From a virus (lineage: Duplodnaviria; Caudoviricetes), in the IMG/VR virus record IMGVR_UViG_3300028563_000022, positions 277 to 64,276 of that record: a DNA stretch of 64,000 nt, one strand, 5' to 3'. The translations under genes and the position numbers were made by a program. A model generated the notes under the pieces. The model searched no databases, had not been told where the DNA came from, and worked only from the letters and a program-made list of their open reading frames with translations. This document shows, one piece after another, positions 1 through 64,000 of this stretch (position 1 is its first letter; each line of letters opens with the position of its first letter).

Positions 1-106
1 CGCGCTTTTTCCACCACTGTATTGCAAGATTCATAAATTCACCCGCGTATTTACATAAAAATCCCTGCTGTGGTATCAGCGTTCTGACCTTACCAGGAGA
101 TTTGCG

Positions 107-745
107 ATGCCGGATGCCATTGATTGGGGTAAAGCACTCAACAAACTCGCGCCTGATGCGCTTCCAGTGGTCCAAGCTGCGTACCCGTCGCTCCCAGCAC
201 TGTTTGAAAGCGCCCGGATCAACACCTCGATGCGCCAGATGTACTTTATTGCCCTGGCCCTGGAGGAAACTGGCGGGTTTGTCACGTTAGACGAGAATCT
301 ACACTACAGCGCCAAGGGCCTTCTGGCCACTTTCCCCAAATACTTCACCGCAGCCCAGGCTACGACCTACGCCAACAACCAGGAGGCCATAGCCAACCGG
401 GTATACGCGGGCCGAATGGGCAACACGTCACCCGGGGATGGCTGGAAGTACCATGGCCGCGGGCCTTTCCAGCTCACTGGCCGTGCCAATTACGCTCAAC
501 TCGGGAAACTCTGCCAGCTACCCCTGGAGGTCCAGCCCGAGCTCGTCAACGCCACCCGATATCTCTTCGTGGTGGCTGCCCAGTATTGGAACATGCGCAA
601 TCTATCGGTTTTTGCCGACACAGATGACCTCATCTCCTTCACCATAGCGGTCAATGGCGGCCAGATTGGCCTGGATGCCAGGAAAGTCTGGCTAGACAAG
701 ACCAAGGCGGTGGTAAATGCGCAACTGGCTCCAGCACAGGCTTAA
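107..745 (+). CDS. Endolysin, glycoside hydrolase family 19 (chitinase-like)
   Basis: ETGGF..LDENLHYS and DGWKYHGRGPFQLTGRANY motifs typical of phage GH19 lysins; AGGAGA RBS upstream. Confidence 0.9.
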   Translation: MPDAIDWGKALNKLAPDALPVVQAAYPSLPALFESARINTSMRQMYFIALALEETGGFVTLDENLHYSAKGLLATFPKYFTAAQATTYANNQEAIANRVYAGRMGNTSPGDGWKYHGRGPFQLTGRANYAQLGKLCQLPLEVQPELVNATRYLFVVAAQYWNMRNLSVFADTDDLISFTIAVNGGQIGLDARKVWLDKTKAVVNAQLAPAQA

Positions 746-865
746 CGCCGCCCATATCTACTGTCGTTTACGGGGCTGCGGCCTGCCTCGCGGGTGTTCG
801 CTGTTCCTGGCCGCGCTGTTTGGAAAGATCACGGATCGAGGAATTTACTACCGGAGGAAGACACC

Positions 866-1147
866 ATGAAGCCTTGGTACTCAAGCCCCACTCTATTGGG
901 GGCGCTTTCAAACATCGTCCCCATCCTGGCCGTGCTCTTTCAGCACCAGATTGCGCAGTATGGGCTCACTGACACGGTGAACCAGCTCGTGCTGATGACC
1001 CTGACCGGCGGCGCGGGTGCCGTCTACCATGGCCATGCCATGAATGGGGTGGCCGTGCAGCAGCTCACTGCCACTCAGACCGCGTTGGCTTGCCCGGCTA
1101 CATCTGAGGTGGGGCCTACCAGCGCACCTACCGGGGGTGCATCATGA
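866..1147 (+). CDS. Small membrane protein, holin-like
   Basis: MKPWYSSPTLLGAL N-terminus with two hydrophobic segments, directly after the lysin; GGAGG RBS before ATG 866. Confidence 0.55.
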   Translation: MKPWYSSPTLLGALSNIVPILAVLFQHQIAQYGLTDTVNQLVLMTLTGGAGAVYHGHAMNGVAVQQLTATQTALACPATSEVGPTSAPTGGAS

Positions 1148-1989
1148 ATTTTGACCTTCAAGGTGCCATCAACGCCGACACCGTTGGCCGAGTTACCATC
1201 CCCGGCAACGCTGACCTCCAGGACATCGGGGCCGTGACCATTCCCAAGCCCATGATCGTTGAGGGCAATGGCCCCTGGACCACGAAGCTCCGGGGCACGA
1301 TCACTGCGCCGGATGGCACGGGCGTCATTCTCCAGAACTTCCGCCTGGAGTCTTCCGTGGCCGGTGAGACTGGCATCACCATGGGCACCGAAGCGGTGTC
1401 CGTGAAGCCCAAGCTCTCGAACTTGGTGCTGGCCAACTTCGACACCCCCTTGGATATCCAGGGTGCGTGCGCCGCGCAGATCGAGAATGTCTATTTCGTG
1501 GACTACACGCTGAAAGGCATGAAGCTCGCCAACAAGTTCAATGGGGACCAGGGCGACAACAAGGTCGTGGACTGCGAGTTCTCCACCAGTATCCCCACAG
1601 CCGAAGCCGGCATCTTTCAGACTTCGAGCGGGGGCCTGACCATCTCGGGAAACAAGTTCCTGGGTGGCCAGCGCGCCTATGATGGCCAGTTCGACTGCGA
1701 GACCTCCGATCTGACCTTCACAGGAAACTCCTTTGAGAACCTGACCGAGGGCGCAGTTCGCGTGCTACCGGCCGAGGGCTGCCGCTTCGCCAACTTCACC
1801 ATGTCTCCCAACCAGATGGCTGGTGCCTTCAATGGTGTTGACCTCACCAACGTGGATAACGTGGCCATGACCGCGAACATCTTCAATCTCCCTCCAGGCC
1901 ACACCGCCATGAAACTCCGTGGATGCACTTGCCTCCATATCCTCAATAACCCCATCCCCAGTGGTGTAACCGCCCTGGACAACCAGTGA
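1144..1989 (+). CDS. Right-handed beta-helix (pectin lyase-like) protein
   Basis: Repeated I/L-x-N/G-N-x-F beta-helix rungs (LTISGNKF, LTFTGNSF, VAMTANIF). Confidence 0.65.
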   Translation: MNFDLQGAINADTVGRVTIPGNADLQDIGAVTIPKPMIVEGNGPWTTKLRGTITAPDGTGVILQNFRLESSVAGETGITMGTEAVSVKPKLSNLVLANFDTPLDIQGACAAQIENVYFVDYTLKGMKLANKFNGDQGDNKVVDCEFSTSIPTAEAGIFQTSSGGLTISGNKFLGGQRAYDGQFDCETSDLTFTGNSFENLTEGAVRVLPAEGCRFANFTMSPNQMAGAFNGVDLTNVDNVAMTANIFNLPPGHTAMKLRGCTCLHILNNPIPSGVTALDNQ

Positions 1990-1997
1990 GGCCTTCC

Positions 1998-2306
1998 ATG
2001 CGTAATGCCCTCAAGTCCATTCTGTTTCTCGTGTGCTTCTGGTCCCTGTTCGCCGCCCTCGGTTGTGGCGTGTCCAAGACCAACACCTCGGCCCAGAATC
2101 AGCAGGCCGTGGCCACGGACATCGCCCAGACCATGGCTGCTGCCGCTGGCGTTCTGACCGCCATTGCCAACACTCCGCTGCCCCCTGGCGTTGCTGGCAC
2201 TCCGACTGCCGAGGCCATTGAAGGCTGGGCCAAGTTTGGCGCTGCACTGGCTCCTGCATTGTCGTCGGCAGCGGGTGCCACTGCAAACCCTACCTCGGCT
2301 CAGTAG
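1998..2306 (+). CDS. Lipoprotein (spanin-like position in lysis cassette)
   Basis: Signal peptide ending in lipobox ALGC; Ala/Pro-rich mature part. Confidence 0.55.
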   Translation: MRNALKSILFLVCFWSLFAALGCGVSKTNTSAQNQQAVATDIAQTMAAAAGVLTAIANTPLPPGVAGTPTAEAIEGWAKFGAALAPALSSAAGATANPTSAQ

Positions 2307-2481
2307 CCCTCACGCTCCCGGCTAATGGGCGAATGATAATCTACGAGGGGAAACGGCTCAGCATGATGCTTACGACCTTGCCAGACAACGGGACGAGCAA
2401 GACCTTGTGGCAATACAAGCCACTCGGTCTTGCCGTCCACACCCCCTCTTTCGCCATGCTGGTCTTGGGCTGGAGCTTCTG

Positions 2482-3003
2482 ATGCCCGAACTCATCACAT
2501 ACGAGGCCCTCCGGCCTACGCTCACGACAGGTGACATTGTGACCTGGCTTGGTGCGGACATGCTGTCTCGCGCCATTGAGCACTACCGGCCGGGGGGCTC
2601 ACACACCAGTATGGTGGTGGTGGAGCATGGCCACGTTTTCCTGGTCGAGGCTCTGGCGCATGGCCCGAGCTTGCGTCTCGCCTCAGCCCGTTTCAGTAAC
2701 TACAACGGGGACATTTTCATTCACAGGATACCCACGACCCCCTCGCAGGAAGAGTGCTTGGCCACGAATGCGCTGGTCTTTGTCGGGGAAGACCCGGGGT
2801 ATGGGTTCCTGACTCTCTTCAAGCTAGCCTGGGGGAAAGTCCGCAACGTGATGACCACGCCGGTATGCTCTCAGACTGCCGCGTATTTTCTGGCCGAGCA
2901 AGGCCTGATTCCCCCGCAGTGCAATGTTGTCTCACCCGGGGAACTGGCCGCGCTACTTCCGGCGCCCGTGCGGCTCGCACCTTACACCCAAATGGCGGAC
3001 TGA
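2482..3003 (+). CDS. Permuted papain-like NlpC/P60 (YiiX/YebB-like) protein
   Basis: GDIV...SH-x-x-MV...VEA...Y...CS order with His before Cys. Confidence 0.65.
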   Translation: MPELITYEALRPTLTTGDIVTWLGADMLSRAIEHYRPGGSHTSMVVVEHGHVFLVEALAHGPSLRLASARFSNYNGDIFIHRIPTTPSQEECLATNALVFVGEDPGYGFLTLFKLAWGKVRNVMTTPVCSQTAAYFLAEQGLIPPQCNVVSPGELAALLPAPVRLAPYTQMAD

Positions 3004-3006
3004 AAA

Positions 3007-3288
3007 ATGAACCCTGATGACTTCAGCCCCGAAGCAAAGTCTCTTCTTGGCGCGGCCACCCTGGCGGTCCTCGGCGGAACCGTCAGGGCTCTCCGAACCC
3101 CTCAATGCACAACCCGGCAACTCGCCATCGAGTTCGTCACCAGCATGTTCGCGGGCGTCATTGCTTGGCTGATTATGCGTGGCTGGGGGATGTCTGACTA
3201 CTCGCTTGTCGCCCTGGTGGGCGCCTCCGGGTATGTCGCGCCCCGCGTCCTGGACATCATCAGCAAGAAAGCCTGCAACCTGCTCTAG
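3007..3288 (+). CDS. Phage holin-family membrane protein
   Basis: Three hydrophobic helices, LGG.VR and GASGY motifs, basic C-terminus. Confidence 0.7.
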   Translation: MNPDDFSPEAKSLLGAATLAVLGGTVRALRTPQCTTRQLAIEFVTSMFAGVIAWLIMRGWGMSDYSLVALVGASGYVAPRVLDIISKKACNLL

Positions 3289-3302
3289 GAAGGAGACGCG
3301 CA

Positions 3303-3719
3303 ATGAGCCCTATCTCCTGGATCATGTCACTCCCGTTGTTCCTACTCTGCACGGTAGTTGGCATTTGCGCGCTCCGCGCGCACCGGGCCGCCCAAGACAT
3401 CATGGTAGGACACCCAAAGTCCGCTGGTCGTCTTGGCAACTTTTCCCAGCTCTCATTCATGCTGTCCATGGGTGGCATCCTGGCCCAGGCGTTGTGGGCT
3501 CTCTCGCAGGACTCCAACTACCAGCCCAACCTGGCGGATGTTGTTTCAGTCCTGTGGGGTATCCTGGTTTTCATCTGCCTACTGGTCTGGAACATAACCG
3601 TTTTTGAGACGGCCAAAGACAAACTTGTACCAACGAGGCCTTGCCGACCGTGCCCCTGGCGCGGGGAAGGCGAGGCCCACCTCCTTCCGGCTGGCTGCTG
3701 TAACAAGTCTGGAAAATAG
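3303..3719 (+). CDS. Membrane protein of unknown function
   Basis: Three predicted TM segments; AGGAG RBS. Confidence 0.55.
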   Translation: MSPISWIMSLPLFLLCTVVGICALRAHRAAQDIMVGHPKSAGRLGNFSQLSFMLSMGGILAQALWALSQDSNYQPNLADVVSVLWGILVFICLLVWNITVFETAKDKLVPTRPCRPCPWRGEGEAHLLPAGCCNKSGK

Positions 3720-3720
3720 A

Positions 3721-4107
3721 ATGCCTCCTCGCGCCCTCCGACCCTGCAAAGGCCCCGGCTGCCGGACCACCACACGAGACAGTTCCGGGTACTGCGACGT
3801 GTGCCGCCCGGCGGCCGAGGCCAAGCAGGCGGCTGTCGAGGCTAGCCTCGAGCAGCGCAGAGGGAGTTCCTCCAAGCGGGGCTACGGGTACGCTTGGCGT
3901 GACATCCGGGAACGGGTGCTGCGGCAGCACGGAGGCCTCTGCCTCGATTGCAAAAAAGAGAAAATGTTCATTCTCGCGGTTGAGGTCCATCACATAGATG
4001 GGGACTCAGCCAATAATGATTTTTTAAACCTCGCTCCCCTGTGCCGGGCACATCATGATCTTCGTCACGGTGTCCTCAAGGGCCGCAGGAAAGCGATCAG
4101 GAGTTGA
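3721..4107 (+). CDS. Packaging-associated HNH endonuclease
   Basis: RPC..PGC N-terminus, SSKRGYG..W, CxxC, VHHID...N...NL..LC..HH; immediately upstream of terminase small subunit. Confidence 0.9.
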   Translation: MPPRALRPCKGPGCRTTTRDSSGYCDVCRPAAEAKQAAVEASLEQRRGSSSKRGYGYAWRDIRERVLRQHGGLCLDCKKEKMFILAVEVHHIDGDSANNDFLNLAPLCRAHHDLRHGVLKGRRKAIRS

Positions 4108-4109
4108 CC

Positions 4110-4625
4110 ATGGCTGGCCGTAAAACACTTCCCACTGAGCTCAAGTTGGCCAAGGGCACCTTGCGCAAAGGCCGGACAAACCCGGCCGAGCCGAAGGCTA
4201 TCTCTGAGGAACTGCTTCTCACTTGGCAGGCCGATCCGGACGTGCAGGAATGGTTCGAGCGGTTCAAGAATTATCTGCGGGGGGAAGGGCGGTTGTCCAA
4301 ATCCCACGAGGTCGTGATCTGGCAGGCCGCCCGGCGCGCCGCGGAGATCAGAGCACTCGACGCGGATATCCTGGCGAACGGCCGCACTTACTGGACCGGC
4401 GAGCAGGTAAAGCCCGACCAGGCCGAGGCCAAAAAGCCCGACTCCCTGCTGCGGGGCCTGCTCAAGGCCAACCCCGCCGTGGCCCAGAAGAACGAGGCCG
4501 AGCGGCATCTCCATGGATTGCTTTCTGAGCTGGGGCTGACCCCGGCCAGCAAGAGCAAGGTGGCCTCGGCCATATCCGGGAAGGTTCCCGAAGCCTGGGC
4601 TGGGTTCGAGTCGGTGGGGGTTTAG
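4110..4625 (+). CDS. terS: Terminase small subunit (P27 family)
   Basis: MAGRK..PT.LK..KG N-terminus; KANPAV...ELGLTPAS motif. Confidence 0.9.
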   Translation: MAGRKTLPTELKLAKGTLRKGRTNPAEPKAISEELLLTWQADPDVQEWFERFKNYLRGEGRLSKSHEVVIWQAARRAAEIRALDADILANGRTYWTGEQVKPDQAEAKKPDSLLRGLLKANPAVAQKNEAERHLHGLLSELGLTPASKSKVASAISGKVPEAWAGFESVGV

Positions 4626-4628
4626 CCA

Positions 4629-4799
4629 ATGGCGGTTCTGCATATACGCTGTGGGTTCTCCTGGTGGGTGCCAGTGTATTTGAACACCATAGTATTTTTC
4701 TCCTGGCTCACGGGAATGCAACCCAACATGGACAAGGTGGCTTCCTGGGTACTCAAGGGCCTCCGGCTCAGAGTCATAGGGGGAGGGGGTTCTAAATGA
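4629..4799 (+). CDS. Small hypothetical phage protein (56 aa, not in supplied ORF track)
   Basis: ATG 4629 to TGA 4799 (MAVLHIRCGFSWWVPVYL...); starts 3 nt after terS stop and overlaps next ORF by ATGA. Confidence 0.55.
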   Translation: MAVLHIRCGFSWWVPVYLNTIVFFSWLTGMQPNMDKVASWVLKGLRLRVIGGGGSK

Positions 4800-5002
4800 G
4801 CCAAGGAGCGGTCTACAGCCCCATGCGCGGTGCGGCCCGATGCCCCGAATGCAAGAAATGGGCGAAGCGATTCCGCACAATGCCCTGGGACACCGAGAAG
4901 GGAACATGCCTTCGACACCATAAGTGCCCAGGGTGTGGACACACATTTAAGACCATCCAGGAAGACGCTACTTTCTCCTCAGAGAACCAACCGACTGTCT
5001 AG
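4796..5002 (+). CDS. Small zinc-ribbon protein
   Basis: CPEC...CPGCGHTFKT; ATGA coupling with the upstream ORF. Confidence 0.55.
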   Translation: MSQGAVYSPMRGAARCPECKKWAKRFRTMPWDTEKGTCLRHHKCPGCGHTFKTIQEDATFSSENQPTV

Positions 5003-5034
5003 TGTCTGGTTAAACCAGTATTTATCCAGCAATC

Positions 5035-6816
5035 ATGACCACGGCCGCCAAGACACCTCGGGCGAAGAAAGCTCCTTCCACCCCTCCGGTGTCTTCGGCC
5101 ACGTCCACCAAACTTGCCGAAGTTCCCGTCACCTTCTCCGCTACACTCGCTGCCTACGTTGCCGCCGTCACCTCCGGCCAGATAGCCGCTTGCAAGTGGG
5201 TTCGCCTCGCTTGCAAGCGGCATCTGCGCGACCTGGAGCGCGCCAAGACAGATTCGTTCCCCTACAGGTTTGAGCCATCATTGGTAGAGCGGGTGTGCAA
5301 GTTCGCCACGAACATGCGTCACACCAAAGGCAAATGGAGTGGTCAGAAGATCACCCTGGAGCCTTGGCAGGTTTTTATCCTTGGCTGCATCTTCGGTTGG
5401 GTGAAGAAGAAAGATGGGATGCGCCGGTTCCGCGAAGTGCTGGCGGTGATTCCGCGGAAGAACGGCAAGTCTCTGCTCGCGGCCATCATCGGGCATTATA
5501 TGCTGAATGCGGATGGGGAAATGGGGGCCGAGGTTTACTCCGGCGCCACTTCCCTTGACCAGGCGATGGAGGTTTTCCGGCCCGCCTGGCTCATGGTGGA
5601 CAACGACCCGGCCTTCAAAAGACATTTTGGTCTGGACCTCGGCGGCACGAGTAAGAACCCCGGCCCAATCTACCGGCTCTCGGATGGCAGCCGCTTCGCC
5701 CCGGTGATTGGAAAGCCGGGCGACGGCGCGAGTCCTTCCTGCGGCATCGTTGACGAATACCACGAACATAAATCCCCCGACCTCCGCGACACGCTTGTGA
5801 CAGGTATGGGCGCTCGGGCCCAGCCGTTGCTCCTGACGGTGACCACTGCCGGCGTTGATATTTCCGTTCCTTGCTATGCCGACCAGAAAGACCTGGAGAA
5901 GGTGCTTGAAGGCACCCTGGAGAAGGAAACTCTCTTCGGAATAATTTTCTCAAGTGACGAGGAGGACGATTGGACGGATTTTAACTGCTGGGTCAAGGCA
6001 AATCCAAATTTTGGTATCTCTATATTTGAAGACTTCCTGCGTGACCGCCACCAGGAGGCCATGACCACCCCGGCCCGCAAGAACGTCTTGCTCACCAAGC
6101 ACCTTAACCAGTGGCAGAATGCCGGCTGTGCTTGGATGGACATGATTAAGTGGGCCGGATGTGAGGACAAGTCCCTCGATATCTCCCAGTTCGCCGGCCA
6201 GGACTGCTGGCTCGGGATGGACCTGGCCAACCGCATCGACATTGCCGCCCTGCGCATCATTTTCAGACACAAAGAAGGCTTCGCTGGTTTTGGCTTCTAT
6301 TATCTCCCCGAAGACACCATCCAGCGCAAAGAGAACAGTCATTACCAGGGCTGGCTCGCGCAAGACTGGATCACGCAGACTGACGGGGCTGTGACTGACT
6401 TCGGCCGAATCAAGCAGGACATCAAAACCCTCTGCGAGAAGTTCAATGTCCGCGAACTCGCTTATGACCCCAAGGAAGCCAACTACTTCGTGCTCGACCT
6501 CCAGGGTGAACCTTGGGCCATGTTTGATTGCGTGGAGATGAACCAGGGGCCAGCACTCATGAGTGAGCCGATGAAGGCCTACGAGGGCCATGTATACGCC
6601 AAAACGTACACCCACAATGGCGACCCGGTTCAAACCTGGATGATGTCCAACGTGGTCAAGAAGCAGGGCCGCGGCGGGGGCCCGATCAAGACCTACTACC
6701 CCACCAAGGAACGCAATGAAGCCAAGATCGACGGCCCCGTGGCCGAGATCATGGCCTTGAGTCGCGCCATCGTGGCCCAGCCCCTAGCCAACCCCGAACT
6801 TTTCCTGGACTGGTAA
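5035..6816 (+). CDS. terL: Terminase large subunit
   Basis: Walker A IPRKNGKS, Walker B IVDEYH, TTAG coupling motif, GMDLA and KIDG nuclease motifs. Confidence 0.97.
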   Translation: MTTAAKTPRAKKAPSTPPVSSATSTKLAEVPVTFSATLAAYVAAVTSGQIAACKWVRLACKRHLRDLERAKTDSFPYRFEPSLVERVCKFATNMRHTKGKWSGQKITLEPWQVFILGCIFGWVKKKDGMRRFREVLAVIPRKNGKSLLAAIIGHYMLNADGEMGAEVYSGATSLDQAMEVFRPAWLMVDNDPAFKRHFGLDLGGTSKNPGPIYRLSDGSRFAPVIGKPGDGASPSCGIVDEYHEHKSPDLRDTLVTGMGARAQPLLLTVTTAGVDISVPCYADQKDLEKVLEGTLEKETLFGIIFSSDEEDDWTDFNCWVKANPNFGISIFEDFLRDRHQEAMTTPARKNVLLTKHLNQWQNAGCAWMDMIKWAGCEDKSLDISQFAGQDCWLGMDLANRIDIAALRIIFRHKEGFAGFGFYYLPEDTIQRKENSHYQGWLAQDWITQTDGAVTDFGRIKQDIKTLCEKFNVRELAYDPKEANYFVLDLQGEPWAMFDCVEMNQGPALMSEPMKAYEGHVYAKTYTHNGDPVQTWMMSNVVKKQGRGGGPIKTYYPTKERNEAKIDGPVAEIMALSRAIVAQPLANPELFLDW

Positions 6817-6817
6817 A

Positions 6818-8185
6818 ATGAAACTCTGGCCCTTCAAGAGCAAAGAGACGAGCGCGCCGGTCAGTAACCAGCTCGGGGCGCTCCTCGACACCTACGAACT
6901 CCAAACAGAACTCAGTTCTGTGCGCAAGGAACTCGACCAGGCCAAGATGCAGAATCTTGGTGACAGCTTCTCCATGACCGACTCCAGCCGGTGGGCTGAA
7001 ATGTTGGGAGGGGGGATGCACTCAGCAGGCCAGGTGGTCAACCACATCACGGCCCTGCGGTCCTCGGCCGTCTTCTCCTGCGTGCGGCTCATCTCATCCG
7101 CCATCTGCTGCGCCCCGGTGAAGGTCTACCAGCGCCAGGGTGATCTGCGGGTGCTCAATTCTGGCCATCCCTGCGCCGAGATGCTGCGGCTCACCCCCAA
7201 CAGATTCATGTCGGCGGCCACGTTTTGGAAGATGTTCATGCACGACAAGCTGCTGATGGGTAATGCCTACGCGCATATCATCCGCAACCCCAGAACTGGG
7301 AAACCCCTGGCGCTGATGCCAGTGAAAGCCTGGATGGTGCAGGTCTACTTTGCCTGGGAACTGGGGTTTGACCGGCTGCCCGGGGTTGACAAAAACGAAC
7401 TCTTCTATGGGTGCATGTTTGATGATGGGAATTACAAAATATATGGCCAGAAGGACATGATCCATGTCCCGAACCTCGGCTGGAATGGTCGCGGGGGCAT
7501 CTCCACCCTTCAGGCCATGGCCCAGGCAGTTGGTGTGGCCCTGGGTGCGGATCACTCCACAGCCTCCTTCTTCGCCAATGGCCTCCAGACTGCAAACGCC
7601 ATCTCATTCCCCCAGACCCTCGACAAGGATGCCTTGGACCGCCTGAAACATCACCTTGAAGAGAAGTACACCGGGGCGAAGAACCACCATAAGCCCCTCA
7701 TCCTTTTTGGTGATGCCAAGATAAGTCCCATGGCCATGACGGCGGCCGACGCGCAGCTCCTTGAGTCCAGGAAGTTCAGCGTCATCGACATTTGCCGGTT
7801 CTTCGGCGTGCATCCCGTCATGGTGGGGGAAAACGAGAAGACCAGTTCTTTCGGCGGTGGTGTGGAGCAGATGGGGCGGTGGTTCAATACTCTGACCCTG
7901 AACGAGCACTTCACCTCCATCGAGCAGGAACTTGAACTCAAGCTATTCGGGTCCGATGGCAACTTTGCGGAGTTCGACGAAACGGCGATCACCCGAGGCG
8001 ACCTTCAGGCCCGGGCCGACTACTACAAGGCTGCCCTTGGCTCGATTCAGCAGCCTGGCTGGATGTCCCCGAACGAGGTTCGCACGGAAGAGGGCCAGGC
8101 GCCAAAGGCCGGGGCGGGAAACGATGATCTTTTCAAGCCGGTAACCACCGCGCCAGACGCGCAGCCGGCACAGGGGGGAGAGTAA
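6818..8185 (+). CDS. Portal protein (HK97 family)
   Basis: AVFSCVRLIS, GNAY, DAQLLESRKFS..DICRFFGV.P, MSPNEVR motifs. Confidence 0.95.
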   Translation: MKLWPFKSKETSAPVSNQLGALLDTYELQTELSSVRKELDQAKMQNLGDSFSMTDSSRWAEMLGGGMHSAGQVVNHITALRSSAVFSCVRLISSAICCAPVKVYQRQGDLRVLNSGHPCAEMLRLTPNRFMSAATFWKMFMHDKLLMGNAYAHIIRNPRTGKPLALMPVKAWMVQVYFAWELGFDRLPGVDKNELFYGCMFDDGNYKIYGQKDMIHVPNLGWNGRGGISTLQAMAQAVGVALGADHSTASFFANGLQTANAISFPQTLDKDALDRLKHHLEEKYTGAKNHHKPLILFGDAKISPMAMTAADAQLLESRKFSVIDICRFFGVHPVMVGENEKTSSFGGGVEQMGRWFNTLTLNEHFTSIEQELELKLFGSDGNFAEFDETAITRGDLQARADYYKAALGSIQQPGWMSPNEVRTEEGQAPKAGAGNDDLFKPVTTAPDAQPAQGGE

Positions 8186-9171
8186 TGAAAAACCGGCTGA
8201 TGCGACTTTTACGCGACAATGCCAACGCGAAGGCCCGTATGCCTCTCGCTGTCATGAAGACGGAGGCCGCACCCGATGTAGCACCCGAGGCCACGCTCTA
8301 CCTTTATGACGTGATCGTTGATGATCCGTTTTGGGGTGGTGTCGGAGCCGAGGACTTCGTTATGGCTTTGGCCGAGGCCTCCATATCCGCTGACACCATT
8401 CATCTGCGCATCAACTGCCCCGGTGGAGATGTGTTCGCGGCCAGGGCCATGGAAGCCGCCGTGCGCGGATGCTCGAAGAAGGTTGTGGCCCATGTTGATG
8501 GCTATGCAGCCTCGGCCGCCTCTTACTTGGCCCTGGCCTGTGATGAAGTGGAGATTGCACCCGGTGCGTTCTTCATGATCCACAAAGCCTGGACCCTGGC
8601 CATGGGCAACTGTGATGACTTGGCCGCTACCTCGGCCCTCCTGGCCAAGATCGACACTACCTTGGTGAAGTCCTACGTCGCGGAGACCGGCCAGACCCCG
8701 AAGGCCATCAAAGACATGATGGCCGCCGAGACCTGGATGACCGCCGAAGAGGCAGTCGCCCTGGGCTTCGCCGACCGGATCATGGAAGATGCACCCAAGG
8801 ATAAGGCCAGCGCGAAGGCCACTTGGAACCTGGCTGCCTACCAGAACGCCCCGGTCACGACTCCTAGTCCTGAAGAAGAGGACGAACCGGAAGACCCGGC
8901 TGAGACTCCACTCATCGACCCCGAAGAGGTTCCCGCGCCTGACCCGGATGACCCGGCCAACTGCGGTGGCGACCCCGAAGACTGCGGTGATCCCAAGGAT
9001 GGCAAGAAACCAAAAGACGTTCTCCATGGAGAACCAGACCCCTGTACTTCCGATGCCAATGTCGGGTTAAACCCAACACAGGAATACGGCGACGAGTATT
9101 TTCAAAACCTTAACCGCCAACTCCGCATGAGGGGCGTATCCGGCGATAAGCGGAAGTCCGCACGCCAGTAG
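8185..9171 (+). CDS. ClpP-like head maturation protease
   Basis: RINCPGGDVF, DGYAASAAS, FMIH, ETWMTAEEAVALGFAD; acidic Pro-rich C-terminal tail. Confidence 0.93.
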   Translation: MKNRLMRLLRDNANAKARMPLAVMKTEAAPDVAPEATLYLYDVIVDDPFWGGVGAEDFVMALAEASISADTIHLRINCPGGDVFAARAMEAAVRGCSKKVVAHVDGYAASAASYLALACDEVEIAPGAFFMIHKAWTLAMGNCDDLAATSALLAKIDTTLVKSYVAETGQTPKAIKDMMAAETWMTAEEAVALGFADRIMEDAPKDKASAKATWNLAAYQNAPVTTPSPEEEDEPEDPAETPLIDPEEVPAPDPDDPANCGGDPEDCGDPKDGKKPKDVLHGEPDPCTSDANVGLNPTQEYGDEYFQNLNRQLRMRGVSGDKRKSARQ

Positions 9172-9182
9172 GAGAAGGAACT

Positions 9183-10433
9183 ATGCTTGATATTCAGGCC
9201 ATGAGGGAAAAACGCGCCGCCGTTTCCCGTGAGTGCAAGGCGCTCCTCGACGACAACCAGGGGGACAAGTGGACCCCGGCGCTCGGCGAAAAATTTGATG
9301 CCCTGGTGAACGAGATCGACGATCTGGATGCGAGCATTGGCCGCTACCAGAAGATGCTCGATGTCACCGCCGAGGACATCCAGAACGCCATGGTTGGCGA
9401 CGCGGCTGACCGCGCGGCCCACAAAAACCCCGAGTCCAAGAATGCTCAGGAGATGTTCCTGACCTGGATGCGCGGGGGCGTGCGTGCCCTGGACGCCGCT
9501 GTGTCCAAGCTGTCCCCCGGCATCCGCAACACCATGGACACCACCGTTGGCGCTGATGGCCAGTACACTGTGCAGTCCGTGGTTGTGGCTTCCGTCCTCG
9601 AAGCCTTGAAGCAGTACGGCGGGATGCGCTCCGTAGCCAACATCATCGCCACTGAGCAGGGCAACCCGATGAACTGGCCCACCAGCAACGGCACCGCCGA
9701 GCTGGGCGAAATCATGGACCAGAACACTGCGGCCACCGCCCTGGACCCCTCGTTCGGTACGTTGCCCCTGAACGTCTACAAGTACAGTTCCAAGATCGTC
9801 ACGGTGCCCATCGAGCTGCTCCAGGATTCCTCGGTGGACATCGAGAGTTTCGTCCGCGCTCGCCTGGTCATGCGCCTCGGCCGCATCATGAACCAGCACT
9901 TCACCGTTGGCCTGGGTTCCGGTTCCGACCAGCCCATGGGGCTCATCACCGCTTCCGCCGCTGCCGGCGTTGGCAAGGTTGGCATCACTGGCGAGACCAC
10001 AACCCTGATCTACGATGACCTGATCGACCTGATCCATTCGGTTGACCCGGCCTATCGTGACCTCGGCAACTGCCGCTTCATGCTGAATGACCTCGTTCTT
10101 CGCTCCCTGCGCAAGATCAAGGACTCCACCGGTCGCCCCCTGTGGGCCCCCTTCGAGGGTCCTCTGGCTGCGGGTATCTCCGGCACCCTGTGTGGCTACC
10201 CCTACACCACCAACCAGCAGATGGCCGTCATGGCTGCCAACGCCTACTCCGTGGCCTTCGGCGACATGAGCTTCTACACCATCCGCGATGTCATGCAGAT
10301 GACCTTCTACCGCTTCGACGACTCCGTGTATGCCTCCAAGGGTCAGGTGGGCTTCCTCGCCATCCTGCGCTCCGGCGGCAACTTCATGGACGTGGGTGGC
10401 TCGGTCAAGGTGTTCCAGAACTCCGCGACCTAA
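9183..10433 (+). CDS. Major capsid protein (HK97 fold)
   Basis: N-terminal coiled-coil delta domain, ELLQDS..DIE, LRKIKDSTGRPLW, FGD.S.Y motifs. Confidence 0.95.
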   Translation: MLDIQAMREKRAAVSRECKALLDDNQGDKWTPALGEKFDALVNEIDDLDASIGRYQKMLDVTAEDIQNAMVGDAADRAAHKNPESKNAQEMFLTWMRGGVRALDAAVSKLSPGIRNTMDTTVGADGQYTVQSVVVASVLEALKQYGGMRSVANIIATEQGNPMNWPTSNGTAELGEIMDQNTAATALDPSFGTLPLNVYKYSSKIVTVPIELLQDSSVDIESFVRARLVMRLGRIMNQHFTVGLGSGSDQPMGLITASAAAGVGKVGITGETTTLIYDDLIDLIHSVDPAYRDLGNCRFMLNDLVLRSLRKIKDSTGRPLWAPFEGPLAAGISGTLCGYPYTTNQQMAVMAANAYSVAFGDMSFYTIRDVMQMTFYRFDDSVYASKGQVGFLAILRSGGNFMDVGGSVKVFQNSAT

Positions 10434-10464
10434 TCAAAAGGTCTTGTTTAACACAACAAAATAT

Positions 10465-10492
10465 GGGGCCGGGTTTATCCCGGCCTCGTTTT
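10465..10492 (+). terminator. Intrinsic terminator-like hairpin after capsid gene
   Basis: GGGGCCGGG-TTTAT-CCCGGCCTC followed by GTTTT. Confidence 0.6.
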
Positions 10493-10506
10493 AAGGAGCC
10501 GGGAAA

Positions 10507-10746
10507 ATGAAAGCACGCGCGCTTTTGGACATTCCACACCATGGCATAAAAGCGGGGCAGTTCTTCGAGGCCGATGAGGCCCTGGTCAAGAACTTTGTGA
10601 ACAGTGGTGATGCGGATGACCAGGCCCAGGAGGCCGAGGTTTATGGGGCGAACATCCCCAAAGCCAAGATCATCGCCGCGGCGTTCCCCGAAGTGGATAC
10701 CACCAACGAGCCCCCGACCGACGAGAAGCCCAAAGGCAAGAAGTAA
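10507..10746 (+). CDS. Small hypothetical head-region protein
   Basis: AAGGAG RBS; typical position between capsid and head-tail connector. Confidence 0.6.
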   Translation: MKARALLDIPHHGIKAGQFFEADEALVKNFVNSGDADDQAQEAEVYGANIPKAKIIAAAFPEVDTTNEPPTDEKPKGKK

Positions 10747-10749
10747 GAC

Positions 10750-11439
10750 ATGGCCCTCCGAGTCATCACTCCCCCCTCAGTCGAGCCAATAGCCCTTGCT
10801 GACGCGAAGCTGCACGCGCGTGTGGACGATGACACCTCAGACTCATTGTTCAACATCCTCATTTCGTCCGCGCGCATCCACGGCGAGCGCCTGACGAGGA
10901 GGGCCTTTGTCACCCAGACCCTCCAGCTCACCCTGGATCGTTTTCCCACCGGCTACGCTCCCGGCAGCATAGTCGGCAACTTTCCGGGGTTCCCGAGAAT
11001 ATACCCCAACACCTTGCGGCGCTTGTACTCCAGGCAGCTCATAGAACTGCCGAATCCGCCGCTTCAGTCCATTACCTCCGTGCAGTATGTGGACACGACT
11101 GGCGCAACCCAGACATTGGCCCCCACTGCATATCTCTTGGTGAATGACTCCGATACCACCCCGCCTTTCATCGTCCCGGCCTACGGCACCTCCTGGCCAG
11201 ATACCCAGGACATCCCGAACTGCGTGGTCATCACCTACGTTGTTGGCTGGCCGCTTGATAATATGGGGGCTCCCACCACACCGCAGGCCATCCAGGCCTG
11301 GATGCTCGTCAGGGTGACGGGTCTGTATGGTCAGCGCGAGAACTTTGTCATCGGAACGATCCGTAAAGGGCTTCTCCAGATGGATCGCAGCTTCGTGGAT
11401 TGTCTGCTCGATCCCTACGCCATTGTGGAGGTCATCTGA
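10750..11439 (+). CDS. Head-tail connector (gp6/gp15-like)
   Basis: P..EPI.LADAK.HARVD, LTRRAFVTQT, LP.PPLQSI.SV.Y motifs. Confidence 0.88.
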   Translation: MALRVITPPSVEPIALADAKLHARVDDDTSDSLFNILISSARIHGERLTRRAFVTQTLQLTLDRFPTGYAPGSIVGNFPGFPRIYPNTLRRLYSRQLIELPNPPLQSITSVQYVDTTGATQTLAPTAYLLVNDSDTTPPFIVPAYGTSWPDTQDIPNCVVITYVVGWPLDNMGAPTTPQAIQAWMLVRVTGLYGQRENFVIGTIRKGLLQMDRSFVDCLLDPYAIVEVI

Positions 11440-11771
11440 TGGCCTCGGCAAGTGAGCTGAACGAGCGACTCCAGATTCAGGTGTTGACCAAGACGCCAAC
11501 GGCTACCGGCGGCGCTGAAGAGTCATGGGACACCGTGGCCACCGTCTGGACGCGCACCTGGGGTGCGACGGGTTCGGAGCGCCAGGTGGCCACCATGCAG
11601 CAAGACAAGCTGCGCCGGCATTTCATAATCCGGTACTACCCAACTCTTTCGGCCATGAACCGCATCGTCTACCGAGGTGTGACCTTCAATGTGACTTGGG
11701 TGGACAACCGCTTCCCAGAAAATGAAACGTGGTTCGACGCTTACGCTCTGGATAACCAGCAGGCGCAATAA
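11439..11771 (+). CDS. Head closure / head-tail adaptor (SPP1 gp16-like)
   Basis: LNERLQIQ...W..VATVW...IRY......RIVY.G..FN pattern; synteny. Confidence 0.85.
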   Translation: MASASELNERLQIQVLTKTPTATGGAEESWDTVATVWTRTWGATGSERQVATMQQDKLRRHFIIRYYPTLSAMNRIVYRGVTFNVTWVDNRFPENETWFDAYALDNQQAQ

Positions 11772-12208
11772 TGGCCAACAAGAGTCAAGTCACTGTCAAT
11801 TTCCCGACCGATTTCCGGGACCTCTTGGGCAAGATCAACGCCGCGATTCAGGATTCCGCTTTAGAGATCGCGGGACTCATCGCCGAGGATGCCCAAGCCA
11901 CCTCTGCATTCAGGGATTACACCGGCACTCCCCGGGAGTCGGAGTGGCATAAGGCCCATTTCCCGAACGCACGGACGCTACGCATCAATATCAAGGCCAA
12001 GCTCTCCAAGTACCTCGATGGGGGGGCCATTGTCGTGGCCTCCGCGCCACACGCGCATCTGGTCGAGTATGGGCATGTCTTTGTCGCTCACGGGAAGGTA
12101 TGTGGTTCGGTTCCACCACACCCGTACTTGCGGCCCGCGTGTGAAGCCAGAATGGAGGAGGCCGTCATGAAGTTCGCCAATGCTATTCAAGAGACTCTGG
12201 GGTCATGA
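11771..12208 (+). CDS. HK97 gp10-like neck protein
   Basis: APHAHLVEYGH...VPPHPYLRPA motif. Confidence 0.85.
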   Translation: MANKSQVTVNFPTDFRDLLGKINAAIQDSALEIAGLIAEDAQATSAFRDYTGTPRESEWHKAHFPNARTLRINIKAKLSKYLDGGAIVVASAPHAHLVEYGHVFVAHGKVCGSVPPHPYLRPACEARMEEAVMKFANAIQETLGS

Positions 12209-12600
12209 GTTCACTCTTTGCAGCCATCTATGCCATGTTCGTGGCCGCTCCAGGTGGGGTTCATAACGCGCTGTACCTGGCGCTGAATGGCAACCTGTTC
12301 AACACTGGTGCCCCACTCAATACCGCGCTGCCCCTGGCCACGATGTCCCTGGTGAACAACCAGACGGACCTATTCATGGAAAAGATACTGATGCAGTTTT
12401 CCATCTTCTCCAACACGCCAGGGGACACGGAAATCTTGAACGCCTATGCAGCACTGATCGCGCTCTATGACAACTGTTCCCTGGCCAATGTGGGCAACCC
12501 GAGCAACTTGGGCATGGAACGCAGGCACTCGCTTCTCATGAAAGAGGATACAGTTTGGCACTACGTTGTAGAGTACGAAATTTGGGTCGAGCGTATGTAG
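12205..12600 (+). CDS. Tail terminator/completion protein
   Basis: Size and synteny before tail tube; C-terminal WHYVVEY beta strand. Confidence 0.65.
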   Translation: MSSLFAAIYAMFVAAPGGVHNALYLALNGNLFNTGAPLNTALPLATMSLVNNQTDLFMEKILMQFSIFSNTPGDTEILNAYAALIALYDNCSLANVGNPSNLGMERRHSLLMKEDTVWHYVVEYEIWVERM

Positions 12601-12725
12601 GAGTTCTCTCAGGAGAACTGGGTTGCAAGGAATTTTGGTGTCTCAAGTGTATGCGTACCACATCAAGGGCGCATTATGCCCCAGTATGTCTGGTTTAACC
12701 GAACAAAACGTCTAAGGAGGCTCCT

Positions 12726-13886
12726 GTGGCCGCACCCTCGAACATTATTGGCATCGCCCGCCAGCAGACCGTCTTCGCGGTTCTGGAAACCACGCCTGGG
12801 GTGTTGGCCTTCCCGACCGCCTCCACTCCCCAGATCATCGCAGCGGGTTTCCCGGACATGGACCAAACCCCAACTTTCACCGACTCCGAGGAAATCAAGT
12901 ACACCCGGGACCTGCTCCAGCAGTTTCAGGATATGTGCCCCGCTGGCACGTTCTCGATCCCGCTGTATGCCCGGCCTTCCGGCGCACTCGGCACACCGCC
13001 CTGTGGTGACGTGATCTTCCAGTCGTTGCTCGGCGTGAAAACCGTCAACGCCGGCACCAGCGTCGTCTACACTCCGGGCATCACCAAGCCCAGCTTCTCG
13101 ATGTGGTTCCTGCGGGGCAACACCCTGTTCTTCGCTTCCGGCTGCGTGGCTGAGACCATGAAGATCACGGCCACCAACAAGGGTGGCGTGAAATTCAACA
13201 TCACGGGTTCCTTCCTCCAGATGGGCTGGTCGGGCCGTGACGGTGTGGCCACCGCTGCTTCCATCGGCGCCAGCACCGTGACCGTCTACGATGCCTCCAA
13301 GTACACCGTTGGCGCGGTCATCCAGGACATCACCGCCGCTGACTCCAGCACCAACGGCTACACCGTGACCGCTGTGAACACGACCACCAACGTGCTGACC
13401 GTCAGCCCCGTTCTGGTCAAGGCCTGGTCCATCAGTGACGTGATCCAGCCCTTCTTGCCAGTTGGAACCACCGTGGGCGCGCCTCTGGAATCCCGCAAGA
13501 CTTCGATCACTCTGAACGCCGTCTCCAAGGTGCTCGTCTCCCTGGACCTCGACTACGAGGACAAGGTGAAGATGCTGGACGACGAAATCACTACCAGTGG
13601 CTACCCCACCGGCTGGGTGGAAAACCTGCGCAAGACCTCCGGCACCGCGAAGTCGCACTTCCGCCAGAACGACATGGTGCAGTTCATGAACGGGTTCGCG
13701 GGTTCCAACCAGCCCGTGGTCTGCACCTTCGGCACCGTGGCGGGGTCCATCCTGACCATATCCATGACCAACTGCAAAATGCACGTCCCCAACGTGACTG
13801 CCAACGCCCCGGTTATTGATCTGGCTGTCCAGTTCGCCGCCCTGGGCACCAACGGGGAAGACAGCATCAGCCTTACCTGGACTTAG
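12726..13886 (+). CDS. Tail tube (major tail) protein with internal extra domain
   Basis: AAGGAGG RBS + GTG; Thr/Val-rich; ETTPG N-terminal motif; precedes tail assembly chaperones. Confidence 0.8.
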   Translation: MAAPSNIIGIARQQTVFAVLETTPGVLAFPTASTPQIIAAGFPDMDQTPTFTDSEEIKYTRDLLQQFQDMCPAGTFSIPLYARPSGALGTPPCGDVIFQSLLGVKTVNAGTSVVYTPGITKPSFSMWFLRGNTLFFASGCVAETMKITATNKGGVKFNITGSFLQMGWSGRDGVATAASIGASTVTVYDASKYTVGAVIQDITAADSSTNGYTVTAVNTTTNVLTVSPVLVKAWSISDVIQPFLPVGTTVGAPLESRKTSITLNAVSKVLVSLDLDYEDKVKMLDDEITTSGYPTGWVENLRKTSGTAKSHFRQNDMVQFMNGFAGSNQPVVCTFGTVAGSILTISMTNCKMHVPNVTANAPVIDLAVQFAALGTNGEDSISLTWT

Positions 13887-13987
13887 GCCCTTCTTTGGTG
13901 CGGCTACCGTTCATGGCGGGAAAAGGAGAACCCGGCTCCCTGCCGCACCAATTAACCGGAAAAACATCCTTCGGGAGGACATCAGTC

Positions 13988-14425
13988 ATGCGTATCGGTA
14001 AAAAGATCACTCGCGTTTTCCCCATTCCCAACGACCCGGACAAGGGCGAAGTCACCATCGTCCATCTGCTTCCCGGCGAGGTCGAAGACCTCCAGGAGAA
14101 GATGAAGGCCTTCGAGACAGTCATGCGCCGCAATGACAAGGGTGACCTCGAACCCGAGATGCGCCAGAACTCCGATCTGGGCAACACCCGCTATCTGTTT
14201 GTCCAGGCGGCCGTCACCGACTGGAAGAACTTCAAGTTCGAGAAGGGTGAAATGATGCCCTGCAACGAGGACACCAAGCTCCGTGTGTCCCGCGAAGTCG
14301 AGATTGAGGTCACCCGTAAGGATGGCAAGACGGAAATTCTCGGCTTCCCCGCCTGGGTCAATGAGTGCCGCATAGAACTGGGCAAGATTGTCCGGGGGAA
14401 CAAAGAGGCTGCCGAAAAAAACTAA
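13988..14425 (+). CDS. Tail assembly chaperone (gpG-like)
   Basis: Between tail tube and tape measure; ends GAA AAA AAC TAA slippery sequence. Confidence 0.8.
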   Translation: MRIGKKITRVFPIPNDPDKGEVTIVHLLPGEVEDLQEKMKAFETVMRRNDKGDLEPEMRQNSDLGNTRYLFVQAAVTDWKNFKFEKGEMMPCNEDTKLRVSREVEIEVTRKDGKTEILGFPAWVNECRIELGKIVRGNKEAAEKN

Positions 14426-14799
14426 TAGCGTGGGGCGAATGGGCCGTGGGTGACGCGGCCAGTTGTGAAGACTGTCGCGCCACCTGTGAACTCGATGGAG
14501 ACGACCCGCCATGCGGAACATGCCCCCGCCCTACGCATCTGCTACCGGAGAATGAAAACGCATGGCACTTGTGGCAGCTCCTCGCAGGATTCAACAGACC
14601 GATAATTTCCAATCCGGCCGGTGGGGCACAACGCCTCATTCTTCAGGCTACAGATGTGGTTCGGGTATGCGAGGCCCAAGGCCAGGCGACATGGGAGGAC
14701 GTGGAAATGATCCTCATGCTGGACTCCGCGTTGTTCCCGATCCTTCAAGTGAAATGGGAGTCCGCGGCCCCGCCGAAGGAGCCCGTGGTAATGGAGTAG
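14416..14799 (+). CDS. Tail assembly chaperone -1 frameshift extension (gpGT-like)
   Basis: A AAA AAC heptamer at 14416-14422; -1 frame open to 14799 with CEDC...PPC..C and LLPEN..AW.LW. Confidence 0.75.
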   Translation, partial: KKLIAWGEWAVGDAASCEDCRATCELDGDDPPCGTCPRPTHLLPENENAWHLWQLLAGFNRPIISNPAGGAQRLILQATDVVRVCEAQGQATWEDVEMILMLDSALFPILQVKWESAAPPKEPVVME

Positions 14800-14822
14800 G
14801 GGGACCCGGGTCCCCCGTCCGT

Positions 14823-15050
14823 TCAGTAGCCCTTCGCATGGAGGCATTGACTCAGGAAGTACACCTGGGAGAATTGGTTTCCCTTCGGTCCACCAACCTG
14901 CTGCGTGGCCAGGGCGTTACACTCCACATAGGCCAAGTCATAGTTGTTGCCCCCCGCAGCGCGCTGGGCGGCCATTTCCTGTGGGCTGGTAGCAGGCGCG
15001 CAGCCAGCCAGAAAACCCCCGAGCAGACACAGAGCAAGTGTGTACCGCAT
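14823..15050 (-). CDS. Small antisense lipoprotein (moron-like)
   Basis: MRYTLALCLLGGFLAGC lipobox; C...C.C..KGY C-terminus; opposite strand within tail operon. Confidence 0.7.
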   Translation of the reverse strand: MRYTLALCLLGGFLAGCAPATSPQEMAAQRAAGGNNYDLAYVECNALATQQVGGPKGNQFSQVYFLSQCLHAKGY

Positions 15051-15130
15051 TTCAGTATCCCCGCTTTGGTTAAGTGTATCAGCTATCCTGCTGATACCAC
15101 CCATGTAGCCGATAAGGCAATGGTGTAGTC

Positions 15131-18100
15131 GTGGGTCAAGTCGTGGGTCAAGTCGGAAGCATCTATGTTGAGGTTCGCGGCGACATAAGCCAGCTTGACA
15201 CAGACCTTCGCGCCGCCCGGGGCATGGTCCGTGAAGCGGCCAATGATATCTCAGATTCGATGGCCAACGCCCTGAAGCCCAACCAGATCACCAGCGGCAT
15301 CAGCTCGATGGTGGGTCGTTTCAGCGAGCTCTCCAACTACGCCAAGACTGCGGGCAAGTCCTTTGATGGCCTGGGGGTAAACCTCGGGGAACTCCAAAAG
15401 CTCACTGGCATGGCCTCGGATCAGTTTGGTAAGCTCCAGGCCCGGTTCCTCGAAGTGCAGGCAGTAAAGACCGCCGAGAATGCGCTCAAAGACATGGGCA
15501 ACCGTCTTCAACTGACCTCCAGCGAAGTCCAGAAGATGGGAGAGCAGTTCAATCTGTCCAGCAACTCCATTAAGAAGGTGCAGGACGCCCTTACCGGGGC
15601 CACCAATGCTGGCAAGGGCTTTGGCAGCATCATTGAGAACACCTTTCTCTACGGCTCTGCCTATCGGCTGCTCGGTGCGATCCAGGAACTCCCGGGCGCG
15701 ATCCTGGAAGCCTCGGCCAAGATGGAAGCCCTGCGCCGGTCCTTCGATGGCATTTTCGGCAATGAGGAAGGGCCCAAGCAGTTCGCCTACGCTGGCGAGA
15801 TGGCCCGAAAGTATGGCAAGGACATTGAGGGCCTGGCAGAGGGCTACAGAAAATTTTCGGCTGCGGCCGAGTTCATGGGTGTCTCGGTAGACACCACCAA
15901 GCGGGTCTTCGAGGCTGTTACCGAGGCCATCACCAAAACGGGTGGCACGTCCGAGGATGTGTCCACCTCCCTGGGTGCGCTTGAGCACATGATGTCCAAG
16001 GGCACCGTAACCGCCGAGGTTTTCCGCCGCCAATTCGCTTCTCACATTCCGGGAGCTATGAAGATCGGCGCAGAGGCCATGGGTGTCACCACCGCCGAGT
16101 TCAACCGGATGATGAAAGCGGGTGAGATCGCGTCCATGGACCTCATCCCCAAGCTCGTCGCCCCCCTGGAAAGGATGGCTGAGGGCTGGGAGAAATCCGC
16201 GGACACGGTGCTGGCCAACACCAACCGCCTGAAGAACGACATGAAGTCCTTGGCGGACAGCGATGCCATACAGACCTGGGCCAACACCACCGTGAAGTTC
16301 ATGGATAAGGTAATTAAAAAAGCGCAGGAAGTGGCTGATAGTCTAGAAAAGAACAGGAAGTTCGCCAGTCGGGATAGCTGGGGTGTGATGCCGGAGGGGG
16401 GCACAGACGACGAGAAACTTGCGGCCCTCAAGACCGTGGCGAACATGCCCGACCTTGATAAGATGAAGTTCTATAACTCCCAGCTTGAGGACTTAGGAAA
16501 AAAGCGGGAAGCCATAATTAGTGCCTACTACGCGCAAGGAGGAGGCTTAAACTCCTCTATTGGCGCCGCAATGCCCATAGACTCCCAGATGAATAACCTG
16601 GAGAGAATGAAGAAAGAACTTACCTGGGTAATGCAGTTGAAGGAGGCACTTGCTGACACAGAGAATCTTGCTAGCAAAGGCATAGAGGTAAAGACAAACA
16701 CTGAGAAAGCTGAATGGCTCGCAAAGATGCTCAGTGACCTTACTGGCACTCTTTACACCGTTCATATCAGCACAGAGGTTAATACAGACCCCCTTATCAA
16801 AGCCATAAATCTAATCGACCGCCTCTACGCCAAGTCTGCGGAAAGCAAACTCGGGATGGCCACGGCGAGCATGGGTGTGCTCACACCAGAAACTCGTCAG
16901 GAACTCCAGGGGCGGATTGACGCTTCTCAGAGAGAACTCCGGGGGGCCACGGGGGATAGGGCGGTAGACCTTGCATCAGGAAGGTTGGACTCCGCGAAAG
17001 CTGCGCTGGACCACTTCGACATTTCTCTCGGGGAGGCAAAGAAGGAAGCGGCCGATGCGCAGAAAGCGGTATCAGCGCAAACGCAGTCCCGCGTTGACCC
17101 CTACTATGGAACGAGCCCCGGAGAGTTCCTGGGCTTGGGGGATAAGGCCAACGCCCGGACCTCAAAGTATTGGTCGGATTTCAACAAGAGTGGCATCTCC
17201 GCTAAAATGCTCGACCCTGACCCAGGTATCGCGCAGGTAGCCCGGGCCAAATGGGCGGCCATCAGCCAGGAATTGGCTGATGGCATCCAGAAGGATAAGG
17301 ATGCTGCGGCCAAGAAGGCCATGGGCGCCGCGCGCCATGACCTCCAGGTTGAGAAGCTCGGCGACACGGTTGACAACTACATCAACAAGAGTCTGAGCGG
17401 GGCAAACAGCGACCCCCTTCAAGCGAAGTTCGACGACATCCACCAGAAGGTCCAGGGCCTCTTGTCCAGGGCCAAGGAACTTTCCCTCCAGGGGGGCGTT
17501 TCGGTCCAGGAGTTCACGGACAAGCTGAAGCCAGCGGAAGAAGCTGCAAGGCAACTGGCCGCCCAGAACCAGATCGAGACTCTCTTTCCCTACCTGAAGA
17601 AGGACGCCGCACTCCAGGGCTTCTGGAATGACATCTATTTCCACTACGACTACATGGACGCCGCAGCCAAGAAGCTGGGCACCACCGTCAAGGAAATGTG
17701 GGATAAGATGAGTGGGGTGGGGGTCTACAAGGTGGACCTGAGCAACCTCAAGAGCGCCATGGCCTACGCCGGCAACTTCGGGGATTATTCCAAAGCTTAC
17801 AAAGCGGTGAGTGCCAAAGAGTATCAGGACAATGGAGAGCAGGAACAAAAAGTATGGTTAGACCTCGCAAATACTTATGACACCTTGTCTTCCAAGATGC
17901 TCGAAACCCGCTCGGCCATGTACGACCGCGTGGTGGCCAAGGCCAAAGCTGCTGGCTATGATGAAGCCACAGCCACCAAGTACGCGCAGCTCGCACAGGA
18001 AAAGGATGCCCAGGCCAATCTCGCCAAGAGCCTGAACTACGCAGGCAGCTTTGGGGAGTACGCCGGAGGCCGGGCGCTCCAGGATACTGGGGTAGGGACC

Positions 18101-21016
18101 AAGCTGAGCAAGAGCCTGGACGATTGGGAGAAATACTACAAAGACCTCAAGTCCATGGCTGAAACCTGGGAGAATGACGCCAGGAGTAGTGTTGCTGGTT
18201 TTCTGGACGCTGCAATCAGCGGGAATACCAAGAAGGCCGAAGAGTCCTGGAAGGACATGCTGGCCAAGATGCGCAAGGACTTGTTGGACGCCCTCGTCAC
18301 GATGACGATGGACGTGGCCAAGCACAACATCTTCCAGCCTCTAGCGGCAGGGGTGCTGGGCGCAGCGGTTCCCGGTGCCAGCGATAAAGCGAGTGCAGCC
18401 AATGGCCTAGCAGGCACCCAGTCAACTCTTTCCGCCATGCTCCCCGCTACCAGGCAGTATGGTTTAACAGGACTTATCGGGGGAACTGCCGGGGCGCCTT
18501 CCCTCATCAGCGCCCTGACCTCCAACTCCGGGAGTTCCGGCAGTTCCAATGCTTCCTCCTCGTTCTTGACTGGCGGTGGAGGGGGATCGGACGCGAGTTC
18601 CTACTCCAGTGGCTTGTCCATGGTGGTGAGCGCGGGGGGAATGACCTCGGACCAGCAGGCCCAGGCCGCTACCCTCGTTTCGCAGTATGGCATCTCGCCG
18701 GATGTGGCCACCCAGATTGCCATGTCCAGCGGCTCACCTTTTGGGGCGAGCACGGGTGCGGATAAGTCAACCTCGTCTTCTTCCTCTGGTTCTGATCTTC
18801 TTTCTGACCTTGGCTACGCCAAGAGCTTATACAGCCTCGCCACCAGCGGGTCTTCCGCTGCCACATCTTTGGGCTCTTGGACCCCCGCTGCGGGTGCCGA
18901 CTATTCCACTTGGACCGCCGGTTCTGGTGGGGCGACGGGCACTGCGACTGGCTCGACGCTCATGGGTGTGGCCGGTTCTGCTCTCGCAGCTGGTGGAATT
19001 GGGTACCTGGCCGGCGGCTACATGGAGCCCCAGGGTTCCGGAGCCAGTATCGCGGGTGGCCTAACAGGCGCAGCCGTTGGTGGGACGCTGGCACTGACAG
19101 GATTGGAGACGGGACTCGCCGCCACCGGCTACGGGGCTATTGCCGCCCTCGCGATAGCCGCCATCACGGCCTTAGCCTCTCCATCCACCGAGTCAACCAA
19201 TCCCAACGGAAGCAACGGGAACACCATTTCGATTCCAGCTGGGACGGCGCTCCAGGGATACTCCCCCCTGTGGGGCTATGAGGGCTTCACACAGACGACG
19301 ACCGGATCATTTGGTTCTGGCGGCACGAAGCATTTCACGGAGCCGACCACCGCTGACCCTGCGCTGACCAAGCAATGGAACCAGGCCATGAACACCCAAA
19401 CCGCCGGCCTCACTGGCGGCCTGAATGCCCTTGGTGTGGGAACTTCCGCGCTCGATAACTACAGCTTCCCCGTAGACTTCGACATCAACTCGTCGAATCT
19501 CCAGCAGGCGGCCGTCAATATAAGCACGGACATGGCCAAGACGGCGATCCAGGCGAGTGCGCTCTCTCAGTCCTTCCAAAATGCACTTGAGCCCGGCGAA
19601 GACTACATCGACGAAATCACCCGCATATCCGCAGCTTATGCGACCACCAATGTCGCCGCACAGCAAGCCGGAACAAGTCTGGCGGCCCTGTCCGGTAGCA
19701 GCGACTCAGTTGGGCAAGGTGACTGGGCCAGTCAGGTCGGGGCACTCATGGGTGGGAACTCGAATGTCTCAACAGCATTCCAGAATATCGCCAATGCGCA
19801 GTCCAAGCCCGCGTTGGCCGCCTCCAACCTGAGTGCCTATGGCTCCCAGGCTGACACCGCCATCAGCCTGATTGGAAACCCGGACCTGAACAAGTCCAAC
19901 TTCTGGGGCAGCTACGGCCAGGCCATGCAAAGCCCCATGGACCCGGCCACCTTCCAAGCCTGGGCCAACGCCGCCGCGTGGATGGGTCAGTTTAACGCCG
20001 CCGAGCAGCAGGCTGGCGCGACGATCCAGCAGGTCAACAACCTCCAGATTCAGGGACTTCAGGCCCAGCTCCAGGCCGTGCAGAGCGTCAAGGTCATGGT
20101 TGATGGCCTCGATCAGAGTGTCCAGAGTGCCTATTCCTCAGTCAACGCTCTGAGCAACACACTGACCTCGACTCTCCAAGGGCTCCAGTGGAGTTCCTCC
20201 CTGAGCCCCAACACGCCCATGCAGACCTACAGTCAGCAGAGCGCGTATTACCAGCAGCTCAAGGGGAACGTGGCTGGGGAAGACCCGAGCAGCATCACCT
20301 ACAGCCAGGACATCCAGAAGCTCACTTCATTTGCTCAGACCTTCCTGACCACGAGCAAGTCGGTCAATGGCATGAGCCAGGCGTATTACAATGACTACAA
20401 CGATGTTACTCAGACGCTCCAGAACTTACAAACGCCCATTGACGCTCAGCTCGCGGCCCTCAAAAGCCAACTCCAGGACCAGGATGCCCTGGTCAACTCG
20501 GCCAATGAGCAGATCACCCAGCTCCAGCTCGCCAACACGAGCATCTCCCTGACCAATACTGCGATCACGGTGCTCGGCCAGGACACCGTGACGGGCTTCA
20601 ATAACCTGTCCAGCGCCATGGCCCAGATCGCGGGTGTCGTGACAACCCTCCAGGCTCAGTACAGCTTAACAACCATCCTCGGTCAGACCCTTGGTCTTCC
20701 CGGCTTCGCAGCTGGTGGTTACCATACCGGAGGCTGGCGCATCGTTGGTGAGAATGGCCCCGAACTGGAAGCCACTGGCGCCGCGACGATATTCAACGCG
20801 CAAACGACGAAGGCCATTTTCAGCGGCGGCCAGCCTGCGGCGTCCAAGAGCTCATCGGGTCCCGATCTTTCCCACGCTGCACTCATCCAGAGCAACAAGA
20901 TTGCGGCCCAGGGCCACAAGGCCGTGGCCGGCGGCATCGCGGAGTCCAACCGGCATCTCGCCGGGCTCCACAACCACGCGAAGCTCGCCGCTGCGCGGCC
21001 CGCGAGGGCCAGATAG
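15131..21016 (+). CDS. Tape measure protein (1961 aa)
   Basis: VGSIYVEVRGD start, tape-measure domain (AL.HMMSKG.V.AE.FR.Q....IPGA), C-terminal FAAGG...G..IVGENGPEL. Confidence 0.93.
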   Translation: MGQVVGQVGSIYVEVRGDISQLDTDLRAARGMVREAANDISDSMANALKPNQITSGISSMVGRFSELSNYAKTAGKSFDGLGVNLGELQKLTGMASDQFGKLQARFLEVQAVKTAENALKDMGNRLQLTSSEVQKMGEQFNLSSNSIKKVQDALTGATNAGKGFGSIIENTFLYGSAYRLLGAIQELPGAILEASAKMEALRRSFDGIFGNEEGPKQFAYAGEMARKYGKDIEGLAEGYRKFSAAAEFMGVSVDTTKRVFEAVTEAITKTGGTSEDVSTSLGALEHMMSKGTVTAEVFRRQFASHIPGAMKIGAEAMGVTTAEFNRMMKAGEIASMDLIPKLVAPLERMAEGWEKSADTVLANTNRLKNDMKSLADSDAIQTWANTTVKFMDKVIKKAQEVADSLEKNRKFASRDSWGVMPEGGTDDEKLAALKTVANMPDLDKMKFYNSQLEDLGKKREAIISAYYAQGGGLNSSIGAAMPIDSQMNNLERMKKELTWVMQLKEALADTENLASKGIEVKTNTEKAEWLAKMLSDLTGTLYTVHISTEVNTDPLIKAINLIDRLYAKSAESKLGMATASMGVLTPETRQELQGRIDASQRELRGATGDRAVDLASGRLDSAKAALDHFDISLGEAKKEAADAQKAVSAQTQSRVDPYYGTSPGEFLGLGDKANARTSKYWSDFNKSGISAKMLDPDPGIAQVARAKWAAISQELADGIQKDKDAAAKKAMGAARHDLQVEKLGDTVDNYINKSLSGANSDPLQAKFDDIHQKVQGLLSRAKELSLQGGVSVQEFTDKLKPAEEAARQLAAQNQIETLFPYLKKDAALQGFWNDIYFHYDYMDAAAKKLGTTVKEMWDKMSGVGVYKVDLSNLKSAMAYAGNFGDYSKAYKAVSAKEYQDNGEQEQKVWLDLANTYDTLSSKMLETRSAMYDRVVAKAKAAGYDEATATKYAQLAQEKDAQANLAKSLNYAGSFGEYAGGRALQDTGVGTKLSKSLDDWEKYYKDLKSMAETWENDARSSVAGFLDAAISGNTKKAEESWKDMLAKMRKDLLDALVTMTMDVAKHNIFQPLAAGVLGAAVPGASDKASAANGLAGTQSTLSAMLPATRQYGLTGLIGGTAGAPSLISALTSNSGSSGSSNASSSFLTGGGGGSDASSYSSGLSMVVSAGGMTSDQQAQAATLVSQYGISPDVATQIAMSSGSPFGASTGADKSTSSSSSGSDLLSDLGYAKSLYSLATSGSSAATSLGSWTPAAGADYSTWTAGSGGATGTATGSTLMGVAGSALAAGGIGYLAGGYMEPQGSGASIAGGLTGAAVGGTLALTGLETGLAATGYGAIAALAIAAITALASPSTESTNPNGSNGNTISIPAGTALQGYSPLWGYEGFTQTTTGSFGSGGTKHFTEPTTADPALTKQWNQAMNTQTAGLTGGLNALGVGTSALDNYSFPVDFDINSSNLQQAAVNISTDMAKTAIQASALSQSFQNALEPGEDYIDEITRISAAYATTNVAAQQAGTSLAALSGSSDSVGQGDWASQVGALMGGNSNVSTAFQNIANAQSKPALAASNLSAYGSQADTAISLIGNPDLNKSNFWGSYGQAMQSPMDPATFQAWANAAAWMGQFNAAEQQAGATIQQVNNLQIQGLQAQLQAVQSVKVMVDGLDQSVQSAYSSVNALSNTLTSTLQGLQWSSSLSPNTPMQTYSQQSAYYQQLKGNVAGEDPSSITYSQDIQKLTSFAQTFLTTSKSVNGMSQAYYNDYNDVTQTLQNLQTPIDAQLAALKSQLQDQDALVNSANEQITQLQLANTSISLTNTAITVLGQDTVTGFNNLSSAMAQIAGVVTTLQAQYSLTTILGQTLGLPGFAAGGYHTGGWRIVGENGPELEATGAATIFNAQTTKAIFSGGQPAASKSSSGPDLSHAALIQSNKIAAQGHKAVAGGIAESNRHLAGLHNHAKLAAARPARAR

Positions 21017-21018
21017 CC

Positions 21019-23208
21019 ATGCTCATCTACCTCATGGAGATGACCTACTACGACGCCACGAGCCTGGTGCCCGTAACGCTTTACTACTCCTCCGGCCAGC
21101 AGGGCTACACCACGTTGCCCACCGACGCACCAGCCAACCAGTTCTATGAGCCGAGGCTCAAGGTGCCGCTGAACTACCAGTGTTCCACCTTCAAGGATGG
21201 CCTCAAAGGAGGCTCGGCCGATGGCGGGTATGGTGTGGCCGAACTCCTGAACCTCGATGGCTTCTTTGACCAGTTCTTGACTCAGAACTGGGATGGTCAC
21301 CCGGTTCGCTTGCTCTACGGTGACGACGCGGGGCCCTACGCGAATTTCAATGTCCTACTCACAGGGGTGATGTGCCAACCCGAGTTCACCTGGCGCATGA
21401 TGAACTTGAAGGTGCGGGATTACACCGAATTTTTCGACAAGCCCATCTCGCAGTTCAATTACCTCGGGAATAACGTGGCCGGGGTTGGCATCGAGGGAAC
21501 ACCCACCGACCTTATGGGTAAGAGCAAGCCTATGGCTTTCGGCGCGTGTCCCAACGTCACGCCCTCCTGGGTGTCGCAGAGTGGCCTGATCTACCAAGTC
21601 CACAATGGGCCAATCAAGGCTGTGGATGCCGTCTACAGCAATGGTATTTCTCTCCCGCTGGACACGAGCATAGGGACTGGCGGGGATTGCGCCAATCTGG
21701 CTGCCTTGCAGGCAGCGACCCCTGGAGCCGGGAAGTACATAACCTGTCTGGCCATCGGCTGCTTCGCCACCTCGGGCGGTGCGGCGTCCACAGCAATCAC
21801 CGCAGACATCCGTGGCGACAATACAGGGGGTGTCTACGTCAGCACCGTGGCGGATATTTGCCAGCGGATAGTCACCACCTACACGCAGCGCCCGCGGAAG
21901 AACTACCTCCCTTGGTCCGAGGCCTTTGGCTCCGGGGCTTGGACAAGCAGCGGCTTTTCTGTCGTGTTAAACCCGGCAGTCACTCCGCCTATCGCCGGAA
22001 TGGGCCTGGCCCAGCTCACCGGGGCCGCCAACAGCAGCTTCTCCTATACGCTGGCCTTGGGCACCGGGATGTTCTGTTTTTCGCCACACCTTCAGGGTGC
22101 GGGTTCAGTAAGGCTCATGATTTCAGACCCCGCGAACGAAGCCAACAACGTCTCGGCGGATTTCAACCTGGCCACGGGTATCTGGTCCAATGTGCTGGCT
22201 AATGGCCTGGCTGTGGGCCCGCAGTACACCGCAACAGGGTTCATAACTGCGGCCGGCGTAATCCAGACCCCCAACGGCTTCTGGCGCTGCTGGGTCGCGG
22301 GGCAACCGAACTCTTCCTTCACCAATCTGAAGGTCAAGGTCATCACCCTGGATGGCTCCCCCATCGTCATCGGTGGCAGCCAGGTTGAGGCCTATTCCAG
22401 CCCGGCGCTCTACACCGGGCCAACAACCGGCACTGCGGCCGGGTCGGATAGCACGGGTTCGTACTACGCGATTGGGTATGATCCAATTCAAGGACCGGGC
22501 ATCAACGCCGCGAGTTTCGCCGCGTTCAAGACCGTAGCCCCATACGAGGTGAACTTCTACGTGGCCGCAGGGGACACCACGACCTCTGGGGATGTCATGA
22601 ATGCCCTCTGTCAGAGCGTTGGTGGCTGGTGGGGATTCGACCGCAGCGGCAACATGGTGGTGGGCCAGTTCAATAAGCCTTTGGGCACGGCCACGCCGGT
22701 CCAGACCTTCACCCCCTGGTATATCCTCCAAGACACATTCGACAGGTCAGCGCCGTTTGACAGCAAAGATGGTGCCCCTGCTTTCCGGGTGGTCCTCCAG
22801 TGCGTTTGCAACTGGACCCCGCAGGCCCAGTCTACCCTGGCTTCGAGCCTGTGGCTTGGGAACCCTACGCGGGTCGCTTGGTTGGCCCAGCAGTGGCGCC
22901 AGGCCAGGTATGAAGACATCACGATCCTCTACCAGCATCCTTTAGCTTGTGAGCTGGATTTCACTACGTACCTCACTCAGCAGGCCGATGCCACGGCTGA
23001 GTGCCAACGCCTTCTGGCCATGTACTCGGGCCACATGGACAAGTTCACATTTACAACAAAGATGGATTACGCTATCGGTGTGACTGTTGGTTCGATAGTG
23101 AACATCATGATTCCGCGCTTTGGGCTTACAAACGGAAAGAACTTTCAGGTTATTAGTATGACAGAAGCGCACGAAACAGGGCACGTAACAATCGGCGTAC
23201 TGGGTTAA
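21019..23208 (+). CDS. Tail tip/baseplate hub-like protein with inserted carbohydrate-binding-like domain
   Basis: Follows TMP; GK.KP.AFG.CPNVTP motif; KNYLPWSE..GSGAW...NGFWRCWV insertion. Confidence 0.7.
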   Translation: MLIYLMEMTYYDATSLVPVTLYYSSGQQGYTTLPTDAPANQFYEPRLKVPLNYQCSTFKDGLKGGSADGGYGVAELLNLDGFFDQFLTQNWDGHPVRLLYGDDAGPYANFNVLLTGVMCQPEFTWRMMNLKVRDYTEFFDKPISQFNYLGNNVAGVGIEGTPTDLMGKSKPMAFGACPNVTPSWVSQSGLIYQVHNGPIKAVDAVYSNGISLPLDTSIGTGGDCANLAALQAATPGAGKYITCLAIGCFATSGGAASTAITADIRGDNTGGVYVSTVADICQRIVTTYTQRPRKNYLPWSEAFGSGAWTSSGFSVVLNPAVTPPIAGMGLAQLTGAANSSFSYTLALGTGMFCFSPHLQGAGSVRLMISDPANEANNVSADFNLATGIWSNVLANGLAVGPQYTATGFITAAGVIQTPNGFWRCWVAGQPNSSFTNLKVKVITLDGSPIVIGGSQVEAYSSPALYTGPTTGTAAGSDSTGSYYAIGYDPIQGPGINAASFAAFKTVAPYEVNFYVAAGDTTTSGDVMNALCQSVGGWWGFDRSGNMVVGQFNKPLGTATPVQTFTPWYILQDTFDRSAPFDSKDGAPAFRVVLQCVCNWTPQAQSTLASSLWLGNPTRVAWLAQQWRQARYEDITILYQHPLACELDFTTYLTQQADATAECQRLLAMYSGHMDKFTFTTKMDYAIGVTVGSIVNIMIPRFGLTNGKNFQVISMTEAHETGHVTIGVLG

Positions 23209-23210
23209 TC

Positions 23211-24125
23211 ATGGCGAAGTGCATGTTGGCTTTCCCGAACAGGAGTGACACGGGCATCGTGACAGGTGCTCCTTTCGCTGCTGGGCTTCCGGCCGCCAAC
23301 TTGCAAACTCGTTTTCTCTCTCAGTACGCGCGCACCACCTCAACTGTCTTGTTTAACCCGACTCCGGCCCTTCCTGACGGATCACAGTGTTCGATGGTCG
23401 TGAACGTGAATTTCGGACTAGCGCGGTATGTGACGGCCCTGGCCCTGGTGAAGCATAATTTCAGTCTCTCGTCCCAGGCCAGGCTCATTCTTTGGACAGA
23501 TGCCACCCAGACCACCGCTCTGTATGACTCCGCTTGGCAGCCCGTCTGGCCCCGCTGGTATGATACTACCTCACTGCGTTGGAAATCGAGCAACTTCCTT
23601 TTCGGTCGGATAAGCCTCGATGATTTTGGGAATGTGCCAGCCATCTTCCTCCAGGTCATCCAGGCAAGCAGTGGCTCGGCGTCCGCCTTCTCGGCCCAGT
23701 ATGCCAGCATCTACGTAAGTGACCCGACGAACACCGCCGGGTTCCTCCAGGCCGGGCGCCTTTATATGGCTGAGGATTGGACCCCGACGCACAATTTCAC
23801 CTACGGCAACGCCTCCATAAGCTGGGTTGATCCCTCCGTTGTGGATACCGCGCTCGGCGGGACGGAGTATTTTGAGCCACGGAGCATGTACCGCGAGGTC
23901 ACCTTCACGTTGCCATACTTGGGCCTTGTGGAAGGTGTCTCAAAGGCCTTCGGGCTGACCCGCAACCGGGGTGTAACAGGTGACTTCCTATTTATATGGG
24001 ACCCGGCTGTTCCGCAGCTCATGCAACAAAGGTCCTTTGTTGGGCGCTTGGAATCCATCAATCCTCTTGATTACCCAATGTTCAATCTGACTTCCATGGC
24101 ATTCAAGATCAAGGAGCTCGTATAA
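23211..24125 (+). CDS. Tail protein (distal tail-like)
   Basis: L.KHNFS...R, LYDS.W..VWP, W.P..NF.YG, DPS......GG.EYF motifs of siphovirus minor tail proteins. Confidence 0.65.
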   Translation: MAKCMLAFPNRSDTGIVTGAPFAAGLPAANLQTRFLSQYARTTSTVLFNPTPALPDGSQCSMVVNVNFGLARYVTALALVKHNFSLSSQARLILWTDATQTTALYDSAWQPVWPRWYDTTSLRWKSSNFLFGRISLDDFGNVPAIFLQVIQASSGSASAFSAQYASIYVSDPTNTAGFLQAGRLYMAEDWTPTHNFTYGNASISWVDPSVVDTALGGTEYFEPRSMYREVTFTLPYLGLVEGVSKAFGLTRNRGVTGDFLFIWDPAVPQLMQQRSFVGRLESINPLDYPMFNLTSMAFKIKELV

Positions 24126-24772
24126 TGGCTGTCACGCTTGCCGCAACGGCGGCTATCCGCTGCTCGCTCGGGTATAATGGCACGGGGAATGGAGTTTGCG
24201 GCTGGAATAATGAGCCTTACGACCCAAACACCAATCCAGGCGGGATGGATGGCAACGGGGTGGGAATAAACTGGGTCAACATGGCGGCTGACCTCGTGGC
24301 CTTGGGTGCCAGCTCGGCCATGGCTGCATCCATCGCGGCGAGCTATTCGGCCAACTCTACCGGCTGGACCGTGGAAACGCACACGCCGATCCAGTTCATT
24401 TCATCCACACAGTTTTCCGTAGGCGGCGGCGTTGACCTGAGCATGAGCATTTACAAGGTCAACCGGGCGCTAGCCCTCACGCAGTCGAGCAGCGGCTACT
24501 GCTACGTGAGCGGGGCCAGCTACAACTCGGGAACCGGGAAAACGACTGTCACCGTCATGGGCGGCGTCGCTGTCGACAGTGGGCTCTCGGCGCTCAGCTT
24601 CGGGCAAGACCCGGCCAACGACCCGTATACATCGGCGCTCGTCGGAGCAACGGCGACCACTTCGGGAACGAGTGGACCGGTCCCGGCCGCCCTCGCAGGC
24701 CAAGAAAACTCTCACCTCTGCGGTGACGCAACATTCCACGACGCGGCAGTCGACGCGCAAATCTGGAGTTAG
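24125..24772 (+). CDS. Tail fibre-associated protein
   Basis: GA.....GTSGPVPA..AG....LCGDATF motif seen in fibre proteins; tail-module synteny. Confidence 0.55.
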   Translation: MAVTLAATAAIRCSLGYNGTGNGVCGWNNEPYDPNTNPGGMDGNGVGINWVNMAADLVALGASSAMAASIAASYSANSTGWTVETHTPIQFISSTQFSVGGGVDLSMSIYKVNRALALTQSSSGYCYVSGASYNSGTGKTTVTVMGGVAVDSGLSALSFGQDPANDPYTSALVGATATTSGTSGPVPAALAGQENSHLCGDATFHDAAVDAQIWS

Positions 24773-24775
24773 ACC

Positions 24776-25489
24776 ATGGCACTCAGAGTACCCCTTTCCG
24801 CCGCTCCGACTGGCAATGTCGGCATGAGCCCGGCCTACAACACGAGCAACAACACTGCCTTCGTGCTCGGAACGAATCTTTCCGACTTCCATGTTGCGGC
24901 CGGAACCGATGAGATGAATGTCGAGGTGTGCAATATCGACACAGCCCCCCACCAGCTCGTGGGTGCTTTCCACTACGGGGCCATCGTCTCGCCGGATGAC
25001 ACGTTTTACCAGACCATCGCGCCACAGAGCGGATGGCAGCGCATCATTGCCGGAGAGATCATGCTCGCTGGCCTGGGCCTGGCATTCGGTACTCAGCTCT
25101 CAACGGACAACGGATTTCTCAACTTCCGAGGCTTCGCAAACCGGATCATGGGCGACGCGCGCAAACTGCCACTCAGCCAGGCCGGGGCCTACAACAAGAA
25201 TATCAAGCTGGCCGCCACTGCTACGGACCTTCATTACGCCGTGACGGGTACGGCTCAGATGGATGAAATCTACGTCAACCTGACCAATACGAGCACGAAC
25301 CCGGTCAAGGTCACGCTGAACGTCGGGGGAACCACCTCGGTTTGCCAGACCATCCTAACCATTCCGGGCCAGACAGGATGGAACGTGGGCCTTGTTGGGG
25401 AATCCCTCAACAATGGATTGCATGTGTCCGCCCTGGCCGCGACTGCCAATGTCATAAACGCCCGGGGCTGGGCCAACAGGATTTCCTAA
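24776..25489 (+). CDS. Putative virion protein with internal duplication
   Basis: Two related halves (DEM/I.V...N.....TI..Q.GW.....GE.....L.....N.RG.ANRI). Confidence 0.6.
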   Translation: MALRVPLSAAPTGNVGMSPAYNTSNNTAFVLGTNLSDFHVAAGTDEMNVEVCNIDTAPHQLVGAFHYGAIVSPDDTFYQTIAPQSGWQRIIAGEIMLAGLGLAFGTQLSTDNGFLNFRGFANRIMGDARKLPLSQAGAYNKNIKLAATATDLHYAVTGTAQMDEIYVNLTNTSTNPVKVTLNVGGTTSVCQTILTIPGQTGWNVGLVGESLNNGLHVSALAATANVINARGWANRIS

Positions 25490-26226
25490 TGAACATGGGA
25501 CGCAGAACACTTGGGCCGGTGGGCGGCAGCGGGGCCTTAACAGGGATGCAATATGAGCCCCTGGCCATCGTTATTGATTCTCCAGGCCAGTTCCATATCT
25601 CCGGTAATGTAACCTCAAGATACGTGCCCGGAAGAACATTTGTTATTAACCCTTTTACTTCCCGCTTGTCTCACGTGGTATCATCTGATTATGGATCTAC
25701 CCTGGCGGGGAATACGTCTATATTTCTATCCGATACTATACTATTTTCAGGACAGTCATGTATTGCGTATTTACAGGGTCTAATTGATCTAACTACTAAC
25801 CTTATGCTTGGCGCATCTGGCTTGTCATCTGGAGATTATGGCGGAAGTGTAAGCGGGAATATGTTTGATGGAAACATAGGCACGTCAACATACTGGCAAA
25901 CTGCAAATACACCAGTTGTCTCTGGAACAACATACGCTGGCGGGTGTGCCTCGGCTTCGTTTCCAATGTCATGGTTCAAGCTATATAATCTTGACTCAGC
26001 ACATACTCTTTCATCAATACTACTTCAGTATTACGGGAATGACACAACTAATCAAACCGGAAGTTCCTGGAACAGCGCGGGTACATTTAATCCGGTAACC
26101 ACGCTATCCAGTCAATTGTTCTTCCTCCCGGCATCCGTAGGTGCGCATCGAAACTGGAGGCTGCTTGCAAATGTGAGTGCCGGTTCTGCTGATTGGGTAA
26201 TATGTGAATTCCAGGGAGGTGCGTAG
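25489..26226 (+). CDS. Putative receptor-binding protein (discoidin/F5-8-like C-terminus)
   Basis: NMFDGN...STYW...RNWRL...W.ICE motif; low-GC segment. Confidence 0.55.
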   Translation: MNMGRRTLGPVGGSGALTGMQYEPLAIVIDSPGQFHISGNVTSRYVPGRTFVINPFTSRLSHVVSSDYGSTLAGNTSIFLSDTILFSGQSCIAYLQGLIDLTTNLMLGASGLSSGDYGGSVSGNMFDGNIGTSTYWQTANTPVVSGTTYAGGCASASFPMSWFKLYNLDSAHTLSSILLQYYGNDTTNQTGSSWNSAGTFNPVTTLSSQLFFLPASVGAHRNWRLLANVSAGSADWVICEFQGGA

Positions 26227-26840
26227 TGGTATTCCTCATACTCAATAGTGTCATTATAGCTGGTCCAGCCGCTTACAATGATGCAGCCATAAGACAAGAA
26301 CTTTATGTTGCCAACTTTACACAGGTGGCCGGGAATTTCCACGCCCCTGATGGCTCTGTCACTCCGGTCCCAACGGCTGACCTCACAATGCCTCTTGGCC
26401 TGGGGAGTGGCTATGTCCTCGCGCCTGTCGTTTATGCGCCTAGCAATCCCCCCACAGGCGAGGTCTTGGTGAGCTGGACCCCGGTCCTGGCCGCCGGGGT
26501 TGTGACCATGAACCCAGTCTATGGGCCAGCGCCTGTGGCCTCTACATCTCCCCCCGCGCCGACCTTGGCTCAACTCCAACAGAACGCAATCACGGAGCTG
26601 GAGGGCAAGATCGACGCCTACGCCCAGACGCAATACTCCAACATAAAACGTACCGGAATTATGATGCAGGTTTCCGGATACACGGCAACAGACCTGGAAA
26701 ATCTCAACACGTTTATAACGGAGACCCTCGCGCTCCAGGCTTCCATAGCGACACAAATCAACGCCTGCGCGGATACCACAAGCTTGAACGCGATCTTGGC
26801 CAGTCTGCAAACCCAATATGCGCAATACCTGACTTCTTGA
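26226..26840 (+). CDS. Tail fibre assembly-like protein
   Basis: PTLAQLQQ.AI and QINAC.D..SLNAI C-terminal pattern. Confidence 0.5.
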   Translation: MVFLILNSVIIAGPAAYNDAAIRQELYVANFTQVAGNFHAPDGSVTPVPTADLTMPLGLGSGYVLAPVVYAPSNPPTGEVLVSWTPVLAAGVVTMNPVYGPAPVASTSPPAPTLAQLQQNAITELEGKIDAYAQTQYSNIKRTGIMMQVSGYTATDLENLNTFITETLALQASIATQINACADTTSLNAILASLQTQYAQYLTS

Positions 26841-26850
26841 GGAGGTAATC

Positions 26851-27450
26851 ATGCAGTTTCCACCTCTTTGGCCGCCCAGGGCCGGTGACCTTTTCTTCCT
26901 GCAATATGACGCCAGCGACCCCACGGATGCCACCTGGCTCAACAAAGAGATGCTCTCCATTGAATCTGGCCGTGAGCTCGACGGGAAGGCCACCATAATC
27001 CATGTCGGCATCATCATCACCGATGCCGGGGACGTGCTCGAAACGACCTCCGGAGAAACCACGATTGACGACCTGGCCAAGGTCTACGCCGGGAGCCTCA
27101 TCACCATCATGCGCTGGGATGGCATGACGCCGGAGCGTGCCCAGGCCGCCTATCAGGCTGTGCAGGGGCAGGTTGGTAAGCCATACCCTATCGGCCGACT
27201 GCTCACCGCATGGCTCGGAATCCCTGGCCATGATGCGAAGTCGGCCGCCATGGAGTGCGATGTCTTGGCCGCGTTCTATGAAGTGGGCGCGGGTGCAAAA
27301 CTCCAGCAGGACCCCTGGGATTACCTGCCTGAGTCACTGTACCGCGAACTCCTCAGCTCACCGTCCTGGAAGGTGGTCTTCACCGGCTCCATGCGCGTGG
27401 CTGGACTGGTCACCGGCAGCGGCCAGGACAACGCCCTGGTGAGGGCCTGA
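26851..27450 (+). CDS. Second permuted papain-like NlpC/P60 protein
   Basis: GDLFF...HVGI...GKPY...EC order; GAGG RBS. Confidence 0.6.
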   Translation: MQFPPLWPPRAGDLFFLQYDASDPTDATWLNKEMLSIESGRELDGKATIIHVGIIITDAGDVLETTSGETTIDDLAKVYAGSLITIMRWDGMTPERAQAAYQAVQGQVGKPYPIGRLLTAWLGIPGHDAKSAAMECDVLAAFYEVGAGAKLQQDPWDYLPESLYRELLSSPSWKVVFTGSMRVAGLVTGSGQDNALVRA

Positions 27451-27452
27451 CC

Positions 27453-27635
27453 ATGGCCTATGAGAATGACCCGGCCTTCCCCGAGTATCTGGAGCACATT
27501 CAGCACGAGCATCCGGATTGGCCGAAGGAAAAGCAGTGCTGGGCAGCCGGGAATCGGGTTCGTCGTTTCTATGGGTTCATGGGCGCGCGCCTAGAGGCCG
27601 GAATTTCACACGAACACGCCCACGAAGGAGAATAG
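27453..27635 (+). CDS. Hypothetical protein
   Basis: Tightly packed ORF in operon. Confidence 0.45.
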   Translation: MAYENDPAFPEYLEHIQHEHPDWPKEKQCWAAGNRVRRFYGFMGARLEAGISHEHAHEGE

Positions 27636-27638
27636 CCC

Positions 27639-27959
27639 ATGTCCATCCCCGTTCTTCCGCCTCTCATCTTTGAGGACACTGTGGCCGAAGGCGAGGAGGC
27701 CAAGGATTTTTACGTGGACTGGGGACCCTACCTTGCCGCCCAAGTCCCGCTCATTTTAGCGGACACCATTGCGACATCGAGCTGGTCAACGCCGACCAAC
27801 GCCACGGTAGGGACAAAGGGGAACGACACCACCCACACGTGGTTTTGGGTAAGCAATCCTACGACGGCCCTGGACAATATTCAGATGAAAAACACCATCA
27901 CCACGGCAGGTGGCCGTACGTACACGCTTCCCGTTCAGATCAACATCAGCCAGCATTAG
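27639..27959 (+). CDS. Putative fibre-tail adaptor protein
   Basis: DFYVDW..YL...DTI.TSSW...NTITT.GGRT motif. Confidence 0.6.
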   Translation: MSIPVLPPLIFEDTVAEGEEAKDFYVDWGPYLAAQVPLILADTIATSSWSTPTNATVGTKGNDTTHTWFWVSNPTTALDNIQMKNTITTAGGRTYTLPVQINISQH

Positions 27960-27970
27960 GAGATGCCATC

Positions 27971-28390
27971 ATGAGCAAGTCCGATACTTTTGAAGCCGAC
28001 GTTCTGAAGGACGAATTTCAGGGAACTGCTTTTAGTTGGAATGCCGATACAGTGCTTTACGTTGCATTACATTCGGCCGATCCGACCGACGCGGGCAGCG
28101 AGTCTTCCAACGAGGTGGCCTACACCGGGTATGCCCGCGTGGCGGTAAACCGCACCTCCGGTGCGTGGACTATCTCCGGGACAAACCCGACAACTGCCAC
28201 GAATGCAGCTGATATTCTTTTCCCGAAATGTACGGGGGGCTCTGCGACGGCAACGTATTTTTCCATTGGAGTTGCCTCGACTGGAGCTACTGAAATCCTC
28301 CATTCGGGTGCTTTAACCTCTTCTATGTCGATCTCGACGAACATTACCCCCAGGCTCGCGGCCGGGCAGGTTACGATCACCGAGGACTAG
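27971..28390 (+). CDS. Putative tail fibre structural protein
   Basis: LYVALHSADP.DAG...NEVAYTGYARVAV motif. Confidence 0.7.
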   Translation: MSKSDTFEADVLKDEFQGTAFSWNADTVLYVALHSADPTDAGSESSNEVAYTGYARVAVNRTSGAWTISGTNPTTATNAADILFPKCTGGSATATYFSIGVASTGATEILHSGALTSSMSISTNITPRLAAGQVTITED

Positions 28391-28393
28391 CCT

Positions 28394-29893
28394 GTGACCA
28401 CTGAGGTCATAAAAATTGTCGATACGGCGGGGGGGGGTGACTATACCACCCTCCTCGCCGCGCTTACGGCCAACGCCCAAGATCTGACCGCGACGGACAA
28501 GATACTGCATATAAAATGCCGTCGCGGTTCGGGTGGCGGTCAAGACACCTCTATAAATGGCAGTAGTAATCAGTTTGCGGGCTACACAACTGATGCAACT
28601 CGTTATGTATTCATAGAAGGAGACCCCCTTACAGGAAATAACGCAACACCACTTTGGTCAAATACGAAATATACATTATATCAAGGTGGTAACTGGAATC
28701 AGTTTGGCATTCCAGGTGGATTCAATTTTATTATACAAGGGCTTCAAGTATATTGCGATGGCTTTATTGCAGGATTTATAGGAGGGCCTGGATACTCTAG
28801 TGTTGGGTCTACTGCAATAGTTAATAACTGCTTCATATATAAACCAAATCCATCTTCCACCTATGGGGGTCCTTCAGCTTTTGGTTGGAGTGATGTTCGT
28901 TCAATATTAACAATAACCAATACCATTGTGGTTGGTTTTTACCAGGGAGATACCTCAAGTGGTAACGCTGGAAAGGCATTTGATGGGGGAAATTGTATTT
29001 TCAGAAATTGTTTAGCCTATAACTGCGATATGGGTTTTAATTGTGGGGGCTCTGGAGTTGCAACTAACTGCATAGCGGTTAATTCGAGTGTAATTATCTC
29101 AGGGACGATGGCAGGATTCTATTACGCCACAACCGGACAGGTTAATAACTGCGTTTCCAGTGACACTACAGCTACCTCATTCGGAGGAGCCGGAAACAAG
29201 GCTAACCAAGTCCCAATTTTCGTCAATGTTGCCGGATTGGACTTCCATTTGTCCCCCTCGGACACCGTAGCCCAAGGCGCGGGCACCAATTTGTCCGCCT
29301 ACTTTACCACTGACATGGACGGCGACACGATCACCAGCTGGTCAATGGGTGCAGATGCGCAGGTAGGTGGAGGAACGACCTACGCCGACGGCCACGGCAC
29401 CGCAGCCGGAACGTCCTCAGCCTCTTCCGGCGATGCTCCCTTGCTCGACGGTGCGGGCACGGCCTCGGGCCTTGGAAGCGCTACGGCAACAGGTGATGAG
29501 ATCCTTGACGGAAGTGGATCAGCAGCAGGCACGAGCGCTGCTTCCTCTGGAGACTCACCCATCCTGGACGGCGCTGGAACCGCTGCGGGTGCGTCCTTGG
29601 CCCAGGCCGGTGATGATGAGATACTTGACGGATCAGGATCCGCCTCAGGGACGTCCACAGTCACCGTCGGCATAGATGGCTTCGCGGACGGCTCGGGATC
29701 GGCCACAGGCGCATCCACAGCTACCGGCAAGCTCGACGATGCCGGAGCAGCCAGCCCCAACCCCCAGAGCCCCAGGTGGAGGCGTGTTGCGCCCGTGCAG
29801 AAAAGCCGGATCGTTACCCTCAAAACGATGCCAAAGCGCGTTGTGACCCCAATACAGCATAGCAGGCTTGTAACCGTGGCCGCGCCCGCGTGA
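28394..29893 (+). CDS. Tailspike-like beta-helix protein with C-terminal 20-aa G/S/A/T repeats
   Basis: GGDYTTL, VNNC/FRNC/TNCI rungs, DFHL; six DGxGxAxG repeats at 29387-29746. Confidence 0.6.
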   Translation: MTTEVIKIVDTAGGGDYTTLLAALTANAQDLTATDKILHIKCRRGSGGGQDTSINGSSNQFAGYTTDATRYVFIEGDPLTGNNATPLWSNTKYTLYQGGNWNQFGIPGGFNFIIQGLQVYCDGFIAGFIGGPGYSSVGSTAIVNNCFIYKPNPSSTYGGPSAFGWSDVRSILTITNTIVVGFYQGDTSSGNAGKAFDGGNCIFRNCLAYNCDMGFNCGGSGVATNCIAVNSSVIISGTMAGFYYATTGQVNNCVSSDTTATSFGGAGNKANQVPIFVNVAGLDFHLSPSDTVAQGAGTNLSAYFTTDMDGDTITSWSMGADAQVGGGTTYADGHGTAAGTSSASSGDAPLLDGAGTASGLGSATATGDEILDGSGSAAGTSAASSGDSPILDGAGTAAGASLAQAGDDEILDGSGSASGTSTVTVGIDGFADGSGSATGASTATGKLDDAGAASPNPQSPRWRRVAPVQKSRIVTLKTMPKRVVTPIQHSRLVTVAAPA

Positions 29894-29920
29894 TTGCCAC
29901 ACCCGCCAGATAAGGGACTT

Positions 29921-31180
29921 ATGCGCGCACCTGTTATCTCACCGGAAAAGGCCACCGCGCTCCTTGAAGAGTGTGGGGGAAACGTAGCGATGGCGGCGCG
30001 GAAGTCGGGGCTTTCCCGGCGCACGCTTCGGCGCCGCGCTGGCCCAAGGAAACTTGGACCTGAAGGCAGGTTCCAGGCCGAGTTCAGCACAGACTCCTGC
30101 GCCATTGAGTCCAAGTCCACCCGGATCATGACTCTGGAGCAAGCCTTGGCCAACGCCCAGGTAGACTTGACTACCTGGCAGGTTGACCGCCATGTGATAA
30201 ATAAATGGGAAGTCGGGATGAAGGACCCCGACGGCCGGGGTGTCCTCGTCGAACCCCTGTTCCAGGTCAAGGTCTGGCTCAAGCGTAAAACCCAGACCCC
30301 TCTGGAAGTGGCACTCCGGGAAATAACGAGCAAACTGCGCAGAAATCCGCTGAGGCATCCGCCCATTATCCATGGGGATTTGACCGACCCCCATTGCCTG
30401 GAAATCAGTCTGTACGACCACCACTTCGGCAAGCTGGCCTGGGATAAGGAAACCGGCAACGACTATGACGTGGACATCGCCGAGCGCATCTACATGGAGG
30501 CCGTGGTTGATTTATTGGCCAAGGCCAGCGGATTTCCCGTCAGCGAAATCCTGTTCCCGGTTGGCCAGGACTTCCTCCATGTGAACAACGCTGAGTTCAC
30601 GACTGCCAAGGGCACGAGCCAGGACGTGGATAGCCGTTTGCCCCGGATCATGAAGACCGCCGCCAAGGCGGTCATTTGGGCTTTGGACCGCTGCCGCGAA
30701 GTTGCCCCGGTTCGAGTCATCTGGGTGCCGGGAAACCATGACCCCCTGACCAGTTTCTTCTTCTGCTGGTACCTGGAGGCTTATTTCAAAGGTTGCCCCG
30801 AAGTCACCATCGACGTGTCGGAGACCGCCAGGAAGTATCACCGCTATGGGGTGAACCTGCTCGGATTCACGCATGGGAATGAGGAAGCGCACAGGGATTT
30901 GCCAACCATCATGGCCGCCGAGCGCAAGCAGGACTGGGCCGAGTGCTTCCAGTATGAGTGGCACGTGGGCCATCTGCACAAGCGCAAGGAAACTCGGTAC
31001 TCTGCCGGCGACACTTTCGGCGGGGTAGGGGTCCGGGTTCTGCCCTCGTTGTCAGGGACGGACGCCTGGCACTACAAGAAGGGCTATGTTGGTGGCAACA
31101 GGGCGGCCGAGGCCTACCTCTGGAGCTTGACGAGAGGGTACTCAGGACATTTTTCTAGTTCCATCAACGATAATATGTAG
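29921..31180 (+). CDS. HTH + calcineurin-like metallophosphoesterase
   Basis: D.HFGK, GQDFLH, PGNHD, THG, GHLH motifs; N-terminal GGNVAMAARKSGLSRRTL HTH. Confidence 0.85.
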   Translation: MRAPVISPEKATALLEECGGNVAMAARKSGLSRRTLRRRAGPRKLGPEGRFQAEFSTDSCAIESKSTRIMTLEQALANAQVDLTTWQVDRHVINKWEVGMKDPDGRGVLVEPLFQVKVWLKRKTQTPLEVALREITSKLRRNPLRHPPIIHGDLTDPHCLEISLYDHHFGKLAWDKETGNDYDVDIAERIYMEAVVDLLAKASGFPVSEILFPVGQDFLHVNNAEFTTAKGTSQDVDSRLPRIMKTAAKAVIWALDRCREVAPVRVIWVPGNHDPLTSFFFCWYLEAYFKGCPEVTIDVSETARKYHRYGVNLLGFTHGNEEAHRDLPTIMAAERKQDWAECFQYEWHVGHLHKRKETRYSAGDTFGGVGVRVLPSLSGTDAWHYKKGYVGGNRAAEAYLWSLTRGYSGHFSSSINDNM

Positions 31181-31358
31181 TCAATTTTGTAGTCAATCAG
31201 AAAGTAGTCAAATTAAAAACTAGTTATATCTGCTAGTTACATGGCCTATCAACATCGCGGGTCATGATATCCTTTGCGTGTATCATCAGGTACTTAGGCC
31301 TCTTTGTTTGTAGTCAATTCTGACGGGCTCAGTGGCTTGGCGGGGATTTTGTAGTCAA
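31177..31358. other. attP region with integrase arm-type sites
   Basis: Five direct GTAGTCAA repeats (31177, 31189, 31204, 31310, 31351) around an AT-rich gap at the integrase 3' end. Confidence 0.7.
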
Positions 31359-32367
31359 TTGTAGGAAGCATGTTGACCGCCTCCAGCTTCGCCCGGGGAA
31401 TGACGTGTTGGTAGGTGTTCAGGGTTTGAGTTGGCTTCTTGTGACCCATCATGTCGGACACTGACCGCAAGTCCGCTCCGTTGCCCAGGGTGTATGTGGC
31501 GAAGTAATGCCGCAAGTCATAGGGCCGCAGGCGCCGGGTGATACCCGCGCGCTTCAGGGTGTTGTGCCAGCCAATCCAGCCTGACTTGGTTATCGGGCGC
31601 CCGAAGTAATGGACGATGTGCCCTTGGCCACCATCCTCATCCCGCCACACGGCCAGAAACCCACGTAACTGATCGGTCAGGGGGATGAATCGCGCGGGTA
31701 TGCCCCGCTTCTTCGCACTGGTGATGCGTAGAATCCCTTCATTGAAGTCCACATCATCCCAGGTCAGGCTGAACAGTTCCTTGCGCCCGGGGCGCACGCC
31801 GGTAAGCGCGGACAGCACCGCCAGGCGGAAGGTACTGGGCTTGGCATGTCGGAGGATAGCATGGAACTCCTCCTGGGTCGGCGGGTAGATGACATCGCGG
31901 TCATCCGGCAGCAGCGTGACACGCACGGGCTTATCCAGGAGGTCAGCGTTGTAAGCATAGTTCAGGATCGACTTCACCAGGGCCAGGTGCTTGTTGATGG
32001 AGACATTCTTGATCTTCGTTTCTCGACAGGCATCCACCACGGCCTGGATGTGCTCTGTGGTGATCTTCTTCAGGAGGACTGTCCCGAGGATTGGCAGAAT
32101 GTATTTGTTCAGGGTGTAGCCATCACCGGACAGGGTGGTGCTGACAAAATCCTTAGAGGAGTAGTATGCCGGGAGGATACTGGCGAAGGTCTTATGGGAA
32201 ACGGTAGGGGGCAGATTGGCCGCGGGCCGATGCTTCTTATTGTACTTGATCTGGGCGAGCTTCAGCTCAACTTCTTCCTCAGAGTCACCCTTTACCGGCT
32301 GCACACGGCCGGTGTGGTCCCGGTACGTTCCGTACCAGCCCTTGCACCCTTTCTTTTGGTAGGCCAT
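31294..32367 (-). CDS. int: Tyrosine integrase
   Basis: TGVR..ELFSLTWDDVDF, YDLRHYFAT, MMGH, LNTYQH catalytic residues. Confidence 0.95.
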   Translation of the reverse strand: MAYQKKGCKGWYGTYRDHTGRVQPVKGDSEEEVELKLAQIKYNKKHRPAANLPPTVSHKTFASILPAYYSSKDFVSTTLSGDGYTLNKYILPILGTVLLKKITTEHIQAVVDACRETKIKNVSINKHLALVKSILNYAYNADLLDKPVRVTLLPDDRDVIYPPTQEEFHAILRHAKPSTFRLAVLSALTGVRPGRKELFSLTWDDVDFNEGILRITSAKKRGIPARFIPLTDQLRGFLAVWRDEDGGQGHIVHYFGRPITKSGWIGWHNTLKRAGITRRLRPYDLRHYFATYTLGNGADLRSVSDMMGHKKPTQTLNTYQHVIPRAKLEAVNMLPTIDYKIPAKPLSPSELTTNKEA

Positions 32368-32612
32368 TTGTCACTTGTTAGAGCCATTTTCCCGCTGCTG
32401 TCAATGAAAACCCGACAAGGCTTGGCGGTCTTCGCGGGCCGGTGGCCCTCCGGGTCGGCCATGAACTCGTCCAGGGTGGACGCGGCATAGCGGTTGTTTG
32501 GCCCGCAAGTGGCGATGACGTAGGTGCCAATCCACTTTTTGAATTGCTCCACAGTGGCCCCGCAGTAGCGCGAGGCACCGTAAGCATCGAAGAAGGGGCC
32601 ATGGATACTCAC
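32292..32612 (-). CDS. Excisionase-like winged-helix protein
   Basis: A.RYCG......KKW...RY..STLDEFM pattern directly upstream of and overlapping int. Confidence 0.55.
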   Translation of the reverse strand: MSIHGPFFDAYGASRYCGATVEQFKKWIGTYVIATCGPNNRYAASTLDEFMADPEGHRPAKTAKPCRVFIDSSGKMALTSDKWPTKRKGARAGTERTGTTPAVCSR

Positions 32613-32678
32613 GATTGCACCGCCATCATGCGGCTATTATGATGGCCCACGCGAGTAGGGGAGCCTTGGTGTTGGCGG

Positions 32679-32915
32679 TCATGGCTTGCCCTCCCGTGCG
32701 GCCTTGAGGTCTTCCAAAGCGACCCCTAGAGCCGACACATTGTCCACCGGAAATTCGACGCTTGTTGCTATCCCATCCGGTTCCCCCCAGGCATCACCGG
32801 GTCCGTTTATAAGTGTGTCCGCCGCTGCGATCACGGCATCCTTCGCGTCCTCAATGCGCTTGAGCTTGGCTTGGTGCAGGTCAGACAGATATCCAAGTAC
32901 AGCAGCGTCCATCAC
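32679..32915 (-). CDS. Hypothetical protein
   Basis: Part of a chain of overlapping ORFs with GTGA/ATGA coupling. Confidence 0.55.
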   Translation of the reverse strand: MMDAAVLGYLSDLHQAKLKRIEDAKDAVIAAADTLINGPGDAWGEPDGIATSVEFPVDNVSALGVALEDLKAAREGKP

Positions 32916-33292
32916 TCCATCTCCTCCCCCAGCGCGGCGCGGGCTACTGTAATAAGTGCGTCATAAGCATACTCAAAATCGCAGTCTTCTGGTCTTGAGA
33001 AAGTATTCTCTTCCACTTCATTTACCTTGTACTGCTTCGCAATATCTCCCATCGCCTCCCGGTACTTGTCCGCCCGTGTGGTTGCCTTATCTCTCCCCCT
33101 TAGACATTCATCCAACCTCTTTCGCTCCTCAAGGATAGTATTGTTCAGCCTCGCAATGCTATTCTGTTGGTCAAGGTAACGCTGCTCTGCGGCAGAAAGC
33201 TGGGCGCGAAGTGATTCACAAGATGGGCACCCGGTCATTGATGTTATCATTTCAGCAGTCCCTCCAAGGTAGATTTTCCCTGTTCCCATCAC
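32912..33292 (-). CDS. Hypothetical coiled-coil protein
   Basis: SLRAQL.AA...RADK...ARAAL motif shared with neighbours. Confidence 0.6.
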   Translation of the reverse strand: MMGTGKIYLGGTAEMITSMTGCPSCESLRAQLSAAEQRYLDQQNSIARLNNTILEERKRLDECLRGRDKATTRADKYREAMGDIAKQYKVNEVEENTFSRPEDCDFEYAYDALITVARAALGEEME

Positions 33293-33666
33293 ACCACCTT
33301 CCCGGCATCGGCCAGCGCGGCGCGGAGTGCCAAGAGCTTATCCGCCCCAACTCGGCAAATACCTCTGTCCACTTCTAGGTCTTCATCAGCATCGTCCATA
33401 ACGGCTATTGCTGCCTGCTTCAGCTTATCCGCCCTCGCGGTGGCCCGCTGTAGCTGAATGTCCATTTCCTTTAGGATGGAATCCCTATTGCGTCTTGTTC
33501 CGGACAGAGTCCGTTGGCACTCGACAAGTTGCTCCTGTGCGGCGGCAAGCTGGGCGCGGAGGGAGGCTACATAGTCTTCATGGTAGCACATCCCCGACTG
33601 GTCTCCAGGAGCGGAACAACAGTAGTCTCCGCCACCCTTCTGTGTGAATCTGATTGGTTCCATCAC
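33289..33666 (-). CDS. Hypothetical coiled-coil protein
   Basis: SLRAQLAAA...RADK...LRAAL motif shared with neighbours. Confidence 0.6.
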   Translation of the reverse strand: MMEPIRFTQKGGGDYCCSAPGDQSGMCYHEDYVASLRAQLAAAQEQLVECQRTLSGTRRNRDSILKEMDIQLQRATARADKLKQAAIAVMDDADEDLEVDRGICRVGADKLLALRAALADAGKVV

Positions 33667-34157
33667 TCCACCTCACCGGCCAGCGCGGCGCGGGCCTTTT
33701 CGTGCATGTTGCGTTTGGGCAAGCACTGCGACACATAGTTTTTAGAATTCGCGTAGAACTCTAGCGCACTCTTGTACTTGTCCACCCTCTGGGTGACCAC
33801 ATCGCGCTGACCTTTGACCGCAAGGATTACTCGGCTGAAGTCATCCCGCTCCCTCTCGCGCTCCTCAACTCCCAGGCGTAACGCGGTATTTTCTTCGCAG
33901 CAGTCCAGGTATTTTCGCGTGAGGTGGTATTGTATATCCACCAACTGCCTCTTGCACTCCTCCAGCTCCTTCACCACCTTTCCAAACGTCGGCATAACCG
34001 GCGCATCCTCCGGCCGTAGCACGGTGGGCCAGGGATTCGTGCCCGTAAGATGGTCAACCAGGGTTGTGAGTGCTTGGCGCTCCTCGGGCGTGGCTTGCAA
34101 CACAAGTTCGGGGTGCCCGAGGATGAAATTGACGTTATCTAGTATTGAGTTTTCCAT
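33663..34157 (-). CDS. Hypothetical coiled-coil protein
   Basis: ALEFYA...KARAAL C-terminus common in phage early genes. Confidence 0.6.
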   Translation of the reverse strand: MENSILDNVNFILGHPELVLQATPEERQALTTLVDHLTGTNPWPTVLRPEDAPVMPTFGKVVKELEECKRQLVDIQYHLTRKYLDCCEENTALRLGVEERERERDDFSRVILAVKGQRDVVTQRVDKYKSALEFYANSKNYVSQCLPKRNMHEKARAALAGEVE

Positions 34158-34160
34158 CGG

Positions 34161-34667
34161 TTACCACACCCCTGCTGCATGTTTCAGCGTTTCACCCTTC
34201 GCCATGCCTACGTCAATCTTCTCATCCGCGAGCCACTCCGGGTCATAAACTGTGTAGAGCGCCTGCAAGTCATCGGCGAGTTCGCGCCACACGATGCGGC
34301 GGTCCACCGGGCATGTTGGCAGACTGTCCCGGATGTCCTCCACCCAGACTTGTAGCGCCTTGCAGTAATCAATGGCGTTGGCCCCGGACCCGTACTGCTG
34401 GTCCAGGATGTTCTGGAGAGCGTTCAGTGATTTGCCGTACTGTTTGGAGGCCTTGGCATCGAGCAGCCAGCGGCCATCTTCACCAAAGCGTTGACAGGCA
34501 AACCCCGAGGCCTGGCCCACATTGCGCTTGAGGCACTTGAGCAGGACCGTCATTTCATCCGGGGCTTCCAGGCCAGCTTGCTTGAATGAAGCCAAGCAAG
34601 CGTCGATGACTCCCTGGATCAGGTCGCAGCAGAGAAGCTGCCGGCGCACGGATTTGGACATATTCAT
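34161..34667 (-). CDS. Hypothetical helical protein
   Basis: AGGAG RBS, operon packing. Confidence 0.6.
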   Translation of the reverse strand: MNMSKSVRRQLLCCDLIQGVIDACLASFKQAGLEAPDEMTVLLKCLKRNVGQASGFACQRFGEDGRWLLDAKASKQYGKSLNALQNILDQQYGSGANAIDYCKALQVWVEDIRDSLPTCPVDRRIVWRELADDLQALYTVYDPEWLADEKIDVGMAKGETLKHAAGVW

Positions 34668-34936
34668 TGGAAACTCCTGGTGAAGAAGTCTTCTTTGGCG
34701 GGGATGTAGCGGCCGCCGCCAGCTGGATACCTCTCCAAAGACCCATAAAGTTCTTCAATGTTAAAGTCCGGAGTTATGGGCACCGTTCGCGGGATGGGTT
34801 TGTATCCTTTCCGGCTCGGAGTTTGGCCCTGGGTTCGAGAATAACGGGCAGATATCTTGTGCTGCCTAGCCCATCCCTTGGCCGCTCTGGTGCAAAGTCG
34901 CACTCCCTCCATGACTTCTACCCAGGGGTCTTTCAT
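34664..34936 (-). CDS. Hypothetical protein
   Basis: ATGA overlaps at both ends. Confidence 0.45.
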   Translation of the reverse strand: MKDPWVEVMEGVRLCTRAAKGWARQHKISARYSRTQGQTPSRKGYKPIPRTVPITPDFNIEELYGSLERYPAGGGRYIPAKEDFFTRSFQ

Positions 34937-35121
34937 TTTCCTGTCCCCATCTTCTGAAAAGGGTTCACGGGCGTCCGGTCGGCCATCTGGTTGAGACTTG
35001 CTATCCCGTCTCGGTAGCTAACCAGTTCATATTGCTGCTGGGCCAACCAACCCAAACCAAGGATCACCGCGAGCATAAAGAGCAGTGGGGCAAAGAACTG
35101 AAACTTCTCTGATGTGTTCAT
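34933..35121 (-). CDS. Small membrane protein
   Basis: Single TM helix; GGAGA RBS. Confidence 0.5.
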   Translation of the reverse strand: MNTSEKFQFFAPLLFMLAVILGLGWLAQQQYELVSYRDGIASLNQMADRTPVNPFQKMGTGK

Positions 35122-35132
35122 GGCCGTTCTCC

Positions 35133-35474
35133 CTACAATCCCGCCGTAGCCCAGCGGGATTCAGTTTCATCTTCGAGCTCCGCGATCCTTGCTCGGAGCA
35201 GGGCAATCTCTTCCCACGAAATTTTGAGTTCTTCCTGGATGGCACGATGGGACAGCAGGGCTATGCGCCGCTGTTCCGCCGCCGCGCAGCCGCAGGAAAT
35301 CACCAGACCGCGGCGAAGGTGTGGACTCGGAACCAGCTTCTCGCCACCACACCGGCACTTGCATCGCCAGACCACGCTGCCCGAGTAGGCACGCTTCTCT
35401 GTGGCCTCGATGACAGTCAAGCGGCCGTACTTGCGGCCGGTCAGGTCCACGGAGTTCTTGGCAAGCTTTTTCAT
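35133..35474 (-). CDS. Protein with N-terminal domain of HNH/AP2 homing endonucleases (no nuclease domain)
   Basis: DLTGRKYGRLTVI...WRCKCRCG...L.RG...SCGC followed by a coiled coil. Confidence 0.7.
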   Translation of the reverse strand: MKKLAKNSVDLTGRKYGRLTVIEATEKRAYSGSVVWRCKCRCGGEKLVPSPHLRRGLVISCGCAAAEQRRIALLSHRAIQEELKISWEEIALLRARIAELEDETESRWATAGL

Positions 35475-35665
35475 GGCTAGACCTTATTGGTCTTCTTGGG
35501 TTCTATCCCGGCCATGGCCCGGGCCTCAGCGATTAGCTTGGTCACATCGAACACTTTCAGCTTCCGTTCGGGTAGGGGCTCTTTCTTGTCGGTCATGACT
35601 CACTCCCATGCTGCCGCCCTACGAAGCCGGGCGGCGGGGCTTTTATTGTTAAACAAGACAAACGC

Positions 35666-36628
35666 TTAGAAGTCGGAGGACGTGGTGATGACCCCAGCGT
35701 GTGTCTTATATGCGGTGTGCAGGATGTCCACGACCTGGCTGACCAAGAAGACCTTCTCCAGGAAAGCCCCATCAGGATCGTCGGAGTCAGGCTTGACGAT
35801 GGGGGTCTTGAGGCCCGTGATCCCGAGGTCACCCGCGCGGGTGGTCAGGGTGAACTCCGCGCCCGACTCGGCTTCCATGACGATGGTGGCCTTGACCACC
35901 TTGCCATCGGTCAGCGGGGCCGAGAGTGTGGTGAGCTCGATGCTCTCGGGGGCCTCCAGGGTCATGGCCGCCTTGTCAGTGTCCGAGACCACCACGGCCT
36001 TGTTGGGCACGAAGAGGCGCCCACAGGTGAGTTCCATGGTCTTGGTGAACACATCGGTCAGAAAGCCCGAGGCATCGTCCAGGAGGTCGCGCCCATTAGC
36101 CAGGACATCAGGGGTCTGCTCGATGAGCTGGTCGTCAAACATGGCACCCCAGATAGCCTGGAAGAGGTTCTTGACACTTTTGGAAGCGGAGCAGAGCAGT
36201 ACCGTGTTCTCAGTGGGGTCAACCACCACGTCGAACACCGCCGGCGCGGGTTCCATCTTGGCCAGGAGCCGCAGGGTCACTTGATCCTTGATTTCCTGCT
36301 TGCGGTCCTTGGAGATGAACTTCTTGCTGGACCGGGACTGCGAGTCAGCCAGTTCGGCTTCCAGAGCCAGCTTGTACTTCTTCTTGAGCACCGCGCCGGG
36401 GATGCGCCGGGTGTCGATGCGCAGAGAGAAGGCCATGAAGCGGCCCTTCTCCGGCGGCGATTTCTTCCAGGAGTTGTCCATGTAGTCGTCGATGTTGACG
36501 AAGCCGAACGAGAGGGCATCGCTGGTGGTGTCGATGGGGTTGAACGCGGCCTTGAGCAGGGCCTCGGCGTCTGGGGTGTAAGTGGCCTTGTAGACCGTCA
36601 AGGCCGTGGACTTGGACATGAGTGACAT
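35666..36628 (-). CDS. RdgC-like recombination-associated protein
   Basis: F.PID......GFV..DD..D..W....PEKG..MAFSLRIDTRRIP.AVLKK motif. Confidence 0.7.
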   Translation of the reverse strand: MSLMSKSTALTVYKATYTPDAEALLKAAFNPIDTTSDALSFGFVNIDDYMDNSWKKSPPEKGRFMAFSLRIDTRRIPGAVLKKKYKLALEAELADSQSRSSKKFISKDRKQEIKDQVTLRLLAKMEPAPAVFDVVVDPTENTVLLCSASKSVKNLFQAIWGAMFDDQLIEQTPDVLANGRDLLDDASGFLTDVFTKTMELTCGRLFVPNKAVVVSDTDKAAMTLEAPESIELTTLSAPLTDGKVVKATIVMEAESGAEFTLTTRAGDLGITGLKTPIVKPDSDDPDGAFLEKVFLVSQVVDILHTAYKTHAGVITTSSDF

Positions 36629-36687
36629 TGGTTTTCTCCGGTTCGTGTTTCGTTTCGTTGAAGCCTTTGTATTGTTAAACAAGATTT

Positions 36688-37035
36688 CTAGTCAACAGGT
36701 TTTTTCGCTTTGGTTAAAGATTTTCTCTCGTAGGTGTCCTGGCTCACCCCGATGATTTCGGACTTCTGCCGGGCCACTTCCCGGGCTTCGGCCATATCCG
36801 CCACGCAGAGGTCGATGCTTTGCTTCCGGCCCTTGGCCATGAAGTCGTTTACGAACCGAGGGCCGTAGCCACGAATGATGATCCATTTCCCTTGAAGATG
36901 CGCCATGTCCTGGCTGACAGAGCAAGTCAGCCCCGGCAGGATCGGGTTGCCATCAACGCCGATTGTTCCCGTGTGGTGGCCGGGGATGTATGCGGTTATC
37001 TGGACGGCTAGGGCCAGGGCGGTGAAGGCACTCAT
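36688..37035 (-). CDS. 3D-domain-like secreted protein
   Basis: Signal-like N-terminus; ITAY...G.W..I.GYG.R.VND......IDL pattern. Confidence 0.55.
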   Translation of the reverse strand: MSAFTALALAVQITAYIPGHHTGTIGVDGNPILPGLTCSVSQDMAHLQGKWIIIRGYGPRFVNDFMAKGRKQSIDLCVADMAEAREVARQKSEIIGVSQDTYERKSLTKAKKPVD

Positions 37036-37577
37036 CCTGTAGCGTCCTTGTAACTCATGATCCGCCCGGCACATTCCCTTATCTTCCCGTATCCCAGCGA
37101 AACCACCATATCCCAGAGAGTGTACTCATCGAGGTCTGTTTCGCTGGCGTGGTTGGCACTCGGGCCGGGCGTCCAATTCTCGTGGGGGTTGATGCGGATG
37201 CAGATGGCGTGGAGGTCTCGCATGACTTCAAGTTCTGACATGAACCGCATGTCATCCACGACAAGAAAGCATCCGGGCATGAGCTGGCAGCGTTCGGCCA
37301 TCTTGCGGCTCCAGTAGTCTTTATCAGAGGCCCGGCGGATTTCCGTACCCCACCATTGGAGGATTTCCCGGCCAGTCATCCGCCGGTTGCCGATTTGGAA
37401 CTCCTCAGACTTGAACTCCTGGGTGTAAACGTCCCGGAGATACACGTTCAGCAACGCCGCCACTTCCTCTCTCAGAGCATCCGCGAAGGAGATTCTGTGC
37501 CCTGGACGAATCTGGAGCAGTTCATCCGCCAGGGTGGTCTTTCCACAGCCCATTTTCCCGCTGAGCGCAATAATCAT
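37032..37577 (-). CDS. Deoxynucleoside monophosphate kinase
   Basis: GKMGCGKTT P-loop, FADALR, REILQWWGTE.RR, DD.RF..E, H.SE motifs. Confidence 0.9.
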   Translation of the reverse strand: MIIALSGKMGCGKTTLADELLQIRPGHRISFADALREEVAALLNVYLRDVYTQEFKSEEFQIGNRRMTGREILQWWGTEIRRASDKDYWSRKMAERCQLMPGCFLVVDDMRFMSELEVMRDLHAICIRINPHENWTPGPSANHASETDLDEYTLWDMVVSLGYGKIRECAGRIMSYKDATG

Positions 37578-38353
37578 TTGGAATCCTCCTTCACCTGAAT
37601 ATCTTCAAACAGAACCGCCTCATCGCCGCGCTTCAGTTCCTTGAGCAACGGGGTCATGATCCGGCGCATTTCAGGATGGGCGGCCGGGGCCGTGCGCAGC
37701 TTGAAGATGTGGCGCCACTCCCGGGCGTTGGCCGTGACGACAATCTCCGTCTTGGTGGAGTTGGGCAGCACCTCGCGGGCCTGCTCGGGGCGCCAGCCGG
37801 CGTCAAGGAGGCCCAGGTACTTCATCTCATCGTAATTCATAGCGTTCAGCCATGCGTAGTCACCACCGTCTGACACGGCGGCTTCGTGGTCCTCGTTCCA
37901 CTCGTCTCTGCGCAAAGGCCACTCACCCAGCAGGGCCTCGCCGCACCACACCGGCCGGATTACCACCAGCCCCTTCTTCTCGTAGTTCACATATCGGGTG
38001 CTTTCCTGGCTGAAGGCGCAGAGCCGGTGGCGCACGATCTCGTGGGTGACGCCGCGGTTCGTGATGAAGCGCACGGACATCATGGAGTGTTCCAGGACGG
38101 ACTCATGGCCACGCTTGAGGAGCATACAGATGAACTGGCTGGGTGGGTGTAAAGAGCACCCAGAGCAACTGTCATTGTCAGGGTTGGCACCATTTGCAGC
38201 ACAGGAACCCTCAGCCACTACCCCCATAGAGTCTTTCGGCGCGGAACAAGTCCCCTTAGCCTCAGACTTGTAGCAGGTACGTCCAGCCAGTTCGATCAGG
38301 GCCGGGTCGATGTGCATGGCCAGGATTTCATGTGATGGGTCAATGATGAGCAT
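37574..38353 (-). CDS. thyX: FAD-dependent thymidylate synthase
   Basis: GHESVLEH, THEIVRHR...SQESTRY, AR.VLPN, N.REWRH...LR....AHPEM; AGGAGG RBS. Confidence 0.95.
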   Translation of the reverse strand: MLIIDPSHEILAMHIDPALIELAGRTCYKSEAKGTCSAPKDSMGVVAEGSCAANGANPDNDSCSGCSLHPPSQFICMLLKRGHESVLEHSMMSVRFITNRGVTHEIVRHRLCAFSQESTRYVNYEKKGLVVIRPVWCGEALLGEWPLRRDEWNEDHEAAVSDGGDYAWLNAMNYDEMKYLGLLDAGWRPEQAREVLPNSTKTEIVVTANAREWRHIFKLRTAPAAHPEMRRIMTPLLKELKRGDEAVLFEDIQVKEDSK

Positions 38354-47799: not shown

Positions 47800-48003
47800 T
47801 TATTTCCTCCCATCGGGGGTGAGCAGCGCGATCAGCCCCACGAGGATCAGAAGCAGGATTACCAACCCCAATCCACCCCAGAAAGGCAGCGTAATCCACC
47901 ACCAGGACCAATCAATCACGTTGCACAGCTTAAGACCTACGAAGGCCACGCCGAGCAGGCTGAGTGTGCTGATCCCGGATTTGGTTTGGTTATTCTCTGC
48001 CAT
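47800..48003 (-). CDS. Small membrane protein
   Basis: F..LKL..VIDWSWWW...P.W motif. Confidence 0.75.
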   Translation of the reverse strand: MAENNQTKSGISTLSLLGVAFVGLKLCNVIDWSWWWITLPFWGGLGLVILLLILVGLIALLTPDGRK

Positions 48004-48005
48004 GG

Positions 48006-48845
48006 CTACTGCACCCCACCTTCACGAGCGATGTCATGGACCACAGCGATCCATAAACAAGGGTCCATCACCGGCAGCGTGACCTTGGCGATCTGCTCCG
48101 GGGTCATGCCGGGCTGAATTCCACGCAAACGGATCAACTCCATGGCGCGGTCCTTGGTCAACACCCCATTGTTGACGCAGGAGGCCAGGTATGCGCGGGC
48201 CACCTCGATCTTGGGGGGCTTGTTCTCAGTGACGTTCTTGATGAGCTCCTCCGCATCATTCAAAGTGAGGGGCTTGCCGGTGGCCTGGGCCCGGATGAAA
48301 GCGGAAAGGGCTACAGTGATGCTGCATTGGTCCGGCTGCGTGATGACTTCTTCGGCCGGCGGGGTGGTGGCTGCGCTGTGCGCGGGGCCTTCTTCCTCTG
48401 TAGGCAACTCGGGAGTTCCCGCGACGGGATTCGCAGCAGCGGCCAGTTCCAGAGCCTTCTCACACTGGCGAGTGGACCACTTGTCTGAGTTGGCCTTGAG
48501 CTGGGCCTCGATGTCACCCATATCCAGGCCGGAGGCTTCGACAGCAGCGATGGCCTTGTTCCGCAGCGCGGTCATCTCCTCTTTGGTGGGCCGGTTGCGC
48601 TTGGCATCTTCCGAGGTGGTGGCCTGGAGTTCAGGGCCGGATTCGCCAACGATCTTGACCTCGGCCACGCTGGAGCTGACAAGTTCCTGGGCATCGGGGT
48701 CAGAGTTGTGTGTGAGTGCTTCACTGAAGTTCATGATTGTGCGATCCTGGATTTCAGCGGTCTTCTCCAGCGCACCAGCAATGCGCTCCAGGGCGTCCAC
48801 CCCGCGAACGAAGCTGTTCACGAGCAAATCAATTTGTCCTAGCAT
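48006..48845 (-). CDS. Hypothetical protein
   Basis: AGGAGA RBS; ALERIA.ALE N-terminus; typical position upstream of DUF2800. Confidence 0.7.
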   Translation of the reverse strand: MLGQIDLLVNSFVRGVDALERIAGALEKTAEIQDRTIMNFSEALTHNSDPDAQELVSSSVAEVKIVGESGPELQATTSEDAKRNRPTKEEMTALRNKAIAAVEASGLDMGDIEAQLKANSDKWSTRQCEKALELAAAANPVAGTPELPTEEEGPAHSAATTPPAEEVITQPDQCSITVALSAFIRAQATGKPLTLNDAEELIKNVTENKPPKIEVARAYLASCVNNGVLTKDRAMELIRLRGIQPGMTPEQIAKVTLPVMDPCLWIAVVHDIAREGGVQ

Positions 48846-48885
48846 TTCGTGTCTCCTGTTGTTTCGTTAAACAAGACTTTTATGT

Positions 48886-49125
48886 TTACTGAGGCCGGCA
48901 GCGGTTTCGAACATGATTGACCAGAAGCCCTGACCGGATAACCCGGTATGTCGTCCGGCGCTTCAGACTGCGGCGCCCGAAGCCAAAGCCCGCAGCTTGG
49001 GCCTTATTGTACCCATGCGCACGGAGGAACCCATTGATGAAGTCCTTTTTCCGCTGGCTGGCAAGCCCTCGGTGTTCAGCTTCACGTTCTGCATACGTCA
49101 TTTTGCTTTTCTTCTGTTTGGCCAC
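48886..49125 (-). CDS. Small basic protein
   Basis: GAGG RBS + GTG; Arg/Lys-rich. Confidence 0.5.
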   Translation of the reverse strand: MAKQKKSKMTYAEREAEHRGLASQRKKDFINGFLRAHGYNKAQAAGFGFGRRSLKRRTTYRVIRSGLLVNHVRNRCRPQ

Positions 49126-49130
49126 GGTTA

Positions 49131-49388
49131 TTACCTCTTTGGGGCCATGGTATCGAAGCCAGGTGTGTGGCTATTATCAAGCGCCACTCGTTCCTGGTAT
49201 ACTTGCACCATGCGTTGCTCATCAAACCAATTTGAATCACGCAGGGCACCGTCCGCACCGCATTCTGGGGCAATCAGAAGTTGATTGCAGCCGGAAATGT
49301 ACTGGACAAACCCCGTGGCAATCCCAGTAAAGCCGGTAATTTTGTCCCGGAACTTGTACCCGAGCTTCTCTGCTCCCTTCGTTTCCAT
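49131..49388 (-). CDS. Conserved small phage protein
   Basis: LG...RDKITGF.G..TG...Y..GC.Q..I.P...WFDE.R motif. Confidence 0.7.
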   Translation of the reverse strand: METKGAEKLGYKFRDKITGFTGIATGFVQYISGCNQLLIAPECGADGALRDSNWFDEQRMVQVYQERVALDNSHTPGFDTMAPKR

Positions 49389-49656
49389 GATTCTTTTCTC
49401 CGTGTTATAATTTTCTATTCCTGGACCCATTCAACAATGGATGACCGCCTCGTCTCGTCAAGTCCTTTCCAATTCTGGAGCACCATGCCCCGGATGCGGG
49501 CCATACACGGGTCACACGCCGCCGGGTCGGGCACAATGCAGAAGGGGTTCCTACCATTCGACGGCCGCAAGGGTGGGGCAATCGGGGATTCCATGGATGG
49601 CTCCGTGATTTATTGGTTTAATGAATATGGTTAAACACGACAAATGGTCAAGGGGT

Positions 49657-50283
49657 TTAGCACACCACAGCGCGGGCAGCATGGAAAGGCTTGGGGTTCT
49701 TGGCCTTCGTGACCGTGGCCTTCAATTTCTGAACCTGCTCCTTCAGCTCCCTGTTCTCCTCCTCCAGAAGCAGCCGCACCTCGTGTTCCTTCTGGTACAT
49801 CGCCTGCCAGTCGTTGACCTGCTTCGTGATGGGCGCGGTCGCCTTGGCGAAGCGGGTCAGAACAGAGTCAAGGATGGCCGCGGGCACGGGGGACTTGCGC
49901 TTGTCTTGGGCGGACTGGATGGCCGCAAACACCTTGGGCATCTTCTCTTCCCCACAGCGACGGAGCGCCCGGACCACGAAGCCGCTACCGAACTGCTCTG
50001 ACTCCTCGGGGAAGAGAAAGAAGGCCTGGCGCAGGCTATTGTAGAAGGCGAAGGTCAGGTTGAAGCGATCCTTCAGATACGTCGAGAAATCAGAGCCCCT
50101 ATGGCCCGGGCTCTCCTTGAAACGAGAGGTGCGCTCCAGATAGAAGAGGGCACTGATGAACTGGCGCTGTGCGCTGTTCGCGGCCAAGCGGCCAGCTTCC
50201 ACCGCGGTTTCAATTGATTGGATGTCCGAGTCATTGTAAAGAGACTTTAACTCTGTGAGGCTCATTGTCTTCTTGGTATCCAT
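49657..50283 (-). CDS. TIGR-array-adjacent helical/coiled-coil protein of unknown function
   Basis: Starts about 28 nt after the last array unit, co-oriented, GGAG RBS; F..YL..RF helical motif and C-terminal coiled coil. Confidence 0.75.
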   Translation of the reverse strand: MDTKKTMSLTELKSLYNDSDIQSIETAVEAGRLAANSAQRQFISALFYLERTSRFKESPGHRGSDFSTYLKDRFNLTFAFYNSLRQAFFLFPEESEQFGSGFVVRALRRCGEEKMPKVFAAIQSAQDKRKSPVPAAILDSVLTRFAKATAPITKQVNDWQAMYQKEHEVRLLLEEENRELKEQVQKLKATVTKAKNPKPFHAARAVVC

Positions 50284-50311
50284 TTTCTTGCTCCGGTTTG
50301 TTAAAGGGTTT

Positions 50312-50968
50312 TTAGACGCAGGGGCTTTTTGGGTTTAACAGGTTGATTGACTCGCAGTTCGGTTCTAGATTTAAAACGCCAATTTACTCGCAGGGGCACA
50401 CTAGGTTTAACCACAAACCTGACTCGCAACTCCACGCTAGGTTTTACAGCTACCTTTACTCGCAATTTTTGATTAGGTTTAACGCCATGAATTACTCGAA
50501 TGCCTGAAATAAGTTTTAAGGAATGCCTTACTCGCAGTCCCAAAATAAGTTTTACAGTTTGCCTTACTCGCATTCCCAAAATAAGTTTTACGGTTTGCCT
50601 TACTCGCAGTCCCGCTCTAGGTTTAAGGTGTTCAATTACTCGCAAGGTAAGGATAGGCTTAATATCCCGTTTTACTCGCAGTTATCCCGTAGGTTTAATG
50701 CATTGCGTTACTCGCATTTTATACATAGGCTTAAATCCAGCTCTTACTCGCAGCACCCGATTAGGTTTTAAAGGCTTATTTACTCGCACAGAGTTGGTAG
50801 ATTTAATTCCACTCTTTACTCGCAATTTTTGATTAGGTTTAAATTCACCAATTACTCGCATATATCCTTTAGGTTTCAATTACGCAGTTACTCGCACGAC
50901 CACACTAGGTTTAACACCTCGATTTACTCGCACGCACAGATTAGGTTTTATGTCTGTGCTTACTCAAA
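50312..50968 (-). ncRNA. TIGR-like array 1: 18 units of 36 nt (9-nt edge repeat, 9-nt spacer, 9-nt loop repeat, 9-nt spacer)
   Basis: + strand TTACTCGCA every 36 nt from 50312 to 50960, with TAGGTTTAA 18 nt after each; intervening 9-mers variable. Confidence 0.93.
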
Positions 50969-50973
50969 AGTTC

Positions 50974-51831
50974 CTACGCCGCTTTTTCAGCAACGCCTTC
51001 AAAGTACGGGGGCTTGATGTAGTGGTCTTCGCTGTGCCCCATGATCGTGAAGGCGTAGGGCAGCGACACCGGCTTTCCATCGAGTGTCCGTGCCACGGTC
51101 CACATGTGTGCCAAGAACAGGCGCCCGGCCTCATTTCTGGCCATGTTCATGCGGTGCATCTTCGTGGCGTCCGGGTGGGTCTTCAACCGCTTCACAATCC
51201 GGGCGTCATAGAAGTCCCGATACAGGCACTTCTCCGGAGACAGCTTCATGAAGGATGTCCCAATAAGGTAGGCCAAGGTACGGCCGGCGGTAGACCAGTC
51301 GCATACCACTCCAGCTTTACGCTTAGGCTTCCGGCCCTCAGCATCGCAGTGGACGCCCATGAACTTCCACCAGGAGGAGATGCAGGGGAAGTCACGTTCG
51401 ACGACCTTGTACTTCGTGTTGCCCTCACCTTTGGAACTCTTCTGGCAGGTCTCGCACCAGAAGGTGCCTTCCTGCTTTATCAACCCCGTGCCACACTCAC
51501 ACACCGGCACGAACTTGTAGTAGTACATGACAATGAGCTTGGCCCCAAAGGAAGGTCCGATGCCGGGGACCTGCTTCAGCCATTGGGTCCACAAGGGCCA
51601 ATGGATCAGCTCCTTTTCCATGCGCCGGACGAGGGCCCCTTTGACAGCCTCAAGACCCTTCGTGCCATTCTCGCCTCCGAGCAAGAAGTCATTCTTGGGG
51701 TTTACCTCGGGGTTCATCTGGAGAAGGCGTTGCTTGGTCCCGGTGATGAGGTCTGTGATGCCATCGTAAGTGCGCACCATGAACTTCAAGTAATTGATCG
51801 CTTCGATGTTTTCCTGGCTTGTTGGTTTCAT
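50974..51831 (-). CDS. tasA: TasA-like Nop-domain RNA-guided protein (IS110 C-terminal-like, no RuvC/HNH)
   Basis: WLKQVPGIGP...AKLI, S.WWKFMG...KPKRKAG...W, YR.FYD...K, H..NMA....RLFLAHMW...R...G.PV..PY; flanked by 36-nt dual-spacer arrays. Confidence 0.85.
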   Translation of the reverse strand: MKPTSQENIEAINYLKFMVRTYDGITDLITGTKQRLLQMNPEVNPKNDFLLGGENGTKGLEAVKGALVRRMEKELIHWPLWTQWLKQVPGIGPSFGAKLIVMYYYKFVPVCECGTGLIKQEGTFWCETCQKSSKGEGNTKYKVVERDFPCISSWWKFMGVHCDAEGRKPKRKAGVVCDWSTAGRTLAYLIGTSFMKLSPEKCLYRDFYDARIVKRLKTHPDATKMHRMNMARNEAGRLFLAHMWTVARTLDGKPVSLPYAFTIMGHSEDHYIKPPYFEGVAEKAA

Positions 51832-51858
51832 GTTCTGATCCTTTTAATTAGAGGGTTG

Positions 51859-52047
51859 GGGTTCGCACTCTGGGCTTCGGTTTAAAATAGGCAATCGCTC
51901 GCATCGGCTTTATGGGTTTCAGTTATCCGTTTACTCGCAACCCCGTTCTAGATTTAAAGTGTTTTTTTACTCGTACTGGCATCTTAGATTTAAAGGTTAT
52001 CATTACTCGCATTGCTTGCTTGGGTTTGACAAAGCGCCTCACTCTGT
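51859..52047 (-). ncRNA. TIGR-like array 2: 5 units of 36 nt upstream of tas gene
   Basis: Edge repeats at 51859, 51895, 51931, 51967, 52003, (52039); loop repeats incl. TGGGTTTCA (= TGAAACCCA on - strand) at 51913. Confidence 0.88.
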
Positions 52048-52095
52048 TCTTACTTTAAGTTTAACCCCGCCGGCACACCCGCCGCTCACGACCCT

Positions 52096-52125
52096 TAAAT
52101 ATTGTTAAACAAGACTTTCTGTCAA
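52096..52125 (-). promoter_or_regulatory. Putative sigma70 promoter of the TIGR-Tas operon with GTCTTGTTTAAC motif in the spacer
   Basis: - strand TTGACA-GAAAGTCTTGTTTAACAA-TATTTA about 50 nt upstream of array 2; -10 box imperfect. Confidence 0.55.
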
Positions 52126-52247
52126 GCTAATTTCTATAACCAAAGCTACTTTTCTTAAAACAGGGCGCGACATTTTAATAATATCGTTGAATAACGGGTA
52201 TTTATATAACCAAACTTTACAAACCAGGTGATACCACAGCCCGCGTA

Positions 52248-53354
52248 TCATTTTACTAGCCCAAACCTCTTGAGTCTGCCTTGGAGCGCCGGGTAGCTGA
52301 TACCCAAGGCTTCTGCTGTGCGCATCCGGTTCCCCTTGTTGGCTTCTAGGGCTTCAACCAAGAGTGAACGCTTGGCCTCCCACAACTTGGCCTTGGCCAA
52401 GCGTTTTGCTTCCAGAGCCTCGACCGCAGCCGAACGCCTAGCCAAGCGTTCGGCCAAGCGTTTGTGTTTTGCTTCCAGAGCCTCGACCGCAGCCGAACGC
52501 CTAGCCAAGCGTTCGGCCAAGCGTTTGTGTTTTGCTTCCAGAGCCTCGACCGCAGCCGAACGCCTAGCCAAGCGTTTGTGTTTTGCTTCCAGAGCCTCGA
52601 CCTTGGCTAAGCGCATTGCCTCCTGAGCCTGAGCCTCAGCCAAGCGTTTGGCCTCAGTCACCCTGGAATCCGTGGGGGACACGCGCCACCCGGTTGAGGG
52701 GGGCTCAATAAACACCCCACGAATCATGGAATTGTCAGACACTTTACAGGTTTCCACCCGAGACAGGGTTCCTTCTGGGGTAAGAACCAGAGCATAATGG
52801 GTGCCAGAAATAGCCGCAGCGGATGTCTCCAGATTCACCAGGAAGACCCCCCAATCGTTGGTTATCATGGCGAGCTTGGCCATTGGGCCCCAGGAACTCT
52901 GGTACTGCTCACGGGGCAACCAGATATCCTGGGTGTAACTCTCTTCAGTGATGACTTGTCCGTCCTGAGAAACCCCGGCCACCATCTTCTTAATGTAGAT
53001 GAAGCGCATGATCTTTTCCACGGCTTCCTGGCCACCAAGCAGGTCATAACCACGCTGCCGGAACTCCTCTATGGAACACGCGCCAATCTTCATTGCTGCG
53101 CGCTCCATGACATCCTGCCGGGCGGTATATACCCCATCAAAGAGCTGGTAGACATGAGAGCGGGACACACCGAGGTTGGTGGCCATGTCAGGAGCTTTCA
53201 GTCCTTTCTCCATGGCGACAAAAGAGAGCTGCGCGAGCCACGCGACATAGGCCGGGTCTTTGATCCGCGGATTCTCCTCAATAACCTTCAAAAACGCTTC
53301 GTACCACTCCGAGTGGAGCTGGTCCGGCGTCCGTCCTTTTCTCTTGATCTTCAT
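52248..53354 (-). CDS. Repressor-like regulator: XRE-type HTH, repeat coiled coil, C-terminal Fis-type HTH
   Basis: DMATNLGVSRSHVYQLFDG; LVEALEANKGNRMRTAEALGISYPAL..RLKRFG; divergent from cro-like gene; GAGGAG RBS. Confidence 0.7.
   Translation of the reverse strand: MKIKRKGRTPDQLHSEWYEAFLKVIEENPRIKDPAYVAWLAQLSFVAMEKGLKAPDMATNLGVSRSHVYQLFDGVYTARQDVMERAAMKIGACSIEEFRQRGYDLLGGQEAVEKIMRFIYIKKMVAGVSQDGQVITEESYTQDIWLPREQYQSSWGPMAKLAMITNDWGVFLVNLETSAAAISGTHYALVLTPEGTLSRVETCKVSDNSMIRGVFIEPPSTGWRVSPTDSRVTEAKRLAEAQAQEAMRLAKVEALEAKHKRLARRSAAVEALEAKHKRLAERLARRSAAVEALEAKHKRLAERLARRSAAVEALEAKRLAKAKLWEAKRSLLVEALEANKGNRMRTAEALGISYPALQGRLKRFGLVK
52400..52605. repeat. In-frame tandem repeat (63, 63, 51 bp periods) encoding EALEAKHKRLAERLARRSAAV
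   Basis: GCTTCCAGAGCCTCGACC recurs at 52408, 52471, 52534, 52585. Confidence 0.92.
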
Positions 53355-53523
53355 GGCTTGTCTCCTCGGGAAATTAAAGTTGACACTCGCATGTGTTCGG
53401 CCCCTCATTATCATTATTTTTGCTCCTGTCAAACAAAAAGTTTCTTTTTAGGAGACAAAATTTGTGTTGTTTCGCAATAATTTTTAGTGACAACGATCTT
53501 GACTGGGGGTAGGTATCCTCCTC

Positions 53524-53745
53524 ATGAACAAGAAGAAATTGTCCGCGCGGCAGAAAGCCGCCAGGGTGGGGCTGTCCTACGCGCAATACTGCGCCATAAT
53601 TTCTCACCGGGGGCGACCCTCGTATGAGTCAGCCCGGAAGGTCGCGTTGGTCGAGGGGGTGCATGTCCTGCATCTGCTGGACCCTATACGGTATGATGAG
53701 GCTGGGAAGCCGCTGAAGATCGTGAAAAACTTGGAAGCTGAGTAG
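53524..53745 (+). CDS. Cro-like HTH protein
   Basis: AARVGLSYAQYCAII..RGRPS...A.K.A; divergent from repressor-like gene. Confidence 0.75.
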   Translation: MNKKKLSARQKAARVGLSYAQYCAIISHRGRPSYESARKVALVEGVHVLHLLDPIRYDEAGKPLKIVKNLEAE

Positions 53746-53789
53746 CTTATATGTCTGGTAATACGAAACAAATATGGGTCAGGTAGATC

Positions 53790-56042
53790 ATGGGCCCAGA
53801 ACAAACGAACAAGCTGCTCAAGGAAGCAATTAAATACGCGGCTAGGGGATGGCCCATATTCCCTTGTCACCGACTGGATGAAGAACCCGAGGCCTTCCAG
53901 CAGCGGTTGACCCAGACGGCAGAGGCCAAGAGAAAGGAGCTAAAACCCTATAAGGCAAAAAGCCCCTATGTCCTCGGTGGTTGCTACGCTGCCACATCAG
54001 ACCAGCAGCAAGTTACCGCATGGTGGACCCGCTGGCCTGATGCGATGATAGGACTGGCCACAGGGCCTCGATCTGGTGTCTGGGTTCTGGACATTGACTT
54101 GCCGGATGGCATGGCCTCTTTGGCAGCGTTGGAAGAATCAAATTCACCACTTCCTGACACCGTGGAACAGCGAACCGGGAGTGGTGGCCGGCAACTCTTC
54201 TTCACCTGGCCAACAGATGGGCGATACATCGGCACCAGCGTGGCTACCCTTGGCAAAAACCTAGATGTCCGGGGGAATGGTGGCTATGTCATCATCCCAC
54301 CGAGTCCACACCCATGCGGTGATGAATACACCTGGGTAAAAACACCAAAGCGAGGCACGAAGTTTTCAGCGGCCCCTGACTGGCTGGTTGATCTATCTAA
54401 AAAGACACCGCCAAAAGCGAAGGAAGACAAGACCGAGGCGGTCATAGACCTAGACCAAGATTGGAATATTATGGACTCGGTGGCTTATCTTCAGGAGACA
54501 GCACCGCCTTCCATTGAAGGCTACGGGGGCAACGACAATGCCTTCAAAGTAGCTGCGGTACTGAGAGACAAAGGCGTCTCGGAGCTCACGGGGCTGGAAC
54601 TCATGCTCAGGGTTTGGAATGACCGCTGTGAACCACCATGGGAAGCCGAGGAGCTGGGTGTTATTGTCAATAACGCCTATCACTACGCCCACCACTGCGC
54701 CCCGGGAGGTATGACAGCCGAAGCAGCGTTTGCCCCTTGCTGGACTCCTCCTGAAGAAGCCGTCCTCCCAACCACTCCAGAAGACGTGCGGCCCGGCTGG
54801 ATCACATATGATGAGTTTGAGGCCCGCATGGAAGCGAGTAAAGGCCGCGGGCCACTGGCTCATTCCGTCGCGGACATCGACCCCGAAGGCATACCCAACC
54901 GGGACTGGATCATGAAGGGCCGGTTTATCCCGCAGTTCGTGACCGTCACGGTGGCGCCGGGCGGCGGGTCGAAGTCCACCTTATCCACGCTTGAGGCAAT
55001 CGCGGTGGCCACGGGCAAGAACCTCACCGGGATGGAGGTTATCAAGTCCGGCGGTGTCTGGTTATACAATGCAGAAGACCCGACTGATGAGCTCGAACGC
55101 AAGTTCGTGGCGGCCTGCATCCATCATGGGCTGGACCCGCGGACTTTGGGGAATTTGTTCTACCGCTCCGGCCAGGACGAGAAGGCCCTGGTATTCGTCA
55201 AGAATGACCCCACTCATGGGCTCATGGTCCACCAGGCTGTCGTGGATGCCATGATTAAGTACATCCGTGACCATGGGATCGTCCTGCTGATCCTGGACCC
55301 ATTTGTCAGGACTCACCGGGTCAACGAGAATGACAACATGCAAATCGACTCGGTGGTGGCGGTGCTCAGCCGGATCGCCAACGTCACCCACTGCGCCATC
55401 CACATAGTCCACCATACCCGGAAGCGGGGCAATGAAGGTGGTCAGGGGGACATGGATACCGCGCGTGGTGCGTCCTCAAATGTCTCGGCCGCACGTGTTG
55501 TCCACACACTGAACACCATGACCGAGAAGGAAGCCAAGGAGTATGGCATCCCGCAGGACCAGGCCAGCTTCTATGTCCGCATGGATGATGCCAAGGCAAA
55601 CTTCATAGCCCCCACTCGCGGGACTGTCTGGTTCAAGCGCGCGGGTATCAAGCTGGCCGGGGGAACAGACGACATCGGCGTCCTCCGGCACGTCGAACTC
55701 GGGAAGATTGAGAAGGTCACGGAAGACCTAACCCAGGGCGCGGATGAGCTTATGCGGGCAATAGCGGGCTTTGTGGCACCTGGCACATCCAAATCGCTGA
55801 ATGCTGTTGTAGAGTTCATCCTGGCTGAAGGTTCGGCGCTGCCTTTTCTCGGGGCCAAGACCCCCTCGCGCCCGACACTGATGCGACGACTTGAGGAGTG
55901 GTACTTGCGTGAGCCGGTAGTCATCGACGGGGTGGTCCTATCCTTCTCGTCGGAGACAGCAGGAGCGTACAATCGGCGCACAATTGCCTGTGAATTAGGA
56001 ACACGGAAGCCGGAAAAGGCACAAACAGAAGTTGTAAGTTAG
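53790..56042 (+). CDS. Bifunctional primase-polymerase with AAA (RepA-like) helicase domain
   Basis: GWPIFPC, IGLATG..SG.WVLDID, RTGSGG.QLFF, DVRG.GGYV..PPS; APGGGSKST Walker A, LILDP, VHHTRK. Confidence 0.92.
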   Translation: MGPEQTNKLLKEAIKYAARGWPIFPCHRLDEEPEAFQQRLTQTAEAKRKELKPYKAKSPYVLGGCYAATSDQQQVTAWWTRWPDAMIGLATGPRSGVWVLDIDLPDGMASLAALEESNSPLPDTVEQRTGSGGRQLFFTWPTDGRYIGTSVATLGKNLDVRGNGGYVIIPPSPHPCGDEYTWVKTPKRGTKFSAAPDWLVDLSKKTPPKAKEDKTEAVIDLDQDWNIMDSVAYLQETAPPSIEGYGGNDNAFKVAAVLRDKGVSELTGLELMLRVWNDRCEPPWEAEELGVIVNNAYHYAHHCAPGGMTAEAAFAPCWTPPEEAVLPTTPEDVRPGWITYDEFEARMEASKGRGPLAHSVADIDPEGIPNRDWIMKGRFIPQFVTVTVAPGGGSKSTLSTLEAIAVATGKNLTGMEVIKSGGVWLYNAEDPTDELERKFVAACIHHGLDPRTLGNLFYRSGQDEKALVFVKNDPTHGLMVHQAVVDAMIKYIRDHGIVLLILDPFVRTHRVNENDNMQIDSVVAVLSRIANVTHCAIHIVHHTRKRGNEGGQGDMDTARGASSNVSAARVVHTLNTMTEKEAKEYGIPQDQASFYVRMDDAKANFIAPTRGTVWFKRAGIKLAGGTDDIGVLRHVELGKIEKVTEDLTQGADELMRAIAGFVAPGTSKSLNAVVEFILAEGSALPFLGAKTPSRPTLMRRLEEWYLREPVVIDGVVLSFSSETAGAYNRRTIACELGTRKPEKAQTEVVS

Positions 56043-56069
56043 AAACGTACAAAGGGAATATTCAATGAT

Positions 56070-56230
56070 TTCAGCCGTGTTCAAATGTTCAAAATGCTCC
56101 CGGGCGTTTGAACATTTATTTGTCAATTATTTCAGCCGTGTTCAAAAACTCGAAAAATGTACGTCGCATACGTACACATTTTTTGAGAAAAGTTAATAAA
56201 TTCAGCCGTGTTCAAATGTTCAAATGTTCA
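56070..56230 (+). repeat. Iteron-like direct repeats downstream of primase (putative origin)
   Basis: TTCAGCCGTGTTCAAA at 56070, 56131, 56201 (fourth copy at 57190) in AT-rich non-coding DNA. Confidence 0.7.
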
Positions 56231-56463
56231 CCCCGTAGGGGTACGGGTCTTAACCGCTTCGCTGGACCACTGCCCCCCGGGAGCTTACGCATCCCCGAGT
56301 GTGAACATGGCTAAGCAAACTCTATGCCAACCGAGCCGGAAGAATACCGGCCTCGAAAGGGAGGATATAAAAACTAGGGGTTACCCTACCTTGAATCGAA
56401 GGGATTTTATATCAGGTAAAGGATAAAAGTTAAGTTCCATACACGGAAAAGGAGCAGCGTAAC

Positions 56464-56931
56464 ATGATTACAGTGGTAGTACCAGGAACACCGATTGCAA
56501 AGAAACGCCCCCGGTTTGCCGTTCGCGGCGGCAAAGGCCACGTCTACTCGGACCAGGAAACCGAGGAAGGCAAGTTGTTATGGGAACTCAGGCAGCAGTT
56601 CAAAGGCGAGCCGCTGGAAGGCGCGCTCCAGGTCCAGATCACTTTTTACTTCGTTCCGCTGAAAGGGGATAAGGCGAAAGTCCGGGCCGCGAAGCTGAAC
56701 GGTGAGGAAGGCCACACGAAAAAACCCGATGTGGACAACCTGATAAAATTTTACTTTGACGTGATGAATGGGCTCATCTGGGTGGATGACAGCCAGGTCG
56801 TGGCCGTCTTCGGCGAAAAACGTTTCGCCGAACAGGCCAGGACGGAGATCATCATCAAGCGCATGGGAGAGTGTGATTTGGAAGCTACCCAGACTGCCGA
56901 GGCCGAACTCGCCTGTGCGAGTGATTTTTAG
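56464..56931 (+). CDS. rusA: RusA-family Holliday junction resolvase
   Basis: PG.PI.K.RPR, KKPDVDNL.K...D.MNG..W.DDSQV. Confidence 0.92.
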   Translation: MITVVVPGTPIAKKRPRFAVRGGKGHVYSDQETEEGKLLWELRQQFKGEPLEGALQVQITFYFVPLKGDKAKVRAAKLNGEEGHTKKPDVDNLIKFYFDVMNGLIWVDDSQVVAVFGEKRFAEQARTEIIIKRMGECDLEATQTAEAELACASDF

Positions 56932-57082
56932 CCGTGCTCAGTTATGCAGGTGCCCCCGTGCTTTTAGTTTGGCGGGGGCACCACGGGCTTCTGAGGGGTA
57001 ACGAGGACACTGGAGTCACGGAGTAGGGTTAGAACGCGTTGTAGGTCAAATTTAAGCGAGTCGGGTTTAACCTGGCAAAAGA

Positions 57083-57124
57083 GAGCCCCGACTCGTTTTT
57101 GAACGAGTCGGGGTTTCGGTTTTC
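57083..57124. terminator. Hairpin terminator between convergent rusA and helicase genes
   Basis: CCCCGACTCGTT-TTTG-AACGAGTCGGGG with T-rich 3' and A-rich 5' flanks. Confidence 0.7.
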
Positions 57125-57208
57125 TTGTGACTTATTTGCTGTGAAGGGGCTTCGGCTGATGAGGTGAAAGCGGGTAAAAGGTTAATTATTTCAGCCGTGT
57201 TCAAATGT

Positions 57209-58816
57209 TCAAATGCCCAATTTCGAGTCCAGAATCTTTCCGATGTCATGGGCCTTCCCAGCCGCGCAACTCAGGATCGTGGCGTCCAGCGACTCCGCGA
57301 CCACCAACACATGGATGTAGACACCATGCGCCTGGCCAATCCTGTGGCAACGGTCCACGGCCTGCTCATTCTCACCCGGCACCCATGAACCCTCGGCCAA
57401 CACCACGTTCGATGAGCTCGTCAAAGTCAGGCCAGTCCCGGCCGCCTGGAGATTGCCAACAAACACTTGGCAAGAGGCGTCATTCTGGAAAGCATCCACC
57501 GCGGCCTGGCGTTTCGTGTCGTTCAATCCACCAAGTACCATGACCGCGCCATAGGGTTTTAACCCCTCGGTCAAAAGCTGGATCACATCCCGGTGCCAGC
57601 CGAAGACCACGACTTTCTTGGCACCGTCTTTAAGCAGCCCCTTGACGTACTCGATGACCAACGGGGCCTTGGCGATGCCCATTTCTCGCCGGACTTCGGC
57701 CAGGGGTGAACCCGCCGGCACGCCGCTGTTCAGAATCTCCCGGGCGCTAAAGGGTTTTTCCTTGTCCAGTACCTTCTTGGTCTGAGCATCAGCGTCGAAA
57801 ACTACCATTTTATGGAGCTTCGCCGGGAGCTGTTTCAAAACATCTGCCTTGCTCCTGCGGACCATGAACCCGGCGCGCAACCGCAACCCGAGCTCAGTTT
57901 CATTCCGACTACCTTTTACCCGGTAGTCATATTGGTCCCACATGAAATAGCTGAATCTGTCCGCGAACTCCTCGAAGCCCCGGCAGTCGGCGATCAGGTG
58001 AGGTGCGCACGCCCGCAGAATGGGCCACAGCTCGGCCGCCCGGTTTGGTGCTGGGGTGCCACTCAGAAAAAGGATTTGGCCCGCGGCGTTGACCAGTGGC
58101 TCGACGTACCGGGTGCCAAGGATTTTCTTGGACCGCTTGGACTTGGGCTCCTTCAGTGCATGGGCCTCGTCAAAGATCATCAGGTCATAAGGACCAAAGG
58201 CCCGCAATTTCTCCGCGTGCTTGACCGCAGCCTCGTAAGACACCACGGTCCAGGTCGGATTCGTTTCACTTCGGAGTAATTTATTCTTCAAAGACCGAAA
58301 GATTGCTGTGTAGGGGTTGTTGATCCCCCAAAGGGCCACTTCCCTGGTCCAGTTGATCCGCAAGTGAGCGGGGCATACGACCAGGACATTCCTGTCCTTC
58401 TTGACGTTGGCCACTCCTATCGCCTGGGCTGTTTTCCCCAGGCCCGGCTCGTCGGCAATGTAGGCAACTTTCAGGCTATGCGCATACTCGACCCCGGCCC
58501 GCTGGTATGGGTAAAGTTCCATCCCTTCGGGCAGGGGTACTTTGAAGTTTGAGGTCTCTGCGTAGGACATTTCCAATCGCTGCCGAAAGGCAGCAAGCTC
58601 GGGCAATCGAGGTGCCAAGCGGTAAGCGATGGCCTGGTCACTGGTGGCGTACTCGTGATGCAACGGGCTCATCTTGTACCCGGCGGACTTGGCGATGCCC
58701 CGATCCACAAACGCCCCGCGCCAGACATACAGGCCCGTGCGGAAGCCATCCGAGGCTTTCGGATAGAACGTCACCTGTTCGGTACGGTCGGAGACTATGG
58801 CTTGATCGGTGCTCAT
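57209..58816 (-). CDS. SNF2-family helicase
   Basis: LYPYQ, ADEPGLGKT, DEAH, LSGTP, GTGLTLT, QAVDRCHRIGQ. Confidence 0.93.
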   Translation of the reverse strand: MSTDQAIVSDRTEQVTFYPKASDGFRTGLYVWRGAFVDRGIAKSAGYKMSPLHHEYATSDQAIAYRLAPRLPELAAFRQRLEMSYAETSNFKVPLPEGMELYPYQRAGVEYAHSLKVAYIADEPGLGKTAQAIGVANVKKDRNVLVVCPAHLRINWTREVALWGINNPYTAIFRSLKNKLLRSETNPTWTVVSYEAAVKHAEKLRAFGPYDLMIFDEAHALKEPKSKRSKKILGTRYVEPLVNAAGQILFLSGTPAPNRAAELWPILRACAPHLIADCRGFEEFADRFSYFMWDQYDYRVKGSRNETELGLRLRAGFMVRRSKADVLKQLPAKLHKMVVFDADAQTKKVLDKEKPFSAREILNSGVPAGSPLAEVRREMGIAKAPLVIEYVKGLLKDGAKKVVVFGWHRDVIQLLTEGLKPYGAVMVLGGLNDTKRQAAVDAFQNDASCQVFVGNLQAAGTGLTLTSSSNVVLAEGSWVPGENEQAVDRCHRIGQAHGVYIHVLVVAESLDATILSCAAGKAHDIGKILDSKLGI

Positions 58817-58865
58817 GATGATCCCCTTGGCCCTCCTTTAATTTTGATCCTGACCATCCGGGAAT

Positions 58866-59078
58866 TTACTCACTTTGCTGCTTAATTTCAGCCAGTAACT
58901 CCGTCGCGTATCCACCAAAGTGCCAGAAATCATGCTCACGGTCATAAAAATCAGTAGTACCCCAATACTCCACAACACCATTTTGTTTTACCCTGACACG
59001 ACGATCACCTTTTCCGTGTCCTAAGTGCTTGCGGATACGAGTGGCGTCAGCACGGCTAACTGCGGAAGTATTTCCCAT
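58866..59078 (-). CDS. Hypothetical early protein
   Basis: ORF with RBS in small-gene cluster. Confidence 0.5.
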   Translation of the reverse strand: MGNTSAVSRADATRIRKHLGHGKGDRRVRVKQNGVVEYWGTTDFYDREHDFWHFGGYATELLAEIKQQSE

Positions 59079-59147
59079 GGCAATCCCCCATTTGTTTTCA
59101 ATCCTGTTTTCAAACGAAAAACCTTTCGACACAATCACTGTGTAGGG

Positions 59148-59435
59148 CTATTCCACTATCTCGAACATAGGCGCTGTGACCATGCAAGCCGTTCGGCCCG
59201 TTCTTTGATTCACGATTCGCACACTCGAAACGTGTGGCACTCCATTTTTGGAGTCCGCCAGGTGGGCATTCGTGCCACCTGTTAAAAATGACAGGTTCAT
59301 GGATATCCGAAACGCTTCGGCGTTTTTCTCAGTTGGGCGCCCATGGGATTTGATATCCCATGAACAGGATTGCAAGCCCGTTTGTGTCTTGTACTCGACC
59401 CGGTACTTAGGCAGGTAGGTATTTCCCATGTTCAT
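59148..59435 (-). CDS. Hypothetical early protein
   Basis: MG....PKYRVE...W....GRPT..N...N.S...GG.N.H...APMFE motif; GGAGA RBS. Confidence 0.65.
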   Translation of the reverse strand: MNMGNTYLPKYRVEYKTQTGLQSCSWDIKSHGRPTEKNAEAFRISMNLSFLTGGTNAHLADSKNGVPHVSSVRIVNQRTGRTACMVTAPMFEIVE

Positions 59436-59504
59436 TCTCCCTTTACAAGTGTGTTTCCAATCCCGTGCCCGGTCACGAGCCGACACTCGCGGCCGGTCAA
59501 GCGG

Positions 59505-59816
59505 TCAAGAAACGTGCTTTTTGTCATGTGTGGTCATCCAGTCCTGACACTGGCCAATCCACCATTTCCAGGGGTTGTTTTTCACGAGCACCACGGTGTC
59601 CATTGCCGGGTGTTCCCGGACCACGTACCAGCATACCGTTTGCCCGTTTGCGCGGATGTGATCCACGCCTTGGCCGCTGAGTAAGGCACTCAGAACATGG
59701 AATGCTTGTTTCTGGTGGCCAAGTTGAATGGTTTTCATGATGTACCGCGCGGCCTGAATCCGTTCCTTGCTCACGGTAAAAATGTTCGTGAGCTCCTTTT
59801 CTGAAGGGACTCGCAT
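59505..59816 (-). CDS. Hypothetical early protein
   Basis: AGGAG RBS. Confidence 0.55.
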   Translation of the reverse strand: MRVPSEKELTNIFTVSKERIQAARYIMKTIQLGHQKQAFHVLSALLSGQGVDHIRANGQTVCWYVVREHPAMDTVVLVKNNPWKWWIGQCQDWMTTHDKKHVS

Positions 59817-59922
59817 AGATTGCTCCTGTTTCGTTTTGCTTTTGAAAATCCTTGTTAAATGGTTGCTGCGTAGGGTTTAACCATACTTTCGGAGGGCGAG
59901 CCTGATGCCTTCGGCAAGCCGT

Positions 59923-60116
59923 AGACAATAAACGTAATGATTACGGTATGTTATGCGGTATCCTGGGCCGATGTGTTTGACCCCCATGGTGTTTTGCTCC
60001 TCTTTTCGGGTTAAACAAGACAATAAACGTAATGATTACGGTATGTTATGCGGTATCCTGGGCCGATGTGTTTGACCCCCATGGTGTTTTGCTCCTCTTT
60101 TCGGGTTAAACAAGAC
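59923..60116. repeat. Exact 95-bp tandem duplication
   Basis: 59923-60017 is repeated at 60018-60112 (+AGAC). Confidence 0.92.
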
Positions 60117-60511
60117 TATTCAAGGTACAAAATACCGTCGTCGCCAACGGTTAGATTCAACTCGCCATAACTCTTGGCCAAGTCCGATAGCTTGTGCGCG
60201 CCATAAGTCCCGTACACGTCAGGATTATCCCAAAAACCGGCGCCGTGGCCATTGCGGGTTAACCAAAAGTCATGCCCGGCTTGCTCCATTTTATCTTCGC
60301 CAAGAAACGCCGCGACGGAGTGGCCAAGTATTTGCCGGTTGAGAAATCCGAGACAATCCCGCCTGGCCAGGTCTAGCGCGTCTGGGTGAAGGTCTTCAGG
60401 GGCGTAGTTTTCATCTATCGGGTTCCCGCCGTCTGGCGTGCTTTCGTCGTTTGAGCTCCAAAGCGCCGCGGTCAAGTATGCGTTTAGAAATTCGGTGTTT
60501 TCCTGTTCCAT
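60116..60511 (-). CDS. Acidic conserved phage early protein
   Basis: AYL.AALWSS.DE, AGHDFWLTRNGHGAGFWD, GDDG.LY motifs. Confidence 0.75.
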   Translation of the reverse strand: MEQENTEFLNAYLTAALWSSNDESTPDGGNPIDENYAPEDLHPDALDLARRDCLGFLNRQILGHSVAAFLGEDKMEQAGHDFWLTRNGHGAGFWDNPDVYGTYGAHKLSDLAKSYGELNLTVGDDGILYLE

Positions 60512-60515
60512 GGTG

Positions 60516-60779
60516 TTAGGTCCTCGGATTGAAGTAATTAGGCCGGTTCAAAAATTCATGTTTATCCGTCGCGGCGTCGTAGTCCTTGGCGCCTTGAATA
60601 TAACCGGCGGAAAACTCTTTTAATGGTGTTTTGCGCCACTCGCCCGGACGCATTTTATAGAAAACAAGCCGGGCGGACTCCCCGTCAATTATCTTGCCAA
60701 AAGCAGCGTCCATTGACCCCTCGCGCTTTCCAAGGTGAAAGTGGTAGCTTTCGGTGTTCATGATGTTACCGCTCCTCAC
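60516..60779 (-). CDS. Hypothetical early protein
   Basis: ORF in cluster. Confidence 0.45.
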   Translation of the reverse strand: MRSGNIMNTESYHFHLGKREGSMDAAFGKIIDGESARLVFYKMRPGEWRKTPLKEFSAGYIQGAKDYDAATDKHEFLNRPNYFNPRT

Positions 60780-61020
60780 GGGTTAGGCCGATGTAAAGCC
60801 CTCCGCGGTGCCAGGTAAGAACATATCGGGCGCCGTGTTTCCATGTGGTGAAAAACAAGCGGTCTCCTTCACCCCATGGCGCGGCGTACTCCGGCACCTC
60901 TTCCCCTGTTTCCCATTGTTTCAGGTATTCCACGGCCGCCATCTCGCCCTTGCTTTCGAGTATTTCAAGGGGTTCAAGCGCGTCTTCCCCTTGGGCAAGC
61001 ACAATACTAGAGTATTGCAT
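60766..61020 (-). CDS. Hypothetical early protein
   Basis: AGGAG RBS; YLKQW..G, PWG..D, YIGL. Confidence 0.6.
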   Translation of the reverse strand: MQYSSIVLAQGEDALEPLEILESKGEMAAVEYLKQWETGEEVPEYAAPWGEGDRLFFTTWKHGARYVLTWHRGGLYIGLTREER

Positions 61021-61111
61021 GTTAAACGCTCCTTTCCTGTTAAACGTGTTTCCAATCCTGTTTCTTGCCAGGCAAGTACATATGGCCCGGCAAGTGTAGC
61101 AGGCTTAGAAA

Positions 61112-61741
61112 CTAGCCGATCAAATGGTGAATCGGGTTACCGTAGCAGTCGAAACGGTATTCGTTGGCGTCGCAAGACTCCTTTACCGCTTCGTCTGTAA
61201 ACTGGTATTCATAATCCTCGCGGCCGTTTCTCAGCGCCTTTTCTGCAATGTCCTTTACATAGTCTTCAATATATTCTTCAACCTTATGTAAAAGTGCTTC
61301 AAAGCCTGTAAGCTTTTCGGGCGCATAATGCGGGTTATAGGGGAAAGGATCGTTGTAATCTGTTTCGAGTTCCACTTTTAGCCCGTAGTCTTGCCCATAC
61401 CGTTGCGAGCGGATACCAACGGAAAGCGTCATAAGCCCATGGTCAATCCAGGCGAGCAAGCAACGGGCTTGCCGGTCTGTAAGAGCGGAGACTATGGCCT
61501 TGCATACAAGGGCTTTTTCTTCCTTTACTTCCCCGTCAAACGCAATTGACCATGCCCGGTCAATATCCCATGTTAGGGACTTGGCGTTAATCTCAAGCCC
61601 GTAGTATTCTAAATCGTTTTCGATTGTGTCTGAAACGGTCTCGATAACAAAGTCATCATTAACCCAGTAACGCACTTTGTCTTTTGCTTCGTCGTTTAAC
61701 TCGGAAAACTCAAACGCTTGAATATTTGCTAATGTTGGCAT
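61112..61741 (-). CDS. Acidic early protein (possible anti-defence)
   Basis: F.ELNDEAK.K, EYQF.DEAV.E...ANEY.F...G motifs; AGGAG RBS. Confidence 0.7.
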   Translation of the reverse strand: MPTLANIQAFEFSELNDEAKDKVRYWVNDDFVIETVSDTIENDLEYYGLEINAKSLTWDIDRAWSIAFDGEVKEEKALVCKAIVSALTDRQARCLLAWIDHGLMTLSVGIRSQRYGQDYGLKVELETDYNDPFPYNPHYAPEKLTGFEALLHKVEEYIEDYVKDIAEKALRNGREDYEYQFTDEAVKESCDANEYRFDCYGNPIHHLIG

Positions 61742-61835
61742 GTTGATTGCTCCTTTCTTTACTGTTTATGTTTTAACCCTGTTCGATGCCCGGACCTTTG
61801 TTTCAAGTTCGGGCAATCTGTAGGGTTAAACCAGA

Positions 61836-62510
61836 TTAAACGTACCGATTGAAAACCGCGACATTTCCATTTTCCAAACGCTCGCTCGAATAATCGTTTA
61901 TGAACAGGTCCCGAGAAAACTTTTCATAATCAAAATAGTATTGCAGGTTTTCAGGTACACTTGACAACATGCCAGTGTCGTCAACAAGTGAGTAGGTGAA
62001 ATCGAGCTCGCTGTCATACTCGCCTTGAAATGCTTCCTCAAAATTGTTTATTGCATCGTCCAAGTCTCCCCGATCCGAAAGGAAAGCAAGAAACGCTTCC
62101 GCGTTTTCGCCGTGCTCGGTTATGGCGGCCGCGAGTTTTACCACTTCAGGGATGCCCGAATATTCCTGAAGACGGTAGGAACCGAATCCCTCGAAATCGT
62201 GAATTGCAAACTCTTCCGCGCTTCCGTAGGGCTCGGAACAGGTAACGCTCGCGCTTTCCTCACAATCCGGGCAGACTGCCGGTTGATCCGTGCCGTTGGC
62301 TGTCTGGGTGAAAGTGGTCCCGCAATCCTCACAAGTACAATCCCGGCGGATTACGTTTGGAAACTTCGACCCTTTGAGCATAAGGTTTATTTCTTTGTAA
62401 ACGTCGTCTTCGTCCTTTCCATCCAGGTCGATCCAGGTGCCATGCAGACGGCCGTTGTTGTAGTCTGCCAGACTGGATACATATATGCGGGGTTCAAGTG
62501 CGTTTCCCAT
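61836..62510 (-). CDS. ardA: ArdA antirestriction protein with zinc-ribbon insertion
   Basis: RIYV..LA.YN.G.LHG.WID, EEFAIHD.EG, YFDYEKF.RDL; highly acidic; CTCEDC...CPDC insertion. Confidence 0.9.
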   Translation of the reverse strand: MGNALEPRIYVSSLADYNNGRLHGTWIDLDGKDEDDVYKEINLMLKGSKFPNVIRRDCTCEDCGTTFTQTANGTDQPAVCPDCEESASVTCSEPYGSAEEFAIHDFEGFGSYRLQEYSGIPEVVKLAAAITEHGENAEAFLAFLSDRGDLDDAINNFEEAFQGEYDSELDFTYSLVDDTGMLSSVPENLQYYFDYEKFSRDLFINDYSSERLENGNVAVFNRYV

Positions 62511-62596
62511 TTTATCTGCTCCTCGTGTTAAGTGTTTATGTTCCTGTCCTGTTTCAAGCCGGGCGTTTGTTCCCGGCTTGCGTAGCAGGGCAAGAC

Positions 62597-62863
62597 TCAT
62601 ACGGGGAAATTTACCATTGCTTGTTCTTTGTCTATTGTTATGTGGTATTGTATGTGCTTGTTACTAACTTCTGTTCCTATAACCCTTCTCCATTTCCCAT
62701 GAACGAGCACAAGGTATACTGTCTTGAATGTACTTTGACGCGGGGTTATGTGTAACAGGCGCTTTTCTGGGAGTGCCTTTATCTTGGCCTCGACCATTTC
62801 TGTTAGTTTCGGTTTCGGTGGAAATGAATCATCAAAGTATCCAAAGTGTACGTATGCTTCCAT
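62597..62863 (-). CDS. Hypothetical early protein
   Basis: GAGGAG RBS. Confidence 0.5.
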   Translation of the reverse strand: MEAYVHFGYFDDSFPPKPKLTEMVEAKIKALPEKRLLHITPRQSTFKTVYLVLVHGKWRRVIGTEVSNKHIQYHITIDKEQAMVNFPV

Positions 62864-62868
62864 GATAT

Positions 62869-63231
62869 TTACTCCTCTTCTCCATACACTTCATCTAGGT
62901 ACTTCTCTTTTTTATACACTATATCTAGGTACTCGTTGCACGCTTCAACCGTGCCGAAGACAGTCCAGTCGGTACAGTCAAGGTATCCGGGCGCGCTCAT
63001 ACGGCAACCATATCCCTCGGCAATCTCCAGACTGTACATGCCAGAAGCGCCGCAAGAGAAGTAGTCATTTACAAGGGTAAAGTCGTCTTCGTCTGTCATG
63101 CGCTCCACTTCGTCAAAGGCCTTGTCAATGTCAGTCATGAACACGTCAAGCGGAGCGCATTCAACGCCGTTTGTTCCGTCTGCTATCAGCCACCATATCT
63201 TTTCGGTTATTTCTTTTTGCATGAATGACAT
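62869..63231 (-). CDS. Acidic conserved early protein
   Basis: GYG.R.SAPGYLDCTDW motif; AGGAG RBS. Confidence 0.7.
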   Translation of the reverse strand: MSFMQKEITEKIWWLIADGTNGVECAPLDVFMTDIDKAFDEVERMTDEDDFTLVNDYFSCGASGMYSLEIAEGYGCRMSAPGYLDCTDWTVFGTVEACNEYLDIVYKKEKYLDEVYGEEE

Positions 63232-63271
63232 CTTGTTTGCTCCTTTCGTTTGTTCTGTTAAACAAGACAAT

Positions 63272-63478
63272 TTAATCGAAAGCCGTTGCGCATGTTTCGC
63301 AATACGTTTCACCCTGGCTTGTGCTGGTCATGTTCCAAGTCTGGTCAACCTTGCCACAACAAAGGCAGGTAGAGCGCATGACACTGGCACACTTACGGCA
63401 GAAACAAGCGCCGTCTTCCCTGGTGGCGCTCCGGTTGTCATCGATGCTCTTTCCGCAAGACTCGCAATTGGTTTTCAT
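63272..63478 (-). CDS. Small protein with four CxxC motifs
   Basis: CESC, CRKC, CLCC, CETC; AGGAG RBS. Confidence 0.6.
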   Translation of the reverse strand: MKTNCESCGKSIDDNRSATREDGACFCRKCASVMRSTCLCCGKVDQTWNMTSTSQGETYCETCATAFD

Positions 63479-64000
63479 GGTGTTTGCTCCTGCCTAGCGG
63501 ATAAGAGCGATTACAAGACCGCCAACCGCCAACCACGTCATACCCAAGACCGCCAGTAGACAAACTGCGGGCCCGGCGTATTCGTCCAGAAAAGCCAGTG
63601 TGTTTTTAATCGTGTTCATGGTGTCGTCTCCTGCCTGGTGGCGTTTGTGTTTGTTGATCCGTTGGCTAATATCTAAGCCTGATTTTTATGACCGTCAAGG
63701 GTTTTTCTTGTCTCACCATACAAAAACATAAAATAATTTTATTTGACCATGACCCGCGCCGGCCTGGTCTCGATCCGCCGGCACAAGCCGGCGACAATAT
63801 GCTTGGCACTCCGCGCAAAGCATCGGCCCACCGATGCACGGAAGAGGGCTACACTGTCTATATATTAATGAATAGCAACTTCTATGCCAGAACTGCACTT
63901 CCACGTATGTTTAATGCAATGTTAATGTGTTGCTGACTGCAACACTACTGCAACTAGGCCCGGTTGGGGTGAAAAGTGTAGCCGCTCGACTGCACTAGAC

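Follow-up and report, generated by a model that had tools for sequence, protein, structure and literature searches.

A probable dual-repeat TIGR-TasA system with a small ParB-like partner gene in a temperate phage

Dual-repeat TIGR arrays are built from two distinct, alternating repeats of 8-12 nt and spacers of ~9 nt, which together make up a unit of 36 nt (Faure 2025; PMC12045711). According to the published rule, the edge and the loop repeat each carry box D (UG) at the start and box C (CCA) at the end, unless covarying variants take the place of these boxes. About 20,000 tas loci and 6,685 arrays have been catalogued, with arrays flanking tas, and 4,126 dual-repeat arrays were counted. A C-terminal Tyr/His loop processes the pre-tigRNA and is conserved across dual-repeat systems; in SpTasH, the processing residues are Y289 and H296 (PMC13421893). 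In all solved Tas complexes, the two spacers pair with opposite strands, and the DNA segments they address are adjacent and 9 bp long. Closest to the locus described here are operons of tasA with tasParB, the product of which shows homology to ParB by HHpred and in which dual-repeat arrays lie upstream, downstream or between the genes; an unusual head-to-head dimer has been predicted for ParB-linked TasA (Faure 2025; PMC12045711). Otherwise, the dimer expected of TasA forms through the coiled-coil domain. RNA-guided DNA binding and reversible transcriptional repression were shown for MbTasA (Xu 2026 preprint). The natural targets of TIGR systems and the origin of their spacers are called open in the discussion sections of both studies (Xu 2026; Faure 2025).

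Here, we analyzed a 64-kb temperate phage of soil origin (the window, that is, the whole stretch of 64,000 nucleotides), taken from a single virus record of 64,276 bp that is a near-complete phage genome. A family scan of 43 window proteins revealed genes for a terminase, a portal, a capsid, a tape measure and an integrase, the last at 31294-32367. The closest phage terminases are 45-49% identical and come from Paraburkholderia, Pseudomonas and Moraxella phages. We read the locus, with a probability of about 0.87, as a dual-repeat TIGR-TasA system of this phage in which tasA and a small ParB-like gene share an operon. Such an architecture, including repression by TasA, is already in print (Faure 2025; Xu 2026 preprint). 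Within the family described in 2025, it is a well-resolved example, with 23 guides, arrays that flank tasA and a ParB-like partner.

Two arrays of 36-nt units

Both arrays lie on the - strand. The upstream array (U1-U5, 5 x 36 nt, 51864-52043) is situated within the tasA 5' leader, and the downstream array (D1-D18, 18 x 36 nt, 50317-50964) between the tasA stop codon and the start of a 208-aa gene. Every unit (n = 23) is exactly 36 nt long and reads AGTAA, a 9-nt spacer A, TTAAACCTA, a 9-nt spacer B and TGCG, so that two variable 9-nt blocks alternate with an edge repeat, TGCGAGTAA, and a loop repeat, TTAAACCTA. Ten columns (A1, G2, A5, T15, A17, A18, A23, T33, C35 and G36) are invariant in 23/23 units, and all 18 spacer columns vary. 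A search of the window with the unit pattern, allowing up to three mismatches, returned 23 sites, none of them outside the two arrays; 100 shuffles gave an expectation of 0.01. The upstream units are the more divergent from the pattern, four of the five having 2-3 mismatches and the remaining one a single mismatch. Tandem Repeats Finder reported the near-duplicate units D11-D13 only, because half of every unit varies.

A preliminary description of this DNA had proposed 18 and 5 dual-spacer units on the - strand, at 50312-50968 and 51859-52047. Cutting the sequence in register bore out both the units and their number. The limits given there are wider than the full units by half edge repeats, which extend the downstream array to 50312 and 50968 and, in degenerate form, the upstream array to 51859 and 52047. 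The layout, as had also been proposed, matches the published definition of a dual-repeat TIGR array (Faure 2025): two alternating repeats, spacers of ~9 nt and a 36-nt unit are established for this locus.

The repeats nevertheless differ from the published UG...CCA boxes at their ends. In both the edge repeat (UGCGAGUAA as RNA) and the loop repeat (UUAAACCUA), which match each other imperfectly, the first base is U and the last base is A in 23/23 units. The second base is G in 21/23 edge repeats and mostly U or A in loop repeats, and the two repeats end in UAA and CUA. No matching family was found in Rfam, which returned two chance-level entries only.

The arrays are closely fitted to the neighboring genes. 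At its 3' end, the upstream array runs into a shortened edge repeat (TGCG, then AACCC), followed by GGA and the tasA ATG at 51831. The downstream array opens with TTTG followed by AGTAA, 6 bases past the tasA stop, and closes with TGCG followed by TCTAA, 29 nt before the ATG of the 208-aa gene (50283). No terminator-like sites were found between tasA and the 208-aa gene. A promoter had been proposed at about 52096-52125, and a sigma-70-like site (TTGACA-16 nt-AATATT, 10/12 consensus positions) does lie at 52098-52125 on the - strand, 5' of the upstream array. However, such sites are not enriched across the region (four found versus 2.7 expected), hence we regard this one as a plausible candidate only.

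The TIGR-TasA locus was contained in eight sequencing runs, none of which is an RNA run. In contigs of four DNA runs, the arrays were identical, with no gain or loss of units and one low-depth SNP (50849).

Periodic repeats with variable inserts could also be a CRISPR array or a repetitive coding sequence, and, 36 nt being 12 codons, open reading frames of 114 and 65 aa cross parts of the array. CRISPR-Cas is refuted by the anatomy, since the units consist of two different 9-nt repeats with 9-nt spacers and not of 25-36-nt repeats; none of the 43 window proteins scanned belonged to a cas family. A repetitive coding sequence was rejected as well: the open reading frames span parts of the array only, and the variation falls in 9-nt blocks instead of at codon positions. 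We attach a negligible chance to either explanation.

The 285-aa protein and its 208-aa partner

The gene between the two arrays (50974-51831, - strand) is co-oriented with them, as the preliminary description had it, and encodes a 285-aa protein with a coiled coil and a Nop domain. A kinship to Nop, Tas and IS110 proteins had been suggested, and profile and structure searches upheld it: TasR, TasH and IS110-family proteins are homologous in sequence and fold. The protein matched a PDB chain, 9mty_A, in a phmmer search (E 1.8e-21), and a profile of its family matched TasR (E 2.6e-42) and TasH (E 4.5e-14). The NCBIfam model TIGR_Tas_endo (NF052498) aligned with its C-terminal half at E 7.4e-22 and 78.4 bits, under the cut-off of 100. 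In a Foldseek search with the AF2 model (pLDDT 87.4), the best 10 matches were TasR and TasH chains only, followed by the IS110-family proteins ISCro4 and IS621. VIA-align superposed residues 12-278 of the model on TasR 111-322 (Z 21.1, rmsd 2.7 A, 200 residues) and the model on TasH 59-309 (Z 19.4).

These alignments start at TasR residue 111 and TasH residue 59, and a counterpart of the RuvC or HNH domain is absent from the model. Residues 1-104 are all helical in the AF2 model, and Pfam gave no match to the protein at E<=1. Both observations agree with the earlier claim that an N-terminal RuvC or HNH domain is missing. A search for longer, fused relatives returned none, which points weakly in the same direction. 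By its sequence and its predicted structure, the 285-aa protein is of the TasA subtype, a nuclease-less Tas with a Nop domain only, and since it has neither RuvC nor HNH, no cleavage would be expected. The preliminary description had called the locus "TIGR-Tas-like"; the kinship held, but the protein is a plain member of the family and not merely similar to it.

Two further features of TasA stand out in the alignment of 28 homologues. An insert at residues 105-147 forms a Cys4 zinc ribbon (C111, C113, C126 and C129); the four cysteines are invariant in 28/28 homologues, and no His or Asp motif lies inside the insert. The word "zinc" is absent from the main text of Xu 2026. The second feature is the processing dyad: Tyr259 and His266 align with Y289 and H296 of SpTasH, with an identical 7-residue spacing. 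The Tyr column holds Tyr in 25/28 homologues and Trp in 3/28, while the His column holds His in 21/28 and the other 7/28 have it one residue later. Relatives of tasA in bacterial assemblies numbered five, all of them drafts or MAGs (Smithella, Deltaproteobacteria, Desulfobacteraceae and Pseudomonadota).

Downstream of the second array lies a gene that the preliminary description overlooked, although it had tasA and the arrays right and the gene falls inside the same coordinates. This partner gene (49657-50283, - strand) encodes a 208-aa, all-helical protein, with 300 relatives at E<=0.001. Among 52 related viral loci, a 36- or 37-nt periodic array lies beside tas in 50, an upstream array is present in 15, and a homologue of the partner occurs in 44, in 41 of which it is downstream of tas and co-oriented. 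In 37 of these 41 loci, an array sits between tas and the partner, and in 24 of the 41 arrays lie on both sides of the partner.

The model of the partner (pLDDT 94.6) has a helical domain at residues ~34-146 and a long C-terminal helix at 159-195. The best VIA-align matches were the DNA-binding domains of ParB (6s6h_B, Z 6.0), KorB (Z 5.0) and Spo0J (Z 4.8), all below the tool's bar of 8. No ParB passed E<=0.001 in Foldseek, where SopB came tenth at E 3.5, and none was found by Pfam or by the PDB profile search. Pfam, NCBIfam, PHROGs and the PDB profile search yielded coiled-coil noise only, the C-terminal helix included. Leads from the Atlas were DUF3102 and Plasmid_parti_N; in BFVD, the best matches were unnamed phage proteins (E 7.8e-3), and those ranked 12 and 14 were DUF3102 proteins. 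As the model is all-helical, an alpha/beta CTPase-type N-terminal domain is absent. The model thus weakly suggests a likeness to the ParB DNA-binding domain, and the 208-aa protein probably corresponds to the published "TasParB".

This likeness invites a different explanation, namely that the arrays double as, or mainly are, DNA repeats bound by the 208-aa protein for partition, silencing or control of array transcription. Tandem 43-bp sopC repeats, which bind SopB, offer an analogy. The tight linkage of the partner to the arrays (44/52 loci, with arrays on both sides in 24/41) and the identity of its best structural matches (ParB, KorB and Spo0J) are what one would expect from it. However, those matches are weak (Z 4.8-6.0 against the bar of 8) and ParB did not appear in the Foldseek, Pfam or PDB profile searches. 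Moreover, the repeats lack an inverted repeat of the type bound by ParB, homologous arrays are experimentally RNA-guide arrays, and a phage with an integrase would not need a partition system. We therefore consider DNA repeats quite unlikely as the main or additional role of the arrays.

Alternatively, bound TasA might recruit an effector, such as a nuclease, with the partner or an enzyme of the host in this role, so that the target is destroyed or recombined. The partner is conserved, and both assistance by an integrase and "additional functional diversity" have been raised (Faure 2025). Against recruitment, the partner consists of helices only and resembles nucleases neither in its fold nor by family matches, and in other clades TasA represses reporters by itself. 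To us, an effector of this kind appears very unlikely, and we prefer the reading in which TasA binds its targets without cutting.

Guide matches and an intergenic hairpin

We compared the 23 guides with their own phage, scanning four arrangements of the spacers, three gaps and two strands of the 64 kb. Under the published opposite-strand rule, the result was negative: none of the 23 guides has a self-target in the phage at <=2 mismatches. The scan did return one perfect match, from unit D1 (50929-50964, - strand), whose spacers GCACAGACA and ATCTGTGCG are mutually complementary over 7 bp. Spacer A joined to spacer B equals, contiguously and on the same strand, 18/18 bases at the center (38466-38483, - strand) of an intergenic hairpin (38462-38488, - strand; stem 12 bp, loop 3 nt) situated between a DUF1937 gene and thyX. 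The center of the match falls within half a base of the hairpin axis. The hairpin has a folding energy of -25.1 kcal/mol (z -6.15); four hairpins of this kind, itself included, occur in the window. By our own estimate, the chance of any perfect self-match in the scan is ~5e-4. The other 22 guides have no same-strand self-match at <=2 mismatches, and the 18-mer of the hairpin was not found in other IMG/VR contigs.

Across 17 phage genomes (241 units), same-strand self-matches of spacer A followed by spacer B numbered 1, 2 and 9 at <=0, 1 and 2 mismatches, versus 0, 0.08 and 3.36 expected, and 0/200 re-pairing controls reached the real counts. Once the present phage was removed, the counts were 0, 1 and 8 versus 0, 0.095 and 3.3, and 9.5% and 3% of the controls reached them. 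The family-wide excess is modest and, without the present phage, weak. Both opposite-strand arrangements were at chance as self-targets in the 17 genomes. So were spacer B followed by spacer A within a unit and spacer B of one unit followed by spacer A of the next across the edge repeat. The nine same-strand matches showed no consistent coding-strand bias.

We also scanned IMG/VR for targets, with a degenerate D11/D12 pattern only. With the opposite-strand design, 14 stretches were returned, of which 11 are independent, against a rough expectation of ~15; four of the 14 stem from one AT-rich phage that carries a perfect D12 site, the flanks of which are unremarkable. The same-strand design gave eight stretches (six independent), near the rough expectation of ~15. 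Spacers were shared with relatives at the level of chance, with six pairs alike at >=8/9 positions versus 6.8 expected and one exact pair versus 0.26 expected.

The D1 match raises the possibility that, in the ParB-linked clade, the two spacers together represent one contiguous same-strand stretch of 18 nt, and that the hairpin upstream of thyX, in the phage itself, is the target or the source of D1. This would imply self-regulation or a trace of spacer acquisition. A perfect, hairpin-centered match, a same-strand excess in 17 genomes in which the opposite-strand arrangements stay at chance, and eight self-complementary spacer pairs (stem >=6) among 540 units versus 2.0 expected all point this way, as does the head-to-head dimer predicted for ParB-linked TasA (Faure 2025). 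By contrast, the excess owes much to the present phage, solved Tas complexes use opposite strands, the 22 other guides lack such a match, and D11/D12 were at chance in IMG/VR. A second unit resembling D1 (in L044) has no match in its own contig, which is 30% complete. We judge a same-strand mode unlikely, and treat the perfect match at the hairpin, together with the modest family-wide excess, as a lead. If true, it would provide the first natural protospacer for a TIGR system, and it would bear either on spacer formation, with an 18-mer divided in two by the loop repeat, or on a second targeting mode that acts on single-stranded or hairpin nucleic acid.

Proposed mechanism and comparison with known systems

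Our preferred reading, a TIGR-TasA system that binds without cutting, draws on observations made here: how the arrays are built, what TasA is homologous to and how it folds, its lack of a nuclease domain, its dyad, the phage genome around the locus and the conservation of the partner gene. Transcription, processing, DNA binding and repression at this locus are modeled on published work on other Tas proteins. We propose that one transcript, starting at the promoter candidate near 52125, would span the upstream array, tasA, the downstream array and the 208-aa gene. TasA dimers would bind the edge and loop repeats, and the Tyr259/His266 dyad would cut the precursor within the edge repeats. Up to 23 tigRNAs of 36 nt (AGUAA, spacer A, UUAAACCUA, spacer B and UGCG) might thereby be released, and the same cuts would separate the tasA and partner mRNAs. 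A single transcript and 36-nt processing had been suggested before; we likewise infer both, and the Tyr/His dyad is present. Each TasA-tigRNA particle would then bind DNA that matches its two 9-nt spacers. Since TasA lacks a nuclease, it is expected to block transcription or replication at the bound site rather than cut it. The phage has no self-target under the opposite-strand rule, hence the targets probably belong to the host or to mobile elements that compete with the phage. In 5 Mb of host DNA, ~0.008 matches per guide would be expected by chance at <=1 mismatch.

Among described systems, the dual-repeat TIGR-TasA loci with tasParB (Faure 2025, Science; PMC12045711) are the most similar: they share 36-nt units of edge, spacer A, loop and spacer B, a solo Nop-domain Tas, arrays placed 5' of tasA and in the gap that separates it from a small ParB-like gene, and a location in phages. 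They differ in their repeat ends, which are CCA there and UAA or CUA here. The related loci that we retrieved use the repeats TGCGAGCCA and TGAAACCCA, both of the TG...CCA form, unlike the present locus.

TaTasR (9mty) and SpTasH (9w03, 9w04, 21kl) likewise combine a coiled coil and a Nop domain with 36-nt dual-repeat guides, and the Tyr/His loop of SpTasH is retained in the present TasA. In contrast to them, TasA has no RuvC (TasR 1-110) or HNH (TasH 1-58) domain, and it carries the additional Cys4 zinc ribbon at residues 105-147. MbTasA and PlTasA (stem-loop TIGR-TasA; Xu 2026 and Guan 2026 preprints) are nuclease-less as well, but their tigRNAs are stem-loops and they lack the Tyr/His loop, whereas the present locus is dual-repeat and keeps the loop. 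The repression known from MbTasA therefore belongs to the stem-loop type, and the present locus to a dual-repeat, ParB-linked clade.

More distant are the bridge-RNA recombinases of the IS110 family (IS621 and ISCro4), which have a Nop-like RNA-binding domain (Z 15.0-15.4). The present locus lacks their DEDD/RuvC domain, single bridge RNA and transposon ends, and has a guide array instead. PHROGs and PDB depositors still call Tas-like proteins "transposase". Lastly, the archaeal box C/D sRNP (Nop5, 3id5) shares the Nop fold (Z 6.1) and carries two guide segments per RNA on a coiled-coil dimer; unlike it, Tas functions without fibrillarin or L7Ae and targets DNA, not rRNA.

Arrays and the TasA protein

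Cutting the minus strand of 49500–52300 in a 36-nt register gave an upstream array of five units (U1–U5, 52043..51864) and a downstream array of 18 consecutive units (D1–D18, 50964..50317), both on the minus strand. Each unit reads AGTAA, nine variable bases (spacer A), TTAAACCTA, nine variable bases (spacer B) and TGCG. Among the 18 fixed columns, ten are invariant across all 23 units, and each spacer column is variable. When the 64-kb window was searched with this pattern (spacers as N, ≤3 mismatches), 23 sites were found, all in the two arrays, against 0.01 expected, and none of 100 shuffles came near this number. The preliminary description had proposed two 36-nt dual-spacer arrays of 18 and 5 units around a co-oriented 285-aa gene. 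Both arrays are confirmed, the slightly wider bounds given there taking in half edge repeats at the array ends, and the gene (tasA, ORF 50974–51831) lies between them on the minus strand.

Between a promoter candidate (52125–52098, minus strand) and U1, we noted a degenerate sixth unit (52048–52083, minus strand), with a loop-like GTTAAACTT and an out-of-register AGTAA; this may be a decayed leader-proximal unit. Units D11, D12, and D13 (50497–50604, minus strand) are near-duplicates, and spacer B ATCAAAAAT is common to D4 (50821–50856, minus strand) and D14 (50461–50496, minus strand). The motif (A)ACGG(G)ATAAC is an overlap of D8 spacer B, D9 spacer A (50641–50712, minus strand) and U4 spacer A (51900–51935, minus strand). 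Judged from their sequences, the related spacers suggest unit duplication, or several guides against variants of one target. A C>A change at 50849, found in one rhizosphere run on the basis of a single low-depth contig, alters D4 spacer A; apart from this position, the arrays are identical wherever they are covered by four runs.

A Pfam search of the 285-aa protein found no family. PHROGs placed it in the 'transposase' family phrog_4285 (E = 1.2e-19), and the NCBIfam model 'TIGR-Tas system RNA-guided endonuclease' matched its C-terminal half (E = 7.4e-22) at 78.4 bits, below the curated cut-off of 100. A single-sequence search matched 9mty_A (E = 1.8e-21), from the PDB entry 'TIGR-TasR in complex with tigRNA and target DNA'; with a profile of 28 homologues, 9mty_A was matched at 2.6e-42 and TasH chains at 4.5e-14. 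An AlphaFold2 model built from the alignment (mean pLDDT 87.4, pTM 0.85) was compared with the PDB by Foldseek: TasR and TasH chains filled the top ten places, and the IS110-family recombinases ISCro4 and IS621 came next. VIA-align superposed model residues 12–278 on TasR 111–322 (Z 21.1, rmsd 2.7 Å, 200 residues) and residues 3–280 on TasH 59–309 (Z 19.4); IS621 and ISCro4 scored Z 15.0–15.4, and archaeal Nop5 Z 6.1. The expected relationship to Tas and IS110 proteins is borne out in sequence and fold. Neither the RuvC domain of TasR nor the HNH domain of TasH has a counterpart in the protein; its residues 1–104 are helical in the model, in agreement with the earlier claim that both nuclease domains are missing. 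Since the model superposes on TasR and TasH without their nuclease parts, the 285-aa protein comprises what remains of a Tas protein, its coiled coil and Nop domain, and so is a TasA as Faure 2025 (PMC12045711) uses the term.

A beta-rich insert (residues 105–147) contains four cysteines that are invariant in 28/28 homologues; since His and Asp motifs are absent from it, the insert is read as a structural zinc ribbon. According to an excerpt of PMC13421893, pre-tigRNA is cut by SpTasH residues Y289 and H296. TasA Y259 and H266 align with these two residues at equal spacing and are kept across homologues; such a Tyr/His dyad is described in a portion of the Xu 2026 preprint as a mark of dual-repeat systems.

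The partner gene and its surroundings

The next gene after the downstream array (49657–50283, minus strand) encodes a 208-aa partner. By tblastn, a homologue was found in 44 of 52 related viral loci that had been fetched with the Tas alignment. It is co-oriented and directly downstream of tas in 41 of the 44, with an array between both genes in 37 of these 41 and a further array after the partner gene in 24 of them. An array lies upstream of tas in 15/52 loci, and a periodic array adjoins tas in 50/52, with a period of 36 nt in 47 and 37 nt in three (L039, L040, and L049, the last with its partner homologue on the opposite strand). The 208-aa gene belongs to the TIGR-TasA system.

A representative library contains 300 relatives of the partner (E ≤ 0.001), and searches of Pfam, NCBIfam, and PHROG gave it no family. 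Its model (pLDDT 94.6) is all-helical with a long C-terminal helix, and Foldseek returned no PDB match at E ≤ 0.001. In VIA-align, the best match was a ParB DNA-binding domain (6s6h_B, Z 6.0), and KorB (Z 5.0) and Spo0J (Z 4.8) were among the top twelve, all below the tool's safe level and all over residues 34–146. The gene is probably the TasParB gene that Faure 2025 describes in an operon with tasA, or a close analogue.

The source record consists of one viral contig (64,276 bp), and near-identical DNA is present in several rhizosphere metagenome runs; among the eight runs found to carry the locus, none is of RNA. The window is phage DNA, with genes for terminase, portal, protease, major capsid, tape measure, integrase, DNA polymerase, helicase, and primase-polymerase, among others. 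Just upstream of the promoter candidate, ORF 52248–53432 (minus strand) encodes a 394-aa protein with an HTH domain at the N-terminus and a Fis-type HTH_8 domain at the C-terminus; within this ORF, a perfect 63-bp tandem repeat (52403–52576, 2.8 copies, 100% identical) encodes repeated 21-aa helical segments. This gene is not conserved beside tas among the 52 relatives. Between the integrase and the TIGR locus lies a cluster for nucleotide metabolism and DNA modification (35666–44328, minus strand), comprising ThyX (PF02511), a dNMP kinase, a radical-SAM protein (phrog_9298), a DUF1937 protein, a DNA polymerase, and a methyltransferase/primase-like protein, which may point to modified DNA.

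Target search and the self-matching unit D1

Targets were searched under a geometry derived here from passages of Faure 2025 (8-nt 3' overhangs and a 'C - 5' rule), in which spacer A is followed on one DNA strand, after 0–2 bp, by spacer B in reverse complement. In the phage's own genome, no guide matched in this opposite-strand arrangement or its mirror at ≤2 mismatches, and at three mismatches the counts equaled those of re-paired controls. A family scan covered 17 phage genomes, 241 units and ~0.88 Mb, with 200 re-pairings as controls; an 18th record, with no parsable units, was omitted. The first opposite-strand arrangement gave 0/0/4 matches at ≤0/1/2 mismatches (0.06/0.25/3.99 in re-pairings), and the second 0/0/6 (0/0/4.71). 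Under the published rule, the guides of these phages are not aimed at their own genomes, and targets in hosts or rival elements are more likely. An IMG/VR scan with the near-duplicate guides D11 and D12 gave chance-level counts. One unrelated AT-rich phage (L072, L073, L076, L082) has a perfect ungapped opposite-strand D12 site (e.g. L073:5425–5442) and, 13 nt upstream of it on the opposite strand, an exact copy of U4 spacer A; a background test did not distinguish this from chance. We found no literature report of natural TIGR targets or anything further on tasParB; according to Xu 2026, it is not yet possible to determine the natural targets.

Unit D1 heads the downstream array, next to the tasA stop, and has the spacers GCACAGACA and ATCTGTGCG. 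In the scan of the phage's own genome, these spacers matched perfectly as one contiguous same-strand 18-mer at 38466–38483 (minus strand). The chance of any perfect match, over the guides, arrangements, gaps, and positions tried, was estimated at ~5e-4, and the match could be a rare coincidence. The site is the center of a hairpin (12-bp stem, 3-nt loop, –25.1 kcal/mol, z –6.15) in the gap between the DUF1937 gene and thyX, and the window contains only three others of this kind. D1 itself could be an RNA hairpin that acts locally, e.g. by stabilizing the 3' end of the tasA message. Self-complementary spacer pairs are somewhat over-represented in related arrays (8/540 units, 2.0 expected), and one such unit is the first of its array, with geometry as in D1. 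The three other perfect 12-bp-stem hairpins (43073–43097, 43474–43499, and 57086–57113; loops of 1–4 nt) match no spacer, and no other IMG/VR contig contains the D1 18-mer.

Across the 17 genomes, the same-strand arrangement gave 1/2/9 matches at ≤0/1/2 mismatches (0/0.08/3.36 expected), counts reached by 0/200 re-pairings. The signal is weaker once this phage is left out (0/1/8 versus 0/0.095/3.3, reached by 9.5% and 3% of controls). The D1 arrangement differs from that of the solved Tas complexes. The match could be a trace of unit making, or reflect a second way of binding, to nucleic acid that is single-stranded or in a hairpin, in a clade (ParB-linked TasA) for which Faure 2025 predicts a different dimer; we consider these two readings together unlikely. 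In a related provirus (L056, G002:C1:12100–12117), the unit GCGGCCAAA / TCGGGCATG matches its own genome with one mismatch as spacer B then spacer A on one strand; this arrangement is not enriched overall (0/1/7 versus 0/0.2/4.6).

Proposed action and relation to known systems

The promoter candidate, the lack of terminator-like sites between the upstream array, tasA, the downstream array and the partner gene, and their tight spacing suggest one transcript, which would run from the promoter candidate through these four parts in that order. By homology, TasA dimers would bind the edge and loop repeats, the two alternating short repeats of each unit, and the Tyr/His dyad would cut the precursor in the edge repeats. 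Up to 23 guides, each 36 nt long, would result from this processing and, as a by-product, the tasA message, the partner message and the leader would end up on separate RNAs. At DNA sites that match the two 9-nt spacers, bound TasA-guide particles would act as a block and leave the DNA uncut; for another TasA, reporter repression, its reversibility, and EMSA have been shown (Xu 2026).

The remaining interest of the locus lies in the self-matching unit D1 and in the negative result on self-targeting. With one exception, every testable defining feature of a dual-repeat TIGR-TasA system is found here. The exception concerns the box D (UG) starts and box C (CCA) ends published for both repeats: in this locus, edge and loop repeats start with U and end with A in all 23 units, the second base is G in 21/23 edge repeats and mostly U or A in the loop, and the ends read UAA (edge) and CUA (loop), while relatives have TG...CCA in both. 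Flanking arrays, a phage location, a ParB-like partner, and repression by TasA have all been described before (Faure 2025; Xu 2026 preprint).
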